A stretch of DNA of 64,000 nt from Myxococcota bacterium (GCA_965223705.1 OZ245015.1:2528001-2592000); one strand, 5' to 3'; counted from the stretch's first letter, positions 1 through 64,000 are shown. Numbers and translations: made by a program. Notes: generated from the letters alone by a model not told the origin.

Positions 1-1
1 G

Positions 2-589
2 AATGCGTGGCACGTCCAGGCACTCGCGGGAAGCGCCGACCACAATCTCAGCTTCGACAACGTCGAGTACGCCCAGGTCCCGCGGAACCTCGCGATGAGC
101 TTCATCGCGCCCGACGACGACGTCACGGCCGAGCTCATCCTGTACACACTGAACGGGCGCCTGCTCGAGGCGCCTCCCGTGCTCCTCGGTGCGCTCGCGT
201 ACGACGACGATGAGAACGCCTTATCCAACACCCACGAATACACGTGCTTTACGGTCGTATCGCTCGAAACCATCTTCGGGCTCGGGATCCGGCGGGAAAA
301 CGGGCCCGGCGGCTTCCCTTACTTCGTCGGGCACGTCTCCTTGTTTGCCCTCGTTCACGCGGGTGGCTACACGGGCGTCGGCAACCCGCCCGGCGCGATT
401 TCCCACTCGTTCGGCTGGCTGCTGCAGACGATCGCGAACGGTGGCGACCTGAACGACAACGCGCCGTTGGGGCCGCCCGAACCGAACTTCGGAAACTCGA
501 TGCCCGGGGCCGCTGCGTGGGCTCGCCCCGCGCTGCGAACGGTCGAGACCGTGCCGGCGCAGTTTGACGCGGATCCCCGCGGTCCCTAG
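2..589 (+). CDS. Secreted-protein paralog, copy 1 (5'-truncated by window edge)
   Basis: Frame is open from position 2 (NAWHVQALAGSADHNLSFDNVEYAQVPRNLAMSFIAPDDD...), colinear with the C-terminal half of ORF 726..1802. Confidence 0.9.
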   Translation, partial: NAWHVQALAGSADHNLSFDNVEYAQVPRNLAMSFIAPDDDVTAELILYTLNGRLLEAPPVLLGALAYDDDENALSNTHEYTCFTVVSLETIFGLGIRRENGPGGFPYFVGHVSLFALVHAGGYTGVGNPPGAISHSFGWLLQTIANGGDLNDNAPLGPPEPNFGNSMPGAAAWARPALRTVETVPAQFDADPRGP

Positions 590-668
590 ACGCCAGCGCC
601 CCCCCCAAACGACTTGCCACCGATTTGCCGCTCCCCTGCGGATAGAGCGCACAAACCCGACGTACGCC

Positions 669-694
669 GTCACTTCCCCGCGTTCCCGGAGACT
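669..694 (+). promoter_or_regulatory. Putative ECF-sigma-type promoter GTCAC-N17-GACT
   Basis: Same bipartite motif and spacing upstream of copies 3, 4 and 5. Confidence 0.5.
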
Positions 695-725
695 CACTCT
701 CACTGGCTACTCGTGAAGGGGTCCC

Positions 726-1802
726 ATGAAGCATCGGCTATTCGTCGGTTGTCTATTCGCTCTACTGGTAATGGGGTGGAGCGACGCATCATTCAGCGCG
801 GTCACGGCGAGCGATCACAGCGCTGTGGGAGCCGTGGTCACGAACCCGTGGCTCGTCGATGGCGACCGACTCACGCTCGCGACGCTGACGAACGGCAGTA
901 GTTTCTGGATCACGGTTCACGTGACCGTGTTCGATGCCGCTTGGCAGCCGATCAACTTCGATTGCAAGCTGTCCCCGATGGAAACGACCTACTTCGTGTT
1001 CGAAGCGCACAGTGTCGGATCGAAGCTCACTTCGGAATGTAGCGACCCGATTTCCGGCAACTTGAACATCGTGCAGACCCGCTTCGTCCCGGGAGAGCGC
1101 GACGGGTTTGTCGTGTTCCACCACACCTTGGTCCCCGGCGCCACGACGCCGCAGAACGTCCTCATCGGCGATTTCGTCGTGATCGATTTCGACCAGGGAT
1201 ACGCGTTCTCGGCGAACGCCTGGCATGTGCAGGCGCTGGCGGGAAGCACCGACCAGAATCTCATCTTCGACGGGACCGAGTTTGCGCAACTACCAAAGGT
1301 CCTGGCCGGAAGCTTCATCGCGCCCGACGACGACATCACCGCAGATCTCATCCTCTATACGCTGAACGGAGCGTTGGGCTGGCCCGCGGAAGTGAAGTTG
1401 GGCGGCATCGTCTACGACGACGATGAGCAGGCGCTCTCGAACGTTCACGAATACGACTGCTTCACCGTGGTCTCGCTGATCGATGTGTTCGGCCTGAGCG
1501 TCGACCGGCGGAACGGTCCCGGCGGCTTTCCCTACTTCGTGGGGCACGTCAGCCTCTTCGCTCTCTTCGCCCCGGGCGGCTACGCCGGTGCGACCGCGCC
1601 TCCTGGCGCCGTTGCGAGCTCGCTCGGTTGGATCGTTCAGACCATGGCCGACATCGGCGACCTGAACGACAACCAGCCCCTCGGTCATCAGCCGAACTTC
1701 GGCAACGTTTCCTCCGGCCAGTCCGCCTGGGCCCGGCAGTTATTGACGACCCAGGATTCCATCCCGAACCGCCTCGACGCCGATCCTCGAGGCGGCGCCT
1801 AG
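726..1802 (+). CDS. Secreted-protein paralog, copy 2 (358 aa, unknown function)
   Basis: Signal-peptide-like N-terminus (MKHRLFVGCLFALLVMGWSDASFSA); shares LSPMETTYFVFE, IDFDQGYAFSAN, FIAPDDD, GPGGFPYFVGHVSLFAL, GDLNDN with neighbours. Confidence 0.9.
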   Translation: MKHRLFVGCLFALLVMGWSDASFSAVTASDHSAVGAVVTNPWLVDGDRLTLATLTNGSSFWITVHVTVFDAAWQPINFDCKLSPMETTYFVFEAHSVGSKLTSECSDPISGNLNIVQTRFVPGERDGFVVFHHTLVPGATTPQNVLIGDFVVIDFDQGYAFSANAWHVQALAGSTDQNLIFDGTEFAQLPKVLAGSFIAPDDDITADLILYTLNGALGWPAEVKLGGIVYDDDEQALSNVHEYDCFTVVSLIDVFGLSVDRRNGPGGFPYFVGHVSLFALFAPGGYAGATAPPGAVASSLGWIVQTMADIGDLNDNQPLGHQPNFGNVSSGQSAWARQLLTTQDSIPNRLDADPRGGA

Positions 1803-1803
1803 A

Positions 1804-1894
1804 CACCACAAGCTCTTCGCGTCTCAAGACGAACGAGCTGATTCCGAACTACCACTCCCTCGACGTGACGACGGACGAGATTTGCGTGTTCTGA
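1804..1894 (+). pseudogene. Relic, frameshifted C-terminal fragment of another array paralog
   Basis: KLFASQD in one frame then ELIPNYHSLDVTTDEICVF* in the next; aligns to KLLKSQDQTPVCNALDVTQDPPVTC of copy 5. Confidence 0.65.
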
Positions 1895-1926
1895 GTTCTC
1901 GGCAGACACTCGCGTGTGTCGATCCC

Positions 1927-1964
1927 GGCGCCTGGAAGGTTCTCCTTCCGGGCGCCTTCTTGTT
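1927..1964 (+). terminator. Intrinsic terminator (array type)
   Basis: GGCGCCTGGAAGG-ttct-CCTTCCGGGCGCC followed by TTCTTGTT. Confidence 0.8.
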
Positions 1965-2016
1965 GCGCATGGCTTCACCGCAATTGCGCATCCCTTGCGC
2001 ACCGACCGTTTTTTCT

Positions 2017-2042
2017 GACACCAAGTGACGTTTTTCGCCACT
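2017..2042 (+). promoter_or_regulatory. Putative ECF-sigma-type promoter GACAC-N17-CACT (identical copy at 3352-3377)
   Basis: Conserved bipartite motif in the array leaders. Confidence 0.45.
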
Positions 2043-2120
2043 ACCTCCTAGACGCCTGTCGCCGCGGTGGTGACCGGCTTGAACGGGTGATCCCGTTCGC
2101 GCGTATCAAGGAGTTTTCTC

Positions 2121-3206
2121 ATGCTGAAGCTGAAGCACATCTTGGTCGCCGCCGTTGCGGCGATCTTCCTGTCGAGCCCGGGTCTCGCCGCGCTCCCCCT
2201 GATGGACCACGCGGCCACCGGTAGCCTCGTGTCCACGCCGTGGCTCGCCACGGGCAAGCGCGTCACCGTCACGACGCTGACCAACGCCCTCGCGGACCCG
2301 ATCACGGTCCACTTCACGGCGCTCAACAACAAGTGGCAGGGAATCGACTTCGATTGCCCCCTCTCCCCCATGGAGACCACCTACTTCGTGTTCGAGTCCA
2401 ACGCTGCGGGTGGCGCCAAGGTCACGTTCGAGTGCAGTGACATCACCCAGAGCAACCTGAACATCGTCCGCACCCTCTTCATCCCGGGTGCTGCCGATGA
2501 GCGCGAAGGCTTCATCGTCTTCCACACGACGGCCGGCGTGGGCTTCCCCACTCCGAACCCGGCGAGCGTCCAGTCCCTCATCGCTGACTTCACCGTCATC
2601 GACTTCGACCAGGGCTATGCGTTCTCCGCCAACGGCTGGCACTTCCAGGTGCAGGGCACGAACCAGAACAACTCGCTCACCGTCCCGGCGACCCTCGCGT
2701 CGAGCTTCATCGCTCCCGACGACGACATCACGGCCGAGCTCCTCCTCTACACCCTCCACGGTGCGATTGGTTGGAACTCCCCGGTCAAGTTCGGTGGTCT
2801 CGCCTACGATGATGACGAGCAGCCCCTCTCGAACACCCACGAGTACGACTGCTTCACGGTCGTGTCCCTCGAGGACATCTTCGGCCTGAGCATCGATCGT
2901 CGGAACGGTCCGGGCGGCTTCCCGTACTTCGTCGGCCACGTGAGCCTCTTCGCGTTGGTTCACCCCTTGGCCGCGATCCCGGGCAACTCCTTCGCTCCGT
3001 ACCAGTCGGCTTCGGTGGGCTACATGATCCAGACCATCGCGAGCGGTGGCGACCTGAACGACAACGTTCAGCTCGGCCCGATCCAGCCGAACTTCGGTGA
3101 GACGATGCCGGCCAACGCGGCTTGGGCGCGCAAGCTCCTCAAGACGATCCAGCCGGCTCAGCCCCAGTGCAACGCGCTCGACGTGACGATCGCTGGTGGC
3201 TGCTAG
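2121..3206 (+). CDS. Secreted-protein paralog, copy 3 (361 aa)
   Basis: AAGGAG RBS; signal peptide MLKLKHILVAAVAAIFLSSPGLA; strong codon bias; family motifs. Confidence 0.95.
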   Translation: MLKLKHILVAAVAAIFLSSPGLAALPLMDHAATGSLVSTPWLATGKRVTVTTLTNALADPITVHFTALNNKWQGIDFDCPLSPMETTYFVFESNAAGGAKVTFECSDITQSNLNIVRTLFIPGAADEREGFIVFHTTAGVGFPTPNPASVQSLIADFTVIDFDQGYAFSANGWHFQVQGTNQNNSLTVPATLASSFIAPDDDITAELLLYTLHGAIGWNSPVKFGGLAYDDDEQPLSNTHEYDCFTVVSLEDIFGLSIDRRNGPGGFPYFVGHVSLFALVHPLAAIPGNSFAPYQSASVGYMIQTIASGGDLNDNVQLGPIQPNFGETMPANAAWARKLLKTIQPAQPQCNALDVTIAGGC

Positions 3207-3247
3207 CCTCCTGTCTTAAGCGGGCATCGGCCTGCGACATGACACCC

Positions 3248-3285
3248 GGCGCCCGGAAGGTTTTCCTTCCGGGCGCCTTCTTTTT
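3248..3285 (+). terminator. Intrinsic terminator (array type)
   Basis: GGCGCCCGGAAGG-tttt-CCTTCCGGGCGCC plus T-tract. Confidence 0.88.
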
Positions 3286-3455
3286 ACGCCGGGTCTACTA
3301 CGACCGTTTGCACCACAGTTGCGCATCCCTTGCGCACCGACCGTTTTTTCTGACACCAAGTGACGTTTTTCGCCACTACCTCCTAGACGCCTGTCGCCGC
3401 GGTGGTGACCGGCTTGAACGGGTGATCCCGTTCGCGCGTATCAAGGAGTTTTCTC

Positions 3456-4544
3456 ATGCTGAAGCTGAAGCACATCTTGGTCGCCGCCGTTGCGGCGATC
3501 TTCCTGTCGAGCCCGGGTCTCGCCGCGCTCCCCCTGATGGACCACGCGGCCACCGGTAGCCTCGTGTCCACGCCGTGGCTCGCCACGGGCAAGCGCGTCA
3601 CCGTCACGACGCTGACCAACGCCCTCGCGGACCCGATCACGGTCCACTTCACGGCGCTCAACAACAAGTGGCAGGGAATCGACTTCGATTGCCCCCTCTC
3701 CCCCATGGAGACCACCTACTTCGTGTTCGAGTCCAACGCTGCGGGTGGCGCCAAGGTCACGTTCGAGTGCAGTGACATCACCCAGAGCAACCTGAACATC
3801 GTCCGCACCCTCTTCATCCCGGGTGCTGCCGATGAGCGCGAAGGCTTCATCGTCTTCCACACGACGGCCGGCGTGGGCTTCCCCACTCCGAACCCGGCGA
3901 GCGTCCAGTCCCTCATCGCTGACTTCACCGTCATCGACTTCGACCAGGGCTATGCGTTCTCCGCCAACGGCTGGCACTTCCAGGTGCAGGGAACGAACCA
4001 GAACAACTTCCTCCCGGTCCCGGCGACCCTCGCGTCGAGCTTCATCGCTCCCGACGACGACATCACGGCCGAGCTCCTCCTCTACACGCTCAATGGGCGC
4101 ATTGGTTGGAACTCCCCGGTCAAGTTCGGTGGTCTCGCCTACGATGATGACGAGCAGCCCCTCTCGAACACCCACGAGTACGACTGCTTCACGGTCGTGT
4201 CCCTCGAGGACATCTTCGGCCTGAGCATCGATCGTCGGAACGGTCCGGGCGGCTTCCCGTACTTCGTCGGCCACGTGAGCCTCTTCGCCCTGATTTCGCC
4301 CTTGGCCGTGGTCAACGGCGTTACGTTCGGCCCGTGGCAGTCGGCTTCGGTGGGCTACATGATCCAGACCATCGCGAGCGGTGGCGACCTGAACGACAAC
4401 GTTCAGCTCGGCCCGATCCAGCCGAACTTCGGTGAGACGATGCCGGCCAACGCGGCTTGGGCGCGCAAGCTCCTCAAGACGATCCAGCCGGCTCAGCCCC
4501 AGTGCAACGCGCTCGACGTGACGATCGTTGGTAACTGCAACTAG
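3456..4544 (+). CDS. Secreted-protein paralog, copy 4 (362 aa)
   Basis: Near-identical to copy 3 apart from four short patches. Confidence 0.95.
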   Translation: MLKLKHILVAAVAAIFLSSPGLAALPLMDHAATGSLVSTPWLATGKRVTVTTLTNALADPITVHFTALNNKWQGIDFDCPLSPMETTYFVFESNAAGGAKVTFECSDITQSNLNIVRTLFIPGAADEREGFIVFHTTAGVGFPTPNPASVQSLIADFTVIDFDQGYAFSANGWHFQVQGTNQNNFLPVPATLASSFIAPDDDITAELLLYTLNGRIGWNSPVKFGGLAYDDDEQPLSNTHEYDCFTVVSLEDIFGLSIDRRNGPGGFPYFVGHVSLFALISPLAVVNGVTFGPWQSASVGYMIQTIASGGDLNDNVQLGPIQPNFGETMPANAAWARKLLKTIQPAQPQCNALDVTIVGNCN

Positions 4545-4585
4545 CCCCATGTCCTGCGCAGGCACCGGCCTGTGATGCGACACCC

Positions 4586-4625
4586 GGCGCCCGGAAGGTT
4601 TTCCTTCCGGGCGCCTTCTTTTTTT
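4586..4625 (+). terminator. Intrinsic terminator (array type)
   Basis: Same 13-bp stem as 3248-3277 plus long T-tract. Confidence 0.88.
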
Positions 4626-4651
4626 GTCACTTCCAGGCGATTTCAGCCACT
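4626..4651 (+). promoter_or_regulatory. Putative ECF-sigma-type promoter GTCAC-N17-CACT
   Basis: Conserved bipartite motif directly after the terminator, 40 nt before the ATG. Confidence 0.5.
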
Positions 4652-4691
4652 TCCTTGATGGACCTGCCCGACGAGCAGGAGGAGTGTTCCC

Positions 4692-5780
4692 ATGCTGAAG
4701 TTGAAATCGTTCTTGCTGGTTGCTGTGGCTTCCTTGCTCATCGCGAGCCCCGGCCTTGCCGCGCTCAACCTGATGGACCACGCGGCCACCGGCAGCATCG
4801 TCTCGACGCCGTGGTTGGCCGAAGGTCATCGAACCACCGTCACGACCCTGACGAATGCCCTTGCGCAGACCGTCACCGTCCACGTGACCGCGCTCGACAG
4901 CCAGTGGCAGCCCCTCGACTTCGACTGCCAGCTCTCCCCCATGGAGACCACCTACTTCGTGTTCGAGACCAACGGCACGAACGGCGCCAAGATCACGTCC
5001 GAGTGCAGCGACGTCTCGCAGAGCAATCTCAACATCGTGCAGACCCGCTTCATTCCGGGGCAGCAGAATGGCTTTGTCGTGTTCCACACGACGGCCGGCG
5101 CGGGCGTTCCGCCGAATCCCACGGACAACGGCGTGTCGCTCATCGCGGACTTCACGGTCATCGACTTCGACCAGGGCTATGCCTTCTCCGCCAACGGCTG
5201 GCATTTCCAGACCCAGGGTGCGACCCAAAACAACACGCTCCAGATCCCGCAGGTCCTCGCGTCGAGCTTCATCGCCCCGGATGACGACATCACCGCGGAG
5301 CTCCTCCTCTACACGCTTCATGGGCGTGCGGGATGGAACTCCCCGGTCAAGCTCGGCGGGCTCGCTTACGACGACGACGAGCAGCCCCTCTCGAACGTCC
5401 ATGAGTACGACTGCTTCACGATCGTTGCGCTCGAAGACATCTTCGGCCTGAGCATCGATCGCCGAAACGGCCCGGGCGGCTTCCCGTACTTCGTCGGCCA
5501 CGTGAGCCTCTTCGCGCTCATCCATCCTCTGGCCTACGACCCGACCACCGGTTCGTTCGGTCCGTTCTTGTCCGCTTCGGTGGGATACATCGTCCAGACC
5601 ATCGCGAGCGGCGGCGACCTGAACGACAACGTCCGGCTCGGCCCGATCCAGCCGAACTTCGGCGACAGCATGCCCGCCATGGGTGCTTGGGCCCGAAAGC
5701 TCCTGAAGTCGCAGGACCAGACCCCGGTCTGCAACGCGCTCGACGTCACCCAGGATCCGCCCGTTACTTGCGGCACCTGA
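4692..5780 (+). CDS. Secreted-protein paralog, copy 5 (362 aa)
   Basis: AGGAGG RBS; signal peptide MLKLKSFLLVAVASLLIASPGLA; family motifs. Confidence 0.95.
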   Translation: MLKLKSFLLVAVASLLIASPGLAALNLMDHAATGSIVSTPWLAEGHRTTVTTLTNALAQTVTVHVTALDSQWQPLDFDCQLSPMETTYFVFETNGTNGAKITSECSDVSQSNLNIVQTRFIPGQQNGFVVFHTTAGAGVPPNPTDNGVSLIADFTVIDFDQGYAFSANGWHFQTQGATQNNTLQIPQVLASSFIAPDDDITAELLLYTLHGRAGWNSPVKLGGLAYDDDEQPLSNVHEYDCFTIVALEDIFGLSIDRRNGPGGFPYFVGHVSLFALIHPLAYDPTTGSFGPFLSASVGYIVQTIASGGDLNDNVRLGPIQPNFGDSMPAMGAWARKLLKSQDQTPVCNALDVTQDPPVTCGT

Positions 5781-5809
5781 TCGGCGGAATCCACGGATTG
5801 TTTCCGTCG

Positions 5810-5843
5810 ACGCCCGGAGGGCTTCAGGCCTTCCGGGCGTTTT
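5810..5843 (+). terminator. Intrinsic terminator closing the array; overlaps 3' end of convergent SSS gene
   Basis: ACGCCCGGAGGGC-ttcag-GCCTTCCGGGCGT followed by Ts. Confidence 0.75.
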
Positions 5844-7278
5844 GTCTTCCGCGGTCGACGTAGGTCACGACGAGAGCGACGAGGAGGTTCGCAAAGGCGC
5901 CGATCACACCGATGTGGAAGCCCTCGATGCGCTTGAAGCCCCCGAGCGCGGCCCCTACGGCGACCGTTGTCCCGACGACCAGCCCGCAAAGTGCGGCCCG
6001 GGCCGAGAAGCGCTTCCAATGAATGGCTACGAGGAATGCTGGCGCGCACTGGATCAGGATCTCCATCTTGAGCTCGATGAGCCGCCAGAGACTGAGCTTC
6101 GGCATCAGCGCAAAGCCCAGCGCGATGAGCATCACCAGCGCTGCGGCGCGCTTTCCGGTGCGGGTCGTCGCCGGATCGTGGCGGTCGCGACCGAGCAGGT
6201 CGCAGGCAATCACCGAGCCCAGTGAAAGAAGGACCGAGTCGGCCGTCGACATGATCGCCGCCAGAGCCCCGATGAAGACCGCGACGGCAAAGACGGCGTT
6301 GATGGAGCTCGTCGCCGCCCACTCGCTGAGAAGCCGCGGCATGACCGTATCGGCTTCGACCGTGCCCAGGCCCGCGAACCGAGGAATCGCCGCAATCCCG
6401 ATCAACATGACCACGAAGGTGGTGGTGAGCGGCATGAAGCCCATGAGCGCGAGCGCGCGCTTCAGCTCGCCGCCGCTTCGCGCGGCGAAAATGCGCTGAA
6501 TCGCCTGGGGGTACATCAGTCCGCCGAAGCCGAGAAGCACCACGGTGGAGATCCAGTTCCAGCGCTCGGGCCAATCCGGCACGGCGACGGCCTCGGGGCG
6601 CACTCGGGCGACCTCGCGGGCGAGTCCCGCGAGTCCCGCGCCGTCGATGGCAACCCAGTGCAGGAGGAGGCCCAAGCCCACCAGCATGAGAAGCCCCTGG
6701 GCAGTGTCCGTCCAGGCGACGGCGCGCATGCCGCCCAAGGTCTCGTACACGAGGATGAACGCGGCCAACCCGACGACCGCGACCCAGTAGGGCACGAGCC
6801 CCCCCGTCACTTCCCCGGTGACGTGCCCCATGGCGACGAGCTGCGCGAGAAGAAAGTTGCCCAGCGCGAGGATCATCAAGGCGGCAACCGCCACTTCGAG
6901 AGCGCGACCGAGCGGCTCCCCCGCGAACCGATGGCGCAAGAAATCCCCGGGTGTCACGAACCCTTCGCGCGTCGCGAGCGGCCGGAGCTTCGGAACGAGG
7001 ATCTGGAACGTCACCATGATCGACATCATCATGCCGGTCGAGATGATCCAGGCGTAGCCGCGCCGGTAGCCCTCGCCGGGATAACCGAGGAGTGAGTTGC
7101 CGCTGTACGTCGTGGCGTAGAGGGTCATCAGCAACACGAAGAAACCGAGGCCCCGGGACGCCAAGAAATGGTCGTCCGGCGAATGATCGCGACGCGCCCG
7201 GCGCGCGACTTCGGCGAGGCCGATGAGCGCGACGAGGTACACCGCAAGACACAGCGCGCCGAGGTCGCCGAAGCTCAT
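5824..7278 (-). CDS. Sodium:solute symporter (SSS, PanF/PutP-like)
   Basis: Many TM helices; ATTYSGNSLLGYPG, GGMRAVAWTD, AAIMSTADS motifs. Confidence 0.92.
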   Translation of the reverse strand: MSFGDLGALCLAVYLVALIGLAEVARRARRDHSPDDHFLASRGLGFFVLLMTLYATTYSGNSLLGYPGEGYRRGYAWIISTGMMMSIMVTFQILVPKLRPLATREGFVTPGDFLRHRFAGEPLGRALEVAVAALMILALGNFLLAQLVAMGHVTGEVTGGLVPYWVAVVGLAAFILVYETLGGMRAVAWTDTAQGLLMLVGLGLLLHWVAIDGAGLAGLAREVARVRPEAVAVPDWPERWNWISTVVLLGFGGLMYPQAIQRIFAARSGGELKRALALMGFMPLTTTFVVMLIGIAAIPRFAGLGTVEADTVMPRLLSEWAATSSINAVFAVAVFIGALAAIMSTADSVLLSLGSVIACDLLGRDRHDPATTRTGKRAAALVMLIALGFALMPKLSLWRLIELKMEILIQCAPAFLVAIHWKRFSARAALCGLVVGTTVAVGAALGGFKRIEGFHIGVIGAFANLLVALVVTYVDRGRQNARKA

Positions 7279-7347
7279 TCAGAGCGATCCGTCGCGAGCG
7301 CAGTGCTCATTCGGAGCGATCCGTCGCGAGCGCAGTGCTCATTCAGA
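7274..7347. repeat. 32-bp tandem repeat, about 2.3 copies
   Basis: CTCATTC(A/G)GAGCGATCCGTCGCGAGCGCAGTG twice, then CTCATTCAGA. Confidence 0.95.
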
Positions 7348-7536
7348 CAAGTCCGTCAGCAACCACGCGATGGCGTTCGTGATAGCCACCCCGACGAAAC
7401 AGAGCAGCGACACGGCGGCCCAGTCCGGGAGACCGAGCCAATACGCAGGCATCTCGCCGGGCGATCGGTGCCAGGGAATGGCCGCCAGGAAAAAGAGGAC
7501 CGTGAGGAGGAGAACGAAGCGCCGAGCGTTTCTCAT
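7339..7536 (-). CDS. Small two-TM protein upstream of SSS transporter (DUF997/DUF3311-like partner)
   Basis: MRNARRFVLLLTVLFFLAAIPW...WLGLPDWAAVSLL; ATGA overlap with the SRAP stop; typical position for an SSS partner. Confidence 0.8.
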   Translation of the reverse strand: MRNARRFVLLLTVLFFLAAIPWHRSPGEMPAYWLGLPDWAAVSLLCFVGVAITNAIAWLLTDLSE

Positions 7537-8228
7537 GAAGCGAACAGCTCGAGATTCACCGCGAGGCGCACCGCCTCGATGCAGCGCGGGTCGTCGTTGC
7601 GAACGTCGTTGACCCGCAGGTCCACCGGATGCAGTGACCAATCTCGGATCGCCCGTTCCTCCCATGCCAGGAGATTCGACTCCTCCTCCGCGCCGCCCGC
7701 CAACCAGTCTCCCAGGACCTCCGGACGAAGCGCCACCGGCATCCGCTTGTGGAGCGAGCGGAGCGGGCCGACGGACTCCGTGGTCAGCACGACACACGAG
7801 CCGACGACGGCTCCTTCGGGCCCGAGCCAGTGTTCGTAGAGCCCGGCCAAGCCGAAGACCGGGCACTCCTCGCTCACGACCCGGAACGGCTGCCGAACAC
7901 CGTCATTCTCCCGTCGCCATTCGTAGAAGCCGTCGGCGGGAAGCACACAGCGGCGCTTCCCGGTAGCTCCCCGAAACGCTCGCGACCGCGCGGCTCCCTC
8001 GATGCGCGCGTTGATCGGCCTCGGGCCTTCCCGGGGATCCTTCGCCCAGTGCGGGAGCCAGCCCCAGCTTCTCCATTCGGCGGTGCGGCCCTCGCGCGAC
8101 TCGCGGATCGCCACGACTTCTTGACCCGGAGCGATGTTGTAGCGGGGCGTGAATTCCGCGGGGGGGTCGGTTTCGAAGATCTCGACGAGCTCGCGGCCCG
8201 ATCGGGCGAATGTGAACCGACCGCACAT
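7533..8228 (-). CDS. SOS response-associated peptidase (SRAP/YedK-HMCES family)
   Basis: N-terminal MCGRF, PRYNIAP, INARIE, RCVLPADGFYEW, HKRMPV. Confidence 0.95.
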   Translation of the reverse strand: MCGRFTFARSGRELVEIFETDPPAEFTPRYNIAPGQEVVAIRESREGRTAEWRSWGWLPHWAKDPREGPRPINARIEGAARSRAFRGATGKRRCVLPADGFYEWRRENDGVRQPFRVVSEECPVFGLAGLYEHWLGPEGAVVGSCVVLTTESVGPLRSLHKRMPVALRPEVLGDWLAGGAEEESNLLAWEERAIRDWSLHPVDLRVNDVRNDDPRCIEAVRLAVNLELFAS

Positions 8229-8250
8229 GACCGCTACCGTAGCGCGCCGC

Positions 8251-9195
8251 ATGACAAATGTTTCCGAGACTGGCGAGCCTGCTGCAACGACCGTCGACTT
8301 GGCAAAAATGGGGCGCGCCGGGCTCGGGGGCGTGCTGATGGGGCTCGCGAACCTGGTGCCCGGCATCTCGGGTGGCACCATGCTGCTGGCCTCCGGGGTG
8401 TATCCCGACTTCATCGAGGGCGTCGCGCGTTTCTCGACCTTGCGCTGGCGGCACCCGTCGGTGATCGCGCTCGCCATCGTCCTCGCCTGCGCCCTCGCGG
8501 CCTTGATCTTGTTCGCCGGACCGGTACGCGACGCGGTAATCCACCACCGCGTGGCGATGTACAGCGTGTTCATCGGGCTGACGCTCGGCGGGGTCCCGAT
8601 CGTCTGGATCTTGGCGCGACCCTTCGGGACGACCTTCTGGCTTTGGGCCGGGCTGGCGTTCGGCCTCATGGTGACGATGGCGTGGGTCGAGCCCGCCGGT
8701 GGCGGCGAGGCCGATGTCGCGCTGCTCTTCGTCGCGGGGCTCGCCGGCGCCAGCGCGATGATCTTGCCGGGTATCAGCGGCGGCTACTTGCTGCTCCTCC
8801 TCGGTCAGTACCTTCCGATTCTCGGCGCCATCGACGGTCTCAAGGCGGCCCTTCCCTCGCTCCGCGCTGGCGAACTCGCGCCCGAGCTGATCGCTGCGCT
8901 CGGTGTGGTCGTGCCCGTAGGTCTGGGTTGGGCTTGTGGGGTGGTCGTGGTGAGCAATGCACTCCGCTTCGCCCTGCAGCGCTTCCGTCAACCCACCCTC
9001 GGCACGCTCCTCGGGCTGTTGGTCGGCGCGGTCGCAGGACTCTGGCCGTTTGAACGCGTCGGTGAAACCGGCGAGCGACTCGGCCGCTACATACCCGAAG
9101 CACCCGAGTTCCTGCTCGCCCTGGCGCTCGTCGCGGCGGGCTTTGCCCTCACCGTCCTCATCGGGCGTCTCGGGGGCACGCCGCGCCTCGACTGA
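8251..9195 (+). CDS. DUF368 membrane protein (putative undecaprenyl-phosphate translocase family)
   Basis: Duplicated motif MGLANLVPGISGGT / AMILPGISGG, many TM helices; start uncertain (8251 or 8308). Confidence 0.88.
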   Translation: MTNVSETGEPAATTVDLAKMGRAGLGGVLMGLANLVPGISGGTMLLASGVYPDFIEGVARFSTLRWRHPSVIALAIVLACALAALILFAGPVRDAVIHHRVAMYSVFIGLTLGGVPIVWILARPFGTTFWLWAGLAFGLMVTMAWVEPAGGGEADVALLFVAGLAGASAMILPGISGGYLLLLLGQYLPILGAIDGLKAALPSLRAGELAPELIAALGVVVPVGLGWACGVVVVSNALRFALQRFRQPTLGTLLGLLVGAVAGLWPFERVGETGERLGRYIPEAPEFLLALALVAAGFALTVLIGRLGGTPRLD

Positions 9196-9388
9196 GGGGG
9201 TGAGGGGTCCGGCCCGTCCCAAATTGGGAAAAAGAGTTCCACTGCGCGCGCCTTCTGCGGGCGGCAGCGGATGCGCAACAAACTCTCGAACTCGTGACCG
9301 CAAGGCACTTTTCCGCGCTTCCGGTGGGTCCGCACGCTTCTTGCAACAGCAGAAGCCGGATGGATCCAACGCTCCGGGGGGAGACTTC

Positions 9389-10729
9389 ATGACCGCACTC
9401 TCGCGGCTTGTGTTGATCGCGGTACTGCCCAGTGCACTCGCACTCGGTTGCGCGTATCAAAACATCAAGGCAGACAACGACGATCAGCCCCAGATCCACA
9501 CCGGCGTCGGCGCCAGCATCTTGTATCCAGGCGGCCGAGGGCCGGCCTTTCCGACGATGCCTCCGGGCGCACTCGGTGGCGGGGGTGGCACCCAGTCGCA
9601 GTCGAGCCGCAACGGACAACAGTCCGGAAGCCACAGCCAGCACGGCGGAGGTCCCGCCCAAGGCAGCAGCGCCGCCGATCCCGAGCGGAGCGGCGGTGGC
9701 TTGACCTATCTCGGCGGGAACCAAGGTTCCGAAAGCTCGAGTCGAACGATCAAGCAAGAGCCCCAGGTACTGAAAGTCCTGACGACTCCCGTGGCGATCG
9801 CCGCCTATCCGTTCAAGAAAGCCGCCGATGCGCTTCGCAAGGACGAGTCTCCGCCCGAAGCCGCCGCACCGAGCGAGCCGACGCGCCCGGCGACCGCCGA
9901 CGTTCACGCCGAGCACGAACGCGCAGAGCTCGAAGCCATGCGCCGGGACCTCGAAACGCGCGAAGCGCCGGAGCGGAGCGCGGCGCGGGCGACATCTTCC
10001 CGACGTCCGACGTCTCTCGCCGACGAGCTGGCCCGATTGCGGGGCGGCGAAGCCACGACGGCCCCCGGCACGGATTACGCCCGCGTCGAGCCGACCGATA
10101 CCTACCGACGCCGACCGGAGATCGTCGGCGCGGACCGCGTCGCGGACCGGAATCAAGACGGACAGCCGGACCACTGGCGTTTCCTCGAAGCCGGACAGCT
10201 CGCGCGCGAACAATTCGATGACAACGCAGACGGCACCCCGGACCGAACCGTCTTCTACGATGCTGCGACCGGAGAGCGCGCCCGGCTCGAAGAAGACAGC
10301 AACGGAGACGGTGTCACCGACACGTGGGTCGATTACCGCGATGGCGTTGTGTCGAAGCGACGCGGCGACGGCGACGGCGACGGTCAGATCGACCGCTGGG
10401 TGTTCTACCGCCGCGGCCAGATTTCGCGGCTCGAAGAGGACCTCGACGGCGACGGCTACCGCGATCGCGTAGGCCACTACGAGGGCGGGAAGGTCGCACG
10501 CGAAGAAGAAGATCGGGACGGGGACGGTCGAACGGATCGAATCTCCTTCTACGATGCTTCCGAGACGCTGACCCGGCGCGACGAAGACCGCGATGGCGAC
10601 GGGGTGATCGACGTTCGTTCCCACTACGAAAACGGCAAGCTCGCCCGCCGCGAAATGGTCGAACAGGCCGCCGACGAGCGCGTCGAGCCCGAACCGCTGC
10701 GCCCCGATCCGGCGTTCGGCGACGGGTAG
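9389..10729 (+). CDS. Lipoprotein with Gly/Ser/Gln-rich linker and seven DxD/NxDGxxD repeats
   Basis: GGGAG RBS, lipobox LALGC, ~24-aa periodic acidic repeats. Confidence 0.85.
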   Translation: MTALSRLVLIAVLPSALALGCAYQNIKADNDDQPQIHTGVGASILYPGGRGPAFPTMPPGALGGGGGTQSQSSRNGQQSGSHSQHGGGPAQGSSAADPERSGGGLTYLGGNQGSESSSRTIKQEPQVLKVLTTPVAIAAYPFKKAADALRKDESPPEAAAPSEPTRPATADVHAEHERAELEAMRRDLETREAPERSAARATSSRRPTSLADELARLRGGEATTAPGTDYARVEPTDTYRRRPEIVGADRVADRNQDGQPDHWRFLEAGQLAREQFDDNADGTPDRTVFYDAATGERARLEEDSNGDGVTDTWVDYRDGVVSKRRGDGDGDGQIDRWVFYRRGQISRLEEDLDGDGYRDRVGHYEGGKVAREEEDRDGDGRTDRISFYDASETLTRRDEDRDGDGVIDVRSHYENGKLARREMVEQAADERVEPEPLRPDPAFGDG

Positions 10730-10735
10730 GACGCC

Positions 10736-11254
10736 GTGCTCCCCCGCAACTTGCGCGAGGCCGCATTTTTCCTGTTCGGGCTCTGGGCCGCGTTCGCACT
10801 CCTCGTCCCCTTGGTCGCTCCGAGTCACGCGAACGCCGCGGAGCCCTACCTCGAGGAGCTCGAGCGCGAGATCTTCACCGCGGTGAATCGGTTTCGCGAC
10901 GAGCGCAAGCTCATTCCCCTCGCACGCCGACCGGAGCTCGACGCGGTCGCACGGGCTCACTCGACCGACATGATCGCGCGCGGTTTCTTCGCACACGAAA
11001 ACCCCGAGGGCCACATCTGGGTCGACCGTCTGCGCATCGCGGGCGTCGACGGCTTCAGCCTCGCGGGAGAGAACGTCGGGCTGACGAGCCGCTCCGATCC
11101 CGTCCGGGAAATCGTCGGCGGCTGGGAGCGCTCGCCAGTGCACCTCGAGAATCTGAAAGCGCGCCCGTTCAACGCCACCGGCGTCGGCATCGCGCGGGCG
11201 CCCGACGGCACCCTCTACGTGACGCAGCTCTACCTGACGTTTCCGAAGGACTGA
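10736..11254 (+). CDS. CAP/SCP domain secreted protein
   Basis: VNRFR, ARAHSTDM..GFFAH, AGENVG, WERSPVHLENL, TGVGI. Confidence 0.9.
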   Translation: MLPRNLREAAFFLFGLWAAFALLVPLVAPSHANAAEPYLEELEREIFTAVNRFRDERKLIPLARRPELDAVARAHSTDMIARGFFAHENPEGHIWVDRLRIAGVDGFSLAGENVGLTSRSDPVREIVGGWERSPVHLENLKARPFNATGVGIARAPDGTLYVTQLYLTFPKD

Positions 11255-11314
11255 CGCGGACTAGAAGCGCTCGGTGATGCGGCTGACGCGGACTAGAAGC
11301 GCGCGGTGATGCGG
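11251..11314. repeat. 32-bp tandem duplication at a convergent gene junction
   Basis: CTGACGCGGACTAGAAGCGC(T/G)CGGTGATGCGG twice, one mismatch. Confidence 0.95.
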
Positions 11315-12165
11315 CGGTCGTCCCAGTAGATATCGAGCTCGGAATCGAGCCGCATCGTCGGGGGCAGGACCACGAAGCCCAAGACCGGTTCGTCGGCGTC
11401 GAGTTCACCCAACCGGCCGGCGAGGAGGCCGAACTGAGCGGTATTCCGCTCGTCCGGCTGGAAGGTGTAGTGCGCCTGCACCAGCGTGAAGTTGGGATGG
11501 AAGACCTCAGGACGCCGCGAATAGGCCGAGAAGAGCAGCACCCCACCGGCATCGAGCCCCCCTCGACTGTCCCACTCATCTCGCAGCCGCCGCTCGAAGG
11601 TCGGCGAGTGCGCAAAGCGCACCGCGAAGACCCCGCGCCCATCGGCCGTCTCCCGCGTCAACTCCGCGGGTCGCGCGCGCTGGGAGAGCTCGACAATCTC
11701 GTAGAGGTCGCGCAGCTCGTCGCCGGAGAGTCCGAGGGCGAGCGGTTGCAACGCTTCGTGGCTTTCCGCCACCACCGGAGGTGTCGGCGCACTGCGCTCC
11801 TGCGCGCCCTGTGGCGCGCCGACGAAGCCCGCGCCCGCCTCGCCGACGTTTCCGAGCTCGCGCACTTCGCGCGCCGCTTCGATCAAGTTGTAGGGGTTGT
11901 TCGGGTTCTGGCGCTCGTTGTAGACCTGCCAGGTGTAGGGCGACGGAAGGTATTCCGGCCGCACCGGGGGGACATCCGACGGTTCGACCCGCTTCGATTC
12001 CGAGCACGGAATGGCCGCCGCCGACTGCACGATGTAGACACTGCCGTCCGGGCAAACCCCCGTGATGCTCTCGGCATGACTCGCGGCAGAAGCGATCGCG
12101 CAGGCTGCGAGCAATACGCCCGCGCCTTTCCGCTTCAGTCTCCGCCGCATCCATCGTCGTCGCAT
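11293..12165 (-). CDS. Hypothetical exported protein
   Basis: Basic N-terminus, signal-like LLAACAIASAASHA, Cys pair; follows rluB in the operon; start uncertain. Confidence 0.7.
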   Translation of the reverse strand: MRRRWMRRRLKRKGAGVLLAACAIASAASHAESITGVCPDGSVYIVQSAAAIPCSESKRVEPSDVPPVRPEYLPSPYTWQVYNERQNPNNPYNLIEAAREVRELGNVGEAGAGFVGAPQGAQERSAPTPPVVAESHEALQPLALGLSGDELRDLYEIVELSQRARPAELTRETADGRGVFAVRFAHSPTFERRLRDEWDSRGGLDAGGVLLFSAYSRRPEVFHPNFTLVQAHYTFQPDERNTAQFGLLAGRLGELDADEPVLGFVVLPPTMRLDSELDIYWDDRRITARF

Positions 12166-12213
12166 GGTGCGCTCCGCGCCCTTCCCCAAACGGTAAGTGG
12201 GCCGCGAGGAGCG

Positions 12214-12954
12214 TTAGGTGACGACGGTTTTTTGCCGTTCGACGTGCAGGGCCAAGCGCCGCCGCTCGTCTTTCCGCAGCGGACGGGCGTGGCCCACCGG
12301 CAACTTGCCGAGCAGTAGCGGGCCCATGGCGACGCGCTCGAGGCGGAGCACCCGACATCCCAGGTGTCCCATGCTGCGACGGATCTGCCGCTTGCGTCCT
12401 TCGCGTAGCTCCAGCACGACTTCCGTCCCTCGAGGTGTGCGGCGGACGCGCACGACGTGTGCGGGGGCGGTCGGGCCGTCTTCGAGTCGTACGCCTCGCG
12501 CGATCGCCCGAGACTCCTCCTTGCCGAAGGTTCCGGCGACCAGCACCTCGTAGCGACGAATCGTCCCGAGCGACGGATGGAGAAGCACCTGAGCCGTCGC
12601 CCCGTCGTTGGTGAGGAGCAGGAGGCCTTGTGAATCGAGATCGAGACGCCCGACTGGGAAGAGCCTCTCGTGCGCGGCGCTCTGCGGCAAGAGGTCCAGT
12701 ACGGTTCGCCGGCCTTCGGGATCCGAGCACGTCGACAAGACGCCCCGCGGCTTGTTGAGGAGCCAGTAGCGCAGAGGCTCACGCTCGATGGGCTCTCCGT
12801 CGACGAGGACGACGGCGGTCAGAGCAGCGACGCGCTCACCGATCTGCGCCACCCGGCCGTCGACGGTGACGCGGCCCGCTCGAATGAGATCTTCCGCCTG
12901 GCGACGGGACGCCACCCCCGCGCGCGCTAGCACTTTCTGCAGACGCTCGGTCAG
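12214..12954 (-). CDS. rluB: rRNA pseudouridine synthase, RluB/RsuA family
   Basis: S4 domain ERLQKVLARAGVASRR, NKPRG, catalytic VGRLDLDSQGLLLLTNDG, EGRKRQIRR; follows scpAB. Start placed at CTG (inferred). Confidence 0.88.
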   Translation of the reverse strand: MTERLQKVLARAGVASRRQAEDLIRAGRVTVDGRVAQIGERVAALTAVVLVDGEPIEREPLRYWLLNKPRGVLSTCSDPEGRRTVLDLLPQSAAHERLFPVGRLDLDSQGLLLLTNDGATAQVLLHPSLGTIRRYEVLVAGTFGKEESRAIARGVRLEDGPTAPAHVVRVRRTPRGTEVVLELREGRKRQIRRSMGHLGCRVLRLERVAMGPLLLGKLPVGHARPLRKDERRRLALHVERQKTVVT

Positions 12955-13571
12955 TGGAGCTCGCTTACGGCGGCGGTCTCCTCGAGGTCCGTCGTTTCGG
13001 TGGGCGGCGGCTCGGCCGCCGGCCCCGGGCTGCCGAGATCGAGTTCTCCGCGAATCTCCTCGAGATCCCGCAACGTGGGGAGGTCTTTCAGGTTCCGCAG
13101 GCCGAAGACTTCGAGGAAACGCGGCGCGGTGCTGTAGAGCATCGGTCGCCCGGGCACGTCTCGGTGTCCGGCGGTCCGGATCAGCCCGCGATCCAACAAG
13201 TTGCGAACGACCGGGCCGGCATCGACGCCGCGGACGTCTTCGATTTCCGCGCGAGTCACGGGCTGCCGGTAGGCGACCACGGAGAGGGTTTCGAGTGCGG
13301 CGCGAGAGAGGCGGAGCGGTCGCTCGGGTTGCAATTGTTTCACGTACGGCGCGTAGTCGCCTCGCGTGCGGATCTGATAGCCGCCAGCGACGGTCCAGAT
13401 CTCAAACGCGTGGCCCGCGGTCTCGTAATCGGCACGGAGCTCCTCGGCCAGCTCGCGGGCGAGAGCGGGCTTCAAGTACGGGACGATGGCGGCGAGTTTC
13501 GCCGGAGTCACCGGAACAGGTGCCGCGACGATCAACGCTTCGACAATTCTCTTCTTCTGCTCTCGATCCAC
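12951..13571 (-). CDS. scpB: SMC-Scp complex subunit ScpB
   Basis: AGGYQIRT, LSRAALETLSVVAYRQPVTRAEIEDVRGV, GRPMLY. Confidence 0.96.
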   Translation of the reverse strand: MDREQKKRIVEALIVAAPVPVTPAKLAAIVPYLKPALARELAEELRADYETAGHAFEIWTVAGGYQIRTRGDYAPYVKQLQPERPLRLSRAALETLSVVAYRQPVTRAEIEDVRGVDAGPVVRNLLDRGLIRTAGHRDVPGRPMLYSTAPRFLEVFGLRNLKDLPTLRDLEEIRGELDLGSPGPAAEPPPTETTDLEETAAVSELH

Positions 13572-13587
13572 GCCGATCCCCTCTGGC

Positions 13588-14400
13588 CTACATCAACTCG
13601 GAAACTTTGGAGCGCCAATCCTGGCCTTCTCCGCCCGCCGGACGAAGGCGAATCGGCCCGGTAGGAACGCCCTGCGCATCGACGCCTTGGTACACACGAA
13701 CGGCGCCCAGGCGCACGAGCTCGAGAATCGCGAGGAACGTCGCGATCAGTACAGGGCGCGACGGCAATCCGCCGTCGACTGCGAAGATGCGCTCGAATTC
13801 GATTTGCTGCGCATTCTCGAGCTCCGCCATCACCACGACCAGCCGCTCGCGGACCGTGACCGACTCGGACTGGACTTCGTGAACCCCCGGTCCCTCCGGG
13901 CCTTTCGCGAGCACGCGGCGGAAGGCCTCGACGAGCGCCACGACGCTGACTTCCAGTTCGCGCTCGGCGTCGGGAGTCGGGTCGGGATCCGGGGTGACCA
14001 TGGCGTAGACCTCGCGACCGAGAAGAGGCCGTTCGCCGAGCTCGAGGGACGCTTCCTTGTACTGCTGGTAGGCGAGGAGCCGGGCGACGAGCTCCTCGCG
14101 CGGATCGACCCCGTCGTCCTCGTCCTCGCCGGCGACTTGCGGCAGCAACATGCGGGATTTGATCCAGGCCAGCGTCGCGGCCATGACCAAGTACTCGGCA
14201 GCCACCTCGAGCTGGGACTCCGTCATGAGGGACAGCGTCTCGACGTACTGATCGGCGATCTGTGCGATGGGGATATCGGTGATCTCCACCTCGTTCTGTC
14301 GGATGAGATGGAGAAGGAGATCGAGCGGCCCCTCGAAGGTGGGCAGCTTCACCGCGTAGGTACTTACCGCGCTTTCCCCGTCGCCGACGTCCGGGCTCAT
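13588..14400 (-). CDS. scpA: Segregation and condensation protein ScpA
   Basis: FEGPLDLLLHLI, AAEYLVMAATL, IKSRMLLP, TFLAILEL; GGAGG RBS. Confidence 0.96.
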   Translation of the reverse strand: MSPDVGDGESAVSTYAVKLPTFEGPLDLLLHLIRQNEVEITDIPIAQIADQYVETLSLMTESQLEVAAEYLVMAATLAWIKSRMLLPQVAGEDEDDGVDPREELVARLLAYQQYKEASLELGERPLLGREVYAMVTPDPDPTPDAERELEVSVVALVEAFRRVLAKGPEGPGVHEVQSESVTVRERLVVVMAELENAQQIEFERIFAVDGGLPSRPVLIATFLAILELVRLGAVRVYQGVDAQGVPTGPIRLRPAGGEGQDWRSKVSELM

Positions 14401-14461
14401 GAGACCTCCGAAATACTCTGCGCTGTCGGGGGGATGGCGAGAACGCCTCAAGTATGCGGAT

Positions 14462-15805
14462 CTAGTCCGACTTTCGCAACGCGGGAAAGCCGGAGCGCTG
14501 GATCTCACGACCCAGCGCGAGACCGACTTCCGGTTCCCTCCAACGCCCGTCCAAATACAAATGGCGGAGCCGCGCCAACACCGCACCGATCGCCGGTCCC
14601 CGAAATCCGAGTTCGCGCAGGTCGTCGCCGCTGAGCGGCACCGTTCGATGCCGGTCCTCGGCCGCATAGCGCCCCACCCGACGCCTCTCCGAGGCCTCTC
14701 CCGAGCAGTAGAGAGCGAGCAGCGTCGCTTCGTCCCGGTCGGAGAGAAGCGCGTCCACCGCGCCGCGTCCTCGCGCGCGCGAGAGTGCGCGCAACGTCCG
14801 CTTTCGGTCGGCGCAAAACCCGAGGATCCTCCGAGCGGGATCACCTCGGATATCGAACCGCGCGAGAACGCGCTCCGGCCAATCACCGCCGAGCGCGCCG
14901 AGCCACAGCATCCATGCGGACAGCGCTGCCGGTCGCGAGGAAGCGGTCGGCCAGGGCGGGTCGGTGAGCGCGCGTTCGAGACGGCGCACCGGGAGCCGCG
15001 CGCGCTTTGGAAACGCGAGCCCCGGTTCGAGGGCCGGAAGGACATGCCAGTCCCCGAGCGAGGAGAGCCCGCGCGAGATCTTCTCTCCGCGTTCTCCGTC
15101 GCGGAACAACCGCTCGAGCTCCCGTCGGTAGCGCGGGCCAGATACCGAGGCAAACGCGCCCTCGCGCAACGCGGAACGGAGCCCCGCCAGAGTCTCCGGG
15201 TCCAGTCGGTAGCGCCCTCGCGCGGCGAATCGGGCCGCCCGCAGCGCCCGCGTCGGGTCGTCGTGAAAACTCCGGTCGTGAAGGGTGCGCAGGGTGCGCG
15301 TGCGCAAATCCGCCGAACCGCCGAAGGGATCCACGACGGCCGAACGGCCGCGCTTCGCCGCGGCGGTGAGCGGGATCGCCATTGCGTTCACCGAAAAATC
15401 GCGCCGGCTGAGATCGGCCTCGAGCGAAGCCACGGCGACTTTCGGCAGCGCCCCGGGTTTTGCGTAACGCTCTTGCCGCGTGACTGCGATATCGATGCAG
15501 GCGTCACCGCACGAGAGCCGCGCGGTGCCGAAGCGCTCGGTCTCGGTTACGTCGTAGCCCGTCTCCGCCGCGTCGCGAGCCAGCGCGGCGGCATCGCGGA
15601 GCGTTCTGCCCTCCATACAAAAATCGAGATCGCGAAGTGACTCACCTGCGAGCCAATCGCGAACCGGACCGCCGACCAGGAACAGGGCGACGCCTTGTTT
15701 CGTGGCCTCCGCCATCAGGCGATCGAATGGCTTTCGGTAGGGCGGCGGCGCCGCTCGGCGAAGCTCACGCCGGGTGGGCGGGCGCTCGGGCAGCGGTGCC
15801 GTCAC
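14462..15805 (-). CDS. Class II tRNA nucleotidyltransferase (CCA/A-adding, poly(A) polymerase family)
   Basis: LVGGPVRD, DLD, FGTA, DLSRRDFSVNAMA, DDPTRALRAARF; GTGA overlap with the xerD stop. Confidence 0.9.
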   Translation of the reverse strand: MTAPLPERPPTRRELRRAAPPPYRKPFDRLMAEATKQGVALFLVGGPVRDWLAGESLRDLDFCMEGRTLRDAAALARDAAETGYDVTETERFGTARLSCGDACIDIAVTRQERYAKPGALPKVAVASLEADLSRRDFSVNAMAIPLTAAAKRGRSAVVDPFGGSADLRTRTLRTLHDRSFHDDPTRALRAARFAARGRYRLDPETLAGLRSALREGAFASVSGPRYRRELERLFRDGERGEKISRGLSSLGDWHVLPALEPGLAFPKRARLPVRRLERALTDPPWPTASSRPAALSAWMLWLGALGGDWPERVLARFDIRGDPARRILGFCADRKRTLRALSRARGRGAVDALLSDRDEATLLALYCSGEASERRRVGRYAAEDRHRTVPLSGDDLRELGFRGPAIGAVLARLRHLYLDGRWREPEVGLALGREIQRSGFPALRKSD

Positions 15806-16713
15806 CCGCCGCCCCGTGGATGGCGCCGTTCGACGGTGTCGCGAAGCCGACTGCGAGAGACGTGGGTGTAGATTTCCGTGGTCGCCAAGTCGGCGTGGCC
15901 GAGCATCGCCTGAACGGCCCGCAGATCTGCGCCCCCGTCCAGCAAATCGGTCGCAAAACTGTGCCTCAAGGCGTGAGGGCTCACGCGCTCGCGAGGGATC
16001 CCGGCGCGGCCCGCCAGTACTTTCAAACGCTGAAAGAAGTTCTGCCGAGTCATCGGACCGCCTCGTCGCGTGAGGAAGAGCGCATCGGTGGCCGGTCGGC
16101 GCGCGGCGAGTGTCGGCCGACCGTCTTTCAGATAACGAGCGATCCAACCGAGGGCGATCTCGCCCAGCGGAACAATTCGCTCGTGCCCGCCTTTACCGCG
16201 AACCCGCGCAAAGCCGGCGGACGTATCGAGGGCCGACACCGGCAGCTGGACCAGCTCGCTCACGCGGAGCCCACCGCCGTAGAGGACTTCGAGCATCGTG
16301 CGATCGCGCAGTCCGAGGACGCCGTCGTCCGTCGCAGCGGCGAGGAGGGCGTCACTTTCTTCGGGGCGCAATACCTTCGGCAAATGGCGTCCGAGCTTCG
16401 GCGCGACGAGCTCTCCTGTCGGGTCACGCGTCGCCACGCCGGTCGCGACGAGATGGCGATAGAACCGTCGCAGGGCGACCCGCCGCCTGGCGCGCGTGCG
16501 CGCCGCCTGGCCCGAAGCGTGAGCCGCCGCGACAAAGGCCAATACGTCTTCCTTGTCGACAGACGAAGGCGTCCGCTTCTCGTGATCGATCGCCCATCGG
16601 GCGAACCCCGTGAGATCCGCTGCGTAGGCACCTACAGTGCGCGCCGCCAGGTGTTCTTCCGTGCGCAGGTGCAACACGAAGCCATCGATCGCGGCGTCCC
16701 ACGCGCGATTCAC
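15802..16713 (-). CDS. xerD: Site-specific tyrosine recombinase XerD
   Basis: RDRTMLEVLY..GLRVSEL, GKGGHERIVP, SPHALRHSFAT, LGHADLATTEIYTHV; housekeeping context. Confidence 0.92.
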   Translation of the reverse strand: MNRAWDAAIDGFVLHLRTEEHLAARTVGAYAADLTGFARWAIDHEKRTPSSVDKEDVLAFVAAAHASGQAARTRARRRVALRRFYRHLVATGVATRDPTGELVAPKLGRHLPKVLRPEESDALLAAATDDGVLGLRDRTMLEVLYGGGLRVSELVQLPVSALDTSAGFARVRGKGGHERIVPLGEIALGWIARYLKDGRPTLAARRPATDALFLTRRGGPMTRQNFFQRLKVLAGRAGIPRERVSPHALRHSFATDLLDGGADLRAVQAMLGHADLATTEIYTHVSRSRLRDTVERRHPRGGG

Positions 16714-19424
16714 ACTGCGTCCTGCTCCCGGACGACGGCCATCAAGTCGGCGCGGAGCTCATCGAGCGCTTGCGCGTCGTTCACTTTCTCGCCGTCGGGG
16801 TCGCGCACGTAGAACGTGTCGGCGACCTGATCGAGGACCGTACTGGCCTTCGATAGATGAATATCCAGTCCGTGTTTCGCCACCACGCGCGTGAGATCGA
16901 AGAGCAAACCGGGTCGGTCGTTCGCGGTCACATCGATCACGGTGTAGAAGTCCGACTCGCGGTTGGAGACCACCACCGTCGGCGCCGACTGTGACGGAAT
17001 TCGTTCCCGGAGGCCCAGCGTGCGCCGATCGCGAGTTTCGCCCAGATCGACTTCACCCTTGAGGACGCCCAGCAACAAGTCCTCGAGCTCTTTCCATCGG
17101 AGCGCTTGCTCGGAAGCTCCGCCCTCGGGCGTGTCGACCCGATAAGCCTCGAGCGCCAGATTGCCCCGCGTGGTGTAGACATTGGAGCCCAAGATATTGA
17201 TGCCGACCGCCGTCAGCGCCCCCGCTACGCGACTGTAGAGCCCCGGTGTGTCCTTGGTACAGAAGAGAAATTCCGAACTCTCGTCGTCGAGGGCGACCAC
17301 GGCAGAGGAAAATACCTCGGAGGGGTCGTACGCCATCACGAGAGCGGCGTGCCGAGAGATCTCGGCCGGCGTGTGCGCCAGAAAATAGCGGCGCGGCATG
17401 CCATTGAAGAACTCTTCCGTGACGTCTTCGGAAAATCCGCTCGCAGTGAGCGCTTCGCGCGCGGCTTCCCGATCCGAACGCACCGCTTCTTCAATCTGCT
17501 CGAGAGCGACCGACGGATCGTCCTCTCCCGCCTCCAGGTACTCGGCCGTTCGCTCGTAGAGCTCTCGAAGCAGTCGCCCCTTCCACTCGTTCCAGGCGTC
17601 TTTCGAGGACGCGCGAATATCGGCGAAGGTGGCCAAGTAGAGGTTGCGCAAGTTCTCTCGATCGCCCACCGCTCGGGCGAACTCGACGATCACCTTCGGA
17701 TCCGAGAGGTCGCGGCGCTGCGCGACGTGCGACATCAACAAGTGCTTCGCGACGAGAAATACCGCACGATCGATCCGCGCAGGCTCGATCCCGAGCCGCT
17801 CGCAACACTTCCGCGCCAGGGAAGCGCCCCGCTCGGAGTGGTCCCCGCCGAAGCCCTTTCCGATGTCGTGGAGCAAGCAGCCGAGGAAGAGAGCGGACCG
17901 ATCCTCCGCCTGGCGGACGAGCTTCGTCAGGTGTGGTGCGAAATCTTCGTAGTCACCGTGGTACAGGCGACGGAGCTCTTCGACGAGAAAGATCGAGTGC
18001 ACGTCGACGGTGTACGTGTGGTACATGACGTGCTGCCAGCGACACACGATATGAGCCCATTCCGGGAGGTACGCGCCGAGCAGTCCGCACTCGTTCATCG
18101 CGAGAAGCGTGCGGGTCACCCGCTGCTCGCCGTGAAGAATCTGATCGAAGATGCGCGCCGCCTCGGGGCTGCGACGGAACGACTCGTCGACGAGCGTCAG
18201 GTGCTCCCGGATGAGACGCAGTGCCGACAACCGCAGCGGGATGTCCTCCTCCTGGGCGACGGCGAAGGCCCGGAGCAGGCGCAGGGGATCCTCCCGAAGG
18301 AGGAGACCGTGCGGAATATCGAGCTGTTCTTCGACCCGCTCGAAACCGTCCGGTAGCGCCGCGCGGCGTTGTCGACGGCGGCGATCCAGGCGTGCCCGGC
18401 ATTCCTCGATGACGCTCTCGACCCCGGCCCGAAGGGCGCGTGCGTGCCGGTAGTAGTCACGCATGAGGCGCTCCACCGGAAGCTCTCCCGGGCCACCGTC
18501 GGGGTAGCCCAGGGCCTCCGCGAGCCGCTCCTGCTGTTCGAAGCTCATCTGATCGACCGCGCGGCCTTCCTGGATGTGCAGCTCGTTCCGCAACCGCCAC
18601 AAGAACTCGAGGGCCCCGCGAAACGCGTCCATTTCGCGCTCGGAAAGGAGACCGCGGTGGAGAAAGTCATCGACGCGACCGAGCCTGGGAACGGTCGCGC
18701 GCGCGATCCAATACGCGGAGTGGTAGTCGCGAAGGCCTCCAGCCCCCTCTTTGAGATTGGGCTGAAGGAGATAGACCGATTCTCCGAACTTGGCGTGGCG
18801 CGCCTCCATCGCCTCTCGCTGGGTCCGCACGAACGTCGCGGGCGGGCGCAGCAAGTCTTCCCAGATGCTTGTCAGCAGGGCGTGGTAGACGGACGTGTCG
18901 CCGCCGAGAAACCGCGCATCGAGAATATTCGTCGCGATGGTCTCGTCTTTTTTCGCGAGCTTGATGGTTTCCGCCGCTTGCCGTACGGCACTGCCCACCT
19001 TGAGGCCGCCGTCCCACAACCAGTACTGAACGCGTTCGGCGACCGCCTTCGACATGTCGGTGAGCCGACCCGCGTAGAGGAACAGCAGGTCGATGTCCGA
19101 ATGCACCGACATTTCCTGTCGGGCGTACCCGCCCGCGGCGACGATGCTCAAGTCATCTCCCGGCTGGCCCGTCGTGGCGTAGTGCGCGGTCTGCGCCATA
19201 CGCAACAGCCGACGCACGAGACGATCGATTCCCTCGGAGTTCCTGCGATTCACGGTGCTCGCGAGGTCGCCGCGATGATGCAGCGCCACCACGTAGTCGT
19301 GGTGCGCTCTCGCGTATTCCTTGACGGCCGCGGCCGCGTCGCGGTCGAAGCCGCCACCCGAAGCCCGCGCGCCTTCGAATTCGGACAGAAACGAAGAGAT
19401 GTCCGGAGCTTCGATCCCCTCCAC
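16710..19424 (-). CDS. glnD: [Protein-PII] uridylyltransferase
   Basis: GGYAR..SDIDL, PNLKEGAGGLRD, YHTYTVDVHS, LLHDIGKG, two ACT domains (DRPGLL). Confidence 0.96.
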   Translation of the reverse strand: MEGIEAPDISSFLSEFEGARASGGGFDRDAAAAVKEYARAHHDYVVALHHRGDLASTVNRRNSEGIDRLVRRLLRMAQTAHYATTGQPGDDLSIVAAGGYARQEMSVHSDIDLLFLYAGRLTDMSKAVAERVQYWLWDGGLKVGSAVRQAAETIKLAKKDETIATNILDARFLGGDTSVYHALLTSIWEDLLRPPATFVRTQREAMEARHAKFGESVYLLQPNLKEGAGGLRDYHSAYWIARATVPRLGRVDDFLHRGLLSEREMDAFRGALEFLWRLRNELHIQEGRAVDQMSFEQQERLAEALGYPDGGPGELPVERLMRDYYRHARALRAGVESVIEECRARLDRRRRQRRAALPDGFERVEEQLDIPHGLLLREDPLRLLRAFAVAQEEDIPLRLSALRLIREHLTLVDESFRRSPEAARIFDQILHGEQRVTRTLLAMNECGLLGAYLPEWAHIVCRWQHVMYHTYTVDVHSIFLVEELRRLYHGDYEDFAPHLTKLVRQAEDRSALFLGCLLHDIGKGFGGDHSERGASLARKCCERLGIEPARIDRAVFLVAKHLLMSHVAQRRDLSDPKVIVEFARAVGDRENLRNLYLATFADIRASSKDAWNEWKGRLLRELYERTAEYLEAGEDDPSVALEQIEEAVRSDREAAREALTASGFSEDVTEEFFNGMPRRYFLAHTPAEISRHAALVMAYDPSEVFSSAVVALDDESSEFLFCTKDTPGLYSRVAGALTAVGINILGSNVYTTRGNLALEAYRVDTPEGGASEQALRWKELEDLLLGVLKGEVDLGETRDRRTLGLRERIPSQSAPTVVVSNRESDFYTVIDVTANDRPGLLFDLTRVVAKHGLDIHLSKASTVLDQVADTFYVRDPDGEKVNDAQALDELRADLMAVVREQDAV

Positions 19425-20530
19425 TACTCCCCTTTCGCCACCACGACCGCACGACGCGCCCAGTAGCGCTCCACCCCGCGCGCGAGATGGAGCCCGAGGG
19501 CGCGGAGGTAGTCCCGGTTGGCCAACCGCTTTGATTCCTCGGGATGCGTGAGGAAGCCCACTTCGACAAGCACAGCGGGAATCTGCGTCAGGAAGAGTAC
19601 CTGAAACGGCCCTCGCTTGACTCCGAGATCGGTCACCGAACCGGAGGTCACGCCGATCCCGTGGACCAACGTGTCATGGAGGTGATGGGCCAGTCCGCTC
19701 GACACCTGTGCGGCTTCCGAGACCCGAAGGCTCGCCAACGTTTTCTGAAGGGCGTCGAGACGTGCGGGAGTCGTCCCGTTTTCCCGCGCGGCGACGCGCA
19801 AGGTCTGCCGTTGGCTGGCCCGGTCGAGATAGTACGTTTCGATGCCGTGAGCGCGTTTGTTCGGCGCGGCGTTCGCGTGGACCGAAACGAACAAGGACGC
19901 GCCGTGGCCCTCGGCAATCGCCGTTCGCTCCTCGAGCGACAACCATTGATCGCCTTCCCGGGTCATCACGACGCGAAAACCCCGCTCCTGTAATTCGCGG
20001 CGCAAGTGCCGCGAAACCGCGAGCGTCACTTCTTTTTCCTTGCGTCCTCGAAGCCCGATCGCGCCGGGGTCGCGTCCGCCGTGGCCCGGGTCGATCACGA
20101 CGACGCGCTCCTCGAAGGCCTCTTCGCGATCGGTCGCCGGTGCGTCGTCGGCGCCGAACACGTCGAGAATGAGCCTCGGCGGATCGTCCAGCCGCAGGAG
20201 GCGATGTTTTACATAGCGGTCGAGATCCAGCACGACCCGCGCCCGATCGGACCGGTTCCGACCCCCGCGAATCCCGCGCACGACCCCGTCACCGACCTCG
20301 AGGGAAAAGCTCCGCGCATCCCGCTGCTCGAGGTCGAAGTAGAGGCGTTCGGTACGTTCCGCGTCGGGGTCCTCCGGGAGATAGCGCACCGTCGGATTGG
20401 CCATCTTCTCGAGTTCGAAGACCACGCGGGTGTAGCTCGGATACGCCCAGTGACGAACCGTGACAGGCTCCTGTGCCGCTGCGGCGGCGCAAAAAAAGAG
20501 GCCCGCGACGATCGGCGCGACCCACTTCAC
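19424..20530 (-). CDS. N-acetylmuramoyl-L-alanine amidase (AMIN + Amidase_3)
   Basis: Signal peptide, VVIDPGHGGRDPGA, EKEVTL, SVHANA, VLVEVGFL. Confidence 0.94.
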   Translation of the reverse strand: MKWVAPIVAGLFFCAAAAAQEPVTVRHWAYPSYTRVVFELEKMANPTVRYLPEDPDAERTERLYFDLEQRDARSFSLEVGDGVVRGIRGGRNRSDRARVVLDLDRYVKHRLLRLDDPPRLILDVFGADDAPATDREEAFEERVVVIDPGHGGRDPGAIGLRGRKEKEVTLAVSRHLRRELQERGFRVVMTREGDQWLSLEERTAIAEGHGASLFVSVHANAAPNKRAHGIETYYLDRASQRQTLRVAARENGTTPARLDALQKTLASLRVSEAAQVSSGLAHHLHDTLVHGIGVTSGSVTDLGVKRGPFQVLFLTQIPAVLVEVGFLTHPEESKRLANRDYLRALGLHLARGVERYWARRAVVVAKGE

Positions 20531-23154
20531 TCGGGCGCCTCGCTTTCGCGTTGCAAGCGCGCCAGAACGTTCAGCGCCTCGAGGGGCGTCATCCGATCGA
20601 CATCGAGCGCGCGCAACGCCTCGACGATCGAGGGCACCTCGGCCGGCGCCTTCGACCACAGCCCGAGTTGCGCGTCGTCCGCGGCGGCGGGCCCGTTGCG
20701 CGCCTCTTCCAGAAGCGCGAGTCGCTCTCGCGCACGCGCGACGACTCGGCCGGGCAGACCGGCGAGTTCTGCGACCTGGATGCCGTAGGAACGGCTCGCC
20801 TCGCCGGGAACGAGCCGCCGCAAGAACACGACGCGCCCTTCCCACTCGCGCACTTCGAAGTGCATGTTCCGCAGACCCGGCCGTCGGCTCGCGAGCTCCG
20901 ACAGCTCGTGGTAGTGGGTCGCGAACAAGGTTCTCGGACGCAGCCCCGGCGTGTCGTGCAGGTACTCGACCACCGCCCATGCGATGGCCAAGCCATCGAA
21001 CGTGCTGGTGCCCCGACCGATCTCATCGAGAATCAGCAAGCTACGAGAACTCGCTTCGGCCAGGATGTCCGCGGTCTCCCGCATCTCGACCATGAACGTC
21101 GATTCGCCGCGAGCCAATCGGTCGCTCGCCCCGACCCGCGTAAAGACCCGATCGACGAGTCCGACGTCGGCCGCTTCCGCCGGCACGTAGCTGCCCATTT
21201 GAGCGAGCAGCACGATCAGCGCCACTTGCCGGAGATAGGTGCTCTTGCCAGACATGTTCGGACCGGTGAGCAGCAGCATCTGCGGGCCGTCTGCAGGGAG
21301 TTCCGTGTCGTTGGGGACGAAGTCCGACTCGTCTCTCGAGCGGAGGACGTTCGCGACCACCGGGTGGCGCCCGGCGGTGATCTCGAGGCGTGCGTCGTCG
21401 TAGAGTCGCGGCGCGACCCACGCGTCTTCCCTTGCGACTTCCGCAAGGCAGGCGACACCGTCGAGCTCGGCGACCCGATCCGCAGCCGCGAGGAGTGCGG
21501 CGCTATGTGCGGCCACCTCGTCTCGCAGCGCATCGAAAATCTCCCGTTCGAGCGCCGCCGCTCGTTCCTGAGCGCCGCGCACGCGCCCCTCCATCTCGAG
21601 GAGCGCCGGCGTCGTGAAGCGCTCAGCGTTCGCGAGCGTCTGCTTTCGCTCGAAATCCTCCGGGACCTTCGCGAGCTGAGACTTCGAGACCTCCAAGGCG
21701 TAACCGTGAACAGGATGGAACCTCACCTTGAGCGACGGAATGCCGGAACGCTCGCGCTCTTCGGCCTCGAGGCCTGCGATCCACTCCCGCCCCTTGTGGG
21801 CGGACTCGCGCAGGCCGTCGAGCTCCCCGTGGTAGCCCTCGCGGATGTAGCCCGTCTGTAGAGCGCCCCGCGATCCTCGCGGGACGAGCGGCGGATCGTC
21901 GACGAGTGCCCGCTCGAGGAGCGCGGCGATCGGTTGCAGGTCCGGGAGCTCGGGAAGGACGCTCCCGCCGACGAGATCGCCGGGCAGGGCCAAAGCGGTG
22001 CTCACGTCCGGGAGTGCCTGCAGCGATGTTCGCAGCGCCGCCAGATCGCGTGGGCTCGACTGCGCCCGCGTCGCTTTCGACAGACGCCGCTCGAGATCCC
22101 CCACCGAGGCGAGCGCCTCGCGAACCGCGAAGCGCCGGCGATCGCCTTCGGCGAGCTCGCGCACCATCGACTGGCGCTCGAGAATGCGCTCGCGATCGAG
22201 AAGCGGGTAGCGGAGCCACGCCGCCAACCGGCGCGACCCGAGCGGAGTCGACGCGCGATTGAGACGATCGAAGAGCGTGCCCCGGAGCCCGCGGTCTTCC
22301 GAGTTTTCGAAGAGCTCGAGGTGCGTCCGGGTGGCCGGGTCGATCACCATCGCGTCGCCCAACCGATACGTCGACAGGCGAACCATCTGATGCAGGGCGC
22401 CGGGTTGAAACTTCTCGACGACGCGGATCACGGCGGCCGCCGCGCGCATGCCGGCGTCCTCGCCGCGGGTCGCGAAACCGTCCGGTGTGTGGGGCACACG
22501 CTCGACGTCGAACGCTCCGGTCTCGACCTCGGTAAAGCTCAAGCCGGGCAGGTCGACAGAGAGCGCGCCTTCGAACAGCGGACGATCCGATGACGTGACG
22601 ACGAGTTCTCGCGGGCCGATGCGCGCCAATTCTTCGACCAGCGAACGCGGGATTTCACGGGCTTCGCCGGGTATTTCCGTTGCTCGGAAGCGACCAGTGG
22701 ACGCCTCGAAAGCCGCGACACCGATCGCGGACGGCACGCGGCACAACGCCACCAGGGAGACCTCGACATGCGCCGCGATCCCCTCCGGGTCGCCGACGAG
22801 GCCCGGCGTCACCACCTCGACCACTTCTCTGCGCACGAGCCGACGGCCCGCCGCTTTGGGGTCTTCGACTTGCTCGCAGATCGCGACGCGCAGACCCAGT
22901 TCCGTGAGACGCGCGACATATCCGGCGGCGCTGTGCGCCGGAACGCCGCACATCGCCACGGCGTCGGCCTTTCCCTTGTCGCGCGTCGTCAGCGTCAGGT
23001 CGAGGAGGGGCGCACAGCGTTCCGCGTCTTCGAGAAACATCTCGTAGAAGTCGCCCATGCGATAGAACAACACGGCGTCCGGATGCTCCGCCTTGATCGC
23101 TAAGAACTGACGCATCATCGGCGTGTCGAGCGCGCTCTTCTTCGCCGGACTCAT
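20527..23154 (-). CDS. mutS: DNA mismatch repair protein MutS
   Basis: TPMMRQF, FYRMGDFYEMF, TGPNMSGKSTYLRQ, DEIGRGTST, FATHYHEL, SYGIQVA. Confidence 0.98.
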   Translation of the reverse strand: MSPAKKSALDTPMMRQFLAIKAEHPDAVLFYRMGDFYEMFLEDAERCAPLLDLTLTTRDKGKADAVAMCGVPAHSAAGYVARLTELGLRVAICEQVEDPKAAGRRLVRREVVEVVTPGLVGDPEGIAAHVEVSLVALCRVPSAIGVAAFEASTGRFRATEIPGEAREIPRSLVEELARIGPRELVVTSSDRPLFEGALSVDLPGLSFTEVETGAFDVERVPHTPDGFATRGEDAGMRAAAAVIRVVEKFQPGALHQMVRLSTYRLGDAMVIDPATRTHLELFENSEDRGLRGTLFDRLNRASTPLGSRRLAAWLRYPLLDRERILERQSMVRELAEGDRRRFAVREALASVGDLERRLSKATRAQSSPRDLAALRTSLQALPDVSTALALPGDLVGGSVLPELPDLQPIAALLERALVDDPPLVPRGSRGALQTGYIREGYHGELDGLRESAHKGREWIAGLEAEERERSGIPSLKVRFHPVHGYALEVSKSQLAKVPEDFERKQTLANAERFTTPALLEMEGRVRGAQERAAALEREIFDALRDEVAAHSAALLAAADRVAELDGVACLAEVAREDAWVAPRLYDDARLEITAGRHPVVANVLRSRDESDFVPNDTELPADGPQMLLLTGPNMSGKSTYLRQVALIVLLAQMGSYVPAEAADVGLVDRVFTRVGASDRLARGESTFMVEMRETADILAEASSRSLLILDEIGRGTSTFDGLAIAWAVVEYLHDTPGLRPRTLFATHYHELSELASRRPGLRNMHFEVREWEGRVVFLRRLVPGEASRSYGIQVAELAGLPGRVVARARERLALLEEARNGPAAADDAQLGLWSKAPAEVPSIVEALRALDVDRMTPLEALNVLARLQRESEAPE

Positions 23155-23161
23155 GGCGGGT

Positions 23162-24175
23162 TCACACCAGGCGCCCGCGGCGTTCGAAGCGTCCCTCGTC
23201 CGCGAAGGCCGCAATCACCGCGTCCCACGCCTCGCCCACTTCCGGCGAGGCGTCCTGACCCGCGACGATGCGCGCTCGCCAGGCGAGAGCCTCGAGCTGC
23301 GTCGGGTGCTCTTTCAAGATCTTGTCGAGGCGGCCGACGGCGACGGCCGTGTCTCCCGCGTGCCATGCGCTGCGCACACGGGCGAGAGCCGAATCGACGT
23401 CGAGCGGGTTCGCTTCGACCCGCTCGGCGAGGAGCGCCTCGAACGCCTCGCCTCGCCCCTCGGCGTCGTACGCTCCTTTCAGCTTCTCGAGCAGCGCCCG
23501 CGCGTTCCGCGAATCGAGGTCGAGCGCGCGCTCCCAGGCGTGGCGCGCCTTCTTGTGCCGCCCGCGTGACGATTCGAGGTCGCCGAGCGCCACCCACGCG
23601 GAAGCGAGTTCGGGATCTTTGCGGAGCGCTTTTCGGAGGGCCCGGGCGGCTTCGTCCTCTTCACCCCGGGACAGGTGCAAGGCCGCCCACTCGCTGTAGA
23701 GCGCGGCTTCGGTCGGCACGTCGGGCAGATCGTGCGCCAGGCGCCGGCGTGACTTGATCGCGCGCGGGTAGTCCTTGAGCTTCGCGTAGAGCTCCGTTTG
23801 CGCCGCGTGAACTTCCGGATCGCGCGGCAACGCCTGGCGTAGCTCTTCATAGGCTGCGATCGCCCGCTGCAAGAATCCCCCCTGACGGAAATCCTCGGCA
23901 ACTCCTCGGAGTGCCGCCACCCGCTGCGCGGCGGAGCCATCGGGCCTCTGCATGAGATTCTGGTGGATGCGGATGGCGCGCCCGAGCTCCCCGCGGGTGC
24001 GATACAAGCTCGCCAGGGCCAACATGGGGGCGATCTGCTCCGAGTCCTCCTCGGCGATTTCGCGGAGCGTCGTTTCCGCCGCGTCGAGGTCGCGGTCGAG
24101 GATCGCCTGGATGATCCCCAGTAGCCGATCCTCGCGCGACCCGCGCTTCGCCTTGTTCCGCCGGAAGAGACCCAC
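23162..24175 (-). CDS. TPR protein, LapB(YciM)-like
   Basis: LALASLYRTRGELGRAIRIHQNL motif, TPR helices, directly downstream of a LapA-like gene; lacks an obvious N-terminal TM and rubredoxin tail. Confidence 0.8.
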   Translation of the reverse strand: MGLFRRNKAKRGSREDRLLGIIQAILDRDLDAAETTLREIAEEDSEQIAPMLALASLYRTRGELGRAIRIHQNLMQRPDGSAAQRVAALRGVAEDFRQGGFLQRAIAAYEELRQALPRDPEVHAAQTELYAKLKDYPRAIKSRRRLAHDLPDVPTEAALYSEWAALHLSRGEEDEAARALRKALRKDPELASAWVALGDLESSRGRHKKARHAWERALDLDSRNARALLEKLKGAYDAEGRGEAFEALLAERVEANPLDVDSALARVRSAWHAGDTAVAVGRLDKILKEHPTQLEALAWRARIVAGQDASPEVGEAWDAVIAAFADEGRFERRGRLV

Positions 24176-24564
24176 TAGCGAACCTCGGCCGCTTCTCCCT
24201 GTGCGGACGGCGCATCCGTTGAATCGGGGGCGGGGAGCGCCTTCGGCGCCCGCTCCGCTTCTCCCCCGGTCGCCAGCGGCAGGGTTCGCAACTGGTGAAC
24301 TTCGGCTTCGAGACTGTCGATGCGTTTTCGGTAGCGCCGCGTGACGAGCCCCTGCTTCGCGAACTCGAAGCCGACGAGAAGCAGCGTCAGCCCGGCGCCG
24401 ACCGCCGCCGCGACCAGCAGCGCGATCCACAGCGGCACGCCGGGCAGTTGGAGCAACAACAAGTCGATGTCGGCGGGAGCGTTGTTCTGCCCGGAAAACC
24501 GCAGCATCACCCACACGAGCCCGCAGATCACCGCGAGCAGCAACAACCGGCGCAGAATCTTCAT
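24175..24564 (-). CDS. lapA: LapA family membrane protein
   Basis: Two TM helices, FSGQN, C-terminal coiled coil (LEAEVHQLRTLPL); ihfB-lapA-lapB synteny. Confidence 0.78.
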   Translation of the reverse strand: MKILRRLLLLAVICGLVWVMLRFSGQNNAPADIDLLLLQLPGVPLWIALLVAAAVGAGLTLLLVGFEFAKQGLVTRRYRKRIDSLEAEVHQLRTLPLATGGEAERAPKALPAPDSTDAPSAQGEAAEVR

Positions 24565-24600
24565 GACGCGGCGGCTCGAGTGCCCCGGGGCCGTGTCCGA

Positions 24601-24912
24601 CTACTCGTCATCGTCGTCCACGAGCTCACCCGTGCTCGCGTCGACCATTTCTTTCAGCTCTTTCCCCACCTTGAAGAAGGGCGTCCGCTTGGCCGGGATC
24701 TGTACTTCTTCGCCCGTCTTCGGGTTCCGACCCTCCCGCGCTTCGCGAAGCTTGACCTGAAAACTTCCGAATCCTCGGATCTCGATGCGCTCACCTTGGC
24801 GAAGAGCTTCCGTCATCGAGTCGAAGATGGTGTTCACCACGATCTCCGTATCCTTCTTGGAGATATGAGGCGTCAGCTCGGCGACCTTCTCGATCAGTCC
24901 GCTCTTGGTCAT
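24601..24912 (-). CDS. ihfB: Integration host factor beta subunit
   Basis: MTKSGLI, RIEIRGFGSF, GRNPKTGE, PFFKVGKELKE; downstream of rpsA. Confidence 0.95.
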   Translation of the reverse strand: MTKSGLIEKVAELTPHISKKDTEIVVNTIFDSMTEALRQGERIEIRGFGSFQVKLREAREGRNPKTGEEVQIPAKRTPFFKVGKELKEMVDASTGELVDDDDE

Positions 24913-24936
24913 CGTCATTCCCCAACCGTCATCGCT

Positions 24937-26655
24937 CTATTCGTCGTCGGTCTTTTGAGCCAACTTTTCGGCGAGGAGGTCGCCGAGTGTCGTCGTTTGG
25001 CTCTGGGACTGCTGCGCCGCCATCTTCTTGAGCGCTTCTCGCTCGGCCCGGTCCGCCAGCGCGCGGATCGAGAGAGAGATCTTCTGATCGACGGCATCGA
25101 CTTTCGTGATGAGCGTCGTGATCTCTTGACCTTCACTCACCACGTCGCTCGCGTTCTCCACACGTTCGGCAGCGAGTTCGGAGTTGTAGATGAGCCCTTC
25201 GATCCCTTCCTCGAGGGTCACGAACGCACCGAAGTCGGTGATGCTCGAAACCTTGCCCTGGACCTCGGTGCCGACCTGGTACTTCTTGCGAATGTCGTCC
25301 CACGGGTTGGGCTCGAGTTGCTTGATGCCGAGGGAGAACTTCTCGTTCTCTCGGTCGATCTTGAGCACGATCGCTTCGACCTGATCGCCCTTCTCGAACT
25401 TGTCGCTCGGCTGCTTGATCTGCTCCGTCCAGGAAATATCGGACACGTGCACCAAGCCATCGATGCCCTCTTCCAATCCGACGAACACCCCGAAGTTCGT
25501 GATGTTCCGAACCTCGCCGGATACGCGCGTACCGACCGGGTATTTCTCTTCGATCAAGCTCCACGGGTTCGGCTCGATCTGCTTCATACCGAGCGAGATC
25601 TTGCGATTCCCCTCGTCGACGTCGAGCACCACGGCTTCAACGTTGTCGCCGATGTTCACCACCTTCGACGGATGCTTGACGCGCTTGGTCCAGGACATCT
25701 CGGAGACGTGAACCAGCCCCTCGATGCCCGGCTCGAGCTCGATGAAGGCGCCGTAGTCCGTCAGCGAAACGACCTGACCGGAAACGCGAACGCCGATCGG
25801 ATAGCGCATGGCGGCGTCGATCCACGGGTCGGGCTGGATCTGCTTGAGTCCCAGCGAAACCCGCTCCGACTCGGCGTCGAACTTCAGCACCTTGACTTTG
25901 ATCTCGTCGCCGACGCGGAACAACTCGTTCGGGTGGTTGACACGTCCCCAGGACATGTCGGTCACGTGAAGCAAGCCGTCGAGGCCGCCGAGATCGATGA
26001 AGGCACCGTAGTCGGTGATGTTCTTGATCACGCCGTCGATGATCTGCCCCTCGCCGAGCTGCTCGAGCGTTGTGGCGCGCAACTTTTCGCGCTCTTTCTC
26101 GAGCAGCGCCCGGCGCGACAAGACGATATTCCCGCGCCGCTTGTTGAACTTGATGACCTTGAACTGGAGTCGCTCTCCGAGCAGCGCCTCGAGGTTCCGC
26201 ACCGGGCGCAGGTCGACCTGCGAGCCCGGCAAAAACGCTTTCACACCGATGTCGACGGCGAGTCCGCCCTTCACGCGGGACAGGACGGTGCCCTCGACGG
26301 GCTCATCGCGATCGCAGGCGGCGCTGATCTCGTCCCAGATCTTCAGCCGGTCGGCCTTCTCCTTCGACAGCACGATTCGGCCGTCGTCGCCTTCGGCTTC
26401 CTCGACCAAGACATCGACGACGTCGCCGACCTTGATCAGCATGGTGCCGTCCTCTTCCATGAACTCCCACGTGTCGACGATGCCCTCGGACTTGAAGCCG
26501 ATGTCGACCTGAACGTGGTCGTCGTCGATCTGGGTGATCCTTCCCTGGACGACCTCGCCTTCCTTGATCTTGCGGGTGTCCTGCGCGAAGAGCTCGGCAA
26601 AGCTCTCGCCCGCCGGAATCCCCGTCTGCTCGCTCGTTGATGATTCTTGACTCAT
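24937..26655 (-). CDS. rpsA: 30S ribosomal protein S1
   Basis: Six S1 repeats (AFLPGSQVD, DYGAFIDLGGLDGLLH, EGLVHVSEMSW). Confidence 0.98.
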   Translation of the reverse strand: MSQESSTSEQTGIPAGESFAELFAQDTRKIKEGEVVQGRITQIDDDHVQVDIGFKSEGIVDTWEFMEEDGTMLIKVGDVVDVLVEEAEGDDGRIVLSKEKADRLKIWDEISAACDRDEPVEGTVLSRVKGGLAVDIGVKAFLPGSQVDLRPVRNLEALLGERLQFKVIKFNKRRGNIVLSRRALLEKEREKLRATTLEQLGEGQIIDGVIKNITDYGAFIDLGGLDGLLHVTDMSWGRVNHPNELFRVGDEIKVKVLKFDAESERVSLGLKQIQPDPWIDAAMRYPIGVRVSGQVVSLTDYGAFIELEPGIEGLVHVSEMSWTKRVKHPSKVVNIGDNVEAVVLDVDEGNRKISLGMKQIEPNPWSLIEEKYPVGTRVSGEVRNITNFGVFVGLEEGIDGLVHVSDISWTEQIKQPSDKFEKGDQVEAIVLKIDRENEKFSLGIKQLEPNPWDDIRKKYQVGTEVQGKVSSITDFGAFVTLEEGIEGLIYNSELAAERVENASDVVSEGQEITTLITKVDAVDQKISLSIRALADRAEREALKKMAAQQSQSQTTTLGDLLAEKLAQKTDDE

Positions 26656-26731
26656 TCGGTTTTTGAGTTCCCTTCTTCCTGCCACCTTCTGGCGGCTGTA
26701 TTTCTCCGAGCGCTCACGCCCGGCAAACGCG

Positions 26732-27586
26732 TTAGTCGCCGCGCGTGATCGCCGCGCGGCCCTTCTCAATTTGGAGGCGGAGCGCCTCGCGATCGTCTTC
26801 TGCGAGAGCTTCGGCCAGATGTGCTAGCTCGCGCGCCACCTCCGAAACCACAGCTCGCGTCGCTTCGCCGTTCTCACCGAGAATCTCCGCCCAGAGGGAC
26901 GCGTCGGATCGCGCGATCCTCGTAAAATCTCGGAACCCGCCACCGCGCAGCCGCGCCGCGCCCGCCGGTCCTTTTTCGAGTGCAGCGGCGAAGGCGAACG
27001 CCACCGCGTGGGGAGCATGGCTGATCCACGCGACTTCGAGATCGTGCTCATCCGGATCGCGCTCCTCGACGCGCATTCCGAGGCCCGCCCATAGCGCGCG
27101 AAGACGTACGACCGCCGCTTCGTCAGACCCCGCAGTGGGCGTCACCACACAAGCTGCCCCATCGAGGAGATCGGCGCGCGCATGATCGAACCCGCGCAAG
27201 TGACTCCCCGCCATCGGATGGGAGCCGACGTAGATCACACCGTCCGGGAGAAGCGGCGGCAACGAGCGCGCCAAAGCTCCCTTGACACTGCCGACGTCCG
27301 TCACGAGCGCGCCCGGTCGGAGCCCCGGTGCGGCCGCTTCGAGAAGCGCCGGCATCGCTTCGACGGGGCACGCGAGGATGACCAGCTCGGCTCCCGCGGC
27401 GCCCGCTTCGGGCGAATCGGTTCCGCGATCGATCGCCCCTCGCGACTCGGCGTCCGCCAACGCTCCGGCCGATCGCGACACGCCGACAATTTCCTTGGCG
27501 AGTCCCCGCTCGCGAAGTGCCAGAGCGATCGAGCCTCCCAAAAGTCCGAGGCCCATCACCGCGACGCGTTCGAACAGCGCCATCAC
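26732..27586 (-). CDS. tyrA: Prephenate/arogenate dehydrogenase
   Basis: GLGLLGGS, TDVGSVK, HPMAGS, EHD..VAWISHAPH, GGFRDFTRIA. Confidence 0.94.
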   Translation of the reverse strand: MMALFERVAVMGLGLLGGSIALALRERGLAKEIVGVSRSAGALADAESRGAIDRGTDSPEAGAAGAELVILACPVEAMPALLEAAAPGLRPGALVTDVGSVKGALARSLPPLLPDGVIYVGSHPMAGSHLRGFDHARADLLDGAACVVTPTAGSDEAAVVRLRALWAGLGMRVEERDPDEHDLEVAWISHAPHAVAFAFAAALEKGPAGAARLRGGGFRDFTRIARSDASLWAEILGENGEATRAVVSEVARELAHLAEALAEDDREALRLQIEKGRAAITRGD

Positions 27587-28680
27587 GAACGTGCGTTCCT
27601 GAACGCTTCAAGCGTTTCGAGAAAGCGCTCGTTCTCGTCGTCGGTTCCGATGGTGACACGCACGCATTCGGGCAAGCCGAACCCGCCCATGGGACGGACG
27701 ATCACGCCTTGCCGCAGTAGCGCTTCGTACGTCCCCGCTCCGGTTTCGGCCAGAATGAAGTTCGTGTCACTGGGCCAGTAACGAATACCGAGCCGCTCCA
27801 ACCCTTGTTCCAGCAATGCGAGACCGCGCGCGTTCGTCTCGCGACTTCTCGCGAGGTGCTCGTGATCGTCGAGGGCCGCCAGCGCTCCCGCCTCACCCAG
27901 GAGATTCACGTTGAACGGGTGCCGCCCGCGCTCGAGCCAGCCGGCGAACTCCTCGTCCGTGACGCCGTAGCCGACCCGCGCGCCCGCGAGGCCGTAGGCT
28001 TTCGAGAACGTCCGAAGAACGCAGGTTCCGGGACGCCGTCGCACCCAGTCCAAGCTGTCCGGGAAGTCCTCGCGCCGGACGTACTCGTAGTACGCCTCGT
28101 CGATCACGAGCGGGAGATCCTCGGGTAATTCCTCGACGAACCGATCGAATTCACCGCGTCCAAGACTCGTCCCCGTCGGGTTGTTGGGGTTACACACGAA
28201 GACGAGCTGGGTGTTCTCGGTCACCGCCTTCGCCATGGCCGGCAGGTCATGACTGAAATCCGCGGTCAGCGGAACAGCGACCGCCTTGCCACCCATCCCT
28301 TGGACGACGAGGGGATACATCGCGAAGGAAGGCCAGGGAAAAACGACTTCGCTCCCCGGTCCGACCAGAGCCTTCGCAATGAGCTCCAACAGCTCGTCGG
28401 AGCCAGCGCCGAAGATGAGCTGGTTCTCGTCGACACCGAGACGCGAAGCGAGCGCGGACCGCAACGCAAAGTTCTTCCCGTCGGGATAGCGATGCGCCGT
28501 TTCCGCGGCGCGCTTCATGGCGACCACGGCTTTCGGTGACGGACCGAGCGGGTTCTCGTTTGACGCGACTTTGATCGAACCTTCGATCCCGAGCTCGCGC
28601 TCGAGCTCTTCAATGGGCTTGCCGGGCTCGTACGCCTTGAGGGAGGCATAGTAGGCTTTGATGCGGCGCGACAGTTCCAC
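27583..28680 (-). CDS. hisC: Histidinol-phosphate aminotransferase
   Basis: YEPGKP, KVASNENPLG, CNPNNPTG, DEAY, RTFSKAYGLAGARVGY. Confidence 0.95.
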   Translation of the reverse strand: MELSRRIKAYYASLKAYEPGKPIEELERELGIEGSIKVASNENPLGPSPKAVVAMKRAAETAHRYPDGKNFALRSALASRLGVDENQLIFGAGSDELLELIAKALVGPGSEVVFPWPSFAMYPLVVQGMGGKAVAVPLTADFSHDLPAMAKAVTENTQLVFVCNPNNPTGTSLGRGEFDRFVEELPEDLPLVIDEAYYEYVRREDFPDSLDWVRRRPGTCVLRTFSKAYGLAGARVGYGVTDEEFAGWLERGRHPFNVNLLGEAGALAALDDHEHLARSRETNARGLALLEQGLERLGIRYWPSDTNFILAETGAGTYEALLRQGVIVRPMGGFGLPECVRVTIGTDDENERFLETLEAFRNARS

Positions 28681-29840
28681 TACGCCGCCTCGCCGCCACG
28701 AGAGCGCCGCGCCCGCGGAAAAGAACCGAGAACACGCGTCGACAAGGCCAGCCGCGAGGCTTCTTCGATCGCCTTGGCGACGGCGCTCTGCGACCGGTGT
28801 CCCTCGACGTCGATGAAGAAGAGGTATTCCCAGGGTGCTCCCTTGAGCGGGCGCGCCTGGATCGCCGCGAGGTTCACGCCGCCACTCGCGAACGGGGCCA
28901 GGAGTCCGTGTAGTGCACCGGACTGATCTTTTCGCACCGTGAACACGACACTCGTCAAATCGAAGCCGGAAGGCTCGGGCGGATCGCCGCCGATCACGAG
29001 GAAGCGGGTGGTGTTGTCCCGCCGGTCCTCGATCCCGCGCGCAATGATCTTCAAGCCGCCGACTTCGGCCGCGAGAGCTGTGCCGATCGCCGCGACGTCG
29101 GGCGCCCCGGCCGCGAGCCGGGCCGCTTCGGCCGTGCTCGCGACTTCGATGCGTTCGGCGCCCGGCAACTCTCGATCGAGCCAACCCCGCGCCTGCGCGA
29201 GGGGCTGCGGATGAGACGCGACCCGGCGCACCTCGCTCGGGTCGCCGGATCGCGACATCACGCACAAAGAGACGCGAAGCAGCAGCTCTCCGACGAGGGT
29301 GACGTTCGCATCGACGAGCCCGTCGAGGGCCTGGGTGACCACACCTTCGGTGCTGTTTTCGACCGGCAGCAGACCGTGGTCGATTTGGCCCGATGCGACC
29401 GAGGCCAACAGCTCGGCAAAGCTCGCGACGGGCACGTAGCTCGCGCTCGCACCGAACGCCTCCTTCGCCGCCTGGTGGGAAAACGTGCCGTCGGGCCCGA
29501 GGTAGCCGATCTGCAAATCGCGTTCGAGCGATCGCGTGCCCGAAATGATTTCCCGGAACACGGCCGGAATCGCCGCATCGGGGAAGGGACCGGTGTTCGC
29601 CTCGATCAGGCCTTCGACAAGATCCCGTTCTCTTTCAGCCCGGTACACGCTGTGGTCGTGGGATCGCTTCAGGTCCCCCACCCGCGCGACCAGGTGCGCG
29701 CGTTCGTTCAGCGCGTCGAGTAGGCGGCGGTCGACAGAATCGATGGCGTCCCGAAGTTCGGCAAGCGCGTCGCGCGCGTTCGAAGCGACGGCGCTCCCGA
29801 CGAGCGGAGCCTCGGGCTTTTGTTGCTGTCGACTGCTCAA
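28680..29840 (-). CDS. pheA: Chorismate mutase/prephenate dehydratase
   Basis: LRDAIDSVD..LNERA, YLGPDGTFS, PVENSTEG, SHPQ, NTTRF, ACT domain; GAGGAG RBS before TTG. Confidence 0.95.
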   Translation of the reverse strand: MSSRQQQKPEAPLVGSAVASNARDALAELRDAIDSVDRRLLDALNERAHLVARVGDLKRSHDHSVYRAERERDLVEGLIEANTGPFPDAAIPAVFREIISGTRSLERDLQIGYLGPDGTFSHQAAKEAFGASASYVPVASFAELLASVASGQIDHGLLPVENSTEGVVTQALDGLVDANVTLVGELLLRVSLCVMSRSGDPSEVRRVASHPQPLAQARGWLDRELPGAERIEVASTAEAARLAAGAPDVAAIGTALAAEVGGLKIIARGIEDRRDNTTRFLVIGGDPPEPSGFDLTSVVFTVRKDQSGALHGLLAPFASGGVNLAAIQARPLKGAPWEYLFFIDVEGHRSQSAVAKAIEEASRLALSTRVLGSFPRARRSRGGEAA

Positions 29841-30074
29841 AGACACTCCTCGGGGAGAGCGTTGCATCACGGCGAGTCGAAAGCGTTGTGCACTTTCTCG
29901 CCGCTGCGTTCGGATCGGCTAACCCCGCGAAAAGACTGAAGCAATATATAGGAGCGCAAAACGGCGGTCAAACGGGCTCGAGAATTTCCTTTGCGCTTCC
30001 GCGGGGTTACGGCCGCGGGGGCGCGCATACCCATAAGCACCTGTTTCGCCTAAGAAAATTCCCCTTACGCGGTT

Positions 30075-30102
30075 TTAAGGCCGAGCCCCGACCCGTCGAT
30101 GA
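30075..30102 (+). promoter_or_regulatory. Putative sigma-28-like promoter TTAAG-N15-GTCGATGA
   Basis: Resembles TAAA-N15-GCCGATAA; same spacing upstream of three other signalling genes. Confidence 0.45.
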
Positions 30103-30920
30103 ACAGACCGAACCCCCGGTTTCGAGGCTTGGGTCTGGCGAACGGAAGCTCACAATCCCTCTTTCGGCTTCGGGTAGCGCTGGCCAGCGCGTGTCTGCTC
30201 GGCGCCGGTGTGGCGAGCCTCGCGGGCGTCCTCGGAACGGGGGAATTGCCGGCCCGGCTGCTTCGCGCTGTGCTGGCAGCGGTCGCCACGAGTCTCGCGG
30301 TCTATTTCTGGGCGCGGGGGTATGTCACCTCTCAGATCACGCCCTGGCTCGCCGCCGCCGACCAGAGCGAGGCGCTCCGTGTGAGAAACGAAGCCTTGGA
30401 GGCTGCGAACGAGGTGCTCGAGCAACTGTCGATCACGGACGGGCTCACCAAACTCCACAACCATCGCTTTTTTCAGGAGCAACTCGAGCGGGAGATCCGT
30501 CGCGCGCGTCGCACCGGCGAGGCCTTGGCCATGCTCATCTGCGACATCGACGACTTCAAGGCTCTGAACGACCGACAGGGACACAAAGCCGGCGACGAGC
30601 TTTTGATGGGCCTCGCGAACAAACTCAGTGAATGCGTCCGGGAGACCGACCTTCTCGCCCGCTACGGCGGCGAAGAGTTCGTGATCCTCGCCGCGCATAC
30701 CGACCTCGAAGGCGGTATCCGGGTGGCGGAAAAAGTACGCACCGTCGTCGAGAATGAGGACTTCTTCCTCGATGGCGCCGAGGTTCCGACGAACATCACC
30801 GTGTCCATCGGAGTCGCGGAGTTCCGCGGCGACCGCGGCGGATTTTTCCGTGCCGCGGACCAGGCGCTCTACCGCGCCAAGGCCACCGGAAAAAACTGCG
30901 TGGTTGCGGACGGGATCTGA
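30099..30920 (+). CDS. Membrane-anchored diguanylate cyclase (GGDEF)
   Basis: Two TM helices, coiled coil, TDGLT, DIDDFK.LND..GH..GD, RETD I-site, RYGGEEF; start uncertain. Confidence 0.93.
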   Translation: MNRPNPRFRGLGLANGSSQSLFRLRVALASACLLGAGVASLAGVLGTGELPARLLRAVLAAVATSLAVYFWARGYVTSQITPWLAAADQSEALRVRNEALEAANEVLEQLSITDGLTKLHNHRFFQEQLEREIRRARRTGEALAMLICDIDDFKALNDRQGHKAGDELLMGLANKLSECVRETDLLARYGGEEFVILAAHTDLEGGIRVAEKVRTVVENEDFFLDGAEVPTNITVSIGVAEFRGDRGGFFRAADQALYRAKATGKNCVVADGI

Positions 30921-30941
30921 GTTTTCAGCCATCCTCGGGCG

Positions 30942-31577
30942 ATGACCAAAGTCGTTGCCCTCACCGGCGGCATCGGTACGGGAAAGAGCACGGTCGCGCG
31001 CATGCTCGTCGCGCTGGGCGCCCGCCTGGTCGATGCCGACGCGATCGTCCACGAGCTTCAGGCGAAGGGCACCCCGCTGCTTCGAGAGATCGAGGCTCAC
31101 TTCGGCGCCGAGGTGATCGACGAGGACGGTGAGCTCGATCGCGCGGCACTGGGCGCCATCGTCTTTCGCGACGCGTCCGCCCGGAAAGCGTTGGGCGCGT
31201 TGGTACATCCGCCGGTCCGGCGAGAAATGCGCGCGCGCGTCGACCGGGCGATCGACGAGGGCGTCCCCCTCGTCGTCGTCGACATTCCCCTCCTTTTCGA
31301 AGGCGGACACGACCCGAAGAACAACCCGCTTCGCATCGAAGCGACGATCCTCGCCTATGCGCCGCGCTCGTTGCAGGTCGAGCGGCAAAAGACGCGCGAC
31401 GGTGCCAGCGAGGACGAGGCGATGCGGCGCATCGACGCGCAGATGCCCATCGAAGACAAACGGCAGCTCGCCGACTACGTGATCGACAACGCGGGAAGTC
31501 TCCGCGAGACCGAGCACCAGGTTGAAGCGCTCTACGCGGAGCTCACGAAGTCTGCTCCCGACGAATCGCGGCCTTGA
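30942..31577 (+). CDS. coaE: Dephospho-CoA kinase
   Basis: LTGGIGTGKSTV, DAD, LDRAALG..VF, VHPPV, DIPLLFE, RIDAQM. Confidence 0.96.
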   Translation: MTKVVALTGGIGTGKSTVARMLVALGARLVDADAIVHELQAKGTPLLREIEAHFGAEVIDEDGELDRAALGAIVFRDASARKALGALVHPPVRREMRARVDRAIDEGVPLVVVDIPLLFEGGHDPKNNPLRIEATILAYAPRSLQVERQKTRDGASEDEAMRRIDAQMPIEDKRQLADYVIDNAGSLRETEHQVEALYAELTKSAPDESRP

Positions 31578-32352
31578 GGCTTGTGGCGAATTCCGAGGCC
31601 ACCGCGACGGCATCTCCCCGATCGGCGGCTCGCGCGATGCGGTCGACGAACGCGCTCCCGACGACCACACCATCCGCGTAGCGGCCGACCTCGGCCGCTT
31701 GCTCCGGTGTCGACACGCCGAAGCCCACGCATACCGGACCGTCGGTCACGCCCCGAATGCGCGCGACCGCGGCTTCGATCCCGCTGGCCAACTCTTGTCG
31801 CGCCCCGGTGATGCCGGTCAGCGACACGTAGTAGAGGAAGCCCCGCGTCGCATCGGCCAGCAGACGAAGGCGCGCGTCGGTCGTGGTGGGCGTCGCGAGA
31901 AGAACCGCGTCGATGCCAGCGCTTGCGCACGCCGCGTAGAAGGCCTCGCCTTCCTCCGGCGGGAGATCCGGGATGATCACGCCGTCGACGCCGGCTCTCG
32001 CCGCCGCTTCCGTGAACCCCGCCGCACCCATCGAGAGGAAGGGGTTCGCGTATCCCATCAACAGAAGCGGTGTCGATACTTCGCGCCGGAGCTCGGCAAC
32101 CATGCCGAGTACCCGACGCAGCGAGGTGCCTCCCCGGAGCGCGCGTTCGCTCGCTTGCTGGATGACGGGTCCCTCGGCGACCGGATCGGAAAACGGGACG
32201 CCGATTTCCAACAGATCGGCACCCGCATCGACGAGGCCTCGAAGTACGGCGAGGCTCGTCTCGAGGTCGGGATCGCCCGCGGTGACGAAGGGAACGAGTG
32301 CGCGCTCGCCGCGCTTCCGAAGCTCGTCGAAGCGGCGCCCGATGGTGCTCAT
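31543..32352 (-). CDS. trpA: Tryptophan synthase alpha
   Basis: [42 protein letters not shown]. Confidence 0.97.
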
Positions 32353-33557
32353 CCTTCGGTCTCGCCCTGAAGGATCGCTCGGACTTGCGGCGCGTCTTTG
32401 TCACCGCGACCCGACAGATTGAGGATCACGCGGCAGTCCTCGCCGAGCCGAGCACCTTCCCTTCTCAGGTAAGCCACTGCGTGCGCGGATTCGAGCGCGG
32501 GAATGATGCCCTCGACCCGCGACAAGAACTGAAACGCGGAGAGGGTTTCTGCATCGTCCGCACTCTCGTAGGTGACGCGGCCCGCGTCACGCAGGAACGC
32601 GTGCTCGGGCCCGACCCCCGGGTAGTCGAGCCCGGCGGAGATCGAGTGTGCCGGAAAGATCTGTCCATCGTCGTCGGCCAACACGACCGTGCGCTGGCCG
32701 TGGAGCACACCCGGCACGCCGGTGCCCAGCGTCGCTCCGTGGCGCCCGCTCGTAATGCCCTCCCCTCCCGGCTCGACGCCGACCATCGCGACGCCGTCGT
32801 CTTCGAGGAACGGATGGAACAGCCCGATTGCGTTCGAACCGCCGCCGACACAGGCGACGAGCAGATCAGGAAGCCGACCCTCGAGATCGAGAAACTGCTG
32901 TCGCGCCTCGACACCGATCACACGCTGGAAGTCTCGAACCAGCGTCGGGTACGGATGCGGACCCATGACCGAACCGATGCAGTAGTACGTGGTCGCGATA
33001 TTCGTCACCCAGTCCCGCATCGCTTCATTGATCGCGTCCTTGAGCGTTCGCGAGCCGCTGCTGACCGAGTGCACCTTCGCTCCCAGGAGCTCCATCCGAA
33101 ACACATTGAGCGACTGGCGCGCGACATCCTCCTCGCCCATGTAGACCTCGCAGTCGAGATCGAGGAGTGCGCAAGCCGTGGCCGTCGCGACGCCGTGTTG
33201 ACCGGCGCCAGTCTCCGCAATGACGCGCTGTTTCCCCATGTGACGCGCGAGCAGCGCTTGCCCCAGCACGTTGTTGATCTTGTGGGCGCCGGTGTGCGCG
33301 AGGTCCTCCCGCTTGAGATAGATCTTGGGACCGAGCTCGCGGCTCAACCGGCTCGCGAAATAGAGCGGTGTCGGCCGTCCGGCGTACGAGGTGAGGAGTT
33401 CTTTCAACTCGCGCTGAAACGCCGGCTCGCCGCTCACGCGCGGGTAGGCCTCGCGCAGCTCGTCGAGGGCCGCGATCAGGGTCTCGGGCACGTATCGTCC
33501 GCCGTACTCTCCGAAGCGCCCCGCGCTGTCGGCTTCGCTGCGCAGTCCGCGAATCAT
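32349..33557 (-). CDS. trpB: Tryptophan synthase beta
   Basis: [55 protein letters not shown]. Confidence 0.98.
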
Positions 33558-34177
33558 GTCCCCGCCACCTCGCTCTTGTGCACCGCTTCCACAAAGGCCC
33601 GCATCCGCGACGGACTTTTGCGGCCGTCGGGGTCTTCGACACCACTCGCGACGTCGACACCCCAGGGCGGTGTATCCGCCAGCGATTCGAGGGCGCCTCC
33701 GACGTTTTCCGGCGTGAGACCGCCCGCGAGAAGAACCCGTGCTTCCCCTTCGAGCAAAGGACGCGCGTCCTCCCAATCCCAGGCGCTGCCGGTTCCGCCG
33801 CCGCCTGAAGGATGATCGAGTAGCAAGACCGCCCCCGGATAGCGGTGGGCGGCGTCCACAGCCGCACCCCGCAGCGCCTTGATGACCGGAAGTCTCTGCC
33901 GTGCGACGAACTCCGGGGACTCGTCGCCGTGGAGTTGCACCCAGTCGACCGGGACCTGAGCGAGCACTTCCGCAATGCGGGTTTCGGTCGCGTCGCGAAA
34001 CAGCGCGACGCGCAGCGCCTGCCCATCGATCGCCACTGCGATATCGCGCGCCGCCTTCGGGTCGAGACATCGTTTCGATTCCGGAACGAAGTTCAAGCCG
34101 ACGAGACCCGCTCCGGCGGCCACCGCCGCACGCGCGTCGTCGACACTGCGCACGCCGCAAATTTTGACGACGGTCAA
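33554..34177 (-). CDS. trpF: Phosphoribosylanthranilate isomerase
   Basis: [35 protein letters not shown]. Confidence 0.96.
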
Positions 34178-34956
34178 GAGTGTCCTCGCAAGCGTCGCAA
34201 CGCCTCGCCCGGATCGTCTTCTCGCATCAGCGATTCGCCCACGAGAAACGCCCGGGCTCCGGCTCTTTGAAGTCGATCGATATCGGCGGCGGTGTGAATA
34301 CCGCTCTCTGCAACGAGCAAGACGTCCTCGGGAATACCCGGAGCCAGTCGCTCCGTCACCTCGAGATGGGTCTCGAACGTGCGCAGATCGCGGTTGTTGA
34401 TGCCGAGAAGCGTCGCGCCGACCCCTCGTGCGGTTGCGAGCTCTCCCTCGTCGTGCACTTCGACCAAGACGTCGAGCCCGCGCGAGCCGGCGTAACCGTG
34501 CAAATCCGCAAGCGCGTCCCGCTCGAGCGCCGCGACGATCAGCAGCACGGCGTCGGCCCCGAACACCCGTGCCTCATCGATCTGGTAGCGGTCGATCGTG
34601 AAATCCTTGCGCAGAATCGGCAGCGCGACTCGGCTTCGGACGCGTTCCAGAAAATCGAGATGTCCGCCGAAGTAGTGCTCATCGGTCAGGATCGAAAGAG
34701 CGGCGGCGCCGCCGGCAGCGTACGCGTCGCCGCAGGCTTCGGGGTCGAAGTTCGGTCGAATCTCCCCGCGGCTCGGCGAGCGCCGTTTGATTTCCGCGAT
34801 GATCGCCGGCGCGTCGCCGCTCTCGAGAGCGTTGCGGAACCCTCGACAAGGCGCGGCGTCAGCGGCTGCTTTCGCGAGTTCGCGGGGGCTTCGAACCCGT
34901 TTGGCCGCCGCCACCTCCTCGCGTTTCCGCTCGAGGATTTCACCCAGCACGCTCAT
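34174..34956 (-). CDS. trpC: Indole-3-glycerol phosphate synthase
   Basis: [41 protein letters not shown]. Confidence 0.97.
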
Positions 34957-35978
34957 CTGCGCGCCGCTTCTCGGGTGTGGGCGATCAGCGCTTCGAGCTT
35001 GGCGTGGGCCGCACCGGATTCGAGGCTGTTCCGGGCCATGGCGAGCCCCTCTTCGAGGGACCCGGCCCGTCCCGCCGCCCAGAGCGCCCCGGCGGCGTTC
35101 AGCGCGACAATCTCACTCGGCGGTCCCAACTCCCCCGACAGCACCCGGCGCGCGATGTCCGCGTTCTCCTCCGCCGATCCGCCGCGCAGGTCGGCGGCGC
35201 GCACGCGTGCGAGGCCGAGCTCTTCGGCATCGACGTCTCGAACCGAGACGGATCCGTTCTCGAGGAACGCAGCTTGGCTCGGTCCCGTGGTCGATAGCTC
35301 GTCGAGTCCGTCGTGGCCGTGCACGACGAGCGCGCGCTCGCATCCGAGTTCGCCGAGCGCCGCGGCGATGACCTCGACCAGGTGCGGAGCATAGACGCCG
35401 AGAAGCTGCCGTTTCACGCCGACCGGATTGAGAAGCGGACCGAGGCAATTCATGATCGTCCGAATCTTAAGCGCTTCGCGGACCCCGGCCACGTGGCGCA
35501 TCGCCGGGTGGGCTCGTCTGGCGAAGAAAAAGCCGATACCGATCTGCGACGCGATATCCGCGGAGACGGCGACCGGCAGATCCGGTGCGACGCCCAATGC
35601 CTCCAACACGTCGTAGCTGCCGCATCGACTCGACGCCGCGCGATTGCCGTGCTTGACGACGGTGGCTCCCGCCCCGGCGACGACGAACGCGGCGACGGTT
35701 GAAATATTGAAGGTCGACGCCCCGTCTCCACCCGTGCCACAGGTATCGACGGCGTCGGGCACCGGAAGCGGCGCGGTGTCGGCTTTGGAGCGACAGGCGC
35801 GCGCCGTCGCCACGATCTCGGAGACGGATTCGCCCTTGGTGCAGAGTGCGGCAAAGAGACCGGCGATTTCCGCGTCCGATGCCTCGCCTTCCATGATGGC
35901 GGTGAAGGCCGCCTCGAGCACCGCGGCCGGAACGTCTTGCCGCGCGGAGGCGAAGCGAATCGCTTCGGCGAGACTCAC
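34953..35978 (-). CDS. trpD: Anthranilate phosphoribosyltransferase
   Basis: [35 protein letters not shown]. Confidence 0.97.
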
Positions 35979-36568
35979 GCCGCCCTGCCGCAAGAAGCGA
36001 GAAAATTCCCGAGGAGGTCCTTGCCGACCTGCGTCAGGACCGACTCGGGATGGAACTGCACGCCCTCGAGGGGCAGTGACCGGTGGCGCAGCCCCATGAT
36101 CTCTCCGTCGTCGCTCTCCGCCGTGATCTCGAGCTCCGCGGGTACGGAATCGCGCGCCACGACGAGGGAGTGGTAGCGCGTCGCAGTAAAGGGCTTCGGC
36201 AGGCCGCGAAACACTCCGGAGCCGTCATGACGGATCGGCGACGTCTTGCCGTGCATGAGTCGGCCGGCCCTCACGATCTTCGCACCGAAAGCCTGACCGA
36301 TCGATTGATGACCGAGGCATACACCGAGAAGTGGAATGCCGGCCTCTCCAAACGCCGCAACCGCAGCCAGCGAGACTCCGGAACCCTCGGGACGCCCAGG
36401 CCCCGGCGAGATCACGACGCCCTCCGGCCGCCGCTCGACCAGGGCTTCGATCGGTTCGTCGTCGTTGCGCACGACCCCGACGTCCGCACCCAATTCCGAC
36501 AGGTACTGCACCAAGTTGTAGGTGAAGGAATCGTAGTTATCGATCATCAGGATGCGGGTGGGACTCAA
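35975..36568 (-). CDS. trpG: Anthranilate synthase component II (glutamine amidotransferase)
   Basis: [35 protein letters not shown]. Confidence 0.95.
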
Positions 36569-38049
36569 TCGAGTCCCTCCCGTGCGAGATCGATGGCCTG
36601 GATCAGCGCCCGCGCCTTGTTCATCGATTCTTGATACTCGTCCTCGGGCTTCGAATCCGCGACGATCCCGCCTCCGGCCTGCAGATGAATATTCCCGTCC
36701 TGGACCAACATCGTCCGGATGGCGATCGCCATATCCATATTTCCGGAAAAACCGATGTAGCCGACGCAACCTCCGTAAGGCCCGCGCCGCAAGTGCTCGA
36801 GCTCGTCGATGATCTCCATCGCGCGCACCTTCGGGGCTCCCGACAACGTGCCGGCTGGGAAGGTCGCGCGCAGAAGGTCGAGCCAGTCCGCGTCGCCGCG
36901 CAGCTCACCCTGCACGTTCGACACGAGGTGCATCACATGGGAATAGCGCTCGACGACACCGTATTCGTCGACCTTCACCGTTCCCGTTTCCGCGACTCGC
37001 CCCACGTCATTTCTTCCGAGATCGACCAGCATCAGATGCTCCGCGAGCTCTTTGGGATCGGCGCGCAAGTCGCTTTCGAGCGCCGCATCGTGTTCCGGCG
37101 TCTCGCCGCGCGGACGCGTGCCCGCGATCGGACGCACGTGGACGGCGCCGTCTTCGAGACGCACCAGGATCTCCGGTGACGAGCCGATCAAGATCGGGCC
37201 GTTCAAGCGTAGAAAGAAGAGATAGGGGCTCGGGTTGATCTTGCGCAGTTGGCGGTAGATCAGCAGGGGCTCGGTTTGGAGCGGCATCCGGAAGCGCTGG
37301 GACAGCACGACCTGAAAAATGTCACCCGCCTCGATGTACTGCTTCGCCGCTTGCACCATCTCGCCGTAGGACTCCGGCGTCTCGCTCTTCGCAACGTCCA
37401 TGGGGACCGTCGCCGGCCCGAACGATTCTTGGCGTCGGGGCTCGCGAATTTTCCGCACGATCGAATCGATGGCCGCCACGGCCGCGTCGTAGCGCTGGCC
37501 GGGGTCGTCGCCTTCCTCGAGTAGAACGTCGCGCACGATCAACGCGCGGTGCTTGACGTTGTCGTAGACGACGACGCTCTCGGGCAGAACAAACCACGCA
37601 TCGGGAAACGAGAGCTCATCCGGGTTGCCGTCGGGAATGTCCTCGACGAACCGCACCCAGTCCCACGCGATGGCCCCCACGGCGCCGCCGGCGAACCGAG
37701 GGAGCGGCTCTCCGGGCAATGCGACCCGTCGCATATCCGCCAGTCGCCGACGGAGCGCGACCAGCGGGTCTCCGCTGACGGGCTCGCGCTCGGTGCGACC
37801 GTGGCTCGTCCAGGTAACCTCGCCCTCTGCGGCGCGAAAGATCGCTCGAGCGCCGACGCCGATAAAGCTATAGCGCCCCCACTTCTCCCCGCCCTCGACG
37901 GACTCGAACAGGAAAGACGTGCGGCCGTCATCGAGCCGCTGAAACAGGGATACCGGCGTCTCGGTGTCGGCGAGAATCTCGCGGACAACGGGGATGAGAT
38001 TGCCCTGGCGGGCGAGTTCGCAGAACTCTTCGCGGCTCGGCCGCAGCAC
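36565..38049 (-). CDS. trpE: Anthranilate synthase component I
   Basis: [56 protein letters not shown]. Confidence 0.97.
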
Positions 38050-38088
38050 GAAACCTCCGATCCGCAAAAAAAGTGCTTAGAATTCAGG

Positions 38089-38116
38089 TTGTTAGCAAAC
38101 CCTTGGGAGGGGTCAA
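38089..38116 (-). promoter_or_regulatory. Sigma-70-like promoter of the trp operon (TTGACC-N16-TAACAA, extended TG)
   Basis: In the 80-bp lptD-trpE gap, about 40 nt before the trpE start. Confidence 0.55.
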
Positions 38117-38129
38117 CTACACCCGCCCG

Positions 38130-40661
38130 CTACTCGAGGCGCGTGGTATCGCGTCGCAAGCGGCTTCCTCCGCTCTGGAAGGGACGGACCGTATCGTCCC
38201 CCAACCCGATCAACCGGTAGGAAAGGTTGAAGTCGAATCCCCGGGAGCGGTTGTCTTCGGCTTCGAGCCGCACCGCCCAGCAGCGGCACTTCGACAGGTA
38301 TTCCAATCCGAAGCGGTTCGAGAGCGAGAGATTTTGCTCGAAGGAGTAGGCGCCGTTGTAGGTCACGGCCCAATTTCGTGTGATCGCGACTCGGGAATAG
38401 AGGCTTACCTGATTCACCCGAGTGAAATTGTCTTCAAACTCGTCGAACCGCTCGTCGTCGAAACGGAACGCCTCGAAGAACGGCGGAATGTCGCGCAAGA
38501 ACCGGTAGTGCACCGAGAGATCGTGACCGGCCTCGTGGGACCAGCCCAACCGGAAGAGGCCCTCGCTTACCCGCTGCTCGCCCAAGTCGTAGCCGAAGTT
38601 GAAGCGCGAGCTGAAGCCGCCGCCGGGGTAGACCGTCCCGTCGATGAGCGCCGATCCGAACTCGTCCTCGGACAGGTCGTATTGCGTCGATAACGAGAGG
38701 TCGGCGAGCAGGCGCGCCACACCGTCGTCCTCGGTATCCGCGTAGAGGCGATTTCCAACGCCTACGGTGAGTGCGTTGAGACTGTCGATCCGGTCGGAAG
38801 GATCTCGCGTGATGTTGTAGAGCTCGAGCTGACGGATGCGATCCTGCAGAACGCTTCCGGCCGGCGAGAACAAGGGGTTGTTGCTCTGCGAGACACTACT
38901 CACGCCGGTGTAGGCGATTCTCGGCTCGACGAGATGCAGGGTGGGCGTGTCCGAGAAAGGCAACTCGAGCACCCGCCGCAAGCGCGTTCGCACATCGAGC
39001 TGACCGGTGATCAGGTGGCGCGCATCGTCGCTCTTCTCGCGCGTGTGATAGAACGTTCCGTGGTAGCCGAGCTCCGGTGTGACCTCGACGAGATCTGCGA
39101 GTCGCACGGGGTAGGACAACCGCGGATTCACCCGCAACCGATGCCCGCGATCCGCAAGGGGTTCGCCTTCCTGGAAGCGCCCGTCCCCCTCCGGCCCCAA
39201 CGGGAAGTCGTCGCCGTTGTTGTCCGCCCCATCGAACAATCCCATGCCGTTTCGCTCTTCGGCCGTCGGTATCCCGTCGATGCCGGTGTCGATGAATTGA
39301 TCATCGACCGCGACCATCCCGCGCAGCGCCTCTTCGGCTCGCTGCCGGGACCAAAAGTGCGCGTAGTCGACGTCAACGGCGGCGAGGAGACCATCGAGGA
39401 GAGGGTGAACGGGAAGCTGTGGCGTCGACAGCGCGACGTTGGGCGCGCGCTGAAGCAAGAAGCGATCGCGATCGAGGTCGTCCGGATTCTGCTGATCGTC
39501 GGCGAACCACACCCCCCCGTGGACCGAAATGCGATCGTGCTCGCCGAAGTGCCTCTCGACAAACACGCGCGACTCCAGGAACCGGTCGTTTTGGTAGTCG
39601 GAGAACTCTTTGAAATCGAAGGAGTAGAGGTTGTCCGAGAACAAGCGCGCGTCGACCTTGAGCCGCCAGTCCCAGGGGAGATCCTGATCGTGGGCCCAGT
39701 CGATTCCCCACCGGTTGCGATCGAACGGCGTGGAGGGATCGTCTTCGTCGGTATCGGTATCGCGGATGTAGGAGAGGAACAGATCCGAACGCCCGCGTTC
39801 ACCGAACACGTGCTCGACCTCGAGTTTGTGCATGAACCCGCGCTTCGCGAGCCAGCTTGGCGTGTACGTGACGTTCAGGTCGTCGCGAGCCGCCCAGAAC
39901 AGCGGCAAGCCGAAATCGCCTCCGCTTCGGCTCGAGGAATTGATTTCGGGGAACAGCAAGCCCGTCTGCCGTTCCGTCTTGAGCGGGTAGATCATCCACG
40001 GCAACCAAAGGACCGGAACGCCGAGGATCTCGAAGGTCGTGTTCCGCGCGGTGCCGTATCCACCGACTTCGAGGTCGGCGCGCTGTGCGCGGATCTGCCA
40101 GGGTTGCCGCGATTCCTCGGGACAGCGGCAGGAGGTGAACGTCCCGTCCTCAAACGTGTACCGATCTTCGCCGATGCGGCGGACCTCTTTCCCCGTCATC
40201 TGCAGCTCGGAATCTCGCGCGTCGAGCCGCCCGTCGAGCACGAGCCCTTCGAAGGTGTCCACGTCGAACTGCACGGAATCCGCGAAGAGCGTGTCACCGC
40301 CGTCGACGACAACGACGTTCCCGACCGCTACGCCGCGACGGGTCGTGTTGTTGAACGTCATCCAGTCGGCCGTCAGCGATCGGTTCGGGTGCGTGATGCG
40401 GACGTTGCCCCGCGCGACATAGAGATCGCGCTTGCGGTCGTACTCGACCGAATCCGCGGTCAGATCGAAGGGTTCGTCGGTGTCGACGTGTTGCGCCGCG
40501 GCGGGAGCGCTAGCCGCGAGAACGCCCGTGAGAACGAGACCGGCCAAAACCGAGGCCACACATCGCCACGCAGCTCGCAGGGAGCTCCCCGGATTGCGCC
40601 AGAGGGTTCGTATGCGCCCGCCGCATACCGGCGCGCGACGAGAAGTTTCGCGGCGTTTCAT
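38130..40661 (-). CDS. lptD: LPS assembly protein LptD
   Basis: OstA-like N-domain (ADSVEYD..YVARGNV), FTSCRC...PWQIRA, GVPVLWLP, ERQTGLLFP, HLVEP, C-terminal CRCW barrel strands. Confidence 0.92.
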   Translation of the reverse strand: MKRRETSRRAPVCGGRIRTLWRNPGSSLRAAWRCVASVLAGLVLTGVLAASAPAAAQHVDTDEPFDLTADSVEYDRKRDLYVARGNVRITHPNRSLTADWMTFNNTTRRGVAVGNVVVVDGGDTLFADSVQFDVDTFEGLVLDGRLDARDSELQMTGKEVRRIGEDRYTFEDGTFTSCRCPEESRQPWQIRAQRADLEVGGYGTARNTTFEILGVPVLWLPWMIYPLKTERQTGLLFPEINSSSRSGGDFGLPLFWAARDDLNVTYTPSWLAKRGFMHKLEVEHVFGERGRSDLFLSYIRDTDTDEDDPSTPFDRNRWGIDWAHDQDLPWDWRLKVDARLFSDNLYSFDFKEFSDYQNDRFLESRVFVERHFGEHDRISVHGGVWFADDQQNPDDLDRDRFLLQRAPNVALSTPQLPVHPLLDGLLAAVDVDYAHFWSRQRAEEALRGMVAVDDQFIDTGIDGIPTAEERNGMGLFDGADNNGDDFPLGPEGDGRFQEGEPLADRGHRLRVNPRLSYPVRLADLVEVTPELGYHGTFYHTREKSDDARHLITGQLDVRTRLRRVLELPFSDTPTLHLVEPRIAYTGVSSVSQSNNPLFSPAGSVLQDRIRQLELYNITRDPSDRIDSLNALTVGVGNRLYADTEDDGVARLLADLSLSTQYDLSEDEFGSALIDGTVYPGGGFSSRFNFGYDLGEQRVSEGLFRLGWSHEAGHDLSVHYRFLRDIPPFFEAFRFDDERFDEFEDNFTRVNQVSLYSRVAITRNWAVTYNGAYSFEQNLSLSNRFGLEYLSKCRCWAVRLEAEDNRSRGFDFNLSYRLIGLGDDTVRPFQSGGSRLRRDTTRLE

Positions 40662-40753
40662 GGTCGAGAACCGCGGGCACACTACCCCACCGGTTCGAGT
40701 AATCGCAAGTGGATCGGAGAGTTACGCCGCGACCTGCCACTTGCCGCGAAGAA

Positions 40754-41365
40754 CTAGGCCCCGTCGCGAAGCGCTTCGAGGGCCGCCAGGTCGGGAATGA
40801 TCAGATCGTCTTCTGCCAAGTAGAGGAGCTTGCGGTCGAAGAGCGCCGCCAGCGCGCGATGAGCCGCGGGGAGATCGACGCCGCAGGCACCGGCGAGCTC
40901 GCGCAGGTTCGTGTGCGCGCGCGGCGGATCCTGCCGCGGGTCGACCTGCAGGGCCAGCTGACCGACGAGTTGACGGATGACCTCGGTGTCGGCCGGCGGG
41001 TGGTGCAATGGCTGTGCGATTCGCTCGGCGAGTGCGCGCATCATCCCCGCCGCCACCTCGGGCGCCTCGCGCAACATGGTGTCGAGATCGTCAGCGCCGA
41101 GGCGCACGAGCTCGCTCCCACGCGTCGCGATGGCCGTACCCACGCTTTCGGTGGTCCCGAGCAGGACCTGCTCCCCAAAAACCGCTCCCCGATGGAGTCG
41201 CTTCGGTCTTCCGAGAATGCGAAGCTCGATCTCGCCCGTGCGGACTAAGTAGGCGTATTCGCAGGGCTCTCCCTCTCGGCAGATAACGTCACCGGGGGCG
41301 AAGCGGCAGAGGTGGGACGCGATCGCCGCGAGGGCGCTAGGACTGCGTGCCTCGGTGTGCACCAT
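40754..41365 (-). CDS. Crp/Fnr-like cNMP-binding protein with C-terminal HTH-like segment
   Basis: FAPGDVICREGE..YLVRTG, FGE, TNLRELAGACG. Confidence 0.75.
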   Translation of the reverse strand: MVHTEARSPSALAAIASHLCRFAPGDVICREGEPCEYAYLVRTGEIELRILGRPKRLHRGAVFGEQVLLGTTESVGTAIATRGSELVRLGADDLDTMLREAPEVAAGMMRALAERIAQPLHHPPADTEVIRQLVGQLALQVDPRQDPPRAHTNLRELAGACGVDLPAAHRALAALFDRKLLYLAEDDLIIPDLAALEALRDGA

Positions 41366-41419
41366 TCCGTGAGTTTTCGTCCGATAGGAAGGCGCCCTTG
41401 AGACTGCGTGCAAAACGCA

Positions 41420-41908
41420 TCATCGAACCGCCGCCAGGGACTCGACCAGCTCGTCCCACGAGACGACGCCGAAGTGGACAGAATCGATACGGCCCTCGCC
41501 GTCGATGACGAAGAGCGCGGGAAAGCCGAGCGCCCCGTAGCGCTGGGCGAGGGCCTCGTCGCCGAGGAGGATCGGGTAGGCGATCCCCTGCTCCTCGGCG
41601 AACGCCGCGACCACGTCGGGCCCCTCGTGGTCGACGGAGATGCCGACGAGTCGGACCCCTTCGGGCCCGTACTCCTCGAGCGCTCGGTTGAGCACCGGAA
41701 TCTGCCCCACACACGGCGCGCACCAAGTGGCCCAAAAATCGACGATCAGCGGCGCGCCGCGGAAATCCTCGAGACGGTGAACCTCGCCTTCGAGCGTCGC
41801 GAGCTCGAAGGGGGGCGCCTCTTTCGGCGGGGCCGTCCAGGACGCGGGCTCTTCGCCACATCCCAGCGCGGCCAGGGACACGGCCAGTAGCAGGACCCCC
41901 GGCCTCAA
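41420..41908 (-). CDS. TlpA-family thiol-disulfide oxidoreductase lipoprotein
   Basis: Lipobox LAALGC, DFWATWCAPC, GFP; coupled to ccdA. Confidence 0.92.
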   Translation of the reverse strand: MRPGVLLLAVSLAALGCGEEPASWTAPPKEAPPFELATLEGEVHRLEDFRGAPLIVDFWATWCAPCVGQIPVLNRALEEYGPEGVRLVGISVDHEGPDVVAAFAEEQGIAYPILLGDEALAQRYGALGFPALFVIDGEGRIDSVHFGVVSWDELVESLAAVR

Positions 41909-42687
41909 AGGAGCGCGCTTTCCGCGGCCTCGACCAACCGGTTCATGAACGAGAAGTAGCTGTTCAGCGCCGTGAGCCGGTTCGTCAGCACCAGGAAGCC
42001 GACTCCGACGAGAAGACATCCGGCGACGACTTCCACGACTCGAAAGTGCGGGCGGATCCGCTCGAACCATCGCAGGAAGAGATCGAGGCTGTAGCCCGCG
42101 AGAAAGAACGGGATGCCCAAACCCGCTGAGTAGACGGCTAGGAGCAGCATCCCCTGGTAGACCGTGTCGCGTCCTCCGGCGACGGTCAGGATGCCCCCGA
42201 GAATCGGACCGACACACGGCGACCAGCCGAACGCGAAAGCGGCGCCCACGAGAAACGTGCCGAAGAAGCTCTTCGGCTTGAATTGCTGTCCGAAGCGAGC
42301 GTCTCGGTACAACCACGCGATCGGCAGCCAACCGACGAGATGAAGTCCCATCAGGATGATGATGAGACCGGCGATCTGAACGGCGGAGATCGAGACGCCG
42401 AGAACCGTGACGCGCCAGGTGGCGAGGACGTGCCCGACCGCCGTGGCTGAGGCTCCCAGCGCGATGAAGATGACCGAGAACCCCAGGACGAATCCCAAGC
42501 AGCCGAGCAGCACACGCCGTCGATCGACCGAGGGGGCATCGGGCCCTTCTTTCAGATCGTCGACCGACAAGCCGGAGATCAGCGACAAGTACGCCGGCAT
42601 GAGCGGCATCACGCAGGGCGACAGGACGGAGAGTATGCCGGCGACGAGCGCGCCGAAGAGACTCGCTAGCGAGAGGGGATCATCCAT
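41905..42687 (-). CDS. ccdA: Cytochrome c biogenesis protein CcdA
   Basis: AGILSVLSPCVMPLMPAY, AFAFGWSPCVGPILG, YSAGLGIPF. Confidence 0.93.
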   Translation of the reverse strand: MDDPLSLASLFGALVAGILSVLSPCVMPLMPAYLSLISGLSVDDLKEGPDAPSVDRRRVLLGCLGFVLGFSVIFIALGASATAVGHVLATWRVTVLGVSISAVQIAGLIIILMGLHLVGWLPIAWLYRDARFGQQFKPKSFFGTFLVGAAFAFGWSPCVGPILGGILTVAGGRDTVYQGMLLLAVYSAGLGIPFFLAGYSLDLFLRWFERIRPHFRVVEVVAGCLLVGVGFLVLTNRLTALNSYFSFMNRLVEAAESALL

Positions 42688-42770
42688 GGCGATGTGGGTA
42701 CGAGGCTAGCGCGCGTCGGGTTATGGAGCGCGGGCTCGGAGGAAGACCTCCGAGCCCGCGACAGCGCAGC

Positions 42771-43184
42771 CTAAAAGGTCTCGGACTCGAAGGTGTCGGC
42801 GCGATAGCCGCCGCTCGCCTGGCCGAGTTCCTGCTCGATCTGCATGTGCTCCGGCGATTTGCCGATGAACACCAGCGACTGCTCCCGGCGGATGTGCGCC
42901 GGCGTGACGACATAGTCACCGAGCAATGCGGCGTTGATGATCGGGCCGGACACTTCTTGGTCGCCTCCCGATGCGGCCCACGCCAGACCTGCGACGACGC
43001 TCCCGCCCGCCGCGTAGAGCAGCTTGGCAGGCGCGTACACGAGCGATGCAACTCCGGAGCCGACCCCGATGCCCACATCCCGAGCGTATTCGTTCGCCGA
43101 CGCCTGGATCGGCAACCCGCAGAGCGCCACGACGGCCAGTCCGGCCGCCAAGCGCCGGCCGTAACCCATTGCGTTTCGTTTCAC
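42771..43184 (-). CDS. Hypothetical exported/membrane protein
   Basis: Signal-like N-terminus, Gly/Ala-rich helices (SLVYAPAKLLYA..G), GAGGG RBS. Confidence 0.7.
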   Translation of the reverse strand: MKRNAMGYGRRLAAGLAVVALCGLPIQASANEYARDVGIGVGSGVASLVYAPAKLLYAAGGSVVAGLAWAASGGDQEVSGPIINAALLGDYVVTPAHIRREQSLVFIGKSPEHMQIEQELGQASGGYRADTFESETF

Positions 43185-43333
43185 GTTGTCCCTCTCTGCC
43201 GCGGGCGGATTGCTCCGGCATTCCCACGACGTGTTTTCGAGTCGAGTGGGCGTCACGAGTGTGACGACGCTTTCGATTCGATTCCCCCGCAGAAGAATGT
43301 CGGAATAAAGAACCGAGAGGTCAAGGCAGTCGC

Positions 43334-43783
43334 CTAGAACAAACGACGAGAATCGAGCAGCAACGTCACCGGTCCGTCGTTCACCAACGACACCTCCATC
43401 TGCGCCCGGAACTTTCCGGTGACTACCGTCACACCTTTGCGTGTCGCCCGCTCGACGACAGCGTCGACGAGAGGCGCCGCGACCTCGGGCGGCGCGGCTT
43501 CCGAAAACGAAGGCCGGCGCCCGCGCCGAGCATCACCGAGAAGCGTGAACTGGGACACCACCGTCAGCGAACCGCCGGTGTCGAGGAGCGAGCGGTTCAT
43601 CGCGCCCGCGTCGTCGGCAAAGACGCGGAGGCGAACGAGCTTGTCCGCGAGCCAATGCGCGTCGGATTCGACGTCACCCCTCGCCACACCGACGAGAGCG
43701 AGCAGACCCTCGTCTTGAGCCGCGACTTCCGCGCCGTCGACGCGAACGCGGCACTGCGAGACGCGCTGCACGACCGCCCGCAC
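43334..43783 (-). CDS. dtd: D-aminoacyl-tRNA deacylase
   Basis: RAVVQRV, SQFTL, GRRPSF, NDGPVT. Confidence 0.96.
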   Translation of the reverse strand: MRAVVQRVSQCRVRVDGAEVAAQDEGLLALVGVARGDVESDAHWLADKLVRLRVFADDAGAMNRSLLDTGGSLTVVSQFTLLGDARRGRRPSFSEAAPPEVAAPLVDAVVERATRKGVTVVTGKFRAQMEVSLVNDGPVTLLLDSRRLF

Positions 43784-43785
43784 GG

Positions 43786-44298
43786 TCAGATTTCCTCTTG
43801 GCTCCAAAAGCGACCGCGGTACGCCGCCTCGCCTTCCGTCCGCAGCACGACGAGTTGACAGATGCGCACCCCGGCGTGGATCTCGAGGGGGTGGCCGGCG
43901 ACATTGCTCATCTCGAGAACCTGGCGATTCCGCACGCCCGGCTGCACGAACGCAGAGGTCACGTGAATCATCAGACCCAGCCTTGCAAACCGGCTACGCC
44001 CTTCGAGAAATCCGCACAGTGACGGGGCCAGGCGAACCACCTCCCGCGTGATTCCGTGGATCGTTTCGCCGGGTGACAGGATGTACGGGCGATCGAGGGG
44101 ATGGCGCCTCGTGTGGTCGCGAAAGTCGGTGGCGTCGAGTATCGGGATGGTTTCCGATGCCGGTGCCAGGATGCGGATTTCATCGCCCAGCGTGAGATCG
44201 ATCGACGCGGGGCCGACCTGGTCGGGCTCAAGGGGCGAGATCGCGATGCGACCCGCCTCGATCTCGGCGCGGAGAACGTCTCGAGTCAGCACCCCCAT
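43786..44298 (-). CDS. dcd: dCTP deaminase
   Basis: QVGPASIDLTL, EGRSRFARLGL, LEMSN, RICQL. Confidence 0.9.
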   Translation of the reverse strand: MGVLTRDVLRAEIEAGRIAISPLEPDQVGPASIDLTLGDEIRILAPASETIPILDATDFRDHTRRHPLDRPYILSPGETIHGITREVVRLAPSLCGFLEGRSRFARLGLMIHVTSAFVQPGVRNRQVLEMSNVAGHPLEIHAGVRICQLVVLRTEGEAAYRGRFWSQEEI

Positions 44299-44334
44299 GC
44301 GCGGCCGATGTTACCGTACGCGTCCGATACCGAA

Positions 44335-45123
44335 ATGAACGCCGCTCCGAGACATCCCTTTTTTCGACGTCGACACGCCGCGCGTTTGCTGGTCCTCGGA
44401 CATCGCGGGACCGGCGAGGGTCTGCGCGAGAACACGTTGCCGGCATTTCGAGAGGCGGTCGAACTCGGTGCCGATATCGTCGAGACCGATTTGCATGTCA
44501 CGCGCGACGGCGTGCCGGTGTTGTGTCACGACCCGGATATCGCACGCACCACGAACGGACGCGGACTCATCGCCGGACTCACGCTCGCCGAACTCGAGCG
44601 CTTCGAGACCCACGGCCCGAGAAGCGGCACGCCGAGCCGGATCCCGACGCTGGCCGAGGCTCTCGACGCCCTGCCCGACGCGCGCTGGAACATCGAGATC
44701 AAAGATCACCATCCGGAGGCCGCGAAACGCGTGCTCGGCTTCGTCGAGCCGCATGCCGAGCGCGTGCTCCTCACGGCGGGAGACGATGCAATCATGAACC
44801 GCCTTCGACAGGCGATCGCCGAAGCGGGTGTGGGCGTGGCCCAGGGCGCCTGCCAGAGCGATGTGATGGCGTTCTTGCGGGCCACGCGGTCGGGTGAAGG
44901 AGAAATTCCCGAGGCCCCGATGGCGCTGCAGATTCCCGAGGCGTTTCGGGGAATCACGCTCGTCGATCCCGACCTCGTGACCTTCGCACACGAACGAGGC
45001 GTCGAAGTTCACGTTTGGACGGTCAACGAGCCCGACGCGATTCGGCGACTTCGCGACCTCGGGGTCGATGGCATCGTGACCGACGTGCCCGCCGTGGCGC
45101 GCGGGATCGCCGATGAACGCTGA
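44335..45123 (+). CDS. Glycerophosphodiester phosphodiesterase
   Basis: HRG...ENTLPAF, ETDLHVTRDG..VLCHD, NIEIK, VWTVN, GIVTD. Confidence 0.94.
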   Translation: MNAAPRHPFFRRRHAARLLVLGHRGTGEGLRENTLPAFREAVELGADIVETDLHVTRDGVPVLCHDPDIARTTNGRGLIAGLTLAELERFETHGPRSGTPSRIPTLAEALDALPDARWNIEIKDHHPEAAKRVLGFVEPHAERVLLTAGDDAIMNRLRQAIAEAGVGVAQGACQSDVMAFLRATRSGEGEIPEAPMALQIPEAFRGITLVDPDLVTFAHERGVEVHVWTVNEPDAIRRLRDLGVDGIVTDVPAVARGIADER

Positions 45124-45649
45124 AGCGTCGGCCCTCGTAACGCGCCATTTCGAGTTGCTGGTTGCACCCGCTCGCGGCCCGGTCCTCGATCTCGCGTGCG
45201 GGCGCGGTCGGCACGCAGCCCCGCTTGCGGAAGCCGGGGCTCGCGTTATCGCGCTGGATCGCAGCGCCGACCACCTCGCCGAGCTGGCGGCCCGCGTTGC
45301 CGGCTCTGCCGCGGCCGGCCTCCTCCGGGTCCGCGCCGACCTCGAAGCGAACGACCGGATTCCCCTCCGAGACGGCAGCTGCGGATCGGTGCTGGTCTTT
45401 CGGTATCTGCATCGCCCGCTGTGCGGAGAGATCTCCCGCGTACTGCGACCGGGGGGGCTGCTCCTTTACGAGACCTTCACCACCGGGCAACGCGCCTTCG
45501 GCGGCGGCCCGCGAAGGCCCGAGTTCCTCCTCGAACCCGGAGAGCTCCCCGAACTGTTTCCGGGGCTCTCCACGGTTTTTTACGACGAGCGCGTCGATGG
45601 TGAAGCGGAAACCGCGCTCGCGTCGCTCGTCGCGGAAAAGCCCGGCTGA
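45113..45649 (+). CDS. Class I SAM-dependent methyltransferase
   Basis: VLDLACGRGRH, FRYLHR, LRPGGLLLYETF, FLLEPGEL. Confidence 0.9.
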   Translation: MNAEASALVTRHFELLVAPARGPVLDLACGRGRHAAPLAEAGARVIALDRSADHLAELAARVAGSAAAGLLRVRADLEANDRIPLRDGSCGSVLVFRYLHRPLCGEISRVLRPGGLLLYETFTTGQRAFGGGPRRPEFLLEPGELPELFPGLSTVFYDERVDGEAETALASLVAEKPG

Positions 45650-46686
45650 GACAAGGCCCAGCGTGCGTGCTCGGCGACGAGCGGGTCGTCACTCTCCGCG
45701 TGCACTTCGAGAAGCGGACGTAGCCGCGGATCGGCGGAGTTGCCGGCGGCGACCAGCGCGTTGCGGATGAGCCCTCGCCACTTGCTTCGCCGCAAGGCGG
45801 TTTTCTTCGTCACCGCGCGCCAGGCGGCCTCGTCGAGCTCGAGGATCCAGCGCAAGGTGGGATGCTCCCAGTCTTCACGCAATGTGAGGCGCCGCCTGAG
45901 ACCTCCCCGATCCGGTGGCACCCGGCGGCGAGAGCGGCGGTTCCACGGACAGACCTCCTGGCACGCGTCACAACCGAAGACCCAGTCCTCGTGTTTGGCG
46001 CGCAGTGCGTCCGGAATCGACCCCCGCTGCTCGATCGTCTGATAGGAGATACAAGCGCGCGCATCCATGACGTAGGGCTCGGGAAACGCGTCCGTCGGAC
46101 ACGCGTCGAGGCACGCCCGGCAGCTTCCGCAGTGGTCGGACATCGGTTCGTCCGGTGGGATCGGCAAATCGGTGAGGAGACAGCCGAGAAACATGTAGGA
46201 ACCGAGCGTGGGATCGATGATGCAGGTGTTTCGACCGACCCAGCCGATACCGGCGCGAGCGGCGAGTGTCCGCTCGAGGAGCGGCCCGGTATCGACGTAG
46301 GCGCGCCAACCGAAGGCCCGGCCCAACCGGGCTTCGAGCGCCGTCGCGACCGCGGCAATCGCGTCGCGCATGACATCGTGGTAGTCGTCGCCACCCGCGT
46401 AACGCGCGATCCGCCCCCGGGGCTCGTCACTCCCAGGATTTGAGGGCTCCTCGTGGTCGTACACGAGCCCGAAGCAAATGATGCTTTTCAGATTCGGGAA
46501 CAACCGGCGCGGATCCATGCGCTCGTCGGCTCGCCGCCCGAGGTAGTGCATGTCGGCCGCGTAACCGCTCGCAAGCCAGTCCCCGAGGAACGCCGTGTCC
46601 GGCCCTGGATCGGGCGCCGCGACACCGACGCGGTCAAAGCCCAGGGCCTCCGCAAGCTCGACGATGTGCTCTCGTGCTTCCTTCAC
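45580..46686 (-). CDS. queG: Epoxyqueuosine reductase
   Basis: IARYA..DYH, VDTGPLLER, CGSCRACLDACPT, CISYQTIE, FGCDACQEVCPWN. Confidence 0.96.
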   Translation of the reverse strand: MKEAREHIVELAEALGFDRVGVAAPDPGPDTAFLGDWLASGYAADMHYLGRRADERMDPRRLFPNLKSIICFGLVYDHEEPSNPGSDEPRGRIARYAGGDDYHDVMRDAIAAVATALEARLGRAFGWRAYVDTGPLLERTLAARAGIGWVGRNTCIIDPTLGSYMFLGCLLTDLPIPPDEPMSDHCGSCRACLDACPTDAFPEPYVMDARACISYQTIEQRGSIPDALRAKHEDWVFGCDACQEVCPWNRRSRRRVPPDRGGLRRRLTLREDWEHPTLRWILELDEAAWRAVTKKTALRRSKWRGLIRNALVAAGNSADPRLRPLLEVHAESDDPLVAEHARWALSQPGFSATSDASAVSASPSTRSS

Positions 46687-47561
46687 CGGACCGCGGGCGC
46701 GGACTCGGCGTTTCGCAGGAGGGCCCCGACGGCGAGAAGCAACGTGCACGCGACGCCGTAGGTGATGAGACCGGCTGAATCGTGAAGCCAACCTTCGGTC
46801 GCCGCTTTCGAGCCCCAAGCCTCCGCGGCATAGACCGTCGACATGACGCGCGCGAGGTTCCCCGCCATCGCGAGCGGGATGACAGCGATACAGAGTGCGA
46901 GCCAGGTCCACCACCGACGGAGGGAAAAGTACGCGAGCAGGACGCCGATGGGCATCAGCGTGATCAGGGATGTCACGCCACTACACGCTTCGGCGACGAA
47001 GAGCGACTCCCCGGACGGCAGCAGCAACACGTTGCCCTCGCGGGCGAGGGCCAGGCCGAACGCGTTCGAGGTTTCGACCGCGAGCCACGAGACGAAGAGC
47101 TGAAGCTTCACGATGGTCGGGGTAATCCAGTCCGAGGGCGGCGGGATCATGAAGAGCAAGTAGCCCAGGGGAAACGCCAGAGCCCGGAGCCACTCCATCC
47201 CGCGAAACCAAGCGACGTAGGCCCAGACGCTGATACAGATGCCCAGTCCGATGAGCGCCGTCTCCGTGGCGGCCAGACCCGCCAGGTAGACCAGCAGCCC
47301 GGCGCCCAACCCGACGACGGCCGAGGGCTCGCCCGCAGCCGGCAGGCTGTGCCAACGCGGGCGCTCGCGCAGTGCAGCCCACCAGGCGACGATGGGAACG
47401 AGGAATCCGTGGGACAGGTAGTCGACCCTGAACCAGACACCCGCGAGGGCGAAAACCCCCGGCAAGAAGACGACGGCGAGGCCGATCGCCACAACCCACT
47501 CTTGTTGACTGAGCGGACGCTTCTGGAAGACCGCTGACGTCGCGTTTTCGGCACTCGCCAC
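46683..47561 (-). CDS. Exosortase/archaeosortase family protein
   Basis: YLSHGFLVP, FPLGYLLFMIP, REGN, VAEACSG, NLAR, LHD (Cys-Arg-His triad); start uncertain. Confidence 0.92.
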   Translation of the reverse strand: MASAENATSAVFQKRPLSQQEWVVAIGLAVVFLPGVFALAGVWFRVDYLSHGFLVPIVAWWAALRERPRWHSLPAAGEPSAVVGLGAGLLVYLAGLAATETALIGLGICISVWAYVAWFRGMEWLRALAFPLGYLLFMIPPPSDWITPTIVKLQLFVSWLAVETSNAFGLALAREGNVLLLPSGESLFVAEACSGVTSLITLMPIGVLLAYFSLRRWWTWLALCIAVIPLAMAGNLARVMSTVYAAEAWGSKAATEGWLHDSAGLITYGVACTLLLAVGALLRNAESAPAVR

Positions 47562-47680
47562 GTCGTAGACCCTCGGCAAGTTGCCCACGCGGGTCAAGCG
47601 AGAAAACCGCCCGTCGGGGTCCGTCAGAGCGACGTGTTTCGAATTCAAGTCATACTGGAAAGATTCCGACCTAAGAAGAC

Positions 47681-48478
47681 GTGGGTGATACGAATCGCAA
47701 TCCGCTGGAAATGCGCGGAGCACCGCGCACGGGCGTCGATCTACCCATCGAGATCTTCACCTCGGAATTCGCCGGCTCCCTGCCCGGGCGCACGCGCGAC
47801 GTCGGCGTCAGCGGGCTGTGCGCGACCACCGCGTCGCCGTTCGCGGCCAAGAGCGTGACCCACGTCGTGATCGGACTTCCCGCAGGCTCCCTGCGCGTCG
47901 AAGCCCGCGGGGTCTGGCAGCAGAGCCTCGAAAACGACGACTGTGTGATGACCGGCGTCGCGTTCACCGACACTTCCGAGGAGACGACCCACGCGCTGTG
48001 GGACCTGGTCCTCGACGTGGCCAAGGATTTTGCCCGCTTCATTCACAACACGTCCGAGATCAGCGTCGTGGGAATCGAGGGCGCGATGGCGCTCGCCCAG
48101 ATCACCCGGGTGCGTTCGCTTCCAGCCGGAGCCACGTTGTTCCGCCAAGGCACCTGCGAGCCCGAGGAACGCTCGCTGTTCGTGGTCGACCGCGGCTCCA
48201 TCGATATCGAAGTCCGCGTACGAGACGCGATCCGTCGGCCCCTCGGCCGCCTCGAACGCGGACGCCTCGTCGGAGGGCTGCCAATGGTCGCAGGTGGCGA
48301 TCATCCGGAGACGGCGAGCACCGCCGAAGACACGCGTCTCCTCGAAATCGACCCCATGGCCTTTGCCTACATCCAACGCGCCAAACCGTGGCTCGGCCAC
48401 ATCCTCTGTCAGGCGGTCACCCGCTCGTACGCCGAGCGTCTGCAGAAGATGCTCGCGCAGGTTCGCGACTGCTTGTAG
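47681..48478 (+). CDS. PilZ-like plus cNMP-binding-like domain protein
   Basis: RGAPR and DVGVSG motifs, GVAF; then LPAGATLFRQG..LFVVDRG. Confidence 0.75.
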   Translation: MGDTNRNPLEMRGAPRTGVDLPIEIFTSEFAGSLPGRTRDVGVSGLCATTASPFAAKSVTHVVIGLPAGSLRVEARGVWQQSLENDDCVMTGVAFTDTSEETTHALWDLVLDVAKDFARFIHNTSEISVVGIEGAMALAQITRVRSLPAGATLFRQGTCEPEERSLFVVDRGSIDIEVRVRDAIRRPLGRLERGRLVGGLPMVAGGDHPETASTAEDTRLLEIDPMAFAYIQRAKPWLGHILCQAVTRSYAERLQKMLAQVRDCL

Positions 48479-48547
48479 CGCGGAATATCCGCCAAAAATG
48501 CTATCGATATCGGCCGGCGTCTCGTCGCACGACGCCCAGGAGCGCGC

Positions 48548-49249
48548 GTGGCCCGAAGGATCTTCTCCCGAATTCGCGAAGCCCTTCGCCGGTACTTCGT
48601 CGCCGGCATCCTCGCGTTCGCGCCGATCGGGATCACCATCTGGGCGCTCGCGTGGATTATCGAGCGCCTCGACAACCTGATTCTGCCGCGCCTGATCGAC
48701 CTGTTCTTTCCGGCGATTCAAGACCCGCCGCGAATCCCACTCCTCGGGGCGCTCTTTACACTGCTGGTCATCTTGCTGTTCGGCGTGATCGCCCGGCACT
48801 TCTTCGGCCTCGAGCTCGTTCGGCTCGGGGAACGACTTCTGCGCCGCGTTCCGGTTGCGCGCTCGATCTACGGCGGGGTCAAACAACTCGTCGAAGCGAT
48901 TTTCACCGGGAGTCAAGCGACGAGCTTTCGGCGCGTCGCGATCATCGAGTACCCGCGCCGGGGGCTGTACGCGCTCGCCTTCGTGACGGGACCGGCACGG
49001 GGCGTCATTCAGGCAGCGCACGACGAAGCCCTCGTGAACTGCTTCGTGCCGACGACGCCGAATCCCACGTCGGGTTTCTACCTGCTCATACCGAGAGACG
49101 AACTGATCGAAATCGACATCAGCGTCGAGGACGCTTTCAAACTCGTGATGTCGGCCGGTCTGGTCTACCCGGGCGAAGGGGACGCCGTCAAGACTCCGCC
49201 CGCTCCTGAATTGCCCGCCACAGGAAGTACAGACCCAACGCAAGCGTGA
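48548..49249 (+). CDS. DUF502 membrane protein
   Basis: FVAGIL..PIGIT, RVPVARSIY..VKQ, EYPRRG, FVPTTPNPTSGF. Confidence 0.93.
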   Translation: MARRIFSRIREALRRYFVAGILAFAPIGITIWALAWIIERLDNLILPRLIDLFFPAIQDPPRIPLLGALFTLLVILLFGVIARHFFGLELVRLGERLLRRVPVARSIYGGVKQLVEAIFTGSQATSFRRVAIIEYPRRGLYALAFVTGPARGVIQAAHDEALVNCFVPTTPNPTSGFYLLIPRDELIEIDISVEDAFKLVMSAGLVYPGEGDAVKTPPAPELPATGSTDPTQA

Positions 49250-49448
49250 TCCCGGCGCCGACGCGGTTGAACATGATGTATTCCATGTCGGGATTGAACC
49301 AGCCGTCGTAGACGAACCAGACACAGAATGCGAGAAGGACGACCGGCAGGAAGAACGGGTTGTCGAAGGGAGTCGGAGCGTACTCTTCGTCCGGTTCGGC
49401 TTCCGCTGCGCCTCGGGAATCCCGCTCTACTTCCGACGGATCTGCCAT
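49188..49448 (-). CDS. Small hypothetical membrane protein
   Basis: Acidic N-terminus, two TM helices, TAAGGT -10 six nt upstream of the ATG. Confidence 0.65.
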   Translation of the reverse strand: MADPSEVERDSRGAAEAEPDEEYAPTPFDNPFFLPVVLLAFCVWFVYDGWFNPDMEYIMFNRVGAGITLALGLYFLWRAIQERAES

Positions 49449-49486
49449 GCGGCGACCTTAGCAAACGCGCCGCGGCGCAGGGCCTG

Positions 49487-51499
49487 CTAACGCTCGATGT
49501 GGACTTTCACGTCGAGGGGGATCCGGAGGTCTTCTTCCTCTGCAGTGGCGATCAGGCGCCGCAAGGTCGGCGAAAGCGCATCCATTCGAAGCGATAGCTC
49601 GAGGCGGACCCGGCCCTCCGGCATCGGCGTCTGGCCGGGGTCGGATTGGAACGAGATCTGCGATGAAAAACCGCCGAAGCTGCCCACGTGGGCGTCTTCG
49701 GGTTTCTCGTCGAGGTCCTCTCCGTCGAACAGGGAGTCGATGCCGCTGCTGTCGCGAAGTTCACCACCGGGCTCCTCGAAGACTTCTTCGGGGGCAGCCG
49801 TCGGGGGCAGCGGCGCGTGCTGCCTGAGCTCTTCAAAGGATTCGGAGAGTCCATCCGAGATGGCGTCGTGGTCGTCTTCGGCAGCCTCGTCGTCCGCAGC
49901 CAGCGGCGGCAACGTGGGCGGGTCTTCCGGATCCTCGGCGGGTTCAGGGCTCGCGATCTCCGCCTCGAAGCTCGGTTCGGAGCTCACGAGCTCGGCGCCG
50001 AAGCTGAAATCGAGGGCGGGGTTGTCGAGCGCGATGGGCTCGACCAAGGCTTCCTCTTCCGGGCTTTCCCCAAGAGAGGGCTCGGACGGCGCGAGCATCG
50101 CGAATCCGGTTTCCTCTTCCGCATCGGCGCCATGTACCTCGAGCGGCTCCGGGGGATCGACGGGGTCGACGTCCCGGGAAAGGCTCGCCAACAAGTCCGC
50201 CGCGTCGTCGGCGACGCCGTCGTGGTCGTGCACCTCCGCCAACATCTCCGCGGCGGCGGGAACTTCTCGTGCGGGCTCTTCTTCTGGAGCTTCGAGGGTG
50301 GCCAACCCGGGGTGGGTGTCCACCTCGACGAGCAGCTCGGGTGCTGCGTCGGATTCTTCTACGGGTGCAGCGTCCTCGAGCGCCTCGGCGCTGACCGTCA
50401 GCTCGAAGCCTTCGATCGAAACCACGTCGCCGGCGTGGAGTTGGCGCTCGGTGATCTTCTCGCCGTTCACGAACGTGAAGTTGATCGACTCCAGATCGCG
50501 CACCCAGAAGCCCGTCGGGGTCCGCTCGAGTTCCGCGTGACGGCGCGAAATCTTTGGATCGGCGAGGACGATGTCGCACCCCGACGTACGTCCGATCACC
50601 ATGACGGGGCGCTCCCAGAGGATCTGTCGAGGCGGCTCGCCGTCGCGCCGAACGGTCACGGTGGCCTCGTCGCTTCCCTCGGCCGGGGCTGTCCCCAGGT
50701 CGTGCGCCACGGCGGGCTCCGGCTGGGCGGATTCTTGCCGATGGCCCGGCTTCGACGCCGGGTTCTCCTCCGCGATCGCCGGCTCGGGAGCCTCGAGGGA
50801 TGTGAAATCGAAAATGTCCGCTTCGGGGCCACCTTCGTCGCCCGTAGGCTCCGCCTCACCCAGGGCGCTCGCGACGGGAAACGCAACGTCGGCTTCGGCT
50901 ACGTCGGACGATTCGGGAAACTCCAATTCGATATCCGAAGCGCCAATCGCCGCCGGCGCGTCTCCGGCAAGCGCGGCACCCGAAGTCAGCTCCTGCATGA
51001 ACGCGTCAGCGGCCGCTCCGGTTCCCGTGTCGTTCGGGGGCGCGATGGGCGCGAGCGGCTCGGAATCGGCTGCGCCCGCAACGGCCGGAAAGTCGTCGAA
51101 GTCATCCGGCGTCTCGGATGCTTCGGCGCCGGCGGGAAAGAGCTGGGTCGCGTGCTGGGGATCGAGCCCCGGTGCCTCGGGCGGCGTCGCCGGTTCGGCA
51201 GGCGGATCCGGATATTCGACCGTGATCTGGTGCTTTCCGATGATGAGCTCGTCGTCAGGCCCGAGATCGACCTGATCGGCGCGCACGCCGTTCACGAAGC
51301 AACCGTTCTCGCTGCCGCCGTCGATCAGACGTACGCGGTCGCCCTCTCTCGTGAGCTCGGCGTGGGCCCGACTCACGGAGAGATTGTTGATCACGATGTC
51401 GTTGTCTTTGCGGCGCCCGATACGGAGCGTGTCGCCGTCGAAAGGAACGGTCTGGAGGAGACGGCCCTGAAACAAAACTCGAATGATCGGCGAACTCAT
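49487..51499 (-). CDS. Double FHA-domain protein with long acidic linkers
   Basis: IGRRKDND..VSRAHA..SENG..VNG and IGRTSGCD..ISRRHA..SIN.TFVNG. Confidence 0.9.
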   Translation of the reverse strand: MSSPIIRVLFQGRLLQTVPFDGDTLRIGRRKDNDIVINNLSVSRAHAELTREGDRVRLIDGGSENGCFVNGVRADQVDLGPDDELIIGKHQITVEYPDPPAEPATPPEAPGLDPQHATQLFPAGAEASETPDDFDDFPAVAGAADSEPLAPIAPPNDTGTGAAADAFMQELTSGAALAGDAPAAIGASDIELEFPESSDVAEADVAFPVASALGEAEPTGDEGGPEADIFDFTSLEAPEPAIAEENPASKPGHRQESAQPEPAVAHDLGTAPAEGSDEATVTVRRDGEPPRQILWERPVMVIGRTSGCDIVLADPKISRRHAELERTPTGFWVRDLESINFTFVNGEKITERQLHAGDVVSIEGFELTVSAEALEDAAPVEESDAAPELLVEVDTHPGLATLEAPEEEPAREVPAAAEMLAEVHDHDGVADDAADLLASLSRDVDPVDPPEPLEVHGADAEEETGFAMLAPSEPSLGESPEEEALVEPIALDNPALDFSFGAELVSSEPSFEAEIASPEPAEDPEDPPTLPPLAADDEAAEDDHDAISDGLSESFEELRQHAPLPPTAAPEEVFEEPGGELRDSSGIDSLFDGEDLDEKPEDAHVGSFGGFSSQISFQSDPGQTPMPEGRVRLELSLRMDALSPTLRRLIATAEEEDLRIPLDVKVHIER

Positions 51500-51602
51500 C
51501 CGTACACAACCTCCCGGGATCGGACGTTCACCGGAACTCTTCGCTCGCACGGGGTGGAAACTTGACCGAGGTCACCAAAGAACCCAGGGGCCGAGGATCC
51601 GA

Positions 51603-52160
51603 TTACACCTCAGCAGGACGCAACAAAGATGCAATCTCGCGGACGTGGGGATCTCGAATGCCGAGGCGCCTGAGCGCGCGGTCCAATTCCCGCACGTAGT
51701 CGTCGTTGCGACCACTCGGCCCTGTCGACGAAGCGACCTGGCGCGCGATGTCTCGAGAAGGTGCCGCGCCCAGATAGTTCGGATTCGCTTCCGTCGCGCG
51801 GTAGACGAGAGCGGGGCGTCGCCCCCGCGCTGCAGAAGAGCCGCCCGCCACCGGACGCAGCAGCTCGACATCGCGCCATTCCCGCGCGTAGCCGCCTTTC
51901 TCGCGGTAGTCGAGCGCTTCCAGTATGGCTGCAGCGTCTTCGCGCGCGACCTCGAACGCGACGCCGTCGCAATAGCCCTCGGAATCGGAGACCAGCGTGA
52001 CCACCCGGCCGGGCGCCCCGGGCACCCCGCGGTGATCCGTCGATCCCTGCCAGAACCGGCGCAAGTAGCTCGGGAGTCGCGCGACGTGCGCTTGCCGGTA
52101 CGCGAAATTCGGCCGCCAGATGAGCGACCCGTAGCCGAAGATCCAGAGCGACCCTGCCAT
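51603..52160 (-). CDS. chaC: ChaC-family gamma-glutamylcyclotransferase
   Basis: WIFGYGSLIW, RRFWQGSTDHRG..PGRVVTL, LDYREK, GPSG.N..Y. Confidence 0.92.
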   Translation of the reverse strand: MAGSLWIFGYGSLIWRPNFAYRQAHVARLPSYLRRFWQGSTDHRGVPGAPGRVVTLVSDSEGYCDGVAFEVAREDAAAILEALDYREKGGYAREWRDVELLRPVAGGSSAARGRRPALVYRATEANPNYLGAAPSRDIARQVASSTGPSGRNDDYVRELDRALRRLGIRDPHVREIASLLRPAEV

Positions 52161-52163
52161 GAC

Positions 52164-52661
52164 CTAGGACGACTCTGCCCCCTCGTCGTCTCCATACGTG
52201 ATCGCCACGACTTCGAGCTCGCGAACGCCGCGCGGAGACTCGAGGTGAACCACATCCCCGACCTCACGACCGAGGAGTGCCCGACCGAGGGGCGATATCA
52301 AGCTAATCGATCCGCGCGACGCATCCGCTTCGTCGACGCCGACGATTCGGTAGCGAAGCGGCGCATCCGCACCGGCTTCGTCGAGCGTCACCGTGGCGGC
52401 GAAGTAGACCCGATCCGTCTGGGGAGGCGATGTGTCGACGACCGTGAGCTCATCGAGGCGTTTCGACAGAAAACGGATCCTGCGGTCGATCTCCCGCAAC
52501 CGCTTTTTTCCGTAGATGTATTCCGCGTTCTCGGAGCGATCACCCAAGGCTGCTGCCGCCGAGACCTCCGCCGTCACTTTCCGTCGCTCGACGCGCTGCA
52601 AGTGGTCGAGCTCCCGCTCGAGGGCGGCAAAACCCGCTGCGGTGATGTAACTCGCCGACAC
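52164..52661 (-). CDS. greB: Transcription elongation factor GreB
   Basis: YIT..G, GDRSENAEYIYGKKRLREIDRRIRFL, ISPLGRALLG. Confidence 0.95.
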   Translation of the reverse strand: MSASYITAAGFAALERELDHLQRVERRKVTAEVSAAAALGDRSENAEYIYGKKRLREIDRRIRFLSKRLDELTVVDTSPPQTDRVYFAATVTLDEAGADAPLRYRIVGVDEADASRGSISLISPLGRALLGREVGDVVHLESPRGVRELEVVAITYGDDEGAESS

Positions 52662-52700
52662 GAGCGCACACTAGCGCGAGAGACCGCTAGCTTCCCGGGC

Positions 52701-55607
52701 GTGAACGAACCGAGCGAACGCTTCGAGGCGCTGTTTGCCGCGCTTCGCGCCGAAGCCAGCCGATCGGCCTGGTCTCGAGCCGTCGAACTCGCCCGCGCGG
52801 ATCGCGTGGCGACCCAGCCGAGCGCAAACGACGAGCTCATCGCGCGCGTCGACGTGCCGGGAGCCGTCGTGACACCGACGGCCATCCTCTACCCCGCGCT
52901 CGAAGACTGGGAGTGCGACTGCCACGAGGACGAGCCGTGCGCCCACGTGCTCGCCGCGGTGATCGCCCTCCGCCGAGCCGACCGCGAAGGCCGGGCTGTT
53001 CCCCAGGTCGAAACGAGTCAGGGGACGATTCGCTACGGCCTGAGCCGCCGCGACGGGGTACTCCACTTTCAACGGTTCGCCGTGGTCGGCGACCGGAGCG
53101 AGCCACTGCGAGGCACCCTCGACGCGATTGCGCGCGGTCGGGTCGAGGGACCGCGTGTGGCGGCGAGCGAACGGGATTTCGAGATCGAGCGGACCCTCGG
53201 CTCACAGCGCTCGGGGCGCCTCCCGCGCGGCATTCTTCACCGCATCCTGGCAGCCCTCCGCGATGAAGCCGGCCGAGTGACACTCGACGATGAGCCCATC
53301 TGCACCGACGGTGCGCCACTGTCGTTCGTCGCCCGCCTTCGCGACGATGGACCGGACTTCCTGCTGACGGTCGAGCGCGAGCTCACCGTCGATGAGCATT
53401 TCGCCGACGATGTCGTCCGGTGCGGCGACACGTTGCGCCCGACGGGGCAAGCCGGGTTGTCGGGGCGCGAACTCGAGCAGTACGGTCGGGGCGCGCGTTT
53501 TCGGCCCGACGACGCGGCGACGCTCGTCACCGAGATCCTTCCGGAACTCGCGAAGCGGATCACCGTGGAAGTCCAAACCGATCGCCTGCCCCGCGGCGAA
53601 GCGCTCGAACCGCGGCCCGAGGTCGAGCTAGAGCGCGAAGGAGAAGCGCTGCGGGTTCTCGCGACCGTGGTCTACGGCGACCCCCCGGTGGCGAGGATCG
53701 ACGCCGACCGCCTGGTTCCCCTCGGCGACGTCGTTCCGCTGCGCGATCGAAACGCAGAGGCGCGCGTTGTCGCGGCGCTGCGCCAGACGTTGGGTGTGGC
53801 GCCCGGCCACGCCGTCGTATTTCGGGGACGAGAAGCCCTCGTGATGGCCGAGCGCTTGCGCGCCGTGCCCTACGCGCCCCAGGACGCACTTGCCTCCTTC
53901 CGGGAGCGGCGACCCTTGTCGCTGGTGGCTCGTCGAGGGGGCGACGGTTTCGCGTTTGAGAGTGACGGGATCGTTGCGTCTGCAGAACACGTGGTCCGCG
54001 CTTGGCGCGACGGCGCAGAATTCCTCGCCCTGGACGATGGCGGGCTCGCCCCCCTTCCATCCGACTGGCTCGAGCGACACGGCGACACACTCGCCGACCT
54101 CTTGGCCGCTCGGGACTCGAACGGCGCCCTTCCCGCCAGTGCCGCACCGGCGCTCGAAGCGTTCTGCGAAGAGCAGGATCTGCCTGCCCCGGCGCCTCCC
54201 GAGGCGCTTCGACGGATGCTCGAGCTTTCGGACGCGAGCGATCTGATGCACGAGAACTTCGCAGGGACGTTGCGGGACTACCAAGTGCGGGGGCTCGCGT
54301 TTGTACAGAGTCGGACCCGAGCGGGGTTCGGAGCTCTCCTGGCAGACGACATGGGACTCGGCAAGACCGTCCAAACCCTCGCCGGTTTGCGCGGCAGGAC
54401 GCTGGTCGTCGCGCCGACGAGCGTCCTCCACAACTGGCTCGCAGAGGCCACGCGCTTCCGGCCAGACCTTCGGGCCTGCCTCTACCACGGATCGACGCGG
54501 ACCCTCGACGACGACGCGGACCTGGTACTGACGAGTTACGCGATTCTGCGCCTCGACCAGTCGGCCCTCGCGGCGCGCCCCTTCGACACGGTCGTCCTCG
54601 ACGAAGCCCAGAACATCAAGAATCCGGACAGCCAGACCGCCCGCGCGGCGCGCGCGCTTCGCGGCGAAGGCCGCGTCGCCCTGACCGGAACGCCTGTCGA
54701 AAACCGACTCGAGGAGCTGTGGAGCATCTTCGCGTTTCTCAACCCCGGGCTCCTCGGCGCGCGAAGCGACTTTTCCAAGCGGACGGCGCGCCCCGCGGAG
54801 AGCGGAGACCCAGGCGCGTTGGAACGTTTGACGCGCCGTACCGCGGCCTTCTTTCTACGGCGGACCAAAGAAGAAGTGACGCCGGAGCTACCTCCGCGCC
54901 AAGAAGTGACGCGGTACATCGAGCTCGGCGACGACGAACGCGCGTGCTACGACGCGATCCGGGCGGCGCTCGTTCCCGACATCGTGCGCGATCTCCGCGC
55001 AGGCGCTGCGAAACCCCTCGGCGCCCTCGAGGCGCTACTCCGTCTGCGGCAGGCGGCGTGCCACGGGGGGCTGGTGCCGGGTTCGAGAATCGACTCCTCG
55101 TCGAAGCTCTCGGCATTGGCCGACGCGCTGGAGACGGCGGCGGCCGCGGGCCATCGCGCCCTCATCTTCTCGCAATGGACTTCCCTGCTCGATCGGGTCG
55201 AGCCGGTGCTCACGGACCGCGGGGTTTCTTTTTTGCGGATCGACGGATCGACCCGCGACCGGGCGGGCGTTGTCGAAGCGTTCCAGGCCGCGGGCGGCCC
55301 GCGGGCCCTCCTGATTTCGCTTCACGCAGGCGGCACGGGTCTGAACCTCACCGCGGCCGATCACGTCTTCATCCTCGATCCGTGGTGGAACCCTGCGGTG
55401 GAAGCCCAAGCTGCCGCGCGAGCGCACCGGATCGGCCAGACCAAACCCGTGCTCGTGCAACGACTCGTGGCCCGCGATACGGTCGAGGAACGGGTCGTCG
55501 CCCTGCAAGCGCGAAAGCAATCGCTCGCCGACGCGGCGGCCGGCGGAGCGGCGGACCGCATCGATGCCGCGGAGCTCCTCGAGCTCCTTTTGGAGGAGCT
55601 CCGATGA
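52701..55607 (+). CDS. SWIM zinc-finger SNF2/DEAD-H helicase
   Basis: CDC.....CAH, LRDYQ, LADDMGLGKT, DEAQNIKN, LTGTPVENRL, FSQW, GGTGLNLT, PWWNPAVE.QA..RAHRIGQ. Confidence 0.94.
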   Translation: MNEPSERFEALFAALRAEASRSAWSRAVELARADRVATQPSANDELIARVDVPGAVVTPTAILYPALEDWECDCHEDEPCAHVLAAVIALRRADREGRAVPQVETSQGTIRYGLSRRDGVLHFQRFAVVGDRSEPLRGTLDAIARGRVEGPRVAASERDFEIERTLGSQRSGRLPRGILHRILAALRDEAGRVTLDDEPICTDGAPLSFVARLRDDGPDFLLTVERELTVDEHFADDVVRCGDTLRPTGQAGLSGRELEQYGRGARFRPDDAATLVTEILPELAKRITVEVQTDRLPRGEALEPRPEVELEREGEALRVLATVVYGDPPVARIDADRLVPLGDVVPLRDRNAEARVVAALRQTLGVAPGHAVVFRGREALVMAERLRAVPYAPQDALASFRERRPLSLVARRGGDGFAFESDGIVASAEHVVRAWRDGAEFLALDDGGLAPLPSDWLERHGDTLADLLAARDSNGALPASAAPALEAFCEEQDLPAPAPPEALRRMLELSDASDLMHENFAGTLRDYQVRGLAFVQSRTRAGFGALLADDMGLGKTVQTLAGLRGRTLVVAPTSVLHNWLAEATRFRPDLRACLYHGSTRTLDDDADLVLTSYAILRLDQSALAARPFDTVVLDEAQNIKNPDSQTARAARALRGEGRVALTGTPVENRLEELWSIFAFLNPGLLGARSDFSKRTARPAESGDPGALERLTRRTAAFFLRRTKEEVTPELPPRQEVTRYIELGDDERACYDAIRAALVPDIVRDLRAGAAKPLGALEALLRLRQAACHGGLVPGSRIDSSSKLSALADALETAAAAGHRALIFSQWTSLLDRVEPVLTDRGVSFLRIDGSTRDRAGVVEAFQAAGGPRALLISLHAGGTGLNLTAADHVFILDPWWNPAVEAQAAARAHRIGQTKPVLVQRLVARDTVEERVVALQARKQSLADAAAGGAADRIDAAELLELLLEELR

Positions 55608-56122
55608 GTGACGCCGACCGCGCCGTCGATGCCCAGGTTCGCGCGGACATCGCGGCGCGCGGCTATCACCTGGGCATCGTTCCCGCCCTGCCAACGGCGT
55701 GTGGTTGGGCGTTTAGCGCAGGGCTCCTCGAGAGCTCGAAACATCCCGATCTCATCTGCTTCGGGCCCGATCTCGATCCGATCGCTGGCCTGGTGCAGCG
55801 GTTGTGCGAGTTGGTTCGACGCGGTGAGCGGTTCGACGAACGCGAACGGCACGCAGGAGTGCTCGCCGGAAACGACATCATCACGCGTCCTGTCGAGGCG
55901 AAATGGGTCCCTGTGTTTCTCGGCAATACGGCGTGGCTCTACGAACGCGACACGTTTCCGGCACTCCAATGTTTTTGGCCCGATGCGGGCGGTCGCTTTC
56001 CTTGGGATCCCGACTTCCAGAGCGAGTGGCGTGATCAGCAGCCCTTTTTGTTCGAGTCCCTGACGCACAAAGCACTGCCCGACGGCTTGCTGCAGTCGCT
56101 TCGCACGGACGGTGCGCTGTAG
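55604..56122 (+). CDS. DUF4262-like protein
   Basis: WAFSAGL...HPDLICFG, LQCFWPD..GRFPWD; ATGA-coupled to the helicase. Confidence 0.8.
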   Translation: MSDADRAVDAQVRADIAARGYHLGIVPALPTACGWAFSAGLLESSKHPDLICFGPDLDPIAGLVQRLCELVRRGERFDERERHAGVLAGNDIITRPVEAKWVPVFLGNTAWLYERDTFPALQCFWPDAGGRFPWDPDFQSEWRDQQPFLFESLTHKALPDGLLQSLRTDGAL

Positions 56123-56123
56123 C

Positions 56124-57572
56124 GTGAGTAAGCCGCTCCATATCGTCGTCGTCGGCGGTAGCGTCGCGGGTCTCAGCGCGGCGCTCATGTTGGCCGAGGC
56201 CGGTCACCGCTGTACGGTGCTCGAGCGCGACGGAGAGCCTGCCCCCGAAGCCTCCCTCGACGCGTTCGCCGCGTGGCATCGGCCCGGAGTCCCACAACTG
56301 CGCCATTCCCACGCGTTCCTCGCGCGCTTGAGGAAGCTCTTCCAGGCGCGGCTTCCCGCCGCGTACGATCGCTTGCTCGGGGCAGGGTCCGAAGAAATCG
56401 GCGTCGCCGAACTCTTCGCTCCGACGATCGAAAACCCATCCCCGCAACCCGGGGACGAGGATCTCGTCATGCTCGCGTGTCGGCGCGCGACGTTCGAGTG
56501 GGCCCTTTGGCGCGAGGCGCTCGCCCACGCTTCGATCGAGATCCGTACGGACGCGCGGGTCGTCGGCCTTGCGACCACGCCGGACCGACCCGACTGCATC
56601 TCGGGCGTTCGGCTCGCGGGCGGACCTCCGATCCTCGGCGACCTGGTGGTCGACGCGAGTGGTCGCCACACCCGGGCGCCGCGTTGGCTCGCGGCGGCCG
56701 GCCGCCCAGAACCGAAAATCGAACGGGCCGAAAGCGGCATCTTTTACTGTTCGCGTTTCTACCGCGCCGCGAACGTAGCCACCGAGCGTCGCGACCTCGC
56801 CGTGGCGGTCGACCTCGGTTTTCTCAAGTTCGCCGTGTTTCACGGCGACTCGGGAATCTTCTCCGTCACGTTGGCGGGGCCACCCGACGACCCAGAACTC
56901 GCGACGCTGCGCACAGGCGACAGCTTCGATCGCGCGACGCGGCTGCTGCCCCAGGTGCACCGATTCACCCGGACCGCGCGGCCGGTGAGCCGCGTCTACA
57001 CGATGGCGGGACTCGACAACGTGAGGCGGAGCTACGAACCGGAAGCCACACGGGGGTTCGTCGCGATCGGCGACGCCGCGCTCCATACGAACCCGCTTTA
57101 CGGTCGTGGTTGCACCATGGCTCTCATCCACGCGGCCCTGCTCGTGGATGCGATCGCCGCGCACGGTGCCGGTGCGGCACTGGGTCCGCATCTCGAGAAG
57201 GATGTCGATCGGGAACTCGCCCCCTGGTTCGACTTCGCCTGTCGGCAAGATCGCGACGGCATCGAGCACGCGCAGAGCCACCGAGACAAAGCCCCGAGGC
57301 CCGAAGTTCGCCCGGACGGCACCCTCGACCCGAAGGCGTACATGCGCGCTCTGGTCAAACGCGGGCTCCTTCCGGTCATGCGTCGCGACGCGTGGGTCGC
57401 TCGAAAGGCTTTCCGCGGCTTCCACATGCTCGACCCCCCCGCTTCTCTCATGAACGACCCGGAGGTCATGAAGCGGGTTCTCGCCGAGTTCCGTTCCTCG
57501 CCAAAGGACCCCGCAGAGCTCGGAGCGATCACACGGGCGAGTTTCGTCGCGGCGCTCGGCGGGGCCGAGTAA
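56124..57572 (+). CDS. FAD-dependent oxidoreductase/monooxygenase
   Basis: VVGGSVAGL..A..L...G...VLERD, GVPQ..H.H, VVDASGR, IGDA...TNP.YGRG. Confidence 0.9.
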   Translation: MSKPLHIVVVGGSVAGLSAALMLAEAGHRCTVLERDGEPAPEASLDAFAAWHRPGVPQLRHSHAFLARLRKLFQARLPAAYDRLLGAGSEEIGVAELFAPTIENPSPQPGDEDLVMLACRRATFEWALWREALAHASIEIRTDARVVGLATTPDRPDCISGVRLAGGPPILGDLVVDASGRHTRAPRWLAAAGRPEPKIERAESGIFYCSRFYRAANVATERRDLAVAVDLGFLKFAVFHGDSGIFSVTLAGPPDDPELATLRTGDSFDRATRLLPQVHRFTRTARPVSRVYTMAGLDNVRRSYEPEATRGFVAIGDAALHTNPLYGRGCTMALIHAALLVDAIAAHGAGAALGPHLEKDVDRELAPWFDFACRQDRDGIEHAQSHRDKAPRPEVRPDGTLDPKAYMRALVKRGLLPVMRRDAWVARKAFRGFHMLDPPASLMNDPEVMKRVLAEFRSSPKDPAELGAITRASFVAALGGAE

Positions 57573-57605
57573 ACTCGGAGCGCACGCCACGAGAAGGAGA
57601 AGCGG

Positions 57606-58088
57606 ATGTCCGAACACGCGAGCGCGGCGCTGGCCGCATTTCAAAAGCAGATCGGTTCAGAGGACGGTGTGGGAGAATGGCACACGGTCGACCAGTCGCA
57701 GATCAACCAGTTCGCCGATGCCACGCTCGACCATCAGTTCATCCACATCGACCCCGAGAAGTCCGCGAAGCTATCGCCCTACAAGGTGACGATCGCCCAC
57801 GGTTTTCTGACGCTCTCGCTCGTTCCGCATCTCGGCGGCAGCATCCCCCACGCTTCGAAGGAAGCTTACGAAGGCTTGGTGATGGGCGTGAACTACGGAC
57901 TCGACCGCGTGCGCTTCCCGAGCCCGGTGAAAGTCAACGCGCGGGTGCGCGCTCGCCGCGAGCTGCTCGGAGCCGATCTGGTGGCGCCGAACACCATTCA
58001 GCTCAAGCAACGCGTGACGATCGAGATCGACGGTGAAGAGAAGCCCGGGTGTGTCGCCGACACGCTCTCCCGGTTGATCTACAGCTAG
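57606..58088 (+). CDS. MaoC-family dehydratase
   Basis: QFADATLDHQFIHIDP, IAHGFLTLSL, NYGLDRVRF. Confidence 0.94.
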   Translation: MSEHASAALAAFQKQIGSEDGVGEWHTVDQSQINQFADATLDHQFIHIDPEKSAKLSPYKVTIAHGFLTLSLVPHLGGSIPHASKEAYEGLVMGVNYGLDRVRFPSPVKVNARVRARRELLGADLVAPNTIQLKQRVTIEIDGEEKPGCVADTLSRLIYS

Positions 58089-58654
58089 ACCGCGCCGTCG
58101 GAGGGAGCTTCGGCTCCCTCTTCCTCGGACTCCTCGGCGTCAGCCGGCGCGGGTTCGACCGCGCCGTCCTCTACACCGATGTGACTTTGCACCCCGACCA
58201 CCCCGGGGATCGCTTTCGCGACGGCGATCGCCCGATCTCGGATCGCCTCCGAAGCCACGCTTCCCCATAGGCTGACGACGCCGCTGTCGACGTTCGCGCG
58301 GATCGCGACGTCCCCGAGCTCCGGCGTCTCCAGCAGAGCGAGCTGGACGGCGCGGAACACGACGTCGTCTGTCGCAAACTCCGCGAGGGCCTGGCGCGCC
58401 TCGTCCACGCGATCGTCGGCATCCCGAAGTGCGGCTTCGGCCTCTTCGAGCTCTGCCTGCGCGGCATCGAGCGCTTCGATTCGGGTCTGCACGAGGCCGC
58501 GGGCAACCTCGGCTTCGGCTTGTGCCTCGGCGAGGTCTTCGCTCGCTTCCCGGAAAGCGGCTTCTTCGCTGTCGCCGCCGCACGCGATCGCAAAGAGCGC
58601 GGCGGCACTCGCCAGGACGAGACGACGGACGTACGTGCGCATTTGACGAGTCAT
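58085..58654 (-). CDS. BON-domain lipoprotein with coiled coil
   Basis: Lipobox FAIAC, coiled coil, GVVSLWGSV...AIAVAKAIPGVVGV. Confidence 0.85.
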   Translation of the reverse strand: MTRQMRTYVRRLVLASAAALFAIACGGDSEEAAFREASEDLAEAQAEAEVARGLVQTRIEALDAAQAELEEAEAALRDADDRVDEARQALAEFATDDVVFRAVQLALLETPELGDVAIRANVDSGVVSLWGSVASEAIRDRAIAVAKAIPGVVGVQSHIGVEDGAVEPAPADAEESEEEGAEAPSDGAV

Positions 58655-58688
58655 GGCGAGTCGGCTCCCGCAAAGGCCGGCGAACTGC

Positions 58689-58724
58689 CGGCGCCGCCCC
58701 GACCGAAATGTCGGGGCGGCGCCG
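58689..58724 (-). terminator. Strong hairpin downstream of OmpA gene (no clear U-tract)
   Basis: Perfect 15-bp inverted repeat CGGCGCCGCCCCGAC-cgaaat-GTCGGGGCGGCGCCG. Confidence 0.6.
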
Positions 58725-58732
58725 AGCCGTTC

Positions 58733-59455
58733 TTACTGTTCCAGGTTGAGCTCGACCCGGCGGTTGAGCGCCCGGCCGTCGCGCGTTCCATTGGACGCGA
58801 CCGGCTGACTCTCGCCGTAACCGACTGACTGGAGTCTGGACGCGGATACGCCCTTCGACGCCAGGTAGTCGGCGACCGACCTCGCACGCCGTTCGGAGAG
58901 CCCTTGGTTGTACGCCTCGGGCCCTGTCGAGTCGGTGTGACCCGCGACCGTGATGGCCCCTTCCTCGCAAGCTGCGAGTTGCGAAGCAGCTTCGTCGAGG
59001 ACGATCGCCGCATCGGGGCGGATCTCGGCCTTGTCAAAGTCGAAGTTCACGCCGCGCAACACGATGGTGCCCGCACACGGATCCGGCTCGGGTTCCGGCG
59101 GCGGCGGCGGGGGCGGCGGAGGAGGAGGCGGGGGCGGCGCAGCGCGACGCGGCGGCGGAGGAGGCGGCGGCGGTGCGGCCTTCTTCTCTTTTACGAGTCG
59201 CTTGCACAGGAAGTGGCCGATCACCGCGCCGGCGATCGCACCGGCCCCGGCACCGACGGCGAGCTCTTCGTCACCGCCGTCGCCGTTGTCGCCCTCGGCG
59301 CCGACCGCGACACCGGCGCCGGCGCCGACGATCGTCGTCAACACGTTGCAGGTGGACTTTGTCCACCAGCCGTCACTGCTCGCGCAGCCTCCCAGAAAAA
59401 CTGCTAGGGCCGCTGCTGCGATGAGCTGCAACCCGCCTTTCCGATGAACTACCAA
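58733..59455 (-). CDS. OmpA-family lipoprotein (glycine zipper, polyproline linker)
   Basis: Lipobox LGGC, VNFDFDKA, GHTDS.G..YN..LSERRA, GYGE, NRRVE. Confidence 0.94.
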   Translation of the reverse strand: MVVHRKGGLQLIAAAALAVFLGGCASSDGWWTKSTCNVLTTIVGAGAGVAVGAEGDNGDGGDEELAVGAGAGAIAGAVIGHFLCKRLVKEKKAAPPPPPPPPRRAAPPPPPPPPPPPPPPEPEPDPCAGTIVLRGVNFDFDKAEIRPDAAIVLDEAASQLAACEEGAITVAGHTDSTGPEAYNQGLSERRARSVADYLASKGVSASRLQSVGYGESQPVASNGTRDGRALNRRVELNLEQ

Positions 59456-59607
59456 GATTCCCCTCCCCTCGGCTCAGCTGCGCGAAACTGGTCGGCTGGC
59501 AAAAGCCTGTTCTTCGGTCCTCTATTAGAGCACGCGTAATAACCGAGGTGAAGCCGCATCGCCATGCCCGTGCAACAATGCGCCGGCGAACGAGTGGGTG
59601 GATTCGG

Positions 59608-62088
59608 ATGATCAAGCGGGAATGGGTCGAGAAAAATGAAGAATTGGGGTCATTTTACCTCGGCTCGCGAGTCGACCCGCAGTCGGGCGAACGCCTCGCC
59701 GAACCCTACCTCTACGACGCCAACGATCTTCTCACCCACGCGGTCTGTGTGGGAATGACGGGCAGTGGCAAGACCGGCCTTTGCGTGGGCCTCCTCGAAG
59801 AAGCCGCACTCGACGGCATTCCCGCCCTGGTGATCGACCCGAAAGGCGACCTGGCGAACCTCGCCTTGACGTTCCCCGAGCTTCGGGGTGCGGACTTCCT
59901 TCCATGGGTCGACCACGGCGAGGCCCAACGCGAGGGGCGAACGCGGGAGGAACACGCGGAGGCGACCGCGGAGCTCTGGCGCAAGGGCCTGCTCGAATGG
60001 GGTCAGACGGGGGATCGGATCCGCCGCCTGCGCGACGCGGTCGAGCTCGCGATCTACACACCGGGCAGCCGGACCGGTCGGCCGCTCAACGTGCTCCGCT
60101 CCTTCTCCCCACCTGGAGAGCGAGAAAGCGATCCCGAGGCCATCGAGGATCGGATCCGAGGCGCAGTTTCCGGTCTTCTCGCGATGCTCGGGATCGCACC
60201 GGACCCGATTCGGAGCCGCGAGCACATCCTCCTCTCGAACATTCTCGCGAACGCCTGGGAACGCGGAGAAAGCCCGGATCTAGCCGCGCTGATCCGCGCC
60301 ATCCAAGCGCCGCCGTTCGAACGGGTCGGTGTCTTCGAGTTGGAGACCTTCTATCCCAGCGCCGAGCGTCTGGCCTTCGCGATGCAGCTCAACAATCTGC
60401 TCGCTTCTCCCGGCTTCGAGAGCTGGCTCGCGGGAGAGCCGCTCGAGATCAGCCGTCTGCTCTATTCGCCGGCCGGGAAACCCCGCCTGTCGGTGTTGTC
60501 GATCGCCCATCTGTCGGACGCAGAACGGATGTTCTTCGTGACGATCTTCCTCAACGAGGTCGTGTCGTGGATGCGTTCGCAGCCGGGGACACCGTCGCTC
60601 CGCGCCCTGCTCTACATGGACGAGGTCTTCGGCTATTTCCCGCCGACCGCAAATCCGCCGAGCAAGACCCCCATGCTGACCCTTCTCAAGCAGGCCCGCG
60701 CATACGGGCTCGGAGTCGTCCTGGCGACCCAGAACCCGGTGGATCTCGACTACAAAGGTCTCTCGAACACCGGAACCTGGTTTCTCGGCCGGCTGCAGAC
60801 CGAACGCGACAAAGCGCGGGTGCTCGACGGACTCGAAGGGGCATCGCGATCGGCCGGACAATCGTTCGAACGCGCCGAGATCGAGGCCCGGCTATCGGGC
60901 TTGGGAAAACGCGTCTTCCTCGTGAGTAACGCACACGAAGATGCCCCCCTTCTGATGCACACGCGGTGGGTGATGTCGTACCTCCGCGGACCGCTGACGC
61001 GCGACCAGCTGCGAAACCTCGACGCGGGCGAGACCGAGCCGGCCGACTCGGCCCCGCCCGAGCCCGTTCGAGACGCGCCCGCCGCATCCGTGCCCCGAGA
61101 GCCCGTGCCCGCGAGCCCCGACAGGGCGCGACCGGTGGTCCCTTCGGAAATCGCCGAGAAATTCCTCGCGCGAACCGACGAGGCCACCGGCCCGGTCCTG
61201 TACCGACCGGCGCTTCTCGGCCAAGTCGAGGTGCACTACGCGGACCGGAGCCAGCTCGACCACTGGGAAACGATTCATCTGTTCGCCCCACTCGAAGACG
61301 CGAACCTCCGCACGGTGTGGTCCGACGCCGTTCGGCTCGGCGCATCGCCCGAATTTACGAGCGGGCCCAGCGAGGGTGCTGCGTTTGTTTCTCCGCCCAG
61401 CCGGGTTCTCAGCGCGAAACGCTTCGCCGCCTTCGAAAAGCAGCTCCCCGGCTCGTGCTACCGCCGCTTTCCCCTCGAGCTCTGGCGCTCGAGCGCACCG
61501 AAAGGACGTGCCCAACCGCACGAGACCGAGGGCGCTTTTCTCGGCCGCATGCGACAGCTGCAACGCGAAGCGCGAGACAAGGCCCTCGAAAAGCTGCGGC
61601 GGCGATATGCCCCGAAGCTCGCCCGCCTGGAGGAGCAGATCCGCAAAGCGGAAGCGCGGGTCGAACGCGAAGCGGGGCAATATCGACAGAGCCGTCTGCA
61701 GTCCGCCGTCTCGATCGGGGCGACCTTGGTGGGGGCTCTTTTCGGTCGCAAGCTCGGGAGCGTCGGCAATGTCGGTCGGGCCTCGAGCGCCGCGAAGTCC
61801 GTCGGTCGGGCCAAGCGTGAACGGAGCGATATCGCCCGAGCGGAAGCTGACCTCGAAGCGATTCGAACGCGACTCGAGGGCCTCGAGGCGGAGTTCGAGG
61901 AGCGCCTCGAAGAGGTCCGGCTCGAAAAAAGTGCGGACGAGATCGAATGTGAGCCGTTCCAAGTTCGTCTCAGAAAATCCGACACCGCCATCGCCGGCGT
62001 GTGGCTCGTATGGGAACCGTGGAGCTTCGACCACGGCCGCGCCGGCCGCTCGCTGGCAACGCCATCCAGGGTCGAAACGAGTGGTTGA
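59608..62088 (+). CDS. HerA/FtsK-superfamily ATPase (DUF87/DUF853-like) with C-terminal coiled coil
   Basis: THAVCVGMTGSGKT, IDPKGD, LYMDEVFG, QARAYG..VLATQNP; start uncertain. Confidence 0.85.
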   Translation: MIKREWVEKNEELGSFYLGSRVDPQSGERLAEPYLYDANDLLTHAVCVGMTGSGKTGLCVGLLEEAALDGIPALVIDPKGDLANLALTFPELRGADFLPWVDHGEAQREGRTREEHAEATAELWRKGLLEWGQTGDRIRRLRDAVELAIYTPGSRTGRPLNVLRSFSPPGERESDPEAIEDRIRGAVSGLLAMLGIAPDPIRSREHILLSNILANAWERGESPDLAALIRAIQAPPFERVGVFELETFYPSAERLAFAMQLNNLLASPGFESWLAGEPLEISRLLYSPAGKPRLSVLSIAHLSDAERMFFVTIFLNEVVSWMRSQPGTPSLRALLYMDEVFGYFPPTANPPSKTPMLTLLKQARAYGLGVVLATQNPVDLDYKGLSNTGTWFLGRLQTERDKARVLDGLEGASRSAGQSFERAEIEARLSGLGKRVFLVSNAHEDAPLLMHTRWVMSYLRGPLTRDQLRNLDAGETEPADSAPPEPVRDAPAASVPREPVPASPDRARPVVPSEIAEKFLARTDEATGPVLYRPALLGQVEVHYADRSQLDHWETIHLFAPLEDANLRTVWSDAVRLGASPEFTSGPSEGAAFVSPPSRVLSAKRFAAFEKQLPGSCYRRFPLELWRSSAPKGRAQPHETEGAFLGRMRQLQREARDKALEKLRRRYAPKLARLEEQIRKAEARVEREAGQYRQSRLQSAVSIGATLVGALFGRKLGSVGNVGRASSAAKSVGRAKRERSDIARAEADLEAIRTRLEGLEAEFEERLEEVRLEKSADEIECEPFQVRLRKSDTAIAGVWLVWEPWSFDHGRAGRSLATPSRVETSG

Positions 62089-62142
62089 CTTGGCCGCGCG
62101 CTCGCGGTTTGCTGCGACTAAACCGGAAGGAGAAATAGGGAT

Positions 62143-62553
62143 ATGGCCAACATGAAAATCGAAGAGGTCGAAGGGATCGGACCGGCGTACGGCGAGAAGC
62201 TCCGCAACGCGGGCGTCACTACGACAGACCAGTTGCTCGAACTCTGCTGCGACAAGGCGGGGCGCAAGAAGATCGCCGAGTCCTCGGGACTGAGCGAATC
62301 CCAGATCCTCAAGTGGGTCAACATGGCAGACTTGTTCCGGATCAAAGGCGTGGGCCCGGAGTTCGCTGAGCTTCTCGAAGCGGCCGGCGTCGATACGGTG
62401 AAGGAACTCGCGACCCGCAACGCGGAAAACCTCGCTGCGAAGCTCGCCGAAGTGAATGAGCAGAAGAAGTTGACGCGCCGGGTACCGAACCTCGAAGCCG
62501 TCGCCGACTACATTGCGCAGGCGAAGGAACTTCCCGCGACCGTTACGCACTAA
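62143..62553 (+). CDS. DUF4332 (helix-hairpin-helix) protein
   Basis: IEEVEGIGP, ADLFRIKGVG, LLEAAGVDTV; AAGGAG RBS. Confidence 0.88.
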   Translation: MANMKIEEVEGIGPAYGEKLRNAGVTTTDQLLELCCDKAGRKKIAESSGLSESQILKWVNMADLFRIKGVGPEFAELLEAAGVDTVKELATRNAENLAAKLAEVNEQKKLTRRVPNLEAVADYIAQAKELPATVTH

Positions 62554-62583
62554 CGCGTAAAGGACAGCGTCAGGAGCCCCCCA

Positions 62584-63999
62584 ATGGACTTCACTGCACT
62601 GACCGACCCGTTGAAAAGCGCACTCGGTGACACGCTCCCGAACGTTCTGGGCGCGCTGCTGATTCTCGTCATCGGTTGGTTCGCCGCTCTTCTGATCCGA
62701 GCGGCGATCCGCAAGACACTCTCGTTCTTCCGCGTCAACGAGCGCGTGGCGACTTCGACCGGAAACGATATCGACGTGGCCGGCGGCGCCGCCTCGTTGG
62801 TGTACTACGTCCTGCTGTTGCTGGTCCTGGTGGCCTTCTTCGGTGCGCTGCATCTACAAGAAGTCTCGGGATCGCTGCAGGGCTTGCTGGACGAGGTGTT
62901 CGCGTTCGCTCCGAGAATCGCGGGCGCCGCGATTCTCCTCCTGGTCGCGTGGCTCGTGGCGACGCTCGTGCGCGGCGTCGCCACGCGCGGACTCGCCGCG
63001 ACGACCCTCGACGATCGACTGTCGAGCGAAGCCGGCGTCCGTCCGATCAGCGAGAGCCTCGGCAACGTGCTGTTCTGGCTGATCCTATTGTTGTTCCTAC
63101 CGGCGATCCTCGGGGCTCTCGAGATGACGGGCCTCCTCGATCCCGTCGAGCGGATGGTCGACCAGGTCCTCGGCACCTTGCCGAACGTACTCGCGGCGGG
63201 CGCGATCGGTGTTGTGGGATGGTTCGTCGCGCGCATCCTGCGCGATCTCGTAACGAATCTGCTCGCCGCCGCGGGTGTCGATCGCGTGGGTGCGCGCGCG
63301 GGACTTTCGGGTGACACGCAGCTTTCGGGACTCCTCGGCCTTATCGTCTACATCTTCGTGTTCGTGCCGACGCTCATCGCGGCGCTCAACGCGCTGCAGA
63401 TCCGCGCGATCTCGGAACCTGCGACGGAAATGCTGGCGACGTTCCTCGCCGCGCTGCCGAACATCTTCGGCGCCGCCGTGATCCTCGCCGTCGCCTACTT
63501 CGTGTCGTCGTTCATCGCGAACCTGGTGGGCTCGCTGCTGAACGGCTTGGGCTTCGACCGCTTGCCGGAACGGATGGGACTCGCGGCGGTCTTCGAAGGC
63601 CTCGCTCGCCCTTCGGACCTCGTCGCCAAGACGGTCGTTTTCTTCGTCATGTTGTTTGCGACCGTGGAAGCCGCCGGGCGGCTCGGCTTCGGGCAGGTCT
63701 CGGGCCTGGTCGCCATGCTGATCGAGTTCGGCGGCCAGGTCGTCCTCGGCATCATCATCATCGCCGTCGGCTTCTGGGTTTCGAACTTGGCCCACGAAGC
63801 CGTAGACCGCCTTTCCGGACCCAGCGCCGCGAGAATCGCGCGATTCGCGATTCTCGGTGTGGTGTTGGCCATGGGGCTTCGGGCGATGGGCTTGGCCGAT
63901 GACATCGTGAACTTGGCGTTCGGCTTGACCCTGGGCTCAGTCGCCGTTGCGGTCGCGCTCTCGTTCGGCCTCGGCGGCCGCGAAGCCGCGGGCCGCCAG
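62584..63999 (+). CDS. Mechanosensitive-channel-related multi-TM protein (CmpX/TM-helix repeat type), 3'-truncated
   Basis: Absent from the ORF track because no stop occurs before the window end; AGGAG RBS, MDFTALTDPL..., repeated LPNV/I..A..IL..GW units, ends ALSFGLGGREAA. Confidence 0.85.
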   Translation, partial: MDFTALTDPLKSALGDTLPNVLGALLILVIGWFAALLIRAAIRKTLSFFRVNERVATSTGNDIDVAGGAASLVYYVLLLLVLVAFFGALHLQEVSGSLQGLLDEVFAFAPRIAGAAILLLVAWLVATLVRGVATRGLAATTLDDRLSSEAGVRPISESLGNVLFWLILLLFLPAILGALEMTGLLDPVERMVDQVLGTLPNVLAAGAIGVVGWFVARILRDLVTNLLAAAGVDRVGARAGLSGDTQLSGLLGLIVYIFVFVPTLIAALNALQIRAISEPATEMLATFLAALPNIFGAAVILAVAYFVSSFIANLVGSLLNGLGFDRLPERMGLAAVFEGLARPSDLVAKTVVFFVMLFATVEAAGRLGFGQVSGLVAMLIEFGGQVVLGIIIIAVGFWVSNLAHEAVDRLSGPSAARIARFAILGVVLAMGLRAMGLADDIVNLAFGLTLGSVAVAVALSFGLGGREAAGRQ

Positions 64000-64000
64000 A

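Follow-up and report, generated by a model that had tools for sequence, protein, structure and literature searches.

Tandem paralogs of a Myxococcota bacterium with a shared framework, probably kept alike by gene conversion, and four divergent patches

Described systems and the present array

Concerted evolution of duplicated genes with remaining peaks of divergence was reviewed by Fawcett and Innan with the red/green opsin genes as an example (excerpts of PMC3924837), and long-lasting prokaryotic cases are covered by PMC6053082 (in the part available). The tandem flagellin genes flaA and flaB of Campylobacter undergo intragenomic recombination (Meinersmann and Hiett, 2000, as cited in excerpts of PMC5126078), and their residual differences are proposed in the same source to diversify the surface as a defence against immunity or phage. 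On the protein side, the ASRAH superfamily comprises TM1070 (1NC7), ASRT (2II7) and secreted dyad and tetrad forms, for which sugar binding is proposed only (PMC2739507, as excerpted), and the diderm Methylomirabilis has in mela_00855 a secreted S-layer protein of small size (PMC8671808, as excerpted).

The locus described here belongs to a Myxococcota bacterium (GCA_965223705.1; assembly of 4.56 Mb, two contigs, 65% G+C, without N, 0.58% contamination). The window, i.e., the whole stretch of DNA that was analysed, is 64,000 nucleotides long (OZ245015.1:2528001-2592000, corresponding to G000:C1:2528001-2592000). A tblastn search found seven members of one protein family in the genome, six in tandem (c0-c5) and an orphan, cX, 0.8 Mb away, and a profile search of the genome returned the same seven. 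The five copies counted in the first-pass annotation therefore become six tandem genes, one of them upstream of the window, in addition to the orphan and a relic. The neighbouring genes c3 and c4 resemble the opsins in being near-identical save for short regions, and in that paralogs group by species outside the peaks (PMC3924837, excerpts). The opsin peak alleles are common to orthologues according to the same excerpts, whereas the patch alleles of c3/c4 hold no orthologue-specific column between lineages in a quartet comparison, which indicates that the patches turn over and are not stable functional types as in the opsins. With flaA/flaB the pair shares the tandem arrangement and a likely abundant surface protein as product; the flaA and flaB promoters differ, whereas the 137-nt leaders of c3 and c4 are identical (compared with excerpts of PMC5126078), and the protein family is a different one, with no known host-immune context.

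The Staphylococcus aureus lpl array is likewise one of tandem surface paralogs with homologous recombination in conserved parts and copy-number change (PMC2568036, excerpts). The lpl products are lipoproteins whose conserved part is a single central block flanked by large variable ends (same excerpts), unlike c3/c4, in which 97% of the gene is identical, the patches measure 13-49 nt and the lipobox cysteine is absent. Likeness to the ASRAH proteins lies in a predicted TM1070-like fold, a predicted secreted two-domain layout and possibly the TN that is conserved after strand 2 of the N-terminal domain (PMC2739507, excerpts). Unlike them, c3 has no sequence-profile link, H/C pocket signature, lipobox or amidase, carries large inserted hairpins and is encoded in a multi-copy tandem array. 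With S-layer systems the array has in common the signal peptide, top codon adaptation, a beta-rich fold, paralogs with a shared 5′ leader and neighbours of glycosylation and sorting-tag type, but it differs in having no inversion system, no silent full-length copies and no shown homology to a known S-layer family. The sapA homologues of Campylobacter fetus are S-layer proteins with several gene copies.

The twin genes c3 and c4 and their four patches

Global alignment of c3 with c4 gave 1,122 identical bases in four tracts of 673, 71, 188 and 190 nt (Table 1). The first tract (1984-2656 against 3319-3991) has zero differences over its 673 nt, the 137-nt leader included, so that the identity of about 670 bp previously reported for this region is borne out. 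Patches 1, 2 and 3 (2657-2681, 2753-2765 and 2954-3002) differ at 5, 7 and 20 nt, respectively, divergence resumes from 3193 onward through patch 4 and the 3′ untranslated region (UTR), and a further 45 nt around the terminator are identical again. The earlier description of four clusters of differences with matching DNA between them, and the peptides quoted for them, were accordingly correct; evenly spread differences, which had been named as evidence to the contrary, were not seen in the full alignment. Over the first 361 codons 35 bases differ, in 20 codons that all lie within the four patches; 15 of the 20 alter the residue and 11 differ at two or three bases. When 37 differences were placed at random in 1,223 nt, an identical run of 673 nt arose in 0 of 100,000 placements, and the run is thus not due to chance. 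The genes tufA and tufB, a textbook homogenised pair, differ in the same genome at 38 of 1,188 nt, in a scattered fashion and with two amino-acid changes.

Table 1. Features of the array, numbered from the first letter of the window unless a contig coordinate is given
Feature	Position	Strand	Remarks
c0	G000:C1:2526259-2527380		wholly upstream of the window; first of the six-gene array
c1	1..589	+	3′ part of the second array gene; start 479 nt before the window
c2	726..1802	+	divergent paralog, 358 aa, ~55% identical to c3
Relic	1823..1894	+	3′ end (23 codons + stop) of a lost c3/c4-type copy
Terminator-like hairpin	1927..1956	+	part of the relic 3′ end; similar at 91% to the terminator region of c3
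Identical tract 1 in c3	1984..2656	+	673 nt: 137-nt leader, signal peptide, whole N-terminal domain; twin 3319-3991
c3	2121..3206	+	361 aa; signal peptide + two predicted TM1070/ASRT-like beta-sandwich domains
Patch 1	2657..2681	+	codons 179-187; S185F, T187P; inter-domain linker; twin 3992-4016
Identical tracts around patch 2	2682-2752 and 2766-2953	+	
Patch 2	2753..2765	+	codons 211-215; H213N, A215R; loop after second strand of C-domain; twin 4088-4100
Patch 3	2954..3002	+	codons 278-294; 9 residue changes; predicted protruding beta-hairpin; twin 4289-4337
Identical tract after patch 3	3003-3192	+	
Patch 4 + non-coding 3′ UTR	3193..3240	+	low-confidence C-terminal tail; twin 4528-4578
Identical 45-nt tract	3241..3285	+	holds c3 terminator-like hairpin (3248-3277); twin 4579-4623
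Identical tract 1 in c4	3319..3991	+	leader + 5′ coding region
c4	3456..4544	+	362 aa, 96% identical to c3
c5	4692..5780	+	362 aa paralog, ~77% identical to c3; own leader, terminator 5809-5841

The differences had been called mostly non-synonymous, which holds by codon count (15 of 20) and fails per site, where pS equals or exceeds pN in patches 1-3 and in the whole gene. The pS/pN values, resting on few sites, were 0.42/0.12 in patch 1, 0.92/0.28 in patch 2 and 0.45/0.37 in patch 3, against 0.049/0.027 over the whole gene; patch 4, with four codons only, had a pS of 0 and a pN of 0.33. In the non-coding 3′ UTR 11 of 37 bases are mismatched. A related statement, that the same positions vary in all five copies, stands insofar as 11 of the 15 changed residues fall at sites variable among c1, c2 and c5. 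Such sites number 181, however, all equally variable by this measure, and a circular-shift test of changed residues against variable sites gave p 0.10 (0.04 against ten closer homologues).

Terminator-like hairpins were found before c0, before c3 and after each of c3, c4 and c5, and since they bracket c3 and c4 individually these two genes, with their identical leaders, are likely separate transcription units; no sigma-70-like promoter was found. Identical leaders and separate terminators would predict equal co-expression of c3 and c4, and with equal co-expression the cell would display a two-variant mixture on one framework. The adjacent c5 is not homogenised with c3/c4 in this genome.

The presence of both copies was assessed from the depth, a rough measure, of contigs of four public runs aligned to window positions 1700-6000, for which 32 of 124 pieces were listed. 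Runs X1 and X4 come from the same sample (X4 possibly being the assembly source), X2 from a second sample of the same study and X5 from another study. Among exact-match contigs the depth of shared versus single-copy sequence was 15.4-17.0 versus 8.2-11.0 in X1, 19.6-22.3 versus 11.2-14.1 in X4 and 5.5-6.2 versus 2.1-3.1 in X2. Ratios of 0.91-0.92 were expected for popped bubbles, and 0.88-0.91 were seen in X2 and X1. Because contigs collapse bubbles, the absence of c4 alleles in X2 carries no weight. DNA shared by c3 and c4 thus stands at about twice the single-copy depth in two samples, which argues against mis-assembly, since mis-joined alleles would stand at single depth; it strongly indicates two c3-type copies per chromosome and not the single copy that the first-pass annotation had named as a refutation of its reading. 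The organism in X5 has c3-type pieces that are, among those listed, about 91-95% identical to the window. One of its contigs (depth 7.0) links a c3-type 3′ end, across 109 letters without alignment, to a terminator and leader of c3 type; its interior contigs have depths of 12.8-14.9, and two loose ends correspond to two patch-3 versions, a pattern to which strain mixture could contribute.

History of the c3-type copies

A protein search returned 20 homologues, six of them on a related contig of 25,939 nt, to which a cluster look-up added a seventh protein. This lineage was seen as proteins only; its contig was taken as one from the shared length of 25,939 nt, and it looks error-prone (P0009 and P0010 are frameshifted). 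Its proteins comprise counterparts of c0, c1, c2 and c5 (90-93% identical) and three c3-type proteins (84-88%). In a tree of 17 proteins, from three of which frameshifted tails were removed, c1, c2 and c5 paired with their orthologues on the related contig (support 100/100, 100/98 and 87/81) and c0 clustered with its orthologue and cX (99/99), whereas c3 and c4 formed a clade (100/99) apart from the three c3-type proteins of the related contig (89/90). In the quartet of c3, c4, P0002 and P0004, 15 columns were shared by genome and 0 by orthologue. Paralogs are hence closer within a genome than to the orthologues of the other lineage for the c3 type, at the protein level and by contig depth in X5. 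This grouping of c3-type copies by genome, while the other paralogs group by orthologue, is the mark of concerted evolution. At the DNA level, framework windows of c3 and c4 have zero silent differences, while other paralogs differ silently at 8-65% of same-residue codons per window; c0 and c5 differ silently from c3 in all 12 windows and c4 only in the three that hold patches 1-3. Codon bias was rejected as the cause of the identity, in that c0 and c5 also have a high codon adaptation index (CAI; ranks 18 and 36) and yet are silently different from c3.

The pS between c3 and c5 or c0, which are old paralogs, is 0.40-0.48. The patch values of 0.42-0.92 are of this order, and together with the multi-base codon changes and the diverged UTR they make the patches look old; the patch pS, the UTR, the three related-contig copies and the relic all place the duplication further back than the identity implies. 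As identical tracts are interleaved with these old islands, a single recent duplication cannot explain the pattern and conversion is the simplest cause. A later re-duplication from one surviving copy may have taken place as well, and would still need conversion or import. The relic, which sits between c2 and c3 and is followed by a c3-like terminator, adds to this history. Its tail resembles that of P0002/P0095 of the related lineage and that of neither c3 nor c4 (15 of 22 residues identical to P0002; score 78 against P0002 and 26 against c3/c4, with 0 of 2,000 shuffles reaching 78), from which it follows that the lineage of the window formerly held another c3-type copy with a different tail, of which, as read from the DNA, only the end remains.

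A Sawyer-type permutation over 124 silent columns found 0 of 10 pairs significant, at low power for c3/c4, given no more than 5 silent differences between them. A distant pair in G025, one member of which is frameshifted, has the same mosaic and a shared leader, and differs in the N-domain loops, linker and tail, not in patches 2 and 3. A scan for related loci with c3 alone found nothing, and scans with an alignment found distant members only, on short contigs (10 loci and 1 locus). Together, these data indicate that concerted evolution is confined mostly to the c3-type subfamily and is most likely due to gene conversion. The proposal that conversion homogenises the framework is well supported by the tree, the 15 columns, the zero silent framework differences and the old patches and UTR. 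The c3 type would thus be a multi-copy subfamily of long standing, in which recombination adds and removes copies; this is strongly inferred, as are recent conversion tracts measuring tens to hundreds of bases. In sum, the framework of c3/c4 is probably kept alike by conversion between old duplicates, and the patches would be the stretches that conversion has not erased.

It had further been proposed that the loops are kept different, which the data no more than suggest. In its favour, the same patches differ in P0002 and P0095, the twin pair of the other lineage, in which 6 of 364 residues differ, five of the six in patches 1, 3 and 4 and one in column 185 itself. As the patches hold 11-13% of sites or variability weight, the clustering has a P of about 0.005-0.007 (three of the four clusters), or 0.03 without the tail. 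Between P0002 and P0004, 12 of 43 differing positions lie in patches against 4.5 expected (circular p 0.018). Against it, patch 2 shows no difference among P0002, P0095 and P0004, the patch alleles are not orthologue-specific, the related contig looks error-prone, the excess of amino-acid change is absent in patches 1-3 (pN < pS) despite the recurrence in the second pair, other variable segments are identical in c3 and c4 (about 57-63, 93-96, 123-129, 138-150, 315-330 and 342-348), only 7 of 90 highly variable sites differ between the two genes, and a neutral model can produce the pattern. Selection for variety, exerted for example by phages or grazers, might favour variation at residue 185 in the linker, around residues 286-290 at the tip of the hairpin and in the tail; this is weakly inferred, with the balance standing about even.

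According to the neutral alternative, a long divergence was followed by a recent burst of conversion that overwrote most of the gene and simply missed the patches, without any selection, the patches tending to lie in loops under loose constraint, where strand exchange stalls. In a toy simulation with assumed rates and tract lengths, with matches counted among runs of comparable difference number, the observed pattern arose under a neutral recent burst in 160 of 1,789 in-range runs (33 of 79 in the most favourable setting), under selection at four sites in 9 of 85 and under steady neutral conversion in 12 of 1,495; a first grid had given 3 matches in 6,360 runs, 385 of them in range. Matches occur under both the neutral burst and selection, and the single c3/c4 pair therefore cannot decide between them. 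The burst account also agrees with a pS at or above pN in patches 1-3, with the island of difference in the non-coding 3′ UTR and with the overwriting of other variable loops. It fits less well that five of the six second-lineage differences recur in the same patches even when weighted by family variability, that the third lineage (X5) has two patch-3 versions and that neither copy keeps the family consensus HGR in patch 2, the two deviating at neighbouring residues. We consider this neutral account a serious contender, with a chance somewhat below even.

An unlikely explanation is a recent tandem duplication, or the capture of two strain alleles, the patches having arrived as short tracts through recombination with divergent DNA of other strains. 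Zero differences outside the patches would suit a young duplicate, multi-base codon changes would suit imported tracts, and several c4 patch codons are rare for a highly biased gene; local allele exchange is hinted at by X2, which is 18 letters off the assembly in one 512-nt piece over the c5 end and has zero differences in four other listed exact pieces. Yet four or five separate imports would be needed, one of them into the non-coding UTR, c3-type multiplicity occurs in two other lineages in addition to the relic here, and patch and framework codons are alike on log-odds (0.050 versus 0.046). A blastn-short search of the genome with the eight patch versions found only the paralogs themselves and no exact donor, which leaves import of loops as cassettes, as suggested by the first-pass annotation, without support inside this genome.

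Diversity-generating retroelements leave a variable repeat that departs from its template specifically at adenines, with a reverse transcriptase nearby. Programmed diversification by such an element, by conversion from silent cassettes or by promoter inversion would be in keeping with clustered differences in a likely surface protein, the silent 3′ relic at 1823-1894 and the one reverse transcriptase in the genome. It is nevertheless very improbable: adenine is present at only 6 and 8 of the 35 differing sites, the sole reverse transcriptase lies 1.1 Mb from the array, a template repeat was found for no patch, the relic tail is used by neither c3 nor c4, and all copies are intact, in direct orientation and with their own leaders and terminators. 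On these grounds (no donor, no adenine bias, a distant reverse transcriptase and direct orientation) the retroelement, cassette-donor and inversion models were rejected. It is equally hard to credit that two strain alleles of one gene were set in tandem by the assembly, since, although the genome probably comes from a mixed sample and no contig among the 32 of 124 pieces listed spans both c3 and c4, shared sequence has about twice the single-copy depth in both samples, near the popped-bubble expectation, a collapsed contig begins exactly at 3319, the run from a different study has a like junction, and the assembly is of two contigs, gap-free and low in contamination.

The protein and the possible meaning of the array

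The c3 product has a signal peptide, without a lipobox or C-terminal anchor, as read from its sequence. Pfam and NCBIfam gave no family for c2-c5, c0 or cX (Cu-oxidase_3, at 13 bits, was below the cut-off), a 71-sequence profile had 0 matches to PDB sequences at E values up to 10, the Pfam ASRAH model hit none of the 71 family members, and Foldseek found no convincing whole-protein match in PDB or BFVD. In the ESM Atlas only unnamed clusters were matched (0.96-0.97), with Slr4 (0.76-0.80) as a weak lead. An AlphaFold2 model of c3 built from the 71 sequences (pLDDT 89, pTM 0.89) consists of two beta-sandwiches, both of which align best to TM1070 (1NC7; Z 10.1, rmsd 2.4, 105 aligned, and Z 8.1, rmsd 2.1, 108 aligned), ahead of the next unrelated entries (Z 6.6 and 6.3) and of ASRT (6.5 and 4.8). 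Members of the superfamily conserve an Asn at the end of strand 2 and a Trp at the start of strand 1; in the N-domain T54-N55 hardly varies, Trp41, not shared by the whole family, comes late in strand 1, and position 213 of the C-domain is H, N or D. The c3 protein is thus predicted to be a tandem of TM1070/ASRT-like (ASRAH-fold) beta-sandwiches, a shared fold that shows no function. Patches 1-4 may share one end of the C-domain, judging from strand order only.

Using 11 translation and transcription genes as the CAI reference and 3,231 crudely called ORFs, c3 ranked 1st and c4 3rd by CAI, and 4th and 5th by log-odds. By this proxy the two proteins are likely to rank among those expressed most strongly. 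One homologue has a PEP-CTERM tail above the cut-off and another just below it, and the upstream neighbours are PEP-CTERM proteins, a PMT+TPR protein, FG-GAP and choice-of-anchor D proteins. Taken together, the signal peptide, the CAI ranks, the PEP-CTERM-tailed homologue and the neighbours with sorting and anchor domains suggest that c3/c4 is likely a major secreted surface protein; that it forms an S-layer-like coat is a guess to which we lend slightly less than even credence. The family occurs in 5 of 193 genomes of the order (7, 6, 7, 8 and 1 matches) and has 79 representatives at 50% identity, and a literature search of main texts, with subscription papers mostly outside its coverage, found no paper on it.

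The mechanism, concerted evolution of tandem surface genes with residual divergent patches, is a known one, and as it is familiar the pattern alone is of modest interest. Interest is added by a family that has no name, by the relic and by the recurrence from lineage to lineage, while adaptive maintenance of the patches is unproven. A bolder, rather improbable reading is that of an undescribed coat of tandem ASRAH-fold subunits, in which conversion would keep the top copies compatible for assembly while phage or predator pressure would keep the linker, hairpin tip and tail different. If true, it would mean a mixed, continually renewed coat on each cell, repeated across lineages of one family, and antigenic variation without a host immune system. 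The array directs attention to a family without a name, whose members have a predicted ASRAH-like fold and are likely major surface proteins, and in which the recurring patches are candidate phage- or ligand-contact residues, and with three lineages and a fossil copy it offers a clean natural case in which selection and neutral left-overs could be told apart with population reads.

Surroundings of the array and sample variation

The gene cluster upstream of the six tandem paralogs of a putative secreted surface protein (c0 to c5) encodes two PEP-CTERM proteins and a PMT and TPR protein that is possibly an O-mannosyltransferase. Its other products are an FG-GAP protein, one with a choice-of-anchor D domain and a small secreted protein that has no family assignment. 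Two separate head-to-tail duplications of 32 nt lie at gene ends (window 7273-7336 and 11251-11314; copies 97% identical). When contigs of a second sample (run X2) were compared with the assembly, 18 letters differed in the piece at window 5487-5998 (L001:19487-19998), covering the ends of c5 and the symporter gene and the terminator, while four other pieces, among those listed, matched exactly.

Features and their coordinates
Feature	Position	Remark
Cell-surface gene cluster	L001:4968-12029	upstream of array
c0, sixth tandem paralog	L001:12259-13380 = G000:C1:2526259-2527380	directly upstream of window
Relic 3' end and terminator, lost c3-type gene	window 1823-1956	tail type of another lineage
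cX, orphan paralog	L002:6719-7810	
EF-Tu genes (2)	G000:C1:1434187-1435374, 1450298-1451485	16 kb apart
Secreted DUF1329/LolA-like protein	L039:2081-3454 = G000:C1:906081-907454	
Reverse transcriptase, Pfam RVT_1	L034:1249-2448	
Distant family members, tandem (3)	L037:1940-7050 (G025:C13)	

Other genes of the source genome

The EF-Tu pair, which served as control, showed 38 scattered differences, with two residue changes. Codon adaptation was slightly lower in the DUF1329/LolA-like protein than in EF-Tu; c0 ranked 18 among 3,231 crudely called ORFs, and cX, flanked by unrelated metabolic genes, was low. The reverse transcriptase is the only RVT_1 match in the source genome; a transposase-like ORF adjoins it.

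Distant family members

Sorting tails or extra domains were found in P0036, P0069, P0078, P0087, P0022 and P0044. These include a PEP-CTERM tail (P0036 above the cut-off, P0069 just below), a GxG-LEL-type hydrophobic tail with a basic end, which gave no family match, a cysteine-rich insert and an extra N-terminal domain. In the tandem trio of another genome (G025), the third gene carries a frameshift, and the first and third are near-identical, with a common leader and clustered differences.
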